Shown here in pieces: positions 1 through 64,000 of a stretch of DNA of 64,000 bases. Origin of the DNA: Oculina patagonica. Taxonomy: Eukaryota. The translations under genes were made by a program, and so were the position numbers. Position 1 is the first letter of the stretch, and each line of letters opens with the position of its first letter. The notes below the pieces were generated by a model. That model had not been told where the DNA came from. It worked only from the letters and a program-made list of their open reading frames with translations, and ran no database searches. The stretch covers positions 29,760,001 through 29,824,000 of the forward strand of contig NC_135769.1 of assembly GCF_052425735.1 (NCBI RefSeq), read 5' to 3'.

Positions 1-93
1 ACGATGACATCTTTTGTTTACGAGATCGGTGTCTGCTGAGTTCGGCTGCAATTTTAAATTAATTTTTAAAACACGTTTTATTTTCTTTTGTAG

Positions 94-1101
94 CTGTAAG
101 AGGTTTGTATTCCCATCAGCCTGCCGATTCCTGTAAGGACATACGGGACTCTGGATCCTCCAAAGGAGACGGGGAGTACTGGATCGACCCTGAGAAGAGT
201 GGAGACCCTTTAAAGGTCTTCTGTGACATGACAACTGACGGAGGTAAGTTATATTAGAAATGTGTTTTGAAGGAAACTTGTTTAACTTCAGCCTAAAAGG
301 AATATACACAAATACTTGGTTATTGAACCATTAGCCTTCGCAGAAATTAACTCCGTCAGGCAATTTTGTGGATTTTCAACGAGCATCCTTTGTCATAAAA
401 TGACAAGTGAATTATGTTCTGCTCTATTTTGAATTTTCAGTTACAGAACCGCCTTTTTGCATATTGAATATATGTTCTTTCTCTTCACGATAAAAGCGTT
501 AATGTTACTTGGCTAGCTGGCGTTGTTTGATTACATGATTACTGAACCTTGTCTTATTTCAGGAGGCTGGCTTCTTATCTCCAACCTTGTAATTGACAGC
601 CCATCCTCTCTGCCGCAGATGTCAATTGAGACATCGTATCGTGGAATCAGCAACTATCACAACAACAAGACGTTTCTAACGAAGAGTGCCATGAATGAGC
701 TGAGAACACACTTGCCTTTCACTCAACTGAGGTTCCACTGCAGTAAACAACAGGGACGTACGTTCCACGTGACCACGGTCGCTAACAGCACTGGTGAAGC
801 TGTAGTCCAGTATTTCAGCGGTCAGACGGATGTCCAGCCTGACGCCTGTGGCTCTTTTGTCAGAATGGAGAATGACAACTCGGGATCAGCAGGAGTTTGC
901 GATGAGTGGGGCAGAGAGAATGGTGTGTATAGGGTGGGGAAATGGGGCCGTGGAGAAGATGAAAGCAGATTGTACAAATACCCTGTTTTTAAAATTTCTT
1001 CATACCACTGGGTACTTGCCCCAAGTTTTCTGTGTGATGACGCAAGTAGCGGTGCCTTTGGAATAACCTCTGGAGACTTTTGGAAAGTCTTTGCTCGTTG
1101 A
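94..1101 (+). CDS. Last two exons (94-243, 563-1101) of a gene starting upstream of the window; fibrinogen-C/collagen-NC1-type N-terminal motif followed by a Cys/Trp-rich domain
   Basis: Exon 94-243 (tag|...|gtaag) reads VRGLYSHQPADSCKDIRDSGSSKGDGEYWIDPEKSGDPLKVFCDMTTDG and splices in phase 1 to cag|GA GGC TGG. This gives the typical SCxDI...GxYWIDP...VFCDMTTDGGGW motif. The ORF ends ...GDFWKVFAR* at 1101. Confidence 0.8.
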
Positions 1102-1463
1102 TAAGTTGACGCAATATTCAAGACTTATTTCCGCACAAAACTAACTCGTCGTTTCTTTTAAGTGTACATAGTTGTAGATAGCAGTATGGTGATATATGAG
1201 CCACCTCGTGGGATTATCATTAAACCATGGTTCATGGTTCAATCTTCGTCGCTTTTGGCCATCCGTACCTTCTTTTGTATTTAGTGTGTTATTGAAATGT
1301 TCCTTTACTGTTTTAAGAGGATATTTGTATATTTCAACGAATTTGATGATTTTTCCCATGCCTAAACTTAGCTAAAATCCGTGACACAGTCCCTTTTATG
1401 ATATGCGATTGTTTTTCTTTTCTGCGAAAGACGCAATACTTTGATTTTAGCTTTCACTCCCAG

Positions 1464-1690
1464 GGGCCCGTTTCTCGAAAGCACCAGAAACCTTTCGAGC
1501 CTTCAAAGCCATTTTTAGTTACCTGTATCTTAAAAACAGAGAAGCGCTTAGGCATGAAAGTTCCTATGAAGGGAACCTCTGTTCATTTAAAAATATGTGA
1601 ATAAAACAACTCTGTGTAATCATATGGTTTGAGATTTTGCTATGGCTTTCCGGGTGCGAAAACGTTTCAGGAATTTTGAGAAACGGACCC
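1464..1690. mobile_element. Small MITE, PIF/Harbinger-like
   Basis: TIRs gggcccgtttctc / gagaaacggaccc; flanks cag / caa. Confidence 0.65.
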
Positions 1691-2104
1691 CAAGTCCTGA
1701 GCTGCATTGGCCCACAATATGGTACACTTTTTAGCAACCTGGGAAAGTAGCGACCACCGAACTACCCTCTCCCCAACCATTATAACCTTTTCTAATATAA
1801 CCTAAACTAATAGCTGACTAATTCAAAATCTTCAATTAACAATAAATAAAATTGTTCAGGTCATTGATAAAATTTGTAATAGTAATGAGGGTAGTTGCCG
1901 TAATTGATTACCGCGGTACAAACGTCGCAAATTTCCGATTTCAGTGTACAGCACAGTGCTTTGTTAAAGTTTTTACAGAGACTGCCACTTAAATGAACAC
2001 AGCCAACTCTAAGGGGAAGTCTAAGAACGAGTGTGGGTCCTATTTTTGCCTCAGCTGCTTCAGGGCCATCATACTCGTTCCAAGACTTCCAGGAATAGCT
2101 TTTA

Positions 2105-2840
2105 GGGCCTGTTTACATGGAAGGAGGGTGCCCCGGCTAACCGAGTTACCCGGCTAGAAGGGATAAAACCTAGCCCGCCTTTACACGCAGAATTCACAAC
2201 CCTTCTACCCGAGATGAGACAGCGTCATTGAAACGTATCACGGCGTGGGAAAACAATGTAGCTCCAAATGATTGAAGAAAAATCTGACTTTTTACTGAAT
2301 AATCGAGGCTTTTCGTCTTCAAACCTATTTTAATTTGATGTGCAAGTTCTCAGAAATTTACTGCGTTCATTTTTGGCGAAATTCAATCGAAATTCAACAG
2401 TATTTGGCCGCCAAATTGAAATTAAATTTGTTGTGTCGTGAATTAGGATAATCATTCCCACGAAAATTTCGAATTTGCTCAAAGAAATATTTCCAGCCGA
2501 CCGATAAAACTAATTTCGATCAAATAGCACTGTTTGGGTCCAGAATTTATACATTTTATGCCATTAACTTCAAATTTAGTTTAAAACACGCGCGAAAACT
2601 TATCCCGGCAAGCCGGGATAGCTCGGTCATAACCGTTTACATGGCAAAAAGCTGTCCCGCCTAGAAGGGTGCCCCGGGCAAGTAGACCGAGTGCCCCGGC
2701 AAGGCGGGTTACCCTTCTAGCATGTAAAGGCTTCAATACGTTTTCTTAAGAAACGTATGAAAAGTTGGCTCGCCCAGGGAAGCTCGGTTAGCCGGGTAAC
2801 TCGGTTAGCCGGGGCACCCGCCTTCCATTTAAACAGGCCC
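2105..2840. mobile_element. PIF/Harbinger-type MITE
   Basis: TIRs of about 50 bp (gggcctgtttacatggaagg...cggcta / ...ccttccatttaaacaggccc) with a 3-bp TTA target-site duplication (TSD) at 2102-2104 and 2841-2843. Confidence 0.85.
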
Positions 2841-3310
2841 TTACTCTACAATAAGGGAAAGCCTTGCTGAAATAAAAGTTGTTGTTGTTGTTGTTGTTAT
2901 TGTTTACTTTGCCATAGCTTGTCTCTTGCATGGTTATGGAAAGGGTTAGGTAGAGTATTAAACATCAGTAGAAGTGAGAAAAAAATCTCTGGGACGATGA
3001 CAGAAAGCTTAATTTTTTGAACTCAACCATATCACTTTACGTCATGAAAAGAATCGTCTTCTGAGAATTTATATTCCTAAGGAACTTTTAATCGAGGAAG
3101 GGATGATATATTGTTTGTCCAGTGTAAGGAACACCGGATATTTGGGTGTACGAGGCCCAGGGCAATAAGCCCACGCGGGATGTCCGCAGAACACGAGAAA
3201 AGCTTGTAAATCGCAAGCCGCTAGACGGGTGTCCTTCCAACATCCTACGTGGGTTTATTGCGCCAGTCACGGTAAACCCCAAGAAAGACCGGTCTATTGC
3301 AAAAATAAAG

Positions 3311-3720
3311 CGGAACAACACACCCGCTTCAAACGAGCAGCATCCTGCGACCCAGCAGTGGTTTCATATTTTGTGCATCGAAGATCTCATGAAATATTCT
3401 TGTAAAGTTCCCTGTTAACTCCCACGCTTGATGAAATCAGCAGCTCTGTATATGGTCTGCAACTGCAGCAACCCTCGTCCATAATATTAACAACTGCAAT
3501 AATCCATACTGAAAGTGGCGGGCGATATCAAGCGAAGACCAGTAATCGTGAATTGCCGCAAGATGCAATCAAGCCTCAAAATACAAGCCACCGGATCAAA
3601 GTCCTAGGATGCTAGTGCTATCGTGAAATGTACCCATCGTTGTCATATGTTTGACACGAACCAGGGCACGGAGGTTCAAAGACCGACGAGGGCGCCATTA
3701 CTACACAGCGAACGTAACTG
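3311..3720 (+). pseudogene. GPCR relic: C-terminal tail and 3' flank only
   Basis: Clear nucleotide match to the tails of the intact GPCRs (gcagcatcctgcgaccca, ctgcaactgcagcaaccctcgtcc, gaattgccgcaagatgcaatcaagcctca) with deletions. The 7TM part is missing and replaced by other sequence. Confidence 0.8.
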
Positions 3721-4971
3721 CTCCACAAACTTAACGAGAGATTCTGTATTTACCTAAGCAAGGTTTCAAAAAGTGGCGCCAATCACAAACTGTGAAAAAA
3801 ATTAAACTCCAACTTCTTCAAATTAAGCATTTTATAACATAACTAGAGATACTCAATACCCAGTGCCAGTACCCAGTGGCTTGTTTTTCGGTGGCATGAA
3901 ACAACAGGCTGAAAATCCGTCTCCGTTCGCATGCTATGGTGTGAAACGTGTTTAATTTACATTTTGGGTTTTCAGAGTTTCCCATACAAAAATTCACCAC
4001 AATAGCGTAGATTTCGCTTGATTTAGTGATGAGACAAACGTTTAGAGAAATTAAGATCAGTCAAATTTTTCTGTCTATATTGTCCCGTGTCGCTTGTCTG
4101 AATTTAAAAATGCCCCATGTCGGTGTTTTGTCGTACTTTAATTTGCTTGACCGAGGCAGGACCTCTTGATAAGCGAGAGTTCGCATATTTTTAAAGGAGT
4201 TTGTTCACTAAGACACAATTCAATTTTCGGATAAATATCTTCGTACAGAATAACGACTGTTCATAGGTTCGTTGTGTCGTTCTTTGTTAGAAAACAGCGT
4301 TTTCATCGACCCAATTGCAGAGTAACCTGCGAATACAGCCGCCTCTCCGCGCTCCGACCCGCGAAGCGCGGTGAGGCGGCTGTATACAGTACATGTATTT
4401 GCCGGTTAATTGCAGAGCAAATTATCATTCAGATTACTTTAGCATTTCTTTTCTTTCGCCAATTAATTAATGTTAAATTTATCCCAGGACTTAATTTACC
4501 CTAATTACTTCTGTTTTGACGAATTGGGCCCAGGAAATTTTAATTTCGTTCAGAAAGAAACGAAAACATTTTTTTTATGCTTAGGCGAAATGAATTTGCT
4601 AGTACAGAAGTTCTCTGATACCCTCATTCACTACAGTGAAAGGTTCTTTTCTACATCCCAGCTGTCCGTGATCTCTTTCCATCGAACACTGTTCTTTCAG
4701 AAAATTTACATTTGCGTCTCAAAACGTTTGAGTTATTTTCTGGGGTTTAATGACAAAACGTTTTTCCCTGCGATGTTTCTCCGTTTCATTGGACTATCGA
4801 CCATTGCGCAAAATTTGCAAATTAAAGATTCAACGCCGTTGCTTATGATAAAAAGGCAACTAATTGGCAGTTGTTAAAAAAATATGTAAAATGTCATTAA
4901 ATCGAACATTATTGCCAATTGAAAGTTTTAAACCAACACTTTTATAAAGAAAGTAGTTTATCGTTGATATA

Positions 4972-5579
4972 CACTCTCTTCTTTTTTTCTAGATATACTT
5001 TATAAGAATATCGAGGCTGAAATTTGCGAAATTTTAAAAATATTTTAAGAATAAACCCGAGGCTGCAGATTTGGAAAATAATATAATTTTGTGTTTTGAA
5101 AATTTGTAAATAAAATACAATTGTATGTTTTCAACTAAGGGACGGACCATTATTTTCTTGGAGGGGGGGGGGGGGGGGGATGAAACATTTTCCTCTGCAA
5201 ACTTTGTTTTTTAGTTTATGCGCCTCTGCAAACATTTTTTTCGAAATTCTAACTATTTTTTGTTATACATATCGTGCTTGCAAACAATTTATTTTGTCTT
5301 TCTAGGCCCTGCAAACAATTTTTTTCAATATTTTTCATCCCCCCCCCCCCTCCAAAAAAATAATGGTCCGTCCCTAAAAGGTATAAAATTCCTCCCTTTT
5401 CTGAATGGCAAAACTTGCCAAAAAAAAAAAAAAAAAACAAGACAGAAAACATTTCTGAATTGATACCCCAATACATTCTAAAATAGAAGGGTCATACGCT
5501 ATAATCTAAGAATATTCACATGAATATTTTCAACTTAAAATCGACAAAAGAATATATTTTTATAGAAAAAAGAAGAGTG
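4972..5579. mobile_element. TA-flanked MITE (Tc1/mariner-like) containing a nested Harbinger-like MITE at 5139-5374
   Basis: Outer ends ta|cactctcttcttttttt...aaaaaagaagagtg|ta. Inner element taa|gggacggaccattatttt...aaaataatggtccgtccc|taa. A related inverted copy of the outer element lies at about 7833-8088. Confidence 0.7.
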
Positions 5580-5681
5580 TATTATATCTAATGACGTTGG
5601 TTAAAAATCACCATAAAATGCAAATCTCATTTGATATATTTAAACTTAAATTTCTACAAATGCACTTGACTGTGTAAAAAA

Positions 5682-6272
5682 GGGTCAGTTACATGGCCAG
5701 TTTCAGCCTGGGCTGAAATTTCTGCCCGGTTAAAATGGCTGAGAAAAATCTACTCAAAAAGACTTTTACGATTCGATACATGAAGAGAGTTTCAGCCGGT
5801 ACTGAAATTTCCCATCCGGTTTCACAAACTGGACCGGAAATTTCAGCCCTGGCAAACGGCTGAAAAACCTCCAATGTAATTTTATTCAAACTTCAGTCCG
5901 GGCTGGAAAGTGAGCTTATAGGGATGCGCTGCAATGGTGGACCATGGTGTTTTCAACAAAACAAAACTTTCACTTATGTCCAGGATTGAACGCAGGTATT
6001 GTTCAATGAGTACTTCATGTTTGACTGTGTTATTTGGCATTTCCATATTACTTCATATTTGACAAAATTTGGTGTGTTTTGGTGAATTTTTATTAATAAG
6101 GACACTTTGTAATGCCTGTCATGAGGAACGTGGATCTCATCAGCGTTCAATCCTGGACATATCTGTCAGTTTTAACCTTGGCTGAAATTCGCCAGGTATT
6201 CACAACAAAATTCCAACTCGCCCCTCGGACTGAAATTTCAGCCCGGGCTAAAATTCGCCATGTAATAAAACT
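5682..6272. mobile_element. Diverged Harbinger-like MITE of the same family as 17070-17425 and 49644-53741
   Basis: ttacatggc...ttcagcc(t/c)gggctgaaatt repeats and a gccatgtaat end. Confidence 0.65.
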
Positions 6273-6667
6273 GCTCCCGTAAATACTCGTATCTAATTGG
6301 TTGCCGGCAGAAGCTAAACAATTAAAAATAAATTGTATCGCTCAGAGTTTTGCGCCAAAAAAAACGCGGCTGCACCAATGCACCACTGTTACAACCCGTT
6401 TCCAGTTTGCTTCAGTCGCGGCTTATCTGAGAAATCGTCAAACATCAATCTAAAAATGATAAACGTTAACGGCCCTAATAGACAAATGTAATCTGGAACC
6501 GATTTTACGTTGTCTTTCAAATAAAATGCTCACTTTCATCGACTTTGAAAGCCAAATGAGCGAAACACGGTTCCCCGAAAAACATTGTAACTGGTGTAAA
6601 CACGACTGAAAATTTGCTGGATTCAGAAGCACGTATTTACGGTAACATTTTCGAAGCATTTATATTA

Positions 6668-7371
6668 GGTAATGAACGTTTATTCGTTTGTCTCACGATA
6701 GAATCGCTTTGAGATGTTGATCGCGACGTTTCGACTGCAATACTGCTAGTCTTCATCATATATACTTTGCCGCATTCACATGGAATTTTGTATACAACAC
6801 CTTCTTGTTTGCCTGGTTCTAGGGTTCTATATATAGGGGAAACAGGGAGAGCGATGCAAGACAGGATAAAAGAACACGACAGAGACATAAGGCTTGCTCA
6901 TACACAAAACTCCGCAGTTTCGGAGCACGCAAACGAAACGGGGCATATTCCTTTATGGAATCAAGTCAAGTTCATCGATCGTGACCCTCACCGATACGCA
7001 CGCAGGGTCAAAGAGGCTATCCAAATAAGACTTCATTCTAATAACATCAATAGAGATAGCGGAATTGAAATTCCTGAAGCATGGATACCTACGATCAGAA
7101 AGCACAACAGCCGTTCAACTACAAAGCGGACCTATGAGGGAACACCATCTGTTAGTCGGAATAATAATGAGGATCGAAATGCACCAATCACAGCGAACCA
7201 ACGTGCATAAATAACGACGCGTAAACAATCGATCTCATCGCCTGATGAAGACTAGCAGTATTGCAGTCGAAACGTCGCGATCAACATCTCAAACCGATTC
7301 TATCGTGAGACAAACGAATAAACGTTCATTACCTATCTTACACCACGATGAACAATATTCACATCTTTAAT
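6668..7371 (+). mobile_element. 5'-truncated Penelope-like retroelement: GIY-YIG endonuclease fragment with a 5' inversion and an inverted pseudo-LTR
   Basis: + strand YIGETGRAMQDRIKEH...SAVSEHA...RVKEAIQI...NINRDSG. The preceding GVVYKIPCECGKVY is inverted on the - strand (about 6760-6830). A roughly 93-bp inverted repeat spans 6666-6758 and 7243-7335. TSD agcatttatatta at 6655-6667 and 7372-7384. Confidence 0.9.
7237..7281 (+). ncRNA. Minimal type I hammerhead ribozyme in the Penelope pseudo-LTR
   Basis: atcgc-CTGATGA-a-gac(tagcagtattgca)gtc-GAAA-cg-TC-gcgat: stem I atcgc/gcgat, intact core, stem II gac/gtc, palindromic ACGT in place of stem III. Confidence 0.8.
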
Positions 7372-8351
7372 AGCATTTATATTATTAAAAGGAAATTGGT
7401 CTTTTTTCTCGAAACAATTGGGGATTATTTGTACTTGTGAACAGTTCGGGCTTTCTTGTAATTTCCACTCGTGGAAATTACAAAAAAGGTCTGATCTGTT
7501 CACTCGTACAGTTAATCCCTAATTGTTTCTCGAACAGACTGTTTTGCTATACTAATTGGCCACGTACGTGCTCAATTACTTTCTTCTTCCACTTCGTTTG
7601 GCCGGATCAGCAATTAGTTTCAAACAAAAGACGCGCTCACAACAGCCGGCCATTTGGAAATGGCGGTATAAACATTGCCTGTGGTTTGACAGTGCTCTTG
7701 CAAGCGAATGGTTCTTTCTCTTGTATTGAAATATAATTGCCACTTGCATTACTGATAGCTTTACTGATCAGCCATAAATTAAGTTTATTGGTTTCGATCG
7801 GTCTCGTTACGCACGGCTACATTTAACCAATACACTCATTTTTTTTCTATAAGAATGTTGTGTTTTTCCGACCCAGGCTGAGTATAATTCAAATTTTTCT
7901 ACCTATGATAGGCTGAAAATACCCTTGTGAATATTCTTAGATTTTATTGTATTTACAAATTTTCAACACACAGAGTTATATTCTTTTCAAAAACTCAGCC
8001 TCGGGTTTATTCTTAAAATATTCTTAAAAATTTGCAAATTTCAGCCTCGATATTCTTATAAAATATATTCTTATAAAGAAAAAAATTGTATTTAGTCTTT
8101 TCTCTTAAAACCCGTTTTCCTGTTGTCAAGTTATCTTTGTGTCCGTCGTTCACTGAAAAGCTAGCGTCACAATTCTGAAAAGCTTTCAGTAGGAAATGAA
8201 CTTTGCCTGCAATGACAAAGCGATTTGTGCCATAAAGGAATATCACACTAAAGCAGTCTTGCCAGTTTTATAGCCAGCTGCCCGTACCAAAGACTGAAAA
8301 TTCTTTGCTCTTCAAACGTCGCCCGCTCTGAGTTCAGAATTCCAAATCAAC

Positions 8352-9800
8352 ATGGACATAAATGACACAGAAACGAGCGCCACTCCTTCCAGCAATGTCA
8401 GATCAGCGATTCGTTGTCCACATTCACAAAACTTCACATGGGATTTCAACGAAACCACAATACATTGGATTTTATTGCCAATCACATTCATTGCCTCTCT
8501 CGCTACTATTTTTTTGAACACGCTGGTAATCCTAGCCGTGAAGAAAAAGAGAGAGCTGAAGAAGACATCGATTATACTGTTATCAAGCATGGCAATTGCA
8601 GATCTTCTAGTGGGCGCAATATCAATGCCGCTAGCTGCCGTGGCTGATATATTAATTATCCGCCAGGTGTATTCAGGTTTCTGTACATTACGCTTAGCAT
8701 CTGAAGTTTCCATGTTTACTTTTATCTGGACTTCCTTATATCATTTGACATTAATTGCTTGGGAGAGGTACGTGGCAATACGAAAGACGATTGACTACCA
8801 GGTTATCGTTACAAGAGGCCGCATCAAAAAACTCGCAATAGTCGCTTGGCTGTTAGCGCCTTTTGCTTCGTTTCCGACTCTTGTCATGATAGTGGTTGGC
8901 GTGGACCAAAAATTCAAAGAAGCCTGGCTTGTAGGTAAGAGTATTATGGCAGTAGTTTGTTTAACAATCATAGCATACTTCTACATTATGGTTTACTTTG
9001 GAGTACGCAAACGTAAAATAAACGAAATCAGCGAAGTCACTGCTAGAGTTAAAGCGAAACTCGAATCCAAAGTTGCCAAGACGACTGGTTTGATAACTGC
9101 TACCATGATTCTCTCCTTCGCTCCAGTTATTATTATTGTCGGTTTCATGGGAGAGGTTTTCCCAGTTCTTCGTAGAAGTAGCGCTTTCCGGTTGACGGGC
9201 ATACTGCTTCAGTTCAACTCTCTAGCGAATCCACTGATATACCTCTACAGAGACCGCCGCTTTAGAAAGGCTGCGCTAGAACTGTTAGGAGTCAGAAGAC
9301 CTGAAGCCATCCAGCCAGCAGTGGGTGCCACCGCGCGATTTGTCAGTCGAAAGGATCCGCTAGGTTCACTGGAAGTTGTCCAAGAACGGCAAAAAGATGA
9401 ACAACACATCCGTGTCAAAAGAGCTGCATCCTGCGACCCAGTTGTGGTTTCAGATCGTGGCATTGATAGAAGGTCTCGTGAAATATTCTTAGAAAGATCG
9501 ATGTCAGCTCCTACGCTTGATAAACTGATCAGCGGCTTCGTAGATGGACTGCAACTGCAGCAACCCTCGTCCATGGTAGTAACAACTGCAATAATCCATA
9601 CTGAAAGTGGCGGGCGATATCAAGCGAAGACCAGTAATCGTGAATTGCCGCAAGATGCAATCAAGCCTCAAGATATAATCCACCTCGTCCGTAACATACC
9701 AAAATCAAAGTCGTGGAATGCTAGTAACTCCGTGAAATGTGCCAATCGTTGTCAAATGTTACAACGGACGCTGGCTCAAAGACCGACAACGGCGCCATAA
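8352..9800 (+). CDS. Single-exon class A (rhodopsin-like) orphan GPCR, 482 aa
   Basis: Seven hydrophobic segments, LNTLVI (TM1), MAIADLLVG (TM2), AWERY, NSLANPLIY, helix 8 RFRKA, N-glycosylation sites, long Ser/Thr-rich tail. Confidence 0.93.
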   Translation: MDINDTETSATPSSNVRSAIRCPHSQNFTWDFNETTIHWILLPITFIASLATIFLNTLVILAVKKKRELKKTSIILLSSMAIADLLVGAISMPLAAVADILIIRQVYSGFCTLRLASEVSMFTFIWTSLYHLTLIAWERYVAIRKTIDYQVIVTRGRIKKLAIVAWLLAPFASFPTLVMIVVGVDQKFKEAWLVGKSIMAVVCLTIIAYFYIMVYFGVRKRKINEISEVTARVKAKLESKVAKTTGLITATMILSFAPVIIIVGFMGEVFPVLRRSSAFRLTGILLQFNSLANPLIYLYRDRRFRKAALELLGVRRPEAIQPAVGATARFVSRKDPLGSLEVVQERQKDEQHIRVKRAASCDPVVVSDRGIDRRSREIFLERSMSAPTLDKLISGFVDGLQLQQPSSMVVTTAIIHTESGGRYQAKTSNRELPQDAIKPQDIIHLVRNIPKSKSWNASNSVKCANRCQMLQRTLAQRPTTAP

Positions 9801-9842
9801 CTACACAGCAGCTTAAACTGTTCTGCAAAATTAACGACAGAT

Positions 9843-9978
9843 AGTATTTTTAATGAACTTTAGATTTTAAGAATTTAGTATTTTATCCTATTGTAATTTT
9901 AAATATTTTTACTTGTAAGGGCATTGAGATTTTTAATGTAATGCACTAGAAACAAATTATTATTATTATTATTATTAT
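9843..9978 (+). mobile_element. 3' end of a LINE (CR1/L2-like) with a (TTA)n tail
   Basis: Present after the first intact GPCR but absent at the equivalent site after the second (cacagattctcgatcg at 13201); ends in an attattatt run. Confidence 0.55.
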
Positions 9979-11719
9979 TCTCGATCGTTTACAACAAGGT
10001 TTTGAAATGTGGCGAAAATCACAGATCTGACACAGAACCGTGATCAAATTTAAATTACAACTACTTCAAATAATTTATGCTTGTAAGCTAGGATTTCAAA
10101 CTTGAAATGGACCATAACTCGATATATTCTCGTTCTAATAGAGCTCAAAACAAGACCTTTATTCATTACCTAGTGACTTAATTTTTTGGCGGTGTGCGCA
10201 ACAGGCGGAAATCGGCGGTCTGCGTTTGAAGCAAAAATGACTTGTGCATGCATGTGTTCAATTTACTATTTGGGTTTTTAGAGTTCTCCGTAACAAAAAT
10301 CCACCTTCAATTGACTTGATAGTGGGACAAGCGTTCAGAAAAGATTCGGTACGGTCAAATTTGCCCTTGATTGTTTCCATTGGAAAAAAGTTATGTGTAA
10401 GAAACAGAAATAGCCGAGTAGCAGTCTGGGCAGTTTAGTTTGTAGGACAGGTGATTTAGCGCGATGTACATATCCGTGAAGGCATTAGGAACTGTTGTAC
10501 AAATTGTAATAATTATTGTGATAATGTAACATAGGGTAACTGTGTAAACAAGCCTATTTAAAAAATTGAAAAGTTTTAACTTTGCCATTTAAAAATGGCA
10601 ATAAATTTGATTGCAAGAGGTTTCCTAAGCATCGCTCAGAAAAGCTACGCAGTTTTCGCTTCAATGTCGAAAGTAGTTCGCGTTTGCTTTGGTTTTGCAT
10701 TTCTACGCTTGGTGTTTTGTTAAGTAAAACTCCTGCCACTTTCTCGACCAATCACAAGTCAAATCAAAACCAATCAATCGTGACTCCGTCACATCTAGTA
10801 AAGTTAGGGGGAAGTTAAATGATATCCGTGGAGGTTTTTTCCAACACAGTCTAGCTTTACAATGAAGCGGTTATGTAAAATGCAAATATCCATGACCTCA
10901 CTTTAAATAGATGTACTTAAACAAGAAGCACTTAGAAGAGATTTCCTAGCGTCAAAAGCGTTTCAATACATGAAATCGGGCCAGCAGTTAGTATCATCTT
11001 TCACTATATCTGCACTTTTAAGGTGCAATTACATGACACAAGTGAATATTTGTCTTTCTCACTAGTATGTATGATTTTCTGGGCCAACTTATCATTTGTG
11101 ACTGTGTGCATTTTTTTCTACTCAAAACATCCTCTTTCGGATTCCTTACTTTCTACGTGAAGCAATATTTAGTTTTATTACTAAGCCGGTGTGATGGAAA
11201 ATATGTTCACTGAAAACTCGCACACTAAAAGCGACAATTAACTTGGCTAATTGGTTTCGCCCACCTTCACAAATGCACGTTTTGTGATGCAAAATCTCTT
11301 TGTGAATCGTACAATCAACCTATTAGTTGTGTATCTTTCTTTTAAAATTCGATTTCCTGTATTTCTGACTCCCTCCCTTGGTTTCGCCAAGTTTCATGAT
11401 TGCGTGTGACTGTGATTCCAAATTTCTTTCTGATGCGTACAATCAACCCATTAGTTGAATACCATTCTCTTGAAATTCTTTTTTTTCTGTTTTTGTGACT
11501 CACTTTTGAGGATGCACTAGCCGTCATCCTGAAACGCTTTTACCAGGAAATGAAAACTTAGATTCCCCTCTTGAAATAAAACTAAAGCTATGAACGTCAG
11601 AAATATAAAAAGCTAGTACATCACACGAAAATAGTCTTAAAGCGCATTGCCCGACCAAAGACTCAAGTTTTTTTTCTGATCAAACAACGCCCCCTCTGCG
11701 TTCAGCATTCCAAATCACC

Positions 11720-13165
11720 ATGGCCATAAATGTCACAGAAACAAGCACCACTCCTTCCAGCAATGTCAGGTCAGTGATTCGTTGTCCACATTCACCAAAC
11801 TTTACATGGGATTTCAATGAAACAACAACCCACTGGATTCTATTCCCCATCACATTCGTCGCTTCCCTAGCAATCATTTTTTTGAACGCGCTGGTAATCC
11901 TAGCCGTAAAGCGAAAGAGAGAGCTGAAGAAAACGTCGACTATACTGTTATCAAGCATGGCAATTGCAGATCTCCTAGTGGGTGCAATATCTATGCCGCT
12001 AACTGTCGCTACTGATATATTAATTATTCGCCAGGTATATTACACTGGGTTTTGTACATTACGCTTAGCAACTGAATGTTTCTTGTTTACTTTTATTTGG
12101 TCTTCCTTATATCATTTGACATTAATTGCTTGGGAGAGGTACGTGGCCATACGAAAGTGGATTGACTACAAGGTTATCGTTACAAGAGACCGCATCAAAA
12201 CACTCGCAATAGTCGCTTGGCTGTTAGCGCCTTTTGCTTCGTTTCCACCTCTTGTCATGATAGCTGTTGGCGCAGACCAGAGCATCAAACAAGCCTGGTA
12301 TATCGGTAATATTGCTGTGGCAATAGTTTGTTTGACAATCATAGCATACTTCTACATTATGGTTTACCTTGGAGTGCGCAAACGTAAAATAAACGAAATC
12401 AGCCAAGTCAGTGCTCTTGTAAAAGCGAAACTCGAGTCCAAAGTTGCCATGACGACTGGTTTGATAACTGCTACCCTGATTCTCTCGTTCGTTCCAATGA
12501 TTGTTGTCGGTTTCTTAGGAGAAGGTTTCCCAGGCCTTCGTAGAAGTAAAGCTTTCCGGCTGTCGGGCATACTGCTTCAGTTAAACTCTCTAGCGAATCC
12601 ACTGTTATACTTCTACAGAGACCGCCGCTTTAGAAAGGCTGCGCTAGAACTGTTAGGAGTCAGAAGACCTGAAGCAATCCAGCCAGCAGTGGGTGCCGCC
12701 GCGCGATTTGTCAGACGAAAGGATCCGTTAGGTTCACTGGAAGTTGTTCAAGAACGGCAAAAAGATGAACAACACACCCGTGTCAAAAGAGCAGCATCCT
12801 GCGACCCAGTTGTAGTTTCAGATCGTGGCATTGATAGAAGGTCTGGTGAAATATTGTTAGAAAGATCGATGTCAGCTCCTACGCTTGATAAAATCAGCGG
12901 CTTCGTAGATGGTCTGCAACTGCAGCAACCCTCGTCCGTGGTAGTAACAACTGCAATAATCCATACTGAAAGTGGCGGGCGATATCAAGCGAAGACCAGT
13001 AATCATGAATTGCCGCAAGATGCAATCAAGCCTCAAGATACAATCCACCTCGTCCGTAACATACCAAGATCAAAGTCGTGGAATGCTAGTACCTCCGTGA
13101 AATGTGCCAATCATTGTCAAATGTTACAACGGACGCTGGCTCAAAGACCGACAACGGCGCCATAA
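11720..13165 (+). CDS. Single-exon class A orphan GPCR, 481 aa (paralog)
   Basis: Same motifs as 8352-9800 (ADLLVG, AWERY, NPLLY); intact ORF. Confidence 0.93.
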   Translation: MAINVTETSTTPSSNVRSVIRCPHSPNFTWDFNETTTHWILFPITFVASLAIIFLNALVILAVKRKRELKKTSTILLSSMAIADLLVGAISMPLTVATDILIIRQVYYTGFCTLRLATECFLFTFIWSSLYHLTLIAWERYVAIRKWIDYKVIVTRDRIKTLAIVAWLLAPFASFPPLVMIAVGADQSIKQAWYIGNIAVAIVCLTIIAYFYIMVYLGVRKRKINEISQVSALVKAKLESKVAMTTGLITATLILSFVPMIVVGFLGEGFPGLRRSKAFRLSGILLQLNSLANPLLYFYRDRRFRKAALELLGVRRPEAIQPAVGAAARFVRRKDPLGSLEVVQERQKDEQHTRVKRAASCDPVVVSDRGIDRRSGEILLERSMSAPTLDKISGFVDGLQLQQPSSVVVTTAIIHTESGGRYQAKTSNHELPQDAIKPQDTIHLVRNIPRSKSWNASTSVKCANHCQMLQRTLAQRPTTAP

Positions 13166-13247
13166 CTACACTGCAGCTTAAACTGTTGTGCAAAATTAAC
13201 CACAGATTCTCGATCGTTTACAACAAGGTTTTGAAATGTGGCGCAAA

Positions 13248-13657
13248 CCCGGGGGTACTCATAAAAGTTTTATACGGGGAGGCTCCTCCCCAAGTTCTAA
13301 CCCTTTACCCTTTTATATACCATTTTGACAGAAATTGAACCCCTTTCGTATACCTTTAACTGAAAAAAGGTACCCCTTTCATATACCTAAGAGACATGGC
13401 GTGGACTTAAAATAGGAAGTTTTCTTGTCATTTTTATGTAGCGCTTAATAATTAAAATAATACAGCCATAAATTGCGTCTGTTCGAAATATTTAATTTAA
13501 AGGCCATTTTAAATAGCCAAATGACAGATTTTCATACCCTTTCATATACTTAAACTCGTGAAATCCCTACCATTTTATATACCTGAAGCCTGAAAAAGGT
13601 ACCCCTTTCGGGCGGAGCCTCCCCGTATAGGCCGTTATAGGGAGTACCCCCCCGGGG
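13248..13657. mobile_element. MITE with CCCGGG termini and an 8-bp TSD
   Basis: ggcgcaaa|cccgggggtactc...gagtaccccccccgggg|ggcgcaaa; the empty site (ggcgaaaatcacag) is visible in the paralogous spacer at about 10011. Confidence 0.85.
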
Positions 13658-15346
13658 GGCGCAAATCACAGATCTGACACAGAACCGTGATCAAATTTAA
13701 ATTACAACTACTTCAAACAATTTATGCTTGTAAGCTAGGATTTCAAACTTGAAATGGACCATAACTCGATATATTCTCGTTCTAATAGAGCTCAAAACAA
13801 GACCTTTATTCATTACCTAGTGACTTAATTTTTCGGCGGTGTGCACAACAGGCGGAAATCGGCGGTCTGCGTTTGAAGCAAAAATGACTTGTGCATGCAT
13901 GTGTTCAATTTACTATTTGGGTTTTTAGAGTTCTCCGTAACAAAAATCCACCTTCAATTGACTTGATAGCGGGACAAGCGTTCAGAAAAGATTCGGTACG
14001 GTCAAATTTACCCTTGATTGTTTCCATTGGAAAAAAGTTATGTGTAAGAAACAGAAATAGCCGAGTAGCAGTCTGGGCAGTTTAGTCTGTAGGACAGGTG
14101 ATTTAGCGCGATGTACATATCCGTGAAGGCATTAGGAACTGTTGTACAAATTGTAATAATTATTGTGATGATGTAACATAAGGTAACCGTGTAAACAAGC
14201 CTATTAAAAAAATTGAAAAGTTAAAAATGGCAATAAACTTGATTGCAACAGGTTTCTTAAGCATCGCTCAGAAAAGCTACGCAGTTTTCGCTTCAATGTC
14301 GAAAGTAATTCGCGTTTGCTTTGGTTTTGCATTTCTTCGCTTGGTGTTTTGTTAAGTAAAACTCCCGCCACTTTCTCGACCAATCACAAGTCAATCAAAA
14401 CCAATCAATCGTGACTCCGTCACATCTAGTAAAGTTAGGGGGAAGGTAAATGTTTTCCGTGGAGGTTTTTTCCAACACAGTCTAGCTTTACGATGAAGCG
14501 GTTATGTAAAATGCAAATATCCATGACCTCACTTTAAATATAGATGTACTTAAACAAGAAGCACTTAGAAGAGATTTCCTAGCGTCAAAAGCGTATGAAA
14601 TCGGGCCAGCAGTTAGTATCATCTTTCACTATATCTGCACGCCGGTTTAAGGTGCAATTACATGACACAATTGAATATTTGTCTTTCTCACTAGTATGTA
14701 TGATTTTCTGGGCCAACTTATCATTTGTGACTGTGTGCATTTTTTTCTACTCAAAACATCCTCTTTCGGATTCCTTACTTTCTACGTGAAGCAATATTTA
14801 GTTTTATTACTAAGCCGGTGTGATGGAAAATATGTTTTCTGAAAACTCGCACACTAAAAGCGACAATTAACTTGGCTAATTGGTTTCGCCCACCTTCACA
14901 AATGCACGTTTTGTGATGCAAAATCTCTTTGTGAAGCGTACAATCAACCTATTAGTTGTGTATCTTTCTTTTGAAATTCGATTTCCTGTGTTTTTGACTC
15001 CCTCCCTTGGTTTCGCCAAGTTTCATGATTGCGTATGACTGTGATTCCAAATTTCTTTCTGATGCGTACAATCAACCCATTAGTTGAATACCATTCTCTT
15101 GAATTCCTTTTTTTCTGTTTTTGTGACTCACTTTTGAGGATGCACTAGCCGTCATCCTGAAACGCATTTACCAGGAAATGAAAACTTAGATTCCCCTCTT
15201 GAAATAAAACTAAAGCTATGAACGTCAGAAATATAAAAAGCTAGTACATCGCACGAAAATAGTCTTAAAGCGCATTGCCCGACCAAAGACTCAAGTTTTT
15301 TTCTGATCAAACAACGCCCCCTCTGCGTTCAGCATTCCAAATCACC

Positions 15347-15868
15347 ATGGCCAGAAATGTCACAGTAACAAGCACGACTCCTTCCAGCAATGTCAGGTCA
15401 GCGATTCGTTGCCCACATTCACCAAACTTTACATGGGATTTCAACGAAACAGCAACCCACTGGATTCTATTCCCCATCACATTCGTCGCTTCCCTAGCAA
15501 TCATTTTTTTTAACGCGCTGGTAATCCTAGCCGTAAAGCGAAAGAGAGAGCTGAAAAAAACATCGACTATACTGTTATCAAGCATGGCAATTGCAGATCT
15601 TCTAGTGGGTGCAATATCTATGCCGCTAACTGTCGCTACTAATATATTAATTATTCGCCAGGTATATTACACTGGGTTTTGTACATTACGCTTAGCAACT
15701 GAATGTTCCATGTTTATTTTTATCTGGGCTTCCTTATATCATTTGACATTAATTGCTTGGGAGAGGTACGTGGCGATACGAAAGTGGATTGACTACAAGG
15801 TTATCGTTACAAGAGACCGCATCAAAACACTCGCAATAGTCGCTTGGATGTCCGCCATTCTGAAGTAG
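15347..15868 (+). pseudogene. GPCR paralog truncated in TM4 (real truncation or mis-join near the assembly gap)
   Basis: MARNVT...AIVAW matches the paralogs until about 15847, then switches to sequence ending in a pogo-like MITE terminus (ttataaccggaattttacgg|ta at about 16220), just before the N gap. Confidence 0.7.
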
Positions 15869-16243
15869 ATCTTCCATAGACGAACATAGCGCTGCTAATA
15901 AAAACTTTCGCAGAAACATCCAAAACATTTTAAACTGTCATTACATTTAAGAATTGATGGTAAATGTTAGGCCTGGTAGAACACTATGAGAAAGATTTGA
16001 AACAGTCAAGATCCTTCTCATAACATTTTGTTTTGCACCATTCGAAGAACATGCTCAGCCAAGACTCAAAGTTTCAGTCGCCTTGCCTCCACTGCCTCCA
16101 CTTATCCTTGAAGGATAAGTCTAGAGACATGAACATTTGCATGAACACCGCAAAATTATTACCTGGGCGCTTTAAGGGGGGGGGGGGGGGGGGGGGGGCT
16201 TATAACCGGAATTTTACGGTATTGTTATTGTAAGATAAGATAC

Positions 16244-16290
<47 letters not shown>

Positions 16291-16318
16291 GGACTATCTA
16301 CAGTAGTAATGTACTACA

Positions 16319-16818
16319 NNNNNNNNNNNNNNNNNNNNNNNNNNNNNNNNNNNNNNNNNNNNNNNNNNNNNNNNNNNNNNNNNNNNNNNNNNNNNNNNNN
16401 NNNNNNNNNNNNNNNNNNNNNNNNNNNNNNNNNNNNNNNNNNNNNNNNNNNNNNNNNNNNNNNNNNNNNNNNNNNNNNNNNNNNNNNNNNNNNNNNNNNN
16501 NNNNNNNNNNNNNNNNNNNNNNNNNNNNNNNNNNNNNNNNNNNNNNNNNNNNNNNNNNNNNNNNNNNNNNNNNNNNNNNNNNNNNNNNNNNNNNNNNNNN
16601 NNNNNNNNNNNNNNNNNNNNNNNNNNNNNNNNNNNNNNNNNNNNNNNNNNNNNNNNNNNNNNNNNNNNNNNNNNNNNNNNNNNNNNNNNNNNNNNNNNNN
16701 NNNNNNNNNNNNNNNNNNNNNNNNNNNNNNNNNNNNNNNNNNNNNNNNNNNNNNNNNNNNNNNNNNNNNNNNNNNNNNNNNNNNNNNNNNNNNNNNNNNN
16801 NNNNNNNNNNNNNNNNNN
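16319..16818. other. Assembly gap (500 N)
   Basis: Run of N. Confidence 1.
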
Positions 16819-17069
16819 ATTTGGGTTTTTCTGTGTTTTCCTTGACAAAAATCCAGCACAATTGCGCAGTTTTCACTTGACGTGTTGGGTTTTTTGTACA
16901 GTATACACACGAGAGAGCTTTTTCAAGTTTGTTATTTATTAAAAATCAGTCATACCTTTTCTGCCGATCTTTTACATTGGAAAACCATTTGTGAAACACT
17001 CGAAATAGCCAAGAAGCTAAACGAGACAGGCGATTTTGCGCGTTGAATATAGCACGAGCAGACGTCTTA

Positions 17070-17425
17070 GGGCCTGATTACACGGCGAATTTCAGCCAGG
17101 GCTAAAATTTTGTTGCGATTACGTGGCGAATTTCAGCCCGGGTTGTACACTCTTAAAACTGAAAACTAACTGTGTTCGTCATTTTCTTTCGTTAAAAAAC
17201 ATCACTGCGCATCCGTAACCTCACTTTCAGCCCGGGCTGAAATTTGAACGCGATTACATGAGGTTGGTTTTACAGCCCGTTTGCTCGGGCTGAGATTTCC
17301 AGCCCGGTTTCAAAAACCGGGCTGTAATTCGGTCGGGGATGAAACTTTCTTCACGTAATCGCAAACGTCTTTTCAAGAAGATTTGTTTTGGAAGCCGGGC
17401 TGAAATTTGCCATGTAATCAGGCCC
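17070..17425. mobile_element. Harbinger-type MITE
   Basis: TIRs gggcctgattacacggcgaatttcagcc / ggctgaaatttgccatgtaatcaggccc; flanks tta / ttt. Confidence 0.85.
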
Positions 17426-18712
17426 TTTTTAGTTGAGATTATGAAATTCGAGAAATTTGGCTGAATGTGTCTGGGAAAATAAAATACCCAAAATTACGAA
17501 TGATTATTGAGAATTGCGCATTCCAATTTAGCTTTTCTTTTCTAAAATTAGTATGAAAATTTGACTATAAAATATGAATAAATTTTCAACTTTTCCTGTA
17601 AATTAGTATGTGTACAATCTTTTGGAGTTGACTAATTCGCTATTTTGGGGGTGAATTTACAATAAATTGTGTGATTGTCAGAGTAATTTGTGATATAAAG
17701 CGAGAATTCGTATGGTCGAGTTTGCTATAGCTGTATATAGACGGCAGAAATTCCCTTCAGCCAAATGTCTTAAGAAAAAGCCGGTTCCACAACGTCTGAT
17801 TTTTAAACTTCCAGAAATTTATTTCGTTTATTCGATTCGTTGCAACGTTTTAAAAAAGCAGCGGTGTGACAAATTAAGAAAGCTTTCTTTTAGCTGCTCA
17901 ACCAAGCGGCCGTTCGAAAACATTCAGATTTCTTTAGCCTTTCATAGCGTACCCGATTAATTTATTTGCACATTTAAATAAATTCCTCGTTTCATCACCA
18001 TTTACTCTCTCTTTTTTTTCAAGAATTGACCCGCGAAAAATAACGTTGACAAGGTTGCGAAAATATTTTAAAGCTTACGTTCAAACAATTTCTTTTGGCC
18101 GGGCAAAAACATAAGTTTGCGAACCTCATACAGCACATTGCATTTTGTACAGGGGTTCATTTCCATACGCCAGCTGTTAGTGATCTCTTTTCATGGAAAC
18201 TTCCTATTTAGAAATTTGCATTTGTTTCACGAGATGTACGTTATTTTCTCGGATTTAATCCGTCAATATCTGGAAAAGTTTTTTCCCTGTGACATTTTAT
18301 CCCTTCCATTCTGCTAGCCTGCAAAGGCTTTGCTGGAAAATTCATCTTTTTCTTTCTCGTTTACACACTTACTCGTAATGGCTTCGTGCGGAAATGTTTT
18401 TTAAAGCCTTCATTAGTTTATACAACGTTTTTTGCGTACGTCAGGGACGAAAAAAATTGTCATAAACAGGCAATGCGAATTTAAAATTACAAAAATCTTC
18501 GTTTTCATTCTTTTTTTAAATAATTATTCATGTTGTCCTCAGGCTTTGCGTCATATGCCGTAAATGTAAAAGCGTTTGCTAAATTTCAAGCTTTTTTAAA
18601 ATATAAAAGGATCAGAACGCTTTCGAAGAGGACAAAAATTGAAACGTCACGGCAATTAACAGGGAATACAAATTTGAAAGAAAGCTAGATTCGATACTCA
18701 TGCTCATTAAAT

Positions 18713-19567
18713 CAGCGTGCAAAAAAGTGCACGTCCGATAGCCCGGGGCTAGTGAATTTTGCAGTCGGGCTAGTGCATTTTATCCCTCACTTGCCGGACA
18801 GGCGAGTACAGTTAACTCTCACCTTGCGGACATCCCGCTATTGCGGACACTCGCTATTACGGACGAAAACCAGATCCCGGCGAAAGAGGTTTGACTGGAA
18901 ATGACTCCCGCTATTACGGACACTAAACGACGCCCCGAGCGTGTCCGCTATAACGAGAGCTGACTGTAAAAGTTTATGGGGAACATTTTTGAGCTAGTTA
19001 CTGTAATCCACCCCCCGGGGGGGGGGGACTCCCATACTGTGAGCTATATAGGTATGTGCCGCTGTGAAGGGTATGGTTTTCAAGCAGTTTAGTATGGGAT
19101 AGGGTATAGAAATCAGAGAGTTTTGGTCTAGAATAGGGTATCATTTGCCGAGAAACTGATCAGTGGTATGAAGAATTAAGTCCAGAATAGGAATAGAAAC
19201 TCGGAAGAGAAGAGGCTTCCCTAGACGTGAATAAAATCATTGTGACAACGTTGTTGACAGATGGTTTTCCATTAAAAACACTGATACTGATGCAGTTTTA
19301 AAAAGAAGCAAGTCAGGAAAAGGGTAGGGATTTCCGGTATCTAGTCTAGTATAGGGTTGCAAAACCAGCTGAAGATGGTCTGGTATAGGGTAAGGGCTTC
19401 AAATTCCCAGCGGCACACCCCCACCCAAAAATATACAGGGTGCCCCCCGGGCTGTAATCATGTTTATAAGGATTTTTTGGGCCACTGAAAACGACTTTCG
19501 GGCTAGTGCGCCCTGGGTACAGCTTGCCCAAAGTGCAAGCTGAAAAGTTCTATTTCTTTGCACCTTG
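18713..19567. mobile_element. hAT-like MITE carrying two nested MITEs: pogo-like 18809-18966 and CCCGGG-type about 19009-19451
   Basis: Outer cagcgtgcaaa...tttgcaccttg. Inner ta|cagttaactctc...gagagctgactg|ta. Second inner element flanked by ctgtaatc duplicates. Confidence 0.7.
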
Positions 19568-20018
19568 TTTAAATCACGTGTTAAACATCACGAATGAAAA
19601 GTAAAGGTATATTTTATTTACATTCGTGCACATTATGAGAAACTCATCATTTTCAAGGAAAAGTAAATTAAACTATTGTAATTTTCGGAATTGATTCACG
19701 TCGAAGATAAACTTGACAAGTGCACGCAGAAGCGGAATTTTAAAACAGCCTCTCAAAAAGAAGATTCTTTTAGAAGTCAACAATTTCTAGCAAATCTTGA
19801 AATGCCGCAATCTGCTTCTGTCATGACGCAAACGAGGTTTTAACTACGGTAATCACTGGGTTATATAATCATAGAATTTGGTGCATTGGATGGGTGCAGT
19901 AAAGCAACAACAACAAAATTATTATTAACAACAAAAAACAAACAAACAAGAGCGTTGTGATAATAAATTGCATCTGCGGGCAGTTTAGGGAACAAACAGA
20001 AAATAAATAATCAATTAA

Positions 20019-20392
20019 AGGGACTATGTCACGGATTTTACCAGATTTTTTAAACCACCAGAATTTATATTTGTGACGCAGGAAACCTTAAAATAATAGT
20101 CCATTTTTATTAAAAAATACTATATTAAAGCACTGAAACTGTTTATGAGCATCTTTGGCTGCTGATGAAAACGGATTGCAATTTGAAAAAGTTAGGCAAA
20201 CGTTTTCAAGTTGTTTCCCCGCGTCTTCGAAATATCGATATTTATAGCGCTAGCTTGATTTATATCCGAAAATTAAGGTTATATATTCCTTTAAATGTTC
20301 AAAGATGATGTTTATTTAGGGATAAGTTGCCTACTACTAATTGCAGAACAGTTTAGACCAAAAATCTGCGAAATCCCCGTGACATCGTCCCT
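20019..20392. mobile_element. TTAA-flanked MITE (Kolobok-like)
   Basis: ttaa|agggactatgtcacgg...ccgtgacatcgtccct|ttaa. Confidence 0.75.
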
Positions 20393-20405
20393 TTAAATGA
20401 AATTA

Positions 20406-20871
20406 CAGTCGAAGCTCTTGTAAGCGGACACCCTCGGGACGCGAAAAAAGTGTCCGTAACTGGAGCTGGCCGCTTACGAGAATGGTTCTCGTGAGCGGCC
20501 ACTAGAGGTGGAGCTTGCCATGCTAACAATAACCGGACGGACGTGGATGACGACAAAACAAGCACTGAAATATGGCACTGTAATTACTTTTTAAAAATCA
20601 TTGTGACGAACGGCGATGTGAAGTTGATTGATAAACACAAGATGCAGAGGTTATTAATAGGATTTTCTTTGGGGTGTCCGCTTATGGGAGCTTACAAAGA
20701 AAAAGTCTAAGTAGTAATCTCTGAAAGTGTCCGCGGCCGTTTACGGGAATGTCCGCTTACGAGAATGTAAAAATACAGAGTTTGTATGGGAGATAAAACG
20801 GGGTTTCAAACAAGGTGGCCGTAAGTAGAGCTGTCCGCTTACGATAGTGTCCGTTAAGAGAGCTTCGACTG
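20406..20871. mobile_element. pogo/Tigger-like MITE
   Basis: ta|cagtcgaagctct...agagcttcgactg|ta. Confidence 0.85.
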
Positions 20872-21130
20872 TAGAATTGAAGCTTAGCAGCAACGTCATA
20901 ACATTATTTATATTACTGATAATATAACAAGCTTTTAGGTTATTAAAATCATTACTAACAAAAACGTTTTGCGAAAGACCTACTATTCAGAAGTCCTCTC
21001 CCCTTTTACATTGTTATTATGCTACAAATGTAAGGGCTTTACTCAGCAAAGGGATAGCCCTGAAAAATCTTTAAACTATTTACAGTTTGTAGATGACAAA
21101 TAATAATAAAAATAAATTGCTAAGTTTGAT

Positions 21131-24100
21131 TCAAACAAGTTTTTCCATTTCAGTCTGGGCATGCTGGGCTAAATCCTTGTATTCTTTGACCTTGAGTTCA
21201 ATGATCTTTTGCTGAAAATTGAAAGGTTAAATATGTAAAAGTGTAAGCAAGCAAGTAAAGCAAAGCAAAGTACAGTAGTGAGTAATCAAGTACGTAAGCA
21301 AGGAAGCAACTAAGTAATAAAGTAAATTGTAAAATTCATTAATTATTCATGAGGGTGCAAACCAATCCCAGCACACTATTCAGATCACATGTACACAACT
21401 GTAAACCCCAATACAAATCAAACAATAGAATTAACTTTTGATACAGACTCCTGCTCAGCTAATTCGTATTCATTAACTTTTGATACAGATCTCTACTGAT
21501 TCGCATAACAATACTTTGCATTCAATTTATTGTTTTCATTTCACAAGTAGAATAAAATATTCGCATCCGATCTGTATGGGCGTTTACAATGGCTCGCCTA
21601 TCGGCTCGCCATTGTAACCGCCCATACAGATCTCCCGCTCATATTTTTTCTACTACATAAAGTATTAAGTACAGTATAAGTAAGTAAGCAAGTAAGTTTT
21701 TTCAAGTTTTCTCTATATAAATATTGGGTTTAGCTAAGGATAGGACAAGATGCAACTTTTGGCAAAGTTTAAAACAATTCCGCATATGGGATTCAGAGCC
21801 ACCTTAAATTTACAAAAATTTAACGTGTCTCTGAACCTCATGTGCAGAATTGTTTCAAACTTGGCCAAAAGTTGCAACTTGTCTTGCTGGTCAAAATTTA
21901 TTTTAAAAAACAGGGGGTCACTAAGCTTGTTTTTGAGTTATGAGCAGTTAAAGCTAAAATTAAGAATGTTTGAGAAGGTTATGCTGTTGGTATGGTAACC
22001 TATTGTGTTCACTAATCATTGGGCATTTCTTTGACACCACGATGGTAGCATGAACAGATAAAAAGAGTGGCTACAGTGATCTATCAAATCAAAGTGACTG
22101 TCACCAGCCATCTTAGATGAATAAACCCCATGTGATGTATTAAAAGTGTGTGCACTAAGTCTAACAAAAAGAAAGCACTGCCCCTAAAGAGGCAGTATCA
22201 TGGCGATTTAGATGCATTTTTGCCATAACAGAGCTAAAATTATGCCTCAATAGCTTCACTCATTCACAAGATGCGCAGAGAACACCGAGGTGAAGATTTT
22301 ATGTGAATATTTTAAAGGAGCACAAAGTGTATTTAGTTTTCAACGATTTGTCCATGACACATTGCCAGAGTTTGAAAATGTCTGCCAGACATAAATTTTT
22401 TCAATTTTTGTTTGAAATCTCATGCCTGTATAACTCATGATAATTCATCTTTTGATACTTACATGTAAGTGGACTGTTATAGTCATCATCATCATCATCA
22501 TCATCATTTATTTGCCACTTCAGAATTACAAATACAAATTAAAATAACTTAAAAAGATAGGGAGAGGAGACCTCCAAGAAACCACAAGGCTTATTTTAGC
22601 AAAGCTAGACCATTATTTTAAAGTTCCCATTGATATAAATAATTTATTTCTTTTGATTTTGACTTTTCAAAGTGATTCTCGTGATACTGCCCCTTTAACT
22701 TAATACTAGTCTAGTAAATATTACCATTCTGTTGATCTGTCTTTTAGTTTCCAGTTCAAGAAAATCCTCCACAGTCCAGTCTTCTTCTTTCTTGTTTAAC
22801 AACAGAAATTCACATTTTGGTGAATGTGCTCTGTGCTCTTCCCTGAAAGAATACAGTACAGATATCTTATTTGATAGTCTAAGTATGTACATGTAGTATA
22901 CAAGGTGTGCTGTATTTTGAGGAGTCGCAAGATGAGTCAAAAATACAAACTCCGGGGGGGGGGGGGGGGAGACACTCCCATATATGAGCTATATGGTATG
23001 TACCGCTCTTAAGGTTATGGTTTTCTAGCACTTTAGTCTGGGATAGGGTATAGAAATCAAGAGAGTTTTGGTCTAGAATAGGATATCATTTGTAGGGAAA
23101 CTGATCAGTGGAATGAATAAGTAATAATGGTAATAGGACTGAGTGGAGTACAATTCGGTCTGTAATCATATGAGTGATTAACAAAATCGGACGACCGCGC
23201 AGCACGAAGTCCTGTTACCAATTAATCAAAACTATGACAAAATTTGAGAAACAAGCAAAATTTACCGGTGAAATGGCTAAACGTCTTTGTGAATACTACC
23301 AAAACACCACAATTTACTCAACAAAATGCACACCGACAGCGCGTGCAAAATGACGCGTATTGTCCAATTACAAGCATGGCGCGTACACTGTCCTATTAGT
23401 GCTCAAATCAGGCTGTTGATAACCAATCACGATCAAGAATTTTGTTATAGTTTTGATTAAGTCCAGAATAGAAATAGAAACACGAAAGAGAAAGAGGTTT
23501 TCCTAAAGGTAAATAAAAACATCGCTCCAACGTTGTTGACAGATGGTTTACCATAAAAAACACTAATAGTGATACAGTTCTCAAAACAGCAAGTCTGTGA
23601 TAGGGTAGGGATTTTCAGTATCTAGTCTAGTATACGGTTGCAAAATCAGTTGAACATTGTCTGGTATAGGGTAAGAGTTTCAGAGTCCTAGTCCTTAAAC
23701 AGGGTGCCCCCCCCCCCCACCTGGATACAAACAAGGGGGTTAAAAATATACAGTGATACTATGTTCTTAACTGTCTAATAAGAGTTTTATTATCCAATTG
23801 ATCTTTGACTTCACAAAAAATAAAAGAAAGAATTAGAAGCATGTGCACTTATTTTTCCATAGCAACTAAGTAACTAACTCTCTTCCCCCTACCCCTTGTT
23901 GCTCCCAGCAGCTCAACATTGATAGGTGCATTAGTGAGCAGCATGTCCCTAGACCCTCCTACGGACTTGCACTTTCAGTGCTTATATTTTGCCCCCCCCC
24001 CCCCCCCTTCTCCACTACAAAATCACAAATATGCCCCCGTGAAAGGTTTCGCATATTATACTAGAGGGTTAGATCAAAGCTTCGATTCCATTTACTTTCT

Positions 24101-24659
24101 TACATGTATGAAATTAATGAAATCTGAAATTATGAAATTAACAAAATGAAATCTTTCATATAAAAATTATTAATACTACTAGCTTTAGAAAAATTTTACC
24201 ATCGCATATTTGAAACTCGTGAGTTGAATTAAGTACATACATAGGGTTGTCCTCGGGTTCCCATCCTTCAAGTTCTTTGAAGCAAACAAAACAGCGCGCA
24301 ATGTCTGGATCACGATCATTGGGAGAGTGAAAGAATCCTGCTTCTGCCATCTGACGACAAAACAAACAAAAACGTTTTGTTGCAAAGTAGATTCACAAAA
24401 CTATTTGTGTTTAGTGAGTGCCGACATCGATCACCGTTGTGAAACAAATAAGAAAGCAAGCGACCTGTGGTCGATAATTTCGCTACAAAGCCACCGAGAG
24501 CCGGGATTCGCTTCAACGTAATTTTGCTACAATCAAAACAATTACCTTGCGTGCAGTGCAAGTAGAACCCGTGTCCTCAGTAAAGGGCCAATCTTTGAAT
24601 GTCTCCAACCGATTCTTAAGCTGGTTCATGTTAAAATCGTAATTTAAATTATCAGCCAT
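21131..24659 (-). CDS. BIRC5: Survivin (single-BIR inhibitor of apoptosis / chromosomal passenger protein), 140 aa, 4 exons
   Basis: Exons 24659-24546 ([38 protein letters not shown]), 24350-24241 ([36 protein letters not shown]), 22842-22725 ([13 protein letters not shown]...QINRM) and 21211-21131 ([11 protein letters not shown]...LV*). All introns are GT-AG with consistent phases; BIR C-x2-C...H...C plus a C-terminal helix. Confidence 0.95.
21547..21655. repeat. Imperfect palindromic repeat in BIRC5 intron 3
   Basis: gatctgtatgggcgtttacaatggc...gccattgtaaccgcccatacagatc with outer gtagaa/ttctac arms. Confidence 0.6.
22188..22694. mobile_element. Kolobok-like MITE containing a reverse LINE-tail/(TCA)n insertion (about 22482-22595)
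   Basis: ctaa|agaggcagtatcatgg...cgtgatactgcccct|ttaa. Confidence 0.6.
22951..23724. mobile_element. CCCGGG-type MITE (same family as 19009-19451) with a nested insertion of about 340 bp (about 23120-23457)
   Basis: TSD atacaaac on both sides; aligns to the 19009 copy except for the insert between gatcagtgg..tgaa and ttaagtccagaatag. Confidence 0.75.
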
Positions 24660-24842
24660 GATGCTTGAAAGACGTTTTGAAAATGGCGGTTCGGAGAAAA
24701 AGAAACATCGCCCCAGTCCCCCTCGTCAAAACTTGACCTTAGTCTCTCACGTCAAATTACATCACTCGGTTACACGTAACATGGCGAAGGAAAAGAAAAG
24801 CGAAAGAAAATTGAACTAAATCCACTTCCTGAAAGCAACAGC
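24660..24842. promoter_or_regulatory. Putative bidirectional promoter and 5'UTRs of BIRC5 and NPLOC4
   Basis: 183 bp between divergent ATGs; contains TTTGAA (CHR-like, 24676), two YY1-like AANATGGCG motifs (about 24680 and 24778) and a tcacgtca CRE/E-box-like site. Confidence 0.65.
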
Positions 24843-27800
24843 ATGTCCCAAATTGTAAGTGTTTAGTCATTCTGAAATCAGAGATTGCTCTAATCTGTGT
24901 TTACGGAGTATAAACCCGTTTTCTTCGTTTCCTTTGCGTTAGATTGTTCGTGTGCAATCCCGCGAGGGGACATCTAGAATCAAATGCTCTGCCACTGAAA
25001 CTATCTCCTCATTTCTTAGCAAGGTAAGACGTGTCAAATGCTAAACCTAAAGTCATACAACGACTTTGTAGTTTGCTTCAAGAGGTCGCAGTTTACACTT
25101 TTCTGTATAGGAATATGTCTGACAAGTAAAAGCTTGTAGCTTGCCTTCTTGAGCTAAAAATCAACGTCAAATTTACACGAACTTTTTTTTGAGCCCAAAG
25201 CCGGCCAGAGTACCAAGCTTTAGTGGAAACTGAAGTCTGAAGCATATATGTTTGAATGTTCTTTAGTTTAAACTTTCTCAAGTTAAATTAATTAAGTTTA
25301 AAAAAGGTCACATTTATTGTGTACATTGTACAATTGTGGTTGCCCTTATTCTTATTCATAATTTTCCTTTAAATGAAAGTAGTGATTCAGCATATTTTGC
25401 AATTTTTTGTGTGTTTAGAGAAAACTATGGTTAAAAAACCATGTCAGATAATAGAAACTCTTATGGAATTGTATATAACCCATGCATTTTCTTTTGAGTA
25501 TCCCTGAGAAAGGTTAAAAAAAATAACATTACATAAGATAACTTATTGCAGTTTTTAGTGATATGAAAACTCTGAAATTCAATCCTCAACCAACATTTTA
25601 TGCTCGTTGCTGCCTTCAATCGTCTTAGCTGACCTCTCGAATGTTAATTGGATTTGTTGTCTGGCTTCATGCGACAGGCACATGGGAATTTGGCCAGAAT
25701 TTGCATAATTTCGGCAACCGTCAAATGTCACACATCGTTTGCTTGCTTGTTTTCAACCCTACGATTGATAATACCAAAAGAGAGGCAAGACATTAAAATA
25801 CTACATGCTGGCAAAATTAAAGAAAAAGTGGGAGAAATGTCATTGACCCATTTTATGCAAATAAGGGAATTTTTTTAAGTTTTTACATGTCTTGTATGAA
25901 CGCAGACATTATGAAATCTATATTCTAGTTTTGAATGGAGTCGCAGTTTGAACATTCAAATATTCAATTCAAGAATGACATATTGAAGCAAAGAATGAAA
26001 TCAAATTACCATGAATTCATTAATTCACCCTTGATCAAAAGGAACGCTTGAGCTGTTTTGACTGTAATTGAAAAAGAATGGTGGAAACTTTACCCAGTCT
26101 AAGACTTAGAAAAATATTGGACCAGCAATAAAGCATTGTGATAGGTTGATTTTAGTTTAAAGCCCTTTCAGCTGATTTAGTTAACTAGCTGTTATTACAG
26201 ATGTCAGTGATTTGATGGCATGAAATTCTGAGTGTGGTTTTATCTGTTAGGTCACAGAAGAGCTTTCCCTCCCAAGGAGAGGATGGACATTATTTCAAAG
26301 ACGTGACAAAACAGGAGAGATTAAAACCTCTACACGGAAGACACTATCTTCACTTGGAATAAAGTATGTTGTTTAGTATCCCTTCAGTTTCATAGATCAC
26401 ATGAAAGAATGTCATCCTGGTATTCATTTTGTGTACTAGTTATAGTTAAACCATGGACCACCCATAAAACATAGCCTGCGAACAGGCTCCCGAGTGGTGT
26501 TACGCTAGCAAAAAGAGCGGAAGAGCAGGGCCTGAGGGGGAGTACGGGTGCGTGTTCACCGCTGAGTCTCTACGCTCGTGTAACCCCCCTTCGCTAGCTT
26601 GTTCGCAGGCTAATAAAACATTCTGATTGGTTAATTTTGTCTAACCTCATGAAATGTTCCATATCACTATGGTGTTTAGTTATAACTCTCTAGTTTAAAA
26701 GTGTTTTTATTTGCCAATCATCATTTCTGACTAGCTGTAACTGAAGTAAACTGTGGCTTTTAAAAAAATTTGAAACAATACATTTTTATTGTCAGTTAAG
26801 AGCTCTACAGATGACTGTAAAGTAAAAATAGAAATTTGAGCCTAGTGGCCCATCAGACATGTGCTTTCATGTATCTCTGGTTTATGTAGAATGATAGACT
26901 AGGAGAATTTTTGTTGTACTTCCCCCTGCAGTGGATGGGATGGTAGTGCAGCACAGGGTTACTCCTGAGCCTCATTTTAATTTGTTGGTTATACACCTGG
27001 GGGGGGGGGGGGAGAGAATTGTCTTGTCCAAGAACACAACACAGTGACCCTGGCCTGAGGGATTGAATCCAGACTGCTTGATGCAGAGCCCAGCACGCTA
27101 ACCATTTCCACAGATGACTGTAGCATCACCATACAATTTTTAGAGTAAAATTGTTTGTTGATGGTCAACTTGTCAGTAATAAAAAAGTGCAGTTTGTACC
27201 TATACATTGATGGTACATGCAGCTTCCCTAACTGTCAGAAGTGTTTAATATGTTTTTCCTTTTTTTTCTTCTTATCAGGCATGGAGATATGCTTTTCTTG
27301 TCCCAGGATATTTCAGCAGCTGAAAAAGAAGTTGCAAGCAATAATTTTGCTTCTTTGACATCTGTTGCAAGTTCTACAAGTTCTGCTGCAAGTTCTAACA
27401 ACGTCAAGGAAGATGAAATTGATACATTTCTTTCCAAGCAAAATGGTCTGATCCATAGAGAGCGAGATCCTCAGCTGTAAGTACAAAGTCTAGTATAGTC
27501 ATGGGGTGATTAAAGTTGACTGTGGTTTGTCAGATATTTTGCCAAAAGTACTGCTAATATACAAGGCTGTGCTCTAAGGAAAATTACAAGGAACCCAAAG
27601 GTTCCAAACTATGAGATCCAGGGTGTCCAGCATAAAGCTTATATGAAAGAAATAAGATTATCTGGTCGCCCAAAGCCAAAAGTTAGTCACCAGAGGCACC
27701 CGGGTGCCCTTAGAGCACAGCCCTGATATAATAGTCCTGTTTTCTATGCTGTGTATTTTACAGATGTCATCACAATCCAAACAGCAAATGTATTCATTGT

Positions 27801-30800
27801 GTACCACTTGAGGTAAGATTCTTGGAAAAAGTAGACAGTGCCAGTGTTTTGAAATGAACCTCTACATAACAAACTTCTCAGTATAACAAACAATACTCTT
27901 CACCCCAGTAGCAGGAAAGTAATAGGAACATATTTTTAAATTGCATTTTTTTTAAATTTTTATTTTCGTGGCATGTCTGTAAAGTAACTATTTAGCTAAA
28001 CACATAAAATTTTATTGTATTATTGTATTGTACTTTGCCAGTCCATGAAAATCTATGTTAACAAGGCTGTGTTCTAAGGAAATTTTCTGGGAGCCCTTCG
28101 GGCTCCCACCCTGCCAGGTAGGGTGCCCAGCCCTTCAGGTTGGTCGCCCAAACTAATTAATTATTCAATTAATTTATTTATTAATATTATCATGTTTTAC
28201 ACCGCTTCTTATTAAAGCGTGAACACTTAAAATATGTCTGGAATGTTCTTTGTCTTTTAACCAATCACATGCGAGAACTTCAGACCGCAGAAACCACATG
28301 GGTTTCCATCGGTCACGGAACAATATTTGGTTCTCGTTTCGCTCCAATTTACAAGTAAACACACTTATTGTAATTCCTTCCTTTTTGAGAACATTCACTG
28401 CTCCGCTGAAGAATAGGTTTGAGTGATTTTTTTTTATAGAAAAAATTGAAAAACCGATGCGCCCGACGCTACGATTTGCCCCAGTTGCCGCCAATTTTCA
28501 AAAATTGTAACGAATTCGTATCTGCAGTTACCGTTCGCCTGATGGCATGTTACAATTTGTACTGAGGTAAGCTTGCATTTTCCGGTTTTTATCTCACCCC
28601 AACTATTGTAGCAGACCTAAACACTGATAGAAGGAAGGTTTGTTTCTTCGATAACAGCGAAACGATAGCGGGAAGGAAAAGCGAAAATCAAACGATTGAG
28701 CGATTGAGGTGTTTACTTTGCACCAATCACGCCAACATTTTGAATAATTTTCGTCTGGAGCCTTTGCAGTTTGCAGTCTTACGATCACGGAACCTCTAAT
28801 TGCCTAAGGGTTGAAATCGTTTGCCGAAATAAATCGAATCCCTTGTTCTACCGAAAAGATTTACAATCAGTAACGAAAACTCCACAATTTTGTATTTTAT
28901 ATTCGGTTTATCGTGTTTACATCTTTAATATGTCTAGACATGTCTACAACATACTGCATGCACTGAACCATGTCGTATATCGTCGCTAGAGAAACCGTCC
29001 TTTTTTTCTTTCAAAAATCCCTGAAACCATGCTCTGGATGTGGCCCTCGATACGAAAGAATAGCAGTTCTTAAAATTCTTAAAAAAGACAGAGCGTGTAT
29101 CCTGAAACAAAATAAGAACTAAAGTTGCTCCGTGACCGATGGAAACCCGTTTACTGTTTGTGGTTTCTGCGGTCTGAAGTTCTCGCATGTGATTGGCTAA
29201 ACACAAACATTCCAGACATATTTTTTAGTGTTCACGCTTTTATAAGAAGGAGTGTAATAAGTTAATGACTAATTAACCAATGAATTTAAATCATAAAACC
29301 AATAAAGATTTCTTGTTGATTATATTTAACAGCACACACTATTAAATATATATTTGTTGCTTCTTGTCAATGAACAACTTTGACTTTGTCAGTAACACAA
29401 CATTTACATCAATGTTAATACAGAGAGTTTGTGAGAGAAGGTTGTTTTAAAGCCACAATAAGTTTTATTTCCAACGATCACATTATGGTATAACCCTAAA
29501 CAAGTGACAGGTTAATGCATTACTGCCCTCTTATCTTGGTTAGTCTCTCTTGCAAAAAAATAAACACAACATTTTGGATTCATAAAATAATTATTCCACT
29601 CAGCAAATATAGCGGCTTTGTGAGTCGAAAAAGTGCGAATTCCTGTATGCTGTCGTACGGAAACCCATTGAAAATTTTCGCGCCAAAATGGGAAAATTTC
29701 GTCCTTTTCGCAAAAATTCCTTACTTTATCTAGTTTCATAAAAGGACGCCAGAGAAGTTAAGGCTTAAACAATTAATTGCAAGCTTTTCTTGTTTCAGCG
29801 GTTAATTTGTCGAGAGTTCAAAAAAAATTAAGAACGTCACAAGAATTTAAGAAAGAACATTTAATTAGGTTGAGTTTCTATTCTTTCGACAGTCAGGCTG
29901 AGAGAACCACCGTTTGAATGATAATCTATACTAATCCATTCGATTTGATTAAGAAACGGATTGATTTAAACTTGCAGAAATTCATGAAACTGCAAACAAT
30001 CTTATATTTATTTATTTTTTGCAATTCACCAAAGGTGATAATTTCACACACGGCAGAGTTGTTTGTTACTATTTTTAGCGGCCACTCATTTTGTGACTTG
30101 TGATACATCCGACGAAAATCCTTTAATAGTAACGTAAATATCACCTCAATCCTAACGTCGTTAAGAATTTTCGTTTGAGATTACCACAACAAGTCTAAAA
30201 ACAAATAAATTCGATTTAAGCTAAATGATAATTACATTTTATCAAGATTTAGAGTGCAACAAGTTGTCGCTATTCCTATGTATGTAAACATCTGCAGACG
30301 AAGCCGAAGACGCAGAAATTTGCGTATACTGTACGAAGAATTTCATTTTATGTTAACACCAACACACTGCACTAACGAAAACTATTAATATACCAAAATA
30401 AATGAAAACTAAATCATCTCAAGAAAAAAACTCAAGATTTCAACACATATTTTTTTAATGTTCGTGCATTTTGTCACGTGCAAAGTCAAGCTTGTGTTAA
30501 ATCATGTGGAACGAACTTGACAGCGCTGGCAAGCGTAAACATTTGACTTCGTAATGTACGGAAGCCTATTTTCCCACAAATAACATTATCAATCAGCCCA
30601 AAACATAATTTTACAATCAATCCCCTGCTATACTACAGTGTGGAACGGCGAACAAGAGGGCCGGGTGCCTGGCCGGGCGAGCAGTTTTATTTTTCGGTCG
30701 CCCGAGACCAAATGTTAGTCGCCTGAGGCGACCGGGCACCGCTAGAGCACAGCCTTGTGTTAATTAAGATCAGCTATCCAAATCACTACCATGGTGCCGT

Positions 30801-33800
30801 TATAATTTCCTTCGACGTTTAACTTGAGAATGCTAAAATTTACAGCTGAGAAGCTGAAGTAAAAGCTGACTGAGAAGCTGAACTGAACTAGAAGCTGACA
30901 AGTGCATGGGGAGATTTGGACCATAAAGATAGCCATGTTCACGTACAGAGCTCAAAAAAAAAACCTCTTTGATATACGTTTGCTTCTTTTTATCAGCCCT
31001 ATGATGAAGAGTATTTAAAGAATCACAAACCACCCATCAAACACATGTCATTTCATGCATTCCTTAAGAAGCTAGGTGGAGGAACTGATAGGTGAGTGCT
31101 GCTGTTTCAAATCAGCTTTTCTTGTTTGTGCTAGCTGTGCTGTGTTTACCTGAAGCACTGAAATAAAGTCATGAGAGAAGTGCAGGCCAAGACATGCCAT
31201 CAGTGAGCAGCTGCTTGAGCATTTTCATAAAAGTTCTAATATTTCCAAGAATTAAGTGCTGGGAATGAGAGTCTCTATAGGTTAAATGATGAAAGTTGCA
31301 AGCGAGTTTTTTCCACCCCTCAGCAAGCTTGGGTCAAAGAAGTGTGTGAATACTCTCCAAAACTATCAAGAGAGATATTTAAATAATTATTGTTTTATTC
31401 GGGGGGGGGGGGGTGGGTAGCAGCTCTCACAAAGTACTTACATGAATGGCTCACTACTGTTCAGGAGAACAATAGAAGAAGAAACAGGAAAATACCGGAG
31501 CTACTCCCCCCTGGATGGGATGCTAGTCCATTGCAGGGTACCCCCGCCCCACCCCCACCCCCCAGCAGCATTTTGCTGGTACCCCATCTATACACCTGGG
31601 TGGAGAGAGGTACTACATGTATGAGAGTAAAACACAGTGACCCCAGCCAGGACTGAACCCCGGACCTCCCAGTCAGGCCACCGTGCCTCCCAGTCAAACT
31701 ACTACCTAGAGGACCAGTAAAATTCGGGGGCTGCTACACTACTGTTCAAACTTGATAAGATGGCACAAGAGTCAGAATAGTTGCCAAGGGTGCATGACAC
31801 TTTCAGAACAAATGAGAGCAGGAGTCAACTCTCATTCCAGGGCTCTTTCGTGTCATGTAAAACCTGGAAAGTCGTGGAATTTTAGAATTTCATTTTCCAG
31901 GCTTGGAAAGTTATGGAATTTAAGTGTGGGTGATGGAAAGTCATGGAAAATGGTATTGATTGTACAAAATGAAAGTTAGGCAGAGTAAACAAAGAGTAAA
32001 AATGTACCCGAATTTAAGATAATTTTTGAAAATTTCCAAACAATTAAAATGGTCAAATTTAGGTCATGGAAAACTTTGAAAAGTCTTGGAAAAGGTCATG
32101 GAAAGTCATGGAATTTCAAAAGCTCAAAAGAGTATAAACCCTGTCATTCTTGTTTGGCCTGAGGTTTAAACATAAGGCACCTATTTTTATCATTATATTT
32201 TTTAGTTAGAGAAACTAACTTTTTTGGTGTATGTTTTAAAGTGTTAGTTGTCTGACTAGTAAGTGACATTCTCTTTGATTTACTGGAAAACAGAGGAAAG
32301 TTTACAGTACTGGAGGATACCAGTTGTCGAATTAAACCTGGATGCACAGAACATCCGCCATGGCCTGGGGGAATTTGTACAAAGTGTCAGCCCAGTGCTA
32401 TTACGCTAAAGAGACAAGTAAGTTATTTAGTCATGCAATTTCTTAGACTTGTTATTCTTATGGGAGACAGTAAAGAGAATTCATCTTTCAAGTCACTGGT
32501 AAGACTAGGGTAACATTTGTATCTGACAATGCCAAGCCATAACATGCCACTTGGCAAACTAAAAATATATTATGATAGGTGAAGGTGATACTTTTGTGTG
32601 TTTGTCTGTTGTATATTTATTTCAAATCCTACACAAAATACCTAGTTGTACAGGGCCTGGAACGACGTGGAGGCCGCGCGACGGGCGGCAGCCCGCCGCC
32701 CGCCCGGGAGGGCGCGCGCAGTGGCGCGCCCGCGCCCACACAAGCGAGCGGACCGAGACAGCGCACGCCGCGCCGGAGCCCGGCACGAACCAAGGGAGCC
32801 GCAGGAGACGCCGCGGGGGGCGACGCGACGGGGGCCGCCCGAGACCCGGCGAACCACCCACGGAGGGAGCGGCCGGCGACCGGCAAGACCGCCACAGCGG
32901 ACACGGGCCGGAGCCGGACGGCGATTTGAGCCCTGTTGTACATCCATGTCTGGCCTTTTGTTGATAAGGGATCTTTGGGATTTAACATATGGTTAAGTTA
33001 CACCCAGTTCAGTGCTGTGGCATGTACACCTTGGGGTTGCATACAGGGTTTTGCAGGGGCTGATATGTTTTGTTTTCTAGCTGTATATGGGGGTCAGGTA
33101 GTTAGCTCTTGTAAGGTCTTACATGAATGGCTCACCCTTTGAGAGAAATTTGGAACAGGCAACAGGAACAATACCCCTAGCCCCAAAGACAATTTTTAAC
33201 AACTGCTACACAAGAGGACCAATAGAATTACAAGCTTACGAGAGTTGCTACACTCAGTATGTGGATATGTGGTTCATGCTTAGCTTTGCACATGCTTGTG
33301 GTGTGCTTTGTGGCTGGCCCCCACCCCTCCCTCCCTTAGTTTTTGGATTGGTAAGTATGTCTACCAATTCTCTCCAGTGACGGTCTGTGGTGGTTGCCAC
33401 TCTCAGGGTTGCCATGCATGAAAGCCTGTAAACTGTGTTTAAATCATGCATTGCTTCACCATTCCAAAGGCACCTACCCCAAGCTCATGTACTGGCAATG
33501 AGTGTAAAAGGGAGGTATTGTAAGGGTCTTTAAGAAAGGCTATTTTTGCCATGGGTATGAACATACTAACTTCTAAAAAAATAGGCACACTAAGCGTGGA
33601 GGAGTTATATTTCAATTTATGGGGTGGCTTGGGGTGAAACTGGGTGATTGTCCTGTTGGGATGGTTTATGTCATGGGTTGAGCTATTTGTGTATGGCAGC
33701 CCACGGAGTCACTTTTTTGCACAAAATTTGCTTGCAAACAAAATAATTTTTACGTGCATTTTGATACATCAGAACTGTTTTATTCAATACGTAAATTTTC

Positions 33801-36800
33801 ATCATTTAATTAAAAAAACAAGAACTAAGTTAATTATCAAAATGTCACAAAATGGCACGTTCTTATTCTGTTTAAAGCGGTTATTTTGTTGGTAGCTTTG
33901 TAGCAACCGTAATGTGATACTTTTGTTTGTTACGGAATACTTTGGGCTTTTTGCTAAACACTAACATGATACTGTTGTTTTTCTCACTTTTGTAACATGA
34001 TATCTTTGTTTTTTGAAAACGAACGTAACACTATAGCCTTGTTTTTCTCGAAAAAGCCATGTCTCCATTTAACGCGCTCAATAGTCATTGAACGAAAAGT
34101 ACTGTAATAAACGAAGTAATAAACGAATCAAATAAAAAACCACTCTCTTCGGGAAAGTTCTTTAAAGCGCAGCACACCTGGAGTACTTGTTTCCTGTCAG
34201 AACTGTTCAACAAAGATTTTGATTCATTCACAACGTAAATTTTATTCAACAAACAAGAACTAATTAAGTTATCAAATTGTCACGGAATGGCACGCTCTTA
34301 TTCTGTTTTTGCTATCGATCGTAGTTGCTTTTAACAGCAAAGTTAATACTTATAATGGTTCATTAAATGCTTGAACGAGATGTTTTAAAAGTATAAACAC
34401 AAACGCCACTTCTGAATTGGTGAATTGAGCAAGAAGCTCAAGAGACTTATTAAATTAATTGCGGTTTGCAGTTATTTAACGCCACGGAGTCTCCAGTAAT
34501 ATTTAGGAATGTAAAGAAGATTCTTTTCCATTTCTTCGACTCTTTGTAAATATACACACAGTATTAACATCATAATGACAACATTAATCTTTAAATCTGC
34601 TGTGTGCAAATGCTTTATGTAATTTTTACCACGGTCAGGAAAGCTAGCCTCTTCAAAAGAACGCTCGATTAAGACAAATAACAAACAGGTGAGCGTTACG
34701 AAAAACACGTTTTTAATCCAAGGTTAATTCATAACTCACCAATTCCACCTTCTAACAAATCTAAAATCGCTCACTACAAGTATGTTAGATTGCTTTCCCC
34801 TTATAAACTTCAATTTGATTGGTTCTGATAGTACCTGAAATCTGATTGGTGTGACAAACATACTTCACTGACTGACTGACTGACTACACGGCCCATCACG
34901 CCGACTAAGAGCTATTTTTGAAAAAATAACTCAAATATTGGTTCCAGTGTTGCATATTGAAATTTTAATGACTTTTTTCTTGTAGGTGTACAGGCATGTA
35001 GACAACATCTTGTTTGAAAATCCCTGCATTGTGGAACCATTTCTGAATTATTGGAGAAAAACAGGAAATCAGGCAAGCCCATTTTTTTTAGTTTTAGATG
35101 TTTTCTTTATCTTATAAAAAGGAGAACAAAGCTATTGATACACTAAACTTACCAGACGTTTACAGTTAATTATGTAATAACATTAAACCTCGTTGACAAG
35201 CACTGAAAATTTCTTAATAAATAACGAAGTCACCTTCTGTCCTCAGAGGCTGGGATTTCTGTATGGTCGTTATGAGCACCATAAAGATGTACCCTTGGGA
35301 ATACGAGCGTCTGTTGCGGCCATTTACGAGCCTCCACAGGTAAGTGCTGGCTCATGAAATCAGTTTCAGAAGCTTACGGTATGTATATTACTGCATGTTT
35401 GTTTGGTGAAAGGATCAAATATTGTTGTACAGTTATTTTCGGATTGTAACGTTTACTCATAAAAAGAGGAAAAATGGGTCCAATACTATGCCGGTTTTTG
35501 AAAAAGGGGGGATGGCAGTCACGTTTAGGATACGAAAAAGCGAAGTGTGGTCTGCAAGTCATTTTTTTGTAATTGCTAAACAATGAAAAAGAGATCATCA
35601 ATTAAAAGAAAGGTGCGGAACAGAGGGTTTTACCTGGCAAGGTTTCTTTTAGGGTTGCCATGAAGAATTAAAAAGCGCCATTATACTGTGATGATGGTTA
35701 AGATCAATCCAGATCTGGCATAAAATCTTCAAATTCCTTCATAGATGTGAGCATTCGAGTTTGTGCTAATAGCTCTATGACTTGTGTGTCTTCTAGAATG
35801 AATTTAGGGGCCAAATAAAGCTTGAGCCTCGCCCAGATAGGTCTCCTTTAGGGATTTCATTCAAATTTTCCGACAAGAATCCCCACCGCTTTAAAATGCG
35901 GCTCCTCACCTGGGGCAGACTTTACACTTTTTTTACACTTTTTTAAGAGAAAATTTGATTATGTTTTGTAGGAAGACACTCCGGACAGCATAAAGCTTTT
36001 ACCAGACCCCCATGAGGCAGTCGTCGACAAACTAGCAGCCGAGCTTGGCCTTCAGAAGGTTGGCTGGATATTTACAGATCTTATAGCTGATGACGTGCGG
36101 AAAGGCACGGTGAAACATCTGCGAGATATCAACACACACTTCCTCACTGCTGAGGAATGCATCCTTGCAGGACAGTTACAGAATCAGCATCCTTCACCAT
36201 GTAAACTATCGTCTAATGGCAAATTTGGATCAAAGTTTTCCACTGTTGTTGTATCAGGTATGTTTACACTCCATCCGAGCGTGATCTTAGAAAAGATGTC
36301 GCTCAACACGGTACATGACCCAGGCACAAGATCCGCCATGCTGCTGGGATAGCACCCCACCCCCTCAGGTTTGGTTGGGTGGGTATGTGCCGCCCGAGTC
36401 TCCAAAGTAGTATCCCGTTTTAGAACGAATTTGCATCCAAAAATTATGTTACCCCGTTCTTTTGCTCCCCCCAGGAGCAAAACAATATGACAACAGTCAA
36501 AACAGTGACCTAAAACAGTCAAGCTTGACTCTTGTTTTTGTTTTGGATGCCTCAGGGCGTAGGTTGCCAGCGAGGACGGCGGACTTTGTGTTTTGTGGCC
36601 AGTTCAAACAAAGGCCAACAAGACCGTGTGATATACACGTTAACAATCCTCCGAGCGTCACATTTAACAGTATTGTCGGCGTTTAGAAACGTTCCGTAAG
36701 AAGCAGCTGAAAGTGATTCACTTTTTGATTCAATTTGTCGGCACAAACCTCGCACTTAAAACACATGGTTTATTTTGTAGGCAATATGGACAACCAAGTT

Positions 36801-39669
36801 GGCTTCGATGGCTTTCAGGTACAGTTAAATTTTCCCTTCATTTATGACAAGCTTTTCTGTTGTATCTCCGTTCATAAGTATTCCTTTTAACGTTCCTCTC
36901 AGGTATCAAACCAGTGCATGGCTTTAGTACGCGATGACTGCCTGGTCCCCACAATAGATGAACCAGGCCTGGGCTACATCCGGGAATCCTCGAGCGATCA
37001 ATACGTCCCGGATGTATTCTATAAGGTTGGTATGTTTAGGGAATGAACTTGAACCTAAAGTCAGCCTATGATCCTCATGTCCGAGATTAATTTTGCTTTT
37101 TTTTTTTTTCTGTGTAGACAACTGATTCATACAAAAACGAGGTGACCCTACTAGCACGTCCAATGCCTATAGAGTATGTTTTAGTGCAGGTAGGTGTCGT
37201 TAGTTAGTCTGATTTTCTAACGACTCTCCAATCAGTAAACAACCTGAAAAAGGGGCCTATTACCACAGCCGCCTTGTACGATTTTGTCGCTTGCAGGTGC
37301 CGGCTGCTTTTCCTGTAGAGCCACAGTTCACTTTCTCCAACCAGGTTCAAGGAGAACCTTTTCCATTAGAAAACCGCTCTAGTATTGGAGAACTTCAGGT
37401 GAGAAAAGCAATAGACATTGTACAGTGTCTTTTCCTCTTACTAACATAATAGACATCATTGTCAACTAGGTTGAAAGAAGATTTACGGAAGATTACGAAG
37501 ATTTACGGAAGCGCCGCTTTGTTGTTGAATTTGTCTTGTCTTGTGGTATGATTCACTCAATCATACAGTGTAAGGCCGCGCGGATGGTGGACTATTTTAA
37601 CGTACATGTTGTAGTTGCTCTAGTAAGTTAGTAAGGCCCAGACCAAACGTCGAACTTTTAGACGAACCAAATTCTAGTTTTGGACGACCCAAACAGGTAA
37701 AGCTCGACCGTTGGGTCAAACGATGAACATAATTCGTCGAACCGACCGTCGAACCAAATTCAGACCAGCAAGAACGAATATTTCGAGGCTAAAAATACAT
37801 TAACATACAAATTTAATTTTTTTTTATTAAGTCCGTTTCATGAAAAGATCGACGTTTGTCCCACAGTCGATCTTCACACGTTCTATCCGTCTGAAGCAGA
37901 CGGGTAGAACGTGTTGGTCGATCTTAATTCAGTCGGACGAACTCTACTGAGTCAAACGTCAAACTTTATATCATGAACTTAATTCGCTCAGTTTAGTTCG
38001 TTTCATGTGAAGTTTGACGTTTGGCCCGGGCCTAAGGGTTGGAAAGTAGAAAATTAACTCTTCCATCTGAGCGTTAGCCCTATAAAGGAAATCCGGAGAG
38101 CAGACGAGGCAAAGAGAAATTATTTGACCTCAGTAGGCTTCGAACCTACGACCTCCGGATTAGATCAATGTTGCTCTACCGACTGAGCTACAAGGCCAGA
38201 CGGGGACACAGATCGTGGATAATTAAGGTGGTACTGAATAAGACTTGTTGATTTGTTCACAGGATTTTAACGCGTTAGTAAGATACTTGAACCAGTTTTC
38301 TCCTGATGACTTCTTGTCTGCTATGTCGAATTTTCATCTTTTGGTTTTCCTGGCAACCTGCGACATGCTTCTTTTAAGGGTGAGTACAGTGTTTTATTAG
38401 TGTTAATGTACATAGCTTTTTCACTTACTTACTTTTCGTTACTGTCGGAGGGTCGCAACTTTGGGCGATCGTTCCTTTAAAGTTAGGTAAATCCATAGCC
38501 TTGCGGTGCATCAACTGTGGGATATTATTTTGCTGTTTACTAAATTCTCCGTACTAAAATTTTAGGAATTGTATGAAAGTCAGTAAGGAGATTTGATCTT
38601 TTCATAATCGGACTGACAAGGTTAAAGGTGTGTGTGCCTGTTAATTTTATTTGTTATTTTTGTTATTTTGTGTCATGTGGCTTGTAGGATCACCTAGGAG
38701 AGCTGTGTACAGCGGTTAAAAATAAAGATGCGGAGGCGGCGCGCCGCTGGAGTAAAAGTGAACAGTGGTCCACTGTGGTACAACTCATGCAGGCAGCAAA
38801 TGGTGAGAGAATGTGCACGGATAATATAATACTTTGTGCATCACGTAAAGAGGACTGTTCCTAAAATGTTCCTTCCCCCTCCCCCTTCCCGCTTTCTCCC
38901 CGCGTGTGTACTCCCTGAAATTTTTGGTGGGGCTGCCCGGCACCGTCATGTCCAAATCCTAGCCCTAGTTGAGACCGTCATTTTTTATTACTATTTTCAG
39001 ACCTGGCGGTTCGCGTATGATCTGACGTGAAAACTCGCGCTATATCGTATTGATAGATATATTTTTGGTTACTTCGCTGGCTCTCTTTTGGTCTGCAAAT
39101 AAAGCCCGATAAAAAGAGATAAACACGACTCAAAAGTGTCAAAAGTTCATGTAGTGAATACTAAACAGCACTGCAGTTAGCCTAATTAGCGCTCCGGTTA
39201 GCCTACTTTAGCTTGGGTTGCTTGTGGTTAGCTTTTATAATAGGGTTAAAATTTCTATAACGTAGTGGATATCATTCCCACACGGCATGCCGGCAACCCG
39301 GGTTCAAATCCTCTTGGGCTCAACTTTTTTTAACATAAAAAAAAATAAGTTAAGTGTGATTTATACCTCGTGTATGAAAAAATAAGAAGTCTCACGACAT
39401 GAGCTGAGTGCGAAATAGTCACTCCAGAGTCTCCTTTTTTCCGTTTCAAAATAACTTAAAAGAAGACTGTGCTAGTATAGAATCTTGACTCATGCTAAAC
39501 AAAGAATCTCCTTGCAGCTCCGTCTCCAGAACCACGTGGTGCAGGTGATGTGGACATGGTCGATATGTCCCAGTCTCCCAGCGGTGCAGGTTGGACGTGC
39601 AAGCACTGTACCTTTATTAACCAACATGGACACGAGAACTGCGATATGTGTGGTCTTCCCGAGCACTGA
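24843..39669 (+). CDS. NPLOC4: Nuclear protein localization protein 4 (p97/Cdc48 cofactor), 17 exons
   Basis: Exons 24843-24854, 24943-25023 ([13 protein letters not shown]), 26251-26363, 27279-27476, 27764-27812 ([12 protein letters not shown]), 30997-31091 ([10 protein letters not shown]), 32294-32417 ([19 protein letters not shown]), 34986-35072, 35247-35339 (GFLYGRY...[17 protein letters not shown]), 35972-36257 (VGWIFTDL...FGSKF), 36781-36818, 36903-37025 ([11 protein letters not shown]...YVPDVFY), 37118-37189, 37297-37398 (FPLENR), 38263-38379, 38688-38802 and 39518-39669 ([10 protein letters not shown]...CDMCGLP, NZF finger). AATAAA at 40081. Confidence 0.95.
26472..26612. mobile_element. 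Short MITE with TAG...CTA termini (Academ-like)
   Basis: tagcctgcgaaca...tgttcgcaggcta. Confidence 0.6.
26835..27106 (-). mobile_element. Degenerate tRNA-derived SINE; related copy at about 31500-31691
   Basis: The two copies share ggatgggatg(g/c)tagt, atacacctggg and acacagtgaccc; a degenerate tRNA-like head lies at the right end on the - strand. Confidence 0.55.
27562..27725. mobile_element. Short hAT-like MITE
   Basis: atata|caaggctgtgctctaagg...ccttagagcacagccctg|atata (5-bp TSD). Confidence 0.75.
28062..30757. mobile_element. 2.7-kb non-autonomous hAT-like element with a nested TA-flanked element (28200-29254, TIRs about 125 bp)
   Basis: tgttaa|caaggctgtgttcta...tagagcacagccttg|tgttaa (6-bp TSD). 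Inner ta|caccgcttcttattaaagcgtgaacac...gtgttcacgcttttataagaaggagtg|ta. No transposase ORF seen. Confidence 0.8.
32651..32935. mobile_element. hAT-like insertion with an anomalous GC-rich, T-free interior (NPLOC4 intron 7)
   Basis: ttgta|cagggc...gccctg|ttgta (5-bp TSD); no T from 32723 to 32924. Confidence 0.55.
33570..34930 (-). mobile_element. Possible non-autonomous Helentron/HINE-like element
   Basis: On the - strand: T-rich end, subterminal caaaaatag followed by a (GTCA)n microsatellite; the far end has a cacgc-tta-gtgtg hairpin and ctattttt. Internal direct repeat about 33770-33873 versus 34197-34308. Confidence 0.35.
37635..38032. mobile_element. Harbinger-type MITE
   Basis: taa|ggcccagaccaaacgtcgaactt...aagtttgacgtttggcccgggcc|taa. 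Confidence 0.8.
38050..38197 (-). mobile_element. tRNA-derived SINE or tRNA pseudogene (head at 38126-38197)
   Basis: - strand GGCCTTGTAGCTCAGTCGGTAGAGC...GTAGGTTCGAAGCCTACTGAGGTC has A and B boxes and paired D, T and acceptor stems, but an unpaired anticodon stem. Confidence 0.65.
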
Positions 39670-40168
39670 GGAACGTTTACGAAATTGCTTCTTGTTATTA
39701 ATAAGAACAGCCTGTGGGACAAGCAGCAAGAAAGGGATTGTGATTATCTTTATTTCAAGTCAGCTGAGAGCGTCTTGGAAATATTTGGCCGTTTGATAAG
39801 TTTAGTCCAAGAACTGGGAAAATTCTGCACGTTTTATATTTGATTCCAGTGGACTTGTTTCCGTCGCTGTTCATGTAAGCTCCGTTGTAGAGGAATGCTA
39901 GGGTGTTATTCCACGACAACAAAACTGCGATATTGAGATACGGCTGAATGCTGAAAGCAAAACAAAAGGAACTATTGGACAGAAAATTTTGACACTTTGA
40001 AGTCCAAGGCCTCACGGTATTACACAGATTCACGGTAAATATGATGACAGGCCGGAGTACAAAGATGCCTCATAACAGCAAATAAAACAGTTCAAAGATT
40101 TGACAATCCTTAGTCTGTAGTGTCGGCCGTCTTCTTTTCAGACTAGATAATCCTTTGTTTACCTTTAA

Positions 40169-40557
40169 AGGGACTGTGCCACGGCTGAGTTAAGTTTATT
40201 TTCTTAAGTTTTGCCAAATACTTGCTATGAAAATTAATGCTTGCAAAGAAATTACTTTTCTGGATCCAAATGACAAAAACATAGCTTCATTGCAACCAAA
40301 TGTGTCTCCCGGGCGTTATAATTTAAAGTTACAAGTAAACGAGACTAACTTTGAAAACTGTTCAACCCAACAATATTTCAAAAACCCATACAGTATTGCA
40401 ATCCGTTTCAATCTTCGTCACTTTTGGCCATCCGTACCTTCTTTTGCGTTTGCTATGTTATTGAAATGTCCCCGTATTGTTTTAAGAGGTTATTTTTATA
40501 TGTTTCACCGAATGTGATAGACATTTCATTTTAGCTAAAGTCCGTTACACAGTCCCT
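40169..40557. mobile_element. TTAA-flanked Kolobok-like MITE; partial relative at about 1104-1395
   Basis: ttaa|agggactgtgccacgg...ccgttacacagtccct|ttaa; shares ttcaatcttcgtc.cttttggccatccgtaccttcttttg with 1238-1278. Confidence 0.8.
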
Positions 40558-42436
40558 TTAATCTTCCCATTATCTTTTCTGCACTAAGCAATACTTATTT
40601 AGTTGTCACTTCTTCACCCGTTTTAGTTTAAAGCCCTGATCTTGCCTACTTTAATCTTCCAAAGGTTTCTCGGAAAGCGTTTTTTAATACGCTTCCTCAT
40701 CCATTATCGCCCCCAGTCTCTCTATCCCCCACACCCTTTTCCGATACAACCTACCTCACCCTTCCTTTACAGTGCAACTACTCAAACCAAGGCCACCCAA
40801 GCAAATTCTTTGCAAATTTACCAATAGTGTTTGAGTGTTAAAAGGGTCTTAAAGCGATAAAAAAGGACCTAAATTTATTGCTTCTTAAGTGTGCAGCCTG
40901 CTTAGATTGTTAATATGTTGGAAATCTATATTTAACGTCCGAGGTTTTCATTTATCAATTTGCACAAAATTTTGTGAGGTGGCCTTGGTTGGAGTAGTCA
41001 AACTGTAACAATTGCGGTATATAATATAATCTAAATCACAATAAATAATCTCGTTTTGAATTAATGTGAAGTATACCAAAGTATCGTTGCCTTTTTTTTT
41101 TTAATATTTACTATCTCTCCCCTCTCCCCTACCCACAAATAAAATAGATCCAGACGGGTAGGAGGGGAGGTAGAAGATGGAGCCTGGGTACGAGCAAAGC
41201 TGGGCGCACGAAATGCCACGAGAAGAGAAAACTTCTTTTACTCGTATCTCTTTGGACTGAATCTTTTTTGTTTATAAAACGCGTAGCGGTCACGAGACTG
41301 AATTCTTAGAAGCCAGGTCACAACAAGAAGCAAATTGTGATGATTTTACCCCTTCCATATAGCAAGCACCTTGTGTTGCTTATGTTGCTGCGAGAATTAC
41401 CGTGTTGTAGTTAGACTATTTATAATCTGTTTTCTCACGACAACCTTCCCTCAATTAATAAAGCTCGACTACAGGGCGTGCGTGCACACTTGAAACTTAA
41501 CGTTTCACGTTGCCGGCTTGGTGGGACCAAAGTCGTGCTAGGCAGGAGGGTTACCCTCCATACCGAGCTACCCTAGGCGAAAGAGCTTTCCATTTGCATG
41601 TCTTTATAAACAGCTGCGAGCCGTTTATGTGAGAAATTGCAAAGTTGGCTCGGGGACCAGGGTGACCTCCAGCGTCAATGGGTTAATAAGCCGCTTTTAC
41701 GGAAGCATTACATTTCCCCTGTAGTGTGTACAAAGCAGACATGAAACCATGAAATTGGCGGGTTGAATTTTTAACACAGAAATCACCTTCTACTCCCCGA
41801 CTAGAAAACTACCGTCGCAGGATAATTTGTTGAGTGAAATTTTGAAGGATATGATTTCCTTCATGTTGTTTTATGTTTTTGAAGCCTGTGTGCAGTCGTC
41901 TCCTGTAACATTTTTGCTGAGTATCTTTTCTGTTCAATTCCATTTTAGAGCTGCTTATTGCGTAGCTTTATCAGCGTGAGTGATGTTAAGAATTCAAGAA
42001 CGCGTTGAAATCATGCTTAAATTTTATCTTTATTTACACTAGTTACTCTACGTTATATTATGATAATTACAATTTCGAGGCTGATTTTTTGTCCGCCAAA
42101 GTGGTGCTTTTAAAGTTAAAGAAGCTCTCTGTGCAGTTTCAAAGAAAATGATGTTTCAAAGTGGTCGCACAATCCAACTTAAATGCAAGCTATTTCTGTT
42201 TCATAAATGGTTTCCAGTTTTCTGAACAATTGTCCCATACTCAAGTCAAGTAAAAAGTTAGCTATTGCTCTGGATTTTTGTAGGAAAAACTCCAAAAAAC
42301 CAAAAACTAACTGAAAACCTGCACAAATCATTAGCTTACGAACGCAGACGGATTTGCGCATGTTCACGATACACGCCGCCGAAAAAACACGTCACTACTG
42401 AGATACAAGTTTATAAGCCTGGCTTCTTAGAGTTAA

Positions 42437-43284
42437 AGAGGCTGTCTTTCTGAAAAACCAACCACTCAAATTCGCGTCAAAGAATTATTTTGCTCGAAAC
42501 TCTGGCAAGTGAAAGACTTTACCAAGGCTTGAATTAAAAAAGGATTTGGTTTGATTCAAAATGATCTTCTGGCCACGTTAGGAGACATTAAATATTTTGC
42601 CCCTTCGGGCCCGCCGCAACGTACGCGTCTGTGAAATTAGAAAAAATAGGCATTTTAAATATTCGAGCCGCTGTTAAATATTCATTCGATTTTGATTTTG
42701 CTGATACAAACGGTCATAACTTTTGAAATATTGAAAAGTACATAGGATTTTGCATACTAAGCCGATTAAGGACTTCACTTTTCATCTGTGTAGAGTAGAG
42801 TTATCAGCTAAGTCTCGAAATTGAAATATTCGCTTCTTAATCAAGGTACTTTTTCAGCCTTCGTTCGATTTTGATCAGTAGTGGTCATTATATCCTTGAT
42901 TTTGCATTTCCAGCATGATAAATCGAGGGAAAACTTGCTGTACTTAAATGTCTAATGATAAATTGACATAAAAATTGTCTGTGTTCGATGCGAATGAAAT
43001 ATTTTACAGCGGCTCGAAAAATGCCTATTTTTCTAGTTTTCCAGACGTTGTGGCGGGCCCGAAGGGGCAAAATAATTAAATCTGTTTTAGTTCTAGCCTC
43101 GGTAAAGATAAAGATAAGATAAAATTTTATTGTACACTCCTTAAAAGGTTTTTCAGTGAACAATATAACACATGAAGTATTGCAGCAATGCAAAGTAAAG
43201 TAAAGTCTTTCAGTTGCCAGAGTTTCAAGCAAAACTATTTTTTAACCAGAATTTGAGTGGGTGGTTTTCAGAAAGACAGCCTCT
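42437..43284. mobile_element. TTAA-flanked element with roughly 85-bp TIRs enclosing a second inverted-repeat element (42593-43074)
   Basis: ttaa|agaggctgtctttctgaaaa...ttttcagaaagacagcctc|ttaa; inner tattttgccccttcgggcccgcc...ggcgggcccgaaggggcaaaata. Confidence 0.7.
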
Positions 43285-43359
43285 TAAACTTGTTCACATT
43301 TCTGTGATTGGCACCACATTTCAAATATTATAATAAATGGCCAGAATCTTGATTGTTTA

Positions 43360-44832
43360 TTAAGCAGAGCAGTTACGTTCGTTCAGTGGCGCCGATATGA
43401 ATGCCGGTCTTTGAACTGTCGTGTTAAACATTTGAAAACGATTGGTACATTTCACGGTACTAGCATCCCAGGATTTTGATCTTGGTATGTTGGGGACGAG
43501 GTGGCTTGTATCTTGAGGCTTGATTGCATTTTGTGGCAATTTACGATTACTGGTCTTCGCTCGATATCGCCCGTCACTTTCAGTATGGATTATTGCAGTC
43601 GTTACTACCATGGACGAGGGTTGCTGCAGTTGTAGACCATCTATGGAGCCGCTGACTTTATCAAGCGTAGGAGCTGACATCGATCTTTTCAAGAATATTT
43701 TACGAGACCTTCTATCAATGCCACGATCTGAAACCACAGCCGGGTCGCAGGATGCTGCTCTTTTGACACGGATGTGTTGTTCATCTTTTTGCCGTTCTTG
43801 GACAACTTCCAGTGAACCTAACGGATCCTTTCGTCTGACAAATCGCGCGGCGCCACCCACTGCTGGCTGGATTGCTTCAGCTCTTCTGACTCCTAACAGC
43901 TCTAGCGCAGCCTTTCTAAAGCGGCGGTCTCTGTAGAAGTATATCAGTGGATTCGCTAGAGAGTTGAACTGAAGCAGTATGCCCGACAACCGGAAAGCTT
44001 TACTTGTACGAAGAACTGGGAAAACCTCTCCCAAGAAACCGACAATAATAATCACTGGAGCGAACGAGAAAATCATGGTAGCAGTTATCAAACCAGTCGT
44101 CTTGGCAACTTTGGACTCGAGTTTCGCTTTAGCTATAGCAGCGACTTGGCTGATTTCGTTTATTTTACGTTTGCGTGCTCCAAGAAAAACCATGATGTAG
44201 AAGTATGCTATGATTGTTAAACAAACTACTGCCATAACACTCTTACCTATAAGCCAGGTTTCTTTGATTTTTTGGTCCACGCCAACCACTATCATGACAA
44301 GAGGTGGAAACGAAGCAAAAGGCGCTAACATCCAAGCGACTATCGAGAGTTTTTTGATGCGGCCTCTTGTAACGATAACCTTGTAGTCGATCCACTTTCG
44401 AATTGCCACGTACCTCTCCCAAGAAATTAATGTCAAATGATATAAAGAAGACCAGATAAAAGTAAACAACAAACATTCAGTTGCTAAGCGTAATGTACAA
44501 AACCCAGTGTAATATACCTGGCGGATAATTAACATATCAGCAACAGCAGCTAGGGGCATTGATATTGCGCCCACTAGAAGATCTGCAATTGCCATGCTTG
44601 ATAACAGTAGAGTCGATGTTTTCTTCAGCCCTCTCTTTTTCTTCACGGTTCGGATTACCAGCGCGTTCAAAAAAATGGTAGTGAGAGAAGCAATGAATGT
44701 GATTGGCAATAAAATCCAATGTATTGTGGTTTCGTTGAAATCCCCTGTAAAGTTTGGTGAATGTGGACAACGAATCGCTGACCTGACATTGCTGGAAGGA
44801 GTGGTGCTTGTTTCTGTGACATTTCTGGCCAT
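43360..44832 (-). CDS. Single-exon class A orphan GPCR, 490 aa (inverted paralog)
   Basis: Same family motifs (ADLLVG, SWERY, NPLIY, RFRKA); intact ORF. Confidence 0.93.
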   Translation of the reverse strand: MARNVTETSTTPSSNVRSAIRCPHSPNFTGDFNETTIHWILLPITFIASLTTIFLNALVIRTVKKKRGLKKTSTLLLSSMAIADLLVGAISMPLAAVADMLIIRQVYYTGFCTLRLATECLLFTFIWSSLYHLTLISWERYVAIRKWIDYKVIVTRGRIKKLSIVAWMLAPFASFPPLVMIVVGVDQKIKETWLIGKSVMAVVCLTIIAYFYIMVFLGARKRKINEISQVAAIAKAKLESKVAKTTGLITATMIFSFAPVIIIVGFLGEVFPVLRTSKAFRLSGILLQFNSLANPLIYFYRDRRFRKAALELLGVRRAEAIQPAVGGAARFVRRKDPLGSLEVVQERQKDEQHIRVKRAASCDPAVVSDRGIDRRSRKIFLKRSMSAPTLDKVSGSIDGLQLQQPSSMVVTTAIIHTESDGRYRAKTSNRKLPQNAIKPQDTSHLVPNIPRSKSWDASTVKCTNRFQMFNTTVQRPAFISAPLNERNCSA

Positions 44833-46760
44833 GGTGATTTGAAAGTTTGAACGCAGAGTGGACTATGTTTGATCAGAAAAAAAAACTTGAGCGTTTGGTC
44901 GTGCAACGCGCTTAAGGATTACCTTCGTGCGATGTGCTAGCTTTTATAATGTCGAGGTTCAAAGTTTTAGTTTTATTTCAAGAGGGGAATCGAAGTTCAT
45001 TTCCTGGTAAAAGCATTTCAGGATCGCGAGTAGTGCATTCTCAAAAAAGAGGCAGAAATACAGGAAAACGAATTTCAAAAGAAAGATACACAACTAATAG
45101 GTTGATTGTACGCATCACAAAGAGATTTTGCATCACAATACGTGCAATCGTGAAGCTGGGCGAAACCAATTAGCCGAGTTAATTGCCGCATTAAGCGTGT
45201 GAGTTTTTCAGAGAACATATTGTCCATCACACCGGCTTAGTAATAAAACAAAATGTTGCTGCGCGTCGAAAGAAAGGAATCCAAAATAGAATATTTTTAG
45301 TAGGAAAAATGCACACAATCACAAATGTTAAAGTTGGCCTAGAAAATCATATATACTAGTGAAAAGGACAGATATTTACTTGTATCATGTAATTGTGCCT
45401 TTAAATTGCAAATATAGCGAAGGATGAAACTAACTGTTGGCCATTTCATTTACTTAAAAACCTTTTAACGCTAGGAAATCTCTTCGAAGTGCTAGAACTG
45501 AGTAACTTCTTGCTTAAGTAAATCTATTGAAAATCAGGTAATGGATATTTGCATTCCATTCCACATGTGGTATAGCGAAAACTGCGTAGCTTTTGTGAGC
45601 GACGTTTGGGAAAACTTTTGCAATCAAATTTAGTGACATTTAACTTTTTAATTTTTTGAATATGCTTCCTTTTACAATTACCCTATGTTACATTATCGCA
45701 ATCACAATTTACGACTTTATTGACATATTTTCACGGATACGTACATGGCGCTAAATCACCTGTCCTACAGCCTAATCTACCCAGATTCCTTCTTGGCTAT
45801 TTCTGTTTCATGAACATAATTTTTTTCCAGTGTAAACGATAAATGGAAAATTTGACCGTAACGATCTTTTTCTGACTTCTTGTTCCACCACCGAGTCAAT
45901 TGAAGGTGGAGTTTTGTTACTGTAAACTCTGAAAACCCCCAAATAATTGAAAACATGCACATGTCATTTTTGCTTCTGAACGCAGACAGTCGATTTCCCC
46001 CTGCTGTACACGCCGCCGAAAAATCAAGTCACTAGGTACTGATCAAATAAAGGTCTTGTTTTGAGCTCAATTAAAACAAGAATCATTTAGTTATGGTCCA
46101 TTTTAAATTTATAAACCTAGCTTACAAGCATAAATTGTTTGAAGAAGTTGTAATTTAAATTTGTTCACGGTTCTATGTTTTGCGCCACATTTTAAAACCT
46201 TGTTGTAAACGATCGAGATTCTGTCGTTAATTTTGCAGAACAGTTACGTTTGCTGTGCAGTAATGGCGCCGTTGCCGGTCTTTAAACTTTCGTCTCTTGT
46301 AACATTTGACAATTATGGTTGGCACAATTCACGGAGGCTCTAGTATCCCAGGACTTTGATCTTGGTATGTTACGGACGAGGTGGATTGTATCTTGAGACT
46401 TGATTACATCTTGCGGCAATGCACGATTACTGTTCTTCGCTTGATATCTCACGCCACTTTGAGTATGGATTATTGCAGTTGTCACAACCACGGACGAGGG
46501 TTCTGCAGTTGTAGACCATCTAAGGAGTCGCTGATTTTATCGAGCGTAGGAGCTGACATCGACCTTTTCAAGAATATTTCACGAGACCTTCCGCCATCAA
46601 TGCCACGATCTGAAACCACAGCTGGGTCGCAGGATGCTGCTCTTTCAGGACACGGGTGTGTCGTTCATCTTGTTGCCGTTCTTGGACAACTTCCAGTGAA
46701 CCGAACGGATCCTTTCGTCGGACAAATCCCGCGGCGGCACCCACTGCTGGCTGGGTTGCT

Positions 46761-47720
46761 TCACTGAGGTCTTCTGACTTCTAACAGCTCTAGCGCAGCA
46801 TTTCTAAAACGGCAGTCTCTGTAAAAGTAAATCAGTGGATTCGCTAGAGAGTTCAACTGAATCAGTGTCTCGGGCAACCGGAATGCTTTATTAGTACGAA
46901 AAACTGGAAAAGGTTCTCCCAAGAAACCGACAATAATAATCACTGGAACAAAGGAGAAAATCATGGTAGCAGTTATCAAACCAGTTTTCTTGGCAACTTT
47001 GGTCTCGACTTTTGCCTTAACTTGAGCAGCGACTTGGCTGATTTCGTTTATTTTCCTTTTGCGTACTCCAAGGTAAACCATAATGTAAAAGTATCCGATC
47101 ATTATTAAACAAACTACTCCCACAACACCCTCACCGATATGCCAGGCTTCTTTGATGTTTTGGTCCACGTCAAACATTATCATAAGAAAAGGTGGAAAAG
47201 AAGCAAAAGCCGCTAACAGCCAAGCGACTATTGCGAGTTTTTTGATGCGGCCTCTTGTAACGATAACCTTGTAGTCAATCGTCTTTCGTATCGCCACGTA
47301 CCTCTCCCAAGCGATTAATGTCAAATGATATAAGGAAGCCCAGATAAAAGTAAACATGGAGTATTCATTCGCTATGCTTAATGTACAAAAACCAGGGTAA
47401 TACACCTGGCGAATTATTAATATATCAGCAGTGACAGTTAGCGGCATTGATATTGCGCCCACAAGAAGATCTGCAATTGCCATGCTTGATAACAGTATAG
47501 TCGATGTTTTCTTCAGCTCTCTCTTTTGCTTTACGGCTAGGATTACCAGCGCGTTTAAAATAATAGTAGCGAGAGAAGCAATGAATGTGATTGGCAATAA
47601 TATCCAGTGTATTGTGGTTTCATTTAAATCCCATGTGCGGTTTGAAGCATGTGGGCAATGAATCACTGACCTGACATTACTGGAAGTAGTGGTGCTTGTT
47701 TCTGTGACATTTATGGCCAT
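46761..47720 (-). CDS. Class A GPCR paralog, 319 aa: complete 7TM and helix 8, with the tail lost to a frameshift/stop (tail relic continues to about 46260)
   Basis: A 4-nt insertion (agacctCAGTgaagc versus agacctgaagc) creates TGA just after helix 8; a further +2 indel lies at about 46645. Confidence 0.7.
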   Translation of the reverse strand: MAINVTETSTTTSSNVRSVIHCPHASNRTWDLNETTIHWILLPITFIASLATIILNALVILAVKQKRELKKTSTILLSSMAIADLLVGAISMPLTVTADILIIRQVYYPGFCTLSIANEYSMFTFIWASLYHLTLIAWERYVAIRKTIDYKVIVTRGRIKKLAIVAWLLAAFASFPPFLMIMFDVDQNIKEAWHIGEGVVGVVCLIMIGYFYIMVYLGVRKRKINEISQVAAQVKAKVETKVAKKTGLITATMIFSFVPVIIIVGFLGEPFPVFRTNKAFRLPETLIQLNSLANPLIYFYRDCRFRNAALELLEVRRPQ

Positions 47721-49396
47721 GGCGATTTGAAATGTTGAACGCAGATGGGGCGTTGTTTGATAAGGAGAGAACTTTCAGTCTTTGGTCTGCCAACGCGCTT
47801 TAAGGTTACTTTCGTGTATGGCTCTTTTACACCGTCGCTCATTAGTGTCTCATTGAAAGTGAAGACGTTTCGTTTTATTTCAAGAGGAGATCTCCATTTC
47901 CTGGTAAAAAAAGTTTCAGGATTACGGCTTAGGCATTCTCAAAAGGGAGGCAGAAATACAGGAAAACGAATTTCAAAAGAAAGATACACAACTAATAGGT
48001 TGATTGTACGCACCACAAAGAGATTTTGCTTCTCACTACGTGAAATCGTGAAGCTGGGCGAAACCAATTAGCAGAGTTAATTGTCGCTTTTATTGTGTGT
48101 GTATTCAGGTAACATATGTTCCATCACACCGGCTAAATAATAAAACAAAATGTTGCTACGCCTCGAAAGTTAAGAAACTGAAAGAGAAAAAATTTCAATA
48201 TGAAAAATTGCACATCATCACAAATGTTAAATTTGTCTAGAAAATCATAATACTAGGGAAAAGGACAAACATTCACTTGCAACATGTAAGTGCACTTTTT
48301 AAGTGCAAATATATAGTGAAGGATGATACTAACTGTTTGCAATTATATGTATGTTAAAGCCTGAAACTTTCAAGTACATCTATTGAAAATCAGGTTATCG
48401 ATATTTGCATTATATTTTATTTTTTATTTATTTATTTATTTCTACAAAAGCATCTGTTTTTTTTATAGCTAAAAAGCTAGTTGCAGAACTAAACTAGTTA
48501 CACAACCACTTTCATTGAACCTAAACATTTCGAATTATTAAACCTCGACGGATAAAATTTGCTTTTCTTCTTAACTTTACTAGATGACACACAAACAGGA
48601 AAAATTAAAATGATAATTTAAATCTTTAAAATAAACATAACAATAACAAGATTACATTGCGATTAGTAATGAGGTGTGATTTAAAAATAAGTTATATATT
48701 TGTTACACCTGTCAATTGTAAGCCTTGGAATCTTTGAATCGTGTATTTACGAGTTCATGTTCACGGCTGTAGCATGTTTTTCTTACGTTTCAGAGTGATG
48801 TCGTATTAAAGGAGCTCAGTCACGGACAACTCATTTTGAAAAAACTGGCAAGTTTTTTCAAGTTTGTCAGTCGTAATCCGTCTTAATCTTCGTCAGACGA
48901 AACCATCCTTGGTTATTTTCGGGTTTTGATTACTTCTTTGTTGTTTTTCTATACTACACAACTGTTATTTTGAGGTTTCCTTCAATTTGGAAGTAATCAG
49001 AAAAATGACTTAAAATATCGTGACAATGCTGACCACGTCCCGTTAAATTCACTCGTAAAACAAAGTTTAAAAAGGTGGCTCCCGGGTATTTACGGGGCTG
49101 ACAGTTCGCTTTTTTAAGCGCATTTTAAAACGGGAAAACGTGAAGCGGTTGCATAGTTTTTTGAGAATCTGAAAGAATAATCCTCAAATTATATAATTCA
49201 TAATTTTTATGGCAATCAAACGCGATTTGTTAAATTTATGAGCGATTTTCGGAAACCTTCGTTTTTAATAAAATGCGATTATTTTTAAAAGGTCTTAAAA
49301 TGCTTCGGTGAATTTTTTTTGTAATTATCTCAAAACGCTGCAAAACAGTTAAAGTTTACTCACTACGACAGGAGCCCATCACTAACATGAAAATCC

Positions 49397-49397
<1 letters not shown>

Positions 49398-49427
<30 letters not shown>

Positions 49428-49449
49428 CTTCTTCTTCTTCTTCTTCTTC
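49398..49449. repeat. (CTT)n microsatellite
   Basis: About 17 perfect repeats. Confidence 0.95.
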
Positions 49450-50061
49450 CTGAACAAGCGACTTCTTTATTTTGCCTTCAATTCTCGAGGCTAATGTCAC
49501 CTTAATGTTGGTGCAAAAGTTAAAAAGATCGTGTATACACTGAAAAAAGAGTATTTTAACACTTTGTCCTCTTGGTAATCATGATAGGAATATAACAAAA
49601 ATGCAATAAAGTTCAATAAAATCGAGGGCAACATCGATGGTAAGGGCCTGATTACATGGCGAATTTTTAGCGCGGTTTGCCGGGCTGGAATTTTGTTGCT
49701 ATTACATGGAGAATTTCAGCCCGGGTTGAACACTTTTAAAACTGAATAATTATCGTGGCCGCCATTTTTTTCTTTGAAAACCACCACTGCGCATCCCTAA
49801 GCTCACTTTCAGCCCGGGCTGAAATTGAAAACGCGATTACATGAGGTATTTCAGCCCGTTTGCCGGGCTGAGATTCAGCCCGGGCTGTAATTCGTTCCGG
49901 GATGAAACGTTTTTCATGTAAAAGCAAACGTGTTTTTAAGAAGGTTTGTTTTGGAAGCCGAGCTGAAATCTCAGCCCGGCAAACCGGACTGAAATTCGCC
50001 ATGTAATCACAGGTAACCAAAGCGTACTATGAGAGTTTGTATGGATGTACTATAAAAGCTT

Positions 50062-50375
50062 TTATACCATGCCATAGAAAATACAGCCAATCAGAATACA
50101 GGAAAGCCGTTGCATATTCAACGGTATTCAACCTAACCTTCCCATCGTACGCTACGATCTTATTCTCGATGAAATTTAGTAAACGTATTTTCTATGGCAT
50201 GGTATAAAAAAGTTACACAACACTTTCTCGTGGTATACTATGTAATATCATACTTGTCACTTGTATTTTCTTCGTATACACACTCGCCTAAAGGCTCGTG
50301 TGTATACCGAGAAAATACAAGTGACTCGTGGGATATTCCATAGTATACCACTCGAAAGCGTTGCATAACTAGTAT
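50062..50375. mobile_element. Palindromic non-autonomous element inserted in the left TIR of the P-like element
   Basis: Absent from the right TIR; made of two adjacent inverted repeats (50060-50084 / 50185-50209, and a palindrome of about 160 bp at 50211-50370). Confidence 0.75.
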
Positions 50376-51597
50376 GTATGGATTTGAAATAAAGTTGAGA
50401 AAAATATCTCTTTTTACCGGTGAAAAGTTATAATGAAACTTTAAACCTTACCTGGTGTCACTTTTTGTCTCGTGTTACGTCGCGGTCACGTCGTGAACGA
50501 CGTGACCGTGACGTAACACGAGATTATCCGAGGGGACTTGGTAGCTCAGGATAGTGCTTTGTGTAAGACCTCTCGTAAGGTAACGAAGTGATAAAGTAGC
50601 AAGGAAACAAGGTACGAAATAGACACATTTACATAGACACATTTTGCTGATAAGATGCATCGGGATGCTGTTCTTCGTATTGCGCGTTTTCTCTTGTCGA
50701 GTTTTAAACGTGCTTATTTACACGTGTGAGACATGGTGTAAATGTTTGGATTACTAAGGTATGTGAATAATGTAATATATTACATGAAGTATCATCTTTA
50801 GTAATACCGCCAAATCTGATAAGGAAATTTTATCTCACATATGTTGCTTAAATAGGTAGTTTTTTACATGGAAAATGAATTTATCTTTACGGTAGGTTTG
50901 TGTTTTGATATTATATTTGCGGTGGGTATTGTTAAAGTATGCGGCTGGCTGAAAAGCTGTTGTTAAATTTCTGTTTGCGTTACAAGAAAGCCATTTTGGT
51001 GCGTGTTAGGGTCGAGGGTTGTTGAGGTCAGAGCAGTTTTCAGATATGTCAAATGATGTGTCAAAGGGAGAATATTAAGTGAAGTTACCACGCAAACAAA
51101 AATATTGATGTGGTATCTCATCTTCGGCTTTGTTCATTTCTTTAAACTTTATTCAGTAAAGAATAGGAAGGGCGTATTATGAATAGTGTAGAAACAGAAC
51201 GAAAGGATTAAGGGAAGTGCGATTATCGTTATCTGAGAAACAGGAAATTAATTTGCTTTGCTTTGTTAATTGTATACGCTTTCCAGAACGTGATATGATA
51301 TTTTGAAGACACAAAGTCAAATTCATAATTCCTTTTTGTTTGTTTTTCTTAGGGCCGGGTCGCACTAAAAAAAATTTTGGAATAATTTGTTTACTTTGCG
51401 GTGAAAATCTATCAACACGCGAGATTTTTAAGTGCGACCTCCACTTAAAAAAAAAGGCGAACCGATTTTCCAAAATTTTGTCTTTAATAACAAAGGAAGC
51501 CGTCTCCAGTGATAACAGAACCTGTCAGGGAAATGACATTGAAGGTCATGATCGCACGCAATCACAAAGCGCGGGAACTTCGCTAGAACACTCGATC

Positions 51598-52011
51598 ATG
51601 GATGGAGGTGGCTTTTTTCTCAGTTCAACACCATTTTATCCGGTTACTTTTTTGATCAGCAGCAGCAGCAGCAACAGCAGTTTGGCCCTTTTATGAATGA
51701 ACTGCATTCGCAGTTAAACGTGGGTGAAGGCAGTCAAAGCAGGCCAGGGAGCGCATCGAGCGATATAACGAGCTCCCCGACGAGTCCCGTTGCTGTTGCA
51801 AGTACATCTACAGCATCTTCTCCCGAATCCGGACCGGCAAAGAGAACTTACGACAAATGGGTCCGACGATGATCAGAAAATGCTAATTCGTCTTTGGGCT
51901 GATAATTTCGATCGCCTGAAGAGCAGAGAAGCACGAAAGGTCTGGGATGAAATGAGGCGAGCACTGAACTCGAAATTTGGCACGAAGAGGACCAGGGATA
52001 AAGTCTTTTAA
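51598..52011 (+). pseudogene. Frameshifted Myb/SANT-like (trihelix/MADF) DNA-binding protein relic, Harbinger ORF1-like
   Basis: Joined frames give QQQQQQQQQFGPFMNEL...ESGPAKRTYDKW/SDDDQKMLIRLWADNFDRLKSREARKVWDEMRRALNSKFGTKRTRDK; the W...LIxLW...W...RT spacing fits trihelix domains. Confidence 0.65.
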
Positions 52012-53850
52012 GCGTCAAGCAATCAAATTCATTTCCGGTTGTCACTTGCGAAGCCGGACCAAGATATATTAAGTGATAATACACAATACATCTTGCAACA
52101 GTATCAACAAAATGCAAGTAATCAACGTTTTCACGGAACATATATCTTGTCCTTTTACGGCGTAAATTTCGAGAGTTTAAAGCGTATTTTACAAATAGAC
52201 TTGAGCAAAAACAAACTAAACTAGCAAAACATGTGCATGGCAAAGAAGTGTGAAACAAACAGGAAACCACGCAGCGCAGACTATAAATGCAATGACCTCT
52301 AGACATTTCCTTGGCCACAATCTTACGGCTCTTAATTTAATATATAATGCCTCCAGATAAAACAGATCCCCATTAGAAAGAAGTGAGAAGCAAATTACGT
52401 CGAAAAACCTTCTCAGGAAACTAATTTGCTTTGCTTTTCACCACTTCGGCTTTAGATTTCAAGTGTAGTGTCAGGTGACGTTCTTGCTAAACAAAGACCG
52501 AATGTTCGGGCAACATCTGTCGAAGATACTGTGTAGTGGGTAGTCGGGGGGTAGTGTACAATCGGGTGGAGGGTTGTTGGCGCCAGAGCACTTTTCAGAT
52601 ATGTCAAATGATGTGTCAAAAGGAGAATATTAAGTGAAGTTATCACGCAAACAGAAAAATTGAAGTGGTATCTCATTTTGCGTTTTGGTAGGTTGTTTAA
52701 ACTTCATTCAGGCCATAATAGGAAAGCAGTATATTGAATACGCGGTAGATACAGAATAAAACCATTAAGGGAAGTGCGAATATCGTTATCTGCGAAACGG
52801 GAAACAAATTTGCTTTGTTCAGTGTACTTATGTCTTACTAATTAGGTAGCTGTATCAACAAGTTGCGCTGGAAGTTCTAAAAAGCGTATTGAGAATTAAT
52901 AATTTAATCAAGGTTATTATATGTGACTGAGGGCTTTTCATGCACAGTTCTAGTTTATTTTCACTGAGAATAATTTTAGTTGCAAGGTGAGCGAACGGTA
53001 GGGTAACATGTTTGTGCAGAGGTGTATATAGAACACTTCTTTTACATATTGGAAGCTATCATCGGTCTTTAAGCGGCAGAGCAGAAGTAGTTGTTGAATA
53101 TTGACCTTAATTTTTTCATATGCTCACTAGTGGCGCACGACGGAGTTGTGATTTTTGAACAAGTTATGTAAAATAGAATATTTATTTAAAGGACGATTTC
53201 TAGAACGTTATATGACATTTTGAAGACACAAAGTCATCAGAATGGGGCTTTGTCAGGAGCCATTACTAGTAATGCGCTCCTGGCTCTGTATATTTCAGAA
53301 GTAGGTTAGAGTAGAATGTGAAGAAAGGGCACATGGTGCGATGCTGGTATAGCACAAGCTGTTGCAAATGCTTGAGAATGAAATTTGAGAATTAATATTG
53401 TAGAATCCGGAGATGGTTTTTCTGAGCTTATATGATTGTTAGCAACGGGTGCTACTTTACTGATCTGTAACACGAGACAGCCCAACGGGCACTTTGATTT
53501 GTATTTCTATTGCTTTAGAAAGTCATACGCGCGATTGCCAACAGACGGTTAAGACGAGAATCGCGCGTATGACTTTCTAAAGCAATAGAAATACAAAAAA
53601 AGTGACACCAGGTAAGGTTTAAAGTTTCATTATAACTTTTCACCGGTAAAAAGAGATATTTTTCTCAACTTTATTTCAAATCCATACAAGCTTTTATAGT
53701 ACTCATAGTACGCTTTGGTTACCTGTGATGTAATCAGGCCCTAAGAGAGCCTGGAATCAAGGTTGATAATACGCGCTAAGTCTCCCGGGAAGGTCCGCCA
53801 TGGATATATCCCAGCACTCCTTAGGGTCGGCGAGGGAAGATGGGGTAAAG

Positions 53851-56800
53851 ATGGCTGACTTTCCGGTCTGGGTTGGTGGTTTGTCTTTAGATGTAAAAGA
53901 AAATGTACTGCATAACTTATTTTACAAATTTGGGCCTATAAAAAGTATAGTGATACTCAGAGATGACTCTGGAAGGTCAAAACAGTGTGGCTTCGTTAAT
54001 TTCTTATCGCAAGAAGTTGCGGAGCTTGCAGCGAAGAAATTGGATGGATGCGAGGTTTTGGGTCAAGCAATAAAAACGAAAGGACCTCGGGAACTGTTAT
54101 CTACAGGTAGAAGTACAACCTTTGTGCCTGTAACGGCGGTAAATTCAGAGAAGAAGGATTACAGACCTCTAACAGACTGTCCGTTTTTTGTCGAGAATCG
54201 TCAATGTTTCCCGAAACCCGGCGAGGTATGACATAAGCTTAGGCTTTAAACGTAACGTTATATAAATACTTTTTATTTTCCGTGTTAGAAGCTTTTCTGC
54301 ATTTTGATTTTTATGTTTGTGTTATAGACAAGTGTTTGGACGTGTATTTGTGCTAACAGAAATTATTTTCTTCTTCAAACAGTGCTCTTTTCGTCATTGT
54401 CTCGCGGCTCTTCAAACTGATGTTGTGTGTGAAAAGTGGATACAGAAAAAATGTACGGATATCTCTTGCTGTAAAAGACATCCTAAACTCATCAAGCAAC
54501 AATCAGGTGCGAAAAACAAACGTAACAGTACTTGTTATAACCTGCAGGGGCAGGAATTTTTCTTAGAAGTGTAATATGACACCTTTATACGAGTTTTTTT
54601 GTACATGTAACACAACACTTGTCACACAATGGTGGGTCACGTCTTTTCTTACAGAGCTAATTTAAACTGTTTATTAAGAAGAGTAAACAATAGGAGAGCC
54701 AACAACCTCATGTTACATGTATTTCTATTTATTACAATGGCGATTTAGATAAAAATCTTTCCATTTGACCTCACGAATGTCTTTTAAAGAGCCTGCCAGG
54801 GTAAATTCCGACAAGCAACATGGCCCAGAAAGTAGCGTCAGCACATAAAATAAAATTGCGACAAATGACAAACCTTTTGGAAAAACTTAAATTCCGACAA
54901 GAACAAGTAATTTTCCTTTAATTTTACTACCGACAGCAACAAAAAGTTTGATAAAACAGCGACATGGCACATTTATAAATTTAGACAAGTGACACGGGAA
55001 CTCCCCCTGGCAGGGCCTCTTGGAACCCAGACTGCATAACGCATACAGTGTACATGTAAATTCCAAGCTGAAGATGTGCCATGGTTTTCAAAATTCTACA
55101 CCAAATTTATAATTATAGGTCATTGGCTTGTCAGATTATGAGAAGCACTGCCTTGATCAGATGCCAAAGACCATTAAGTGTGCTTGCATTTTGTACTCCT
55201 GCTGCAAAATGTACGCAAAATGTACCATGGCTTGTTACAATATAGTATGGACATACTAATGAAAAATGAATCATATGATTGGTGGAAGAGTTATATGTAT
55301 ATTTATTATTTATTAAAAGCTTACAATGTGTTACAAATAGATATTTTTAAAACTGTGACAATTTTACTATTTAAAATCTACGGTTATGCAAATTTAGGAG
55401 AGATCTGATGCTGTTATTAGCACATAAATATTGTATAAATTACCCCCTTTTGTATTTAGCAGACCATGTTTTTAAAGTAACAGCTTCCCGATGCCCATCA
55501 CACAATGCATTCAAATGTACTGGCGAATGTGGCTTTGATGACTGTAACACTCACTTTATGGAACAAGAAGCTTTACAAGAACACATCAACAGAGGGAGAG
55601 AGAAAAAGTTTTCCCTCACTTCATCTTGTTCTCAGGTGTTGTATTTTCTCATTTTCGACCTAAAATGTAAATGCACATATACATGTAGGTGTTGTGGTTT
55701 AATTTTACCCTTGGTATAATATGTTATTTAATTTCATTATCTAATATTACCATACACCACAACAAAGTCTAAGAATACCTAGTTGTACCAAGCATAAAAT
55801 TGAACCACAACATACTTGTCTCACGAGACTATAGTATATTCCAGAGATTTCCGCTTCGTTGATTCTCGCGAGACGAGTTTCTCGTGTATCGAAACTTGTT
55901 TCGAACTTGTCTTGAAAGAAACAAGATGAGAGGTGGTAACTTACTTTTGAGTGGTACTGCATGTATATAATTATATTTTTATGTGTATGGAATGAAACAT
56001 GCTGTTTTAATTTGCTTTTTTTCAGTGCAAGGCCATTTTCTTCAGTGAACGAGAGAGACAACAGCATTCTTGTCTACATACTGCAAAAGAATCTTTACCT
56101 GCTCTACATGGTGTACATTCCTCTAATTTAAATTTTCTTCAGTCGTCAAGTTTTCAAGTAAAGCGGAACAGTCCTGTTATGTTTACAAACAGCTCTCCTC
56201 AGAATCTTATTAAACCTCATCATCTGTGTAAAAATCCCAACAGCTCCTTACTGAATCATCACACACAATGTGCCAATAGAGTCTGTGATTGTTCCAGGAA
56301 TCATATAGATCATGTTGGTAAAGCTAAAGAATCTTTTTGTGTTTGTTCTTCGTGTGGAAAAACGTACGAAAACTCTGGTGATTCCTTGAGTGACTTTGAC
56401 TTATCTGTTGATTCTGCGGGTATTGGAGGACATAAATGCCCTAATTCACCTTCTGTGAGAGGACTCATTAGTGATGCAGATGGTATGTACATGTCATGTG
56501 TTATTTTGTCAATAATAGTTACTGATAAGAACTTTCAATCTTTCTGATTGGTCGATAAGCAGGTTTATATGAAGATTAAATGGTTCAACTAGAATTCCAC
56601 ATTCAGTAACTAAATAAGTCTGGGAACATTATTAAAATCAAGGTCTTTTATTGATATTATAGTGGAGCAGGGAAAGCGCAGTAGTGAGAGCGCTCGCTTC
56701 CCACCAATGTGGCCCTTGTTCGATTCCCAGACCCAGCATGTGTCACATATGGGTTGAGTTTGTTGTTGGTTGGTTCTTGCTCCAAGGGTTTTTCTCCAGG

Positions 56801-59800
56801 TTCTCTGGTGTTCCTCCCTCTGTGGACCTTTGTAAAACAAATTTGACTGATTTATTTATTAAGCCCAATATTTTCTGAGTACTGGACTATTGTTTAGGTT
56901 CAACACCAGTTTTTCATGTACCTCTTGTGTGTGCTAAAACACTCTCGTGTTTGATATAAATTACTACACTCTGTACCTCAATGAAGACCTACATTGTACC
57001 AGTTACTTGTACATGAAGGGCTAATTATTTTTCTCCCAATGTGGCCTTTTCGCTGGGTAAATCAGGTAATTGTGTACATGTATGTATTACCTTTTCAGCA
57101 CTGACTAATTTTTGCAAAAGCTTATTGACCAGATTTTTAAAGCTGTTATTACTATGTGTTCTTCTACACAGCATTGGCATTCAAGAATTCTTTGACTGGA
57201 TCTCCGAGCCAAGGGTCAACAGCTCCTGAACCAGAACCAATAGGTGTATTCTGGGATATAGAAAATTGTCCTGTACCACGTGGCAAGTCTGCGTCAGCTG
57301 TTGTTCAAAAGATAAGGAAGGAGTTTTTCAGTGGAAAAAGAGAGGTCGAGTTCATGTGTGTTTGTGATATCAGCAAGGAAAAGAAAGAAGTAATTGAAGA
57401 ACTTAACAAAGCTCAGGTGAGATTTTTTGTAGTTTATCAGGGCTCGATAAAAACTTGAATTACAGCTTGCCTATGGGGCAAATGACTCTCAAATTTTGCT
57501 TGCCCAGACACTATACCCCCTTGCCCAGGTTCTCAAACTTATTAATAATTCATGATTATGGTTTGCCAGGGCCTTTGCCCATTGGACAAGAGAGTATGAA
57601 AAGTCACTTGTCTAGCAGGAAAATCTACTTGTCCCGGACGACCAAACAGGGTTTTGTCAAGCCCTGTTTATGCATTAATAATTGGAAAATTATGAAACAC
57701 CTTCAGTTGGTAAAGAAGGGTCAGAAACTTAATTAATGAGAGCATGTACCATCTGAGGAAGTAACATTTTACGTGAGTTTGGTGTGTTGACAAAATTAGT
57801 GAATCCTTCTAATGGAGTAAATGCCAAAAATAATGGAAATTTACTTTACCCTGTACCTTGTTGTAGGTAACTGTAGTTCACATCAATGCCACTTCAAAAA
57901 ATGCCGCCGATGACAAATTACGTCAAAGCCTGCGGCGATTTGCACAGTCTTACCCTCCTCCAGCTACAGTCATCTTGGTGTCTGGGGACATCAACTTTGC
58001 AGCAGAGCTGTCTGATTTACGTCATCGACACAACCTAGAAGTGATCTGTCTTCATAACGCCCAGGCTCAGGCTGCCTTACTGGCTTGTGCTCACGAGGCG
58101 AGGAGATTTGATCATTTTACTGCTGACATTCCTGTTGTCTTCCCTCCAAAGGTAAGTTTGTCTTTTCACTAATCGCAAAGTTAATATTTAGCACTTGAAT
58201 TTGTTGGAATAGCATTCAAAACCAATATTCTGGGGGAAGGCAGTGACTGTCCAACATGTTAACTGCTTAAAATGCTAACCGCTAACCCCTCTTTCTATCC
58301 CCCTCCCACAAATGCCAATTGTAGACAAGCTCCCATAAGGAGGTTAAGAGAGGACTGTTGACAACACTTACTCCTCTAGTTAATTATGTTACAAGATTAT
58401 TGCATTCAACCGTAGGGAAGAAATGATGGTAAATGTCACAGGTTTGACAGACTTCTTTTTTAGGTAGCTTGTGTCACTGATTGCTTCATACATGTATCTT
58501 TTCAATCTTAATATCAGTTACAAAATGTTCATTTTATTCCAGGCACCTGAGGAGAGTGACTTGTCATCAGAGCTTCTTGTCCTCAATCTTCCAATGGGTA
58601 AAGATGTTACACAGGTCAGGAACAGACTGAAGAAACTCTCTGACAACTGTGGAGGAAAGGTTGTGAGCATCTCAGGACGCACCTCTGTTCTAAGATTTCC
58701 AAATCCTGCTAGTGCTGCAAGGTAAATTTGGATTGTTAATCCTCAACCAACAGTTTATGTTTTTGCTGCCGTCAATCATCTTAGTGGACCTCTCAGGAAA
58801 CAGAAGCTCACTTCAACCGGGTCAGAAGGTCACATCTGTCAGTTGTGTGATTGGAGGATTTCGATCCATTTTGTTTGTTTCTAATGTGTTTTTCATAGTT
58901 CCTTGGCTATCGCCATAATTATGATTGACGGCAGCAAAAAAAAAAAAAACAATTATCATTAGTTGGATTTTGAATTTCAGAGTTCACATATCACTGAAAA
59001 CAACCTCGGTCCCAGGGTCTCTATCTCCCCGCCCCCCAGCCTGAGCGAAAGATGAGAGACCCTGTTTTATTAAACTGAAAATGTGCCTCCTAGACATTTA
59101 AGAACAGTAAACGCGAGGGTACTCTTTAATCGTAAGTAAATTTCTCGTCCTTATCCTTTGTCGCATTCCAAGCGTTATCATTCCACACGGCAGCGTTCTA
59201 TGAACAAATGGCTACTGATAGTATTTCCAATGCGGTACAGGTTCATTATAACATCCTTGGCCGCAGCCAGCGAGCAATTCCCTATCACCCTTCTTGAAGC
59301 TAAGATATTTACAATGTGTAATGCCCGTAACTGTGACCTCTTCAGCGAAAACGTGTCTTATGCTAGCAGTTTTGAAAGGTACTGTTCGTATAATAAAACA
59401 GTTCAACAGATGAAATGGGATGGGTTGCCGTTTTTACAACTAGAAATACCGTAAACACCCGCGTATAAGCCGCTACCTCGACTTTGTAAACTAAAATTTG
59501 GAAAAAAAGTTTTTTAAAGTAAATCAAAGAAAATCCAAAGTTGAGTCTTTAGGAAGTCTTCTTCATCGAACGTATACTCAATGAACACTGAAACAGAAAA
59601 TACTTCAGTCTTACCCAGCAATTTGAGCTCTTAAATATAATGAAAACCAACTTTCGACATATTATGGGTGATCTTTTTCTAGCATTTGTTGCCATTGGTG
59701 ATCTTTTTCTAGGCATTTGTTGCCAATCTTAATAGGTGTCAATCTTAACAGTCTGTTCCTGACTTGGTTTCGTCCTGCTATAGGACGATGAATATATTTT

Positions 59801-62800
59801 CTCCACCGTTTGCAAGATATTTATACCGTCCAACGTTGCCGTACTGCAATGTAAAATCTACATGTACAGTAGTGTTTATTTTGGTGGCAACACTTTCCGC
59901 TTTGCTGTGGGCTTAGTATTGACAAAATACATTTCTAAGTCGCCCCTCCCTCTAACAATCTTTTTGTCACCACCCAGATTCTGGGGGGCACGTGACCAGA
60001 CCCAACCAGGGTCTCTCTTCTCTCGCTCTGGGGGGCAGGGAGAGAGAGACCCTGGGAACGAGGTTGCACTGAAAAGTGCAACAAGCTTCTATTGTTTGAA
60101 TGCAGGCTCTAAAATGACAGTCATGTATAAATTATGTACTTTTTTAACACTGGGTACATGTATGTACAACTTTTCCTCTCAGGGCAAGGAGAAGGATGGA
60201 CAAGGAAGATGTATTTGGTTCCACAATCCAGGTTGTGTATTCAACAACCAGTCAAGGAAATGCTTGTAGTCCCCAAAAGAGCAAGAAAACACAGCAGGTG
60301 GAAGCCGCTGGTAATTTGGTGAGCAAAGGTAGAGACCCTTCGCCAAAACCCCCACACAACCCATTGCAAAAGGAAAAGGCAGGTTCTAATTGTGCACTGT
60401 TAGACAATTTCGTTATCGAGAATGGCTCATCATCCAGGAAAAGTGGGAAACAGGAGATTAAAGCCAGTACGTCACCTACAGATGACAGTCCTGACTCAGG
60501 GGATAGTACAGAAGAAAATGACGGTAAGCCAGGAGCCTCTCTACCAGAGTTCTAATGGCCCTCAGTTCATCAGCCATCAGACAATGTTCAGTAATGGATC
60601 CTATGCCGGCATCTGGCCACACCCTATCTACCAGAACTTCATGAACTTACCAACTCAGGGCACAGGCTTTCCAGGAATCACCCCTCTTGCCCCTCCACTT
60701 ATGGGAGGACCCCATCTTGCTGCTTCGTGGCTAGCCAGCTTGCATAACTTTACTGTTTTGGACCAGCAGCGAGGAGGAATAGATTTGCTTGTAACTAATT
60801 TGGATGAGAGTGTGAGCAAGAAAGAGTTGAAGAAGAAACTTGCATCTGTGTTTAGGGAACATTGTAAGGTGAGAGCCTATCAGTTGACTGTTCATTTGCG
60901 CATGGCAATATCATTTGTTTTACAGTATGTTGTGGTTCAATTTTACCCTTGATACCGGGGGGATTTGATGTTTTCCTTTCTTGGTAAAATATGATAATTT
61001 CAGTGAATACAAAACAAAACAAAATACCAGATTGTACCAAGGGTAGAATTGAACACAACATGTACATGTACTTTTGTAAACTTTGTTTTTTCTTGTATGA
61101 TCTCTTAATGTGTGGACTTGTACCACTTTCCTTGCGGGGGGGGGGGGTAACTGTCTTATTTTCAGTGTTTCTTTTTTTTGTCAAAAAATAGCCTATAAAC
61201 AGTAAGGAGTCATGGTTCTGCAACCCTTAACAAACATACATGAAGAACTTAGACTTATTTTAGGCATATTGATCTGGTCATGTGAGCTACTGAAGAGAAT
61301 TTACATTTTGATATTTGCAATGAGTGTTCTTCCTCCTCTCTTTCCCTCACAGGATTTTGATTGTAAAAGAATAACATGTGCATGACTTGTAGATTGAAAC
61401 ATTTTCTTTAAGGTTTATATTAAAATCATAGAAACAGGAGGGAAAATGTAAAAGAATGCAAAATGCTGTGGATCATAAGAACAAATTAAAATCAAATGTT
61501 TCCATTTTGTAGTATTTTGCATTCTCCCAAACTTCCACTTCTGTTTTTGGGACACAAAATGCTGTTCTGTTTTTTGACTGCAACATCTTCTGATTATTAC
61601 AGTGCTTTATATAATGCAAGGGTTGTGTAGATTTTGTGACAACTGATAAAATAATTTCTGTGTTGGGGTTGTTGTCTTGCAGGTTTTGTCTGTCATTCTT
61701 CACAGTGGGGAAGGCATTCCTTTGAGAGCTTTTGTTAAAGTGCCAAAACTATCTGATGCACAACTGGCAATCTGCAAAGTTCACCAGAAGAAAATTTTCA
61801 ATACTCATGTCACTGTGAACATTGCTACAGACAAAGAGAAGGAACTCTGCTTTCTACGTTGTGAAGTGACCTCCATTCTCAAAGAGGCTCCCCTGCACGT
61901 TTTGCCACTGAACAAATTCCTCAGCGACTACTATGAGAAATGTTCTCGTGCATTTGATATGAGCTCTATTGGACTTATCCACGATCTAGTCGTGATAACT
62001 GGGAAACCTGGTAATCAGACAATAAGTCTTGTAACACGAGCCATCGGTAGTGTAAAGGTGTCCGTAGAACCCGAGCAGTTTGCTAAAGATGTTCACGCAC
62101 TTCTCAAATCTTGCGAAGGTTCTTTGCCCTTGGTTAGTTTTGCCGCTTCCTACTGGCTTCAGTTTGACAAGAAGATAGAGCCAAATGAACGAGGAGCCCC
62201 CCTTGCTGATGTTCTAAGTTGTGTTCCAAATGTCAAAATAACAGACTCCTTGATGGTGTCTTGGGCTAAACAAGCTGTCAAAAATGGTATGTTATCATGA
62301 AACAAAACTGTCCACTGCTCTTTAAGTAAATTTTGGGAACAGCGATTGAGTGTTAAAGTTGCATAGATTGCTACAGATTTCTTTCACAATTTTTTCTGAA
62401 GTGAAATCACATGAGGTGAAGATACATTCTTGGCCTAAGTGTCTGATTTGGACTAGTTTTCAAAAACAATAAGCTCTTTTGATTCTACTGAGTTATTATA
62501 ATGATATTTTACATGTATGTATTTGTCATAATGTTAATGTTTGAAAGGAATTACCATGCAAATTTGTTATGTATGTACCGGCTATTTGTATAAAGTACAT
62601 TATTGACTCTGAAATTTTTGTATGCCTAAAATATTAATATTTTTAGATGCTAGGGTCCCAGATAAGCCTGAGAATTTTTCAGGTGCGAAAATCCTTCTAA
62701 AAATATATAGAGGTTTACTAAAGAGGCATTGAACAAAAACAAGCCCAGACTTAATCGAAATTTTATTGTACTCTCTTGTGGTACCATAACTATTAAAAGC

Positions 62801-63904
62801 ATCAAATAATAGATGACTGTCAATCAGGATAGTTGAGGTACATGTAAGAAGATTTTTTTTTTTTTTCGTCAACAGGAGGGAATGTTGGCAAGCTTCTTGA
62901 ACTAAGCAAAGATTTACACGAGTTGCTGGTGATGCAGGAGGAATTCAAACTTCCTCTCAGTTCAGTGATCTCTGACTACCAGTTGTGGTTTGGGAAGAAG
63001 ACTCCATTTGATCCTGTTGTCTATGGATTCACTTCTGTTGTGACGCTTCTAGAAGCTTTACCAGCTGTGGCTGAGGTAAGTAGATGGTGGCCAGAGTTTC
63101 CTGAGCTGCAGTTGTCTCATGGGTAGTATACTACGCGTGTAGACTGTGGATTGAGTAGTATGGGCTTCAGCCCTGGCTCCTGGCTGGGCTGCCTCTCCTC
63201 CCAGGAGAGGTGTATTATGATTGGAAACCAGCGAACTAACGTTGTAGGGTAGCTGTTGCAGTGGAGGGAGAGAGGGCTGGGAATGGGGGAGTAGAAATAC
63301 TCCTAGTCTCTTGCAAATGAAACTGGAGGGATAGTGTAATTGTTGGCATGATGGGGGACTACTCACTAGCCTATAACACCCTGCACCTCTACCCAGGGAC
63401 ATTTTGCACTCTCCCCAGTTCTCGCCCACATAAAGGAACCAAGATGGTGGCCTGTCAAACTCAACCATCAATCTCTATGACTTAATAGAAAACAAGGGGA
63501 CTGTTAACAGTCTAAATTTTACCTGAATGTAGCATTAATTATTTTTTACAACAAATGTACATATAGAAATACACATGTGTATTAATGTACATGTGGAATT
63601 TGTTTTGGAAAATGGACCTATTGGTTGTGTGTTTTGTAAGTTTATTTTAATATAATTTTTTTAAATTAAAATGCAGGTAGCACTTCAAGGCTCCGAAAGA
63701 TGGCTCATCCTTTCACAGCCCTTGAAAATCAAAGCCTTTGAGAAAAACCTCAAAATGCTACTTGAAAGTCAACCTGATGGAGTGATTGCATTGGGAAACT
63801 TCGTGTCAGCTTACATGAGGTTTTTTGGTCAGAAGTGCAAGATTGCAACGTTTGGCTTTTCCAAGCTGACAGATTTGATTGAAGCTGTTCCTACTGTTGC
63901 CAAG
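53851..63904 (+). CDS. MARF1: MARF1/Limkain-b1-like NYN ribonuclease with RRMs and LOTUS domains plus an extra N-terminal RRM and zinc fingers; 3'-incomplete
   Basis: Exons 53851-54225 (RRM; alternative in-frame ATG at 53800), 54383-54506 (CCCH), 55460-55635, 56026-56482 (C2H2), 57172-57416 ([12 protein letters not shown]), 57867-58151 ([15 protein letters not shown]...SGDINF), 58543-58721 ([13 protein letters not shown]), 60183-60868 (frame change at about 60524-60674), 61683-62286, 62876-63075 and 63677-63904 (LOTUS: Y...FG...YGF/FGF..L..L/I.A.P). Confidence 0.88.
56663..56845 (+). mobile_element. tRNA-derived SINE
   Basis: gcgcagtagtgagagcgctcgcttcccaccaatgtggcccttgttcgattccc head followed by a tgggttgagtttgttgttggtt...gggtttttctcc body. 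Confidence 0.75.
57438..57666. mobile_element. hAT-like MITE with a 5-bp TSD
   Basis: tttat|cagggctcgataaaa...ttttgtcaagccctg|tttat. Confidence 0.8.
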
Positions 63905-64000
63905 GTTACACTCAGTCTATTTCTAAATAATTTTTGTTGTTGTACATTCATTGAGGAGGCGAGTGTAGTCGACCAAGTGGTTAGGGCACTGGACTCCCAC

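Follow-up and report, generated by a model that had tools for sequence, protein, structure and literature searches.

We confirmed that the window analysed here, a stretch of 64,000 nucleotides from contig NC_135769.1 of Oculina patagonica, carries at 53851-58151 (+) the 5' half of a coral orthologue of MARF1, an RNA-cutting germline protein, with an added N-terminal RNA-binding head. This part of the gene comprises six exons, all flanked by AG...GT, with phases 0/0, 0/1, 1/0, 0/1, 1/0 and 0/0 and separated by introns of 157-953 nt, which encode, in this order, an RRM, a tandem CCCH pair, two C2H2-like fingers, a Cys/His-rich linker and an NYN nuclease. Beyond 58151, the gene goes on with a MARF1-specific RRM and LOTUS repeats and runs past the end of the window. 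The exons are as follows:

53851..54225 (+), exon 1: ATG; RRM (VWVGGLS...CGFVNF); linker; CCCH finger 1 up to its second Cys; phase-0 end following ...KPGE
54383..54506 (+), exon 2: closing part of CCCH finger 1 (C-x3-H), followed by CCCH finger 2 (C-x7-C-x4-C-x3-H)
55460..55635 (+), exon 3: C2H2-like finger 3 ([23 protein letters not shown]...QEH), whose last His is missing, plus the initial Cys of finger 4
56026..56482 (+), exon 4: remainder of finger 4 (C-x2-C-x12-H-x3-H), then a linker of low complexity and a Cys/His-acidic motif specific to hexacorals ([21 protein letters not shown]...[13 protein letters not shown])
57172..57416 (+), exon 5: NYN nuclease, N-terminal half, including the WDIEN and CVCD aspartates
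57867..58151 (+), exon 6: NYN nuclease, C-terminal half, including the AADD and SGD aspartates
58543..58721 (+), exon 7: MARF1-specific RRM 1
60183..60868 (+), exon 8: linker, then the beginning of RRM 2, with a one-base frame break at about 60546-60548
61683..62286 (+), exon 9: remainder of RRM 2 and MARF1 LOTUS region, open reading frame
62876..63075 (+), exon 10: OST-HTH/LOTUS repeat with AG/GT bounds
63677..63904 (+), exon 11: OST-HTH/LOTUS repeat; the gene extends beyond the window end

The eight-exon coding sequence from the ATG at 53851 gives 737 amino acids and a stop, and agrees at every residue with a deposited protein, "hypothetical protein ACROYT_G038876 [Oculina patagonica]" (P0202, 737 aa). 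A second in-frame ATG, at 53800, lies in a good Kozak context, but its 17 codons are not conserved as protein in the close relatives P0001 and P0002, and 53851 is therefore the likely start. The initial annotation of this DNA had proposed that phase-compatible exons join the RRM, the tandem CCCH pair and the NYN domain; the GT-AG sites, the phases and the identity with the deposited protein all agree with this, the peptides it quoted lie where it placed them, and 53851 and 58151 are exact exon bounds. According to tblastn, orthologues extend some 650-750 residues further than exon 11. An exact look-up of the deposited protein in the contig index returned no record, and ARAGORN predicted no tRNA-like element in intron 4.

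The head is composed of one RRM and four zinc fingers. Exon 1 on its own matched Pfam RRM_1 (E = 1e-16). The CCCH pair had been described as ZC3H11-like, in line with the match of exon 2 to Pfam zf-CCCH_3 (PF15663; E = 4.5e-8) at 33.7 bits, above the gathering cut-off of 31 bits; the score was 32.5 bits on the whole deposited protein and 39 bits on the sponge orthologue. ZC3H11A has three CCCH fingers, and we read the match, which spans only positions 6-62 of the 110 in the model, as two of these three. Against consecutive CCCH fingers of Yth1 and CPSF30, the profile gave E values of 1.3e-6 and 3.7e-5, respectively. The coral protein shares with ZC3H11A and CPSF30/Yth1 the close pair C-x8-C-x6-C-x3-H, then C-x9, then C-x7-C-x4-C-x3-H, whereas ZC3H11A, CPSF30 and Yth1 have no RRM ahead of the fingers and no nuclease behind them. 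The Cys and His ligands of the pair are invariant from corals, anemone, octocorals and hydrozoans to a sponge. Exon-1 fragments at 43-50% identity all lose similarity directly after G-E/K/Q|V, which points to a conserved intron within CCCH finger 1.

Finger 3 (C-x4-C-x3-F-x5-L-x2-H) lacks its last His, as the label of degenerate C2H2 initially given to it implied, but it is a conserved finger: residues C186, C190, C195, F199 and H208 do not vary across 12 sequences, and a further cysteine preceding it, C178, is found in every cnidarian and is absent in the sponge. Finger 4 had been described as a perfect C2H2 split by an intron; its first Cys lies in exon 3 and the remainder in exon 4, and it has the exact C-x2-C-x12-H-x3-H pattern in Oculina. 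Among cnidarians its ligands are at least 90% conserved, with His or Cys as the last one, while the sponge protein has no finger 4. A profile of fingers 3-4 aligned to the tandem C2H2 fingers of Zif268/EGR1 (E = 0.002-0.005), and the match to Pfam zf-C2H2 was weak and under the cut-off (E = 0.053). AlphaFold modelled finger 3 as a beta-hairpin and a helix (pLDDT of approximately 75) and the fingers as beta-beta-alpha units (pLDDT 58-77), with medium confidence for the structure models (pLDDT 68-73). A Foldseek search of the finger model against the PDB returned nothing below E = 0.1, the best matches being mixed tandem C2H2 and CCCH proteins. The further Cys/His-rich stretch reported earlier is present in distal exon 4, but its conservation is limited to hexacorals: the Cys/His-acidic motif aligns among scleractinians and Nematostella only, hydrozoan and octocoral proteins are without it, and exon 4 matched no Pfam family.

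The NYN domain was detected by Pfam in exon 5 (E = 3.4e-6) and exon 6 (E = 3.6e-8). When compared with PDB sequences, both exons matched only the MARF1 NYN crystal structures 6FDL (E = 1.5e-27 for exon 5 and 1e-31 for exon 6) and 5YAA (3.4e-26 and 7.5e-31). In the alignment to these structures, the Asp of WDIEN, CVCD, AADD and SGD correspond to the catalytic residues D178, D215, D246 and D272 of mouse MARF1, respectively (PMC6217404). Judged by this alignment, the predicted active site is intact with all four catalytic aspartates, as had been proposed for its acidic residues, and the domain belongs to the MARF1 branch of NYN nucleases. The conserved active site suggests that the protein would cut single-stranded RNA as an endonuclease. 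Exon 7, immediately behind the NYN domain, encodes RRM_MARF1 (PF11608; E = 8.2e-12, and 2.1e-19 on the deposited protein), followed by MARF1_LOTUS in exon 9 (E = 4.1e-11) and OST-HTH in exons 10 (E = 1.7e-8) and 11 (E = 2.1e-12). Vertebrate MARF1 (Limkain b1; NYN, two RRMs and LOTUS repeats) has the same NYN branch, the same four Asp and the same order of RRM_MARF1, MARF1_LOTUS and OST-HTH. The LOTUS array leaves the window and, in the assembly, is parted from the upstream reading frame by the one-base break in exon 8.

Other proteins combine similar parts. Regnase carries a single CCCH finger placed after its nuclease, and KHNYN carries KH domains. A parallel with Regnase-type RNases had been drawn for this locus; it applies to composition but not to arrangement, as the coral fingers are before the nuclease rather than after it, and Pfam, at E values up to 1, gave no match to the Regnase nuclease family PF11977. 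Regnase-1/ZC3H12A and KHNYN/N4BP1 are like the coral protein in that an RNA-binding unit is joined to an NYN/PIN-like endonuclease (PMC5499597, PMC6615859). In plants, AtC3H18 contains CCCH, LOTUS and RRM domains and DNE1 contains NYN and OST-HTH (PMC9335048; bioRxiv 10.1101/2021.10.01.462782; PMC2848206). They are further cases of CCCH, RRM, LOTUS and NYN domains being independently combined in RNA-granule proteins, although neither holds all four kinds in one chain and the order differs from that of the coral protein.

The same collinear architecture was observed in predicted MARF1-like proteins from at least ten further species of cnidarians and sponges (NCBI, UniProt and EukProt, with precomputed Pfam domains), including the stony corals Stylophora and Desmophyllum, the anemone Nematostella (XP_048575860.1), the octocorals Dendronephthya and Xenia, the hydrozoans Hydra, Hydractinia and Clytia, and the sponge Ephydatia (Em0020g811a). 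These orthologue models are automatic predictions, some of which may rest on mutual homology. In these proteins the domains follow one another as in the Oculina gene, beginning with the RRM and ending with the LOTUS repeats. The Oculina protein is 87% identical to the MARF1-like protein of Desmophyllum. A Hydra paralogue (P0201) lacks fingers 3-4. The head is already visible in public annotation, under MARF1-like names and with Pfam domains. Hence, the suggestion of the initial annotation that the architecture was possibly undescribed is not supported in that form: the exon joins were already in the deposited Oculina annotation, and our survey of MARF1 N-termini found the same order to be widespread in automatic annotation, the very outcome it had named as counting against its proposal. 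Our literature search found no paper describing the head architecture. The best 150 matches of an exhaustive search with exon 1 were mostly multi-RRM proteins, along with Nematostella P0019 and single-exon fragments. Word searches with Nematostella residues 1-340 and Desmophyllum residues 1-262 returned only cnidarians and Ephydatia and missed even known carriers, and vertebrates dominate among the 120 matches listed for the alignment search.

The region preceding the NYN domain spans 330-490 residues in vertebrate, amphioxus and hemichordate MARF1. In contrast to the coral protein, neither an RRM nor a CCCH pair is detectable there in any of the three groups, nor is there profile similarity to the head, in line with what the initial annotation had stated for vertebrate MARF1. 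A local HMM of the module found no N-terminal match in approximately 100 deuterostome MARF1 proteins, only weak cross-matches to internal RRMs; hhalign of the coral head with the vertebrate pre-NYN alignment gave a probability of 0.2%; and Pfam detected nothing in the pre-NYN regions of amphioxus and Ptychodera. At the level of these profiles, none of the MARF1 proteins examined from hemichordates, amphioxus and vertebrates has the head. Two possible vestiges were considered, a canonical N-terminal C2H2 of amphioxus that aligns to finger 3 at E = 1.4 and Cys/His patches retained in vertebrates, and neither is evidence of homology. The architecture is real and probably ancient. Because the sponge and the cnidarians agree in domain order and motifs, it is most likely that early animals already had the head and that the deuterostome lineage lost it. 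This loss refers to deuterostomes, as distinct from protostomes, placozoans and ctenophores, since the word searches reached only anthozoans, Hydra and Ephydatia.

Mammalian MARF1 uses its RNA-binding domains to hold single-stranded RNA, which it cuts as a metal-dependent endonuclease, and the coral protein would act in the same way. Its RRM and four fingers may contribute extra single-strand RNA contacts ahead of the active site, thereby narrowing or widening the set of transcripts that are cut; we infer in this sense that the head has a role in choosing RNA targets. The germline, antiviral or anti-transposon function suggested by the initial annotation is conjectural. Taken as a whole, the best explanation, to which we give a probability of about 0.85, is a single gene that combines the head with a MARF1 body, in which the head adds RNA contacts and represents an early-animal feature lost toward deuterostomes. 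It is rather unlikely that, within the same single gene, the head is instead a unit for protein docking or localisation, for example to export or decay complexes as with ZC3H11A in TREX, or that fingers 3-4 bind DNA. The match of the CCCH pair to the ZC3H11A family model, the best alignment of fingers 3-4 to DNA-binding tandem C2H2 such as Zif268, and the binding of targets by mammalian MARF1 through its LOTUS repeats alone (PMC6217404) would suit such a role. However, the head RRM retains RNP-type motifs (VWVGGL and CGFVNF) and gives E values from 1e-16 to 2e-18, CPSF30 and Yth1, whose fingers bind RNA, have the nearest CCCH tandems of solved structure, and all parts of the head sit on flexible linkers right before an RNase. 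A broader version of the RNA-contact reading, held tentatively and at slightly less than even odds, is that MARF1 of ancestral animals had the head, which sponges and cnidarians retained and which disappeared either before Bilateria arose or within them, and that it gives non-bilaterian MARF1 a means of sequence-specific picking of germline, transposon or viral RNAs, a task that in bilaterians may later have passed to other factors.

The frame break in exon 8 bears on whether the Oculina copy is complete. It is defined relative to orthologues, since coral orthologues change frame there in tblastn and in a three-frame reading against Desmophyllum and Stylophora, and the deposited model, with a coding sequence running to 60555, ends at the TAA at 60553-60555. 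If the break is real, the copy may be truncated or decaying, with a product that stops behind the first MARF1 RRM, without RRM 2 or any LOTUS repeat, as the 737-aa deposited model and the location of the break outside any homopolymer run would suggest. We consider this improbable, as the 452 codons downstream are free of stops and align without gaps to Desmophyllum residues 740-1190 with an identity (93.3%) higher than that of the upstream part (86.8%), and the splice sites are intact. Such a pattern fits an indel in the assembly or an allele that arose very recently. A tiny intron bridging 60546 was also considered and rejected, as there is no donor/acceptor pair of the needed length and the intron would be shorter than 30 nt. 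The break could mean that the protein of this allele is without LOTUS repeats, which mouse MARF1 requires for cleavage (PMC6217404).

Exons 1-4 and the NYN exons were shown to form one transcription unit. Exon 5 has no in-frame ATG ahead of the first catalytic Asp and therefore needs an upstream coding exon. The Desmophyllum, Stylophora and Nematostella proteins are collinear with the locus in tblastn, with HSPs ending on the same exon bounds. A contig of 8744 nt from a related coral (L001, run SRR22097855) holds an unbroken 1844-aa ORF that covers the RRM, the LOTUS repeats and all that lies between; it is intron-free, because the ORF is uninterrupted, and is transcript-type evidence for one gene in that coral. 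The Nematostella isoforms X2, X3 and X4 (P0160, P0158 and P0157) match the module HMM, and X1 (P0019) has the module according to Pfam. Although predictors do merge adjacent genes, most supporting models are automatic and the transcript-type support comes from a related coral rather than Oculina, a fusion in silico of an RRM/zinc-finger gene (exons 1-4) with a neighbouring MARF1 gene starting at the NYN exons is largely refuted and highly improbable, given the missing ATG, the phase-1 donor of exon 4 that suits the phase-1 acceptor of exon 5, the single ORF of the contig over both parts, and the same order in 11 species as distant as sponge and from different annotation pipelines.

To our knowledge, work on MARF1 has been confined to mammals and flies. 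Because LOTUS repeats show little sequence preference in binding RNA, the way in which MARF1 selects its targets is puzzling. The gain made here is incremental, as the proteins were already public and RNases with added RNA-binding domains are well known. Nevertheless, the head would date a clear loss of domains along the line leading to deuterostomes, and a natural MARF1 with an RRM and four fingers before its nuclease, found from sponge to coral and in the genetically manipulable Nematostella, Hydra and Hydractinia, may offer a tractable system for how an NYN RNase is aimed.

On the plus strand of the Oculina patagonica window, six open stretches lie between 53851 and 58151, with AG...GT at every edge, introns of 157 to 953 nt and mutually compatible phases (0/0, 0/1, 1/0, 0/1, 1/0 and 0/0). 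The DNA is eukaryotic, with short introns and a G+C content of approximately 39%. The initial annotation had joined these stretches as phase-compatible exons, and its outer coordinates, 53851 and 58151, are exact exon bounds. The parts of the spliced product are listed below.

Parts of the spliced product of exons 53851-54225, 54383-54506, 55460-55635, 56026-56482, 57172-57416 and 57867-58151, in order
Part 1, + strand: RRM (VWVGGLS...CGFVNF), then a linker
Part 2, + strand: CCCH finger 1, C-x8-C-x6-C-x3-H, interrupted by intron 1
Part 3, + strand: CCCH finger 2, C-x7-C-x4-C-x3-H
Part 4, + strand: finger 3, C2H2-like, lacking the last His
Part 5, + strand: finger 4, an exact C-x2-C-x12-H-x3-H, interrupted by intron 3
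Part 6, + strand: low-complexity stretch with a Cys/His and acidic motif at its end
Part 7, + strand: NYN domain

Searching single exons against Pfam returned RRM_1 (E = 1e-16), zf-CCCH_3 (E = 4.5e-8, 33.7 bits against a cut-off of 31) and NYN on two exons (E = 3.4e-6 and 3.6e-8), together with a weak zf-C2H2 match (E = 0.053). RRM_MARF1 was found on the exon after the NYN exons (E = 8.2e-12). An alternative in-frame ATG at 53800, in a strong Kozak context (gccATGG), would add 17 residues. Since codons 53800-53850 have no protein-level conservation in close relatives, 53851 is the likelier start. A perfect 39-nt inverted repeat (53498-53536 and 53559-53597, spacer of 22 nt) precedes the start codon by approximately 250 nt. 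Within intron 7, a segment of about 1 kb (59001-60066) bounded by a 49-nt inverted repeat (86% complementary) resembles an inserted MITE or other small DNA transposon.

The only PDB matches of the two NYN exons were the MARF1 NYN crystal structures 6FDL (E = 1.5e-27 and 1e-31) and 5YAA (E = 3.4e-26 and 7.5e-31). With the 5YAA chain (mouse residues 158-320) as the numbering reference, the Asp residues of WDIEN, CVCD, AADD and SGD were assigned to mouse D178, D215, D246 and D272, respectively, each of which is required for RNA cleavage in mouse MARF1 (PMC6217404). The acidic residues of WDIEN, AADD and SGD, initially described as intact, therefore align with catalytic positions. Before the window ends, downstream exons also match the Pfam families MARF1_LOTUS (E = 4.1e-11) and, in two repeats, OST-HTH (E = 1.7e-8 and 2.1e-12). 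On these sequence matches and RRM_MARF1, the gene, first proposed as a MARF1-like nuclease, is a MARF1 orthologue.

Several independent lines of evidence indicate that the NYN exons and the exons encoding the RRM and fingers (hereafter the head) form one gene. Exon 57172-57416 contains the first catalytic Asp with no in-frame ATG before it, its sole Met coming after that Asp, and therefore cannot open a reading frame. The eight-exon coding sequence (53851...60555) is residue-for-residue identical to the 737-aa "hypothetical protein ACROYT_G038876 [Oculina patagonica]", and the same exon joins were already made in the public Oculina annotation. Using tblastn, proteins from Desmophyllum, Stylophora and Nematostella were collinear with the window, their HSPs ending at the same exon bounds. 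An 8744-nt Logan contig, L001 (run SRR22097855), carries an uninterrupted ORF of 1844 aa that spans the RRM to the LOTUS repeats, with 75-92% identity to the window in well-conserved exons and 48-55% in variable stretches; being intron-free, the contig was taken to represent a processed mRNA from a related coral. All Nematostella isoforms examined have the head (X2 to X4 by module HMM, X1 by Pfam).

The deposited Oculina model stops at TAA 60553-60555 owing to a one-base frame break relative to Desmophyllum and Stylophora MARF1 (window 60541-60555), caused by an extra base near 60546-60548. The 452 codons past the break, in four exons, contain no stop, splice correctly and align gap-free to Desmophyllum residues 740-1190 at 93.3% identity, which suggests that the break is either an indel in the assembly or an allele of very recent origin.

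With exon 1 as query, an exhaustive HMMER search retrieved Nematostella XP_048575860.1 (1943 aa), in which Pfam places RRM_1 at 7-73, zf-CCCH_3 at 105-160 and NYN at 341-474, followed by RRM_MARF1 and LOTUS repeats. The same domain order was found in long models, most of them named MARF1-like at source, from Desmophyllum, Stylophora, Oculina, the octocorals Dendronephthya and Xenia, the hydrozoans Hydra (three paralogues), Hydractinia and Clytia, and the sponge Ephydatia. Of the Hydra vulgaris paralogues (P0154, P0200 and P0201), which are spread over two contigs, P0201 retains the RRM and CCCH pair with fingers 3-4 missing, and P0154 has a gap within the RRM, possibly a model error. Among the matches listed, PF15663 did not appear for hemichordate (Ptychodera, Glandiceps, Saccoglossus), amphioxus or vertebrate MARF1, and a local head HMM gave only weak cross-matches to their internal RRMs. 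The amphioxus and Ptychodera regions preceding NYN had no Pfam match, and profile-profile comparison of the head with the corresponding vertebrate region gave a probability of 0.2%, in agreement with the earlier remark that vertebrate MARF1 lacks the module. Word-based searches missed even known carriers. For the cnidarian, sponge, hemichordate, amphioxus and vertebrate sequences that the searches reached (no protostomes, placozoans or ctenophores), the safe statement is that the head is present in Cnidaria and one sponge and absent in deuterostomes. Amphioxus MARF1 (P0212/P0214) begins with one canonical C2H2 (residues 31-64, C-x4-C-x12-H-x4-H), which aligns faintly with coral finger 3 (E = 1.4), and vertebrate MARF1 retains Cys/His patches before NYN at residues of about 170-200 (e.g., C-x7-C-x4-CC-x3-H). 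These may be vestiges of the head, the profile comparison being not significant.

Aligning 12 sequences showed no variation from coral to sponge in the ligands of either CCCH finger or in residues C186, C190, C195, F199 and H208 of finger 3; finger 4 was conserved among cnidarians and absent from the sponge. The distal motif CxCSSCG...SGDSLSDFD..., which extends through 13 further residues, was restricted to hexacorals. In all genomic fragments with 43-50% identity to named species, similarity ended right after G-E/K/Q|V; the intron within finger 1 is therefore also old.

The head is already visible in public cnidarian models and their Pfam domains and is widespread in annotated cnidarian MARF1, an outcome that the initial annotation had itself named as refuting its reading; a possibly undescribed architecture is thus not supported as first stated. 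In the Aravind survey of OST-HTH domains, LK nucleases fused to RRMs and Zn-knuckles were already described, as were LOTUS domains fused to CCCH (PMC2848206), and plant AtC3H18 combines CCCH, LOTUS and RRM. Our literature search found no paper describing such a head on animal MARF1. Regnase (NYN plus CCCH), to which the protein had been likened, and KHNYN (KH plus NYN) are similar in composition, but the coral protein belongs to neither family because its nuclease is of the MARF1 branch and its fingers precede it.

The CCCH pair exceeded the ZC3H11A family cut-off (32.5-39 bits), and its profile aligned to consecutive RNA-binding fingers of Yth1 (1.3e-6) and CPSF30 (3.7e-5), while that of fingers 3-4 aligned to the tandem C2H2 fingers of Zif268 (0.002-0.005). 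AlphaFold models built from the 12-sequence alignment predicted the RRM with confidence (pLDDT 85-94) and the linker as disordered; the CCCH pair was compact (74-89) and fingers 3-4 formed two beta-beta-alpha units (58-77), with flexible segments connecting the parts. A Foldseek search of the PDB with the finger model found no significant structural match. The gene combines this architecture with an intact active site. Docking or localisation is a possible but less probable role for the head than RNA selection. The coral protein would cut single-stranded RNA like mouse MARF1, the RRM and four fingers supplying extra single-strand contacts that would bias which RNAs get to the nuclease.
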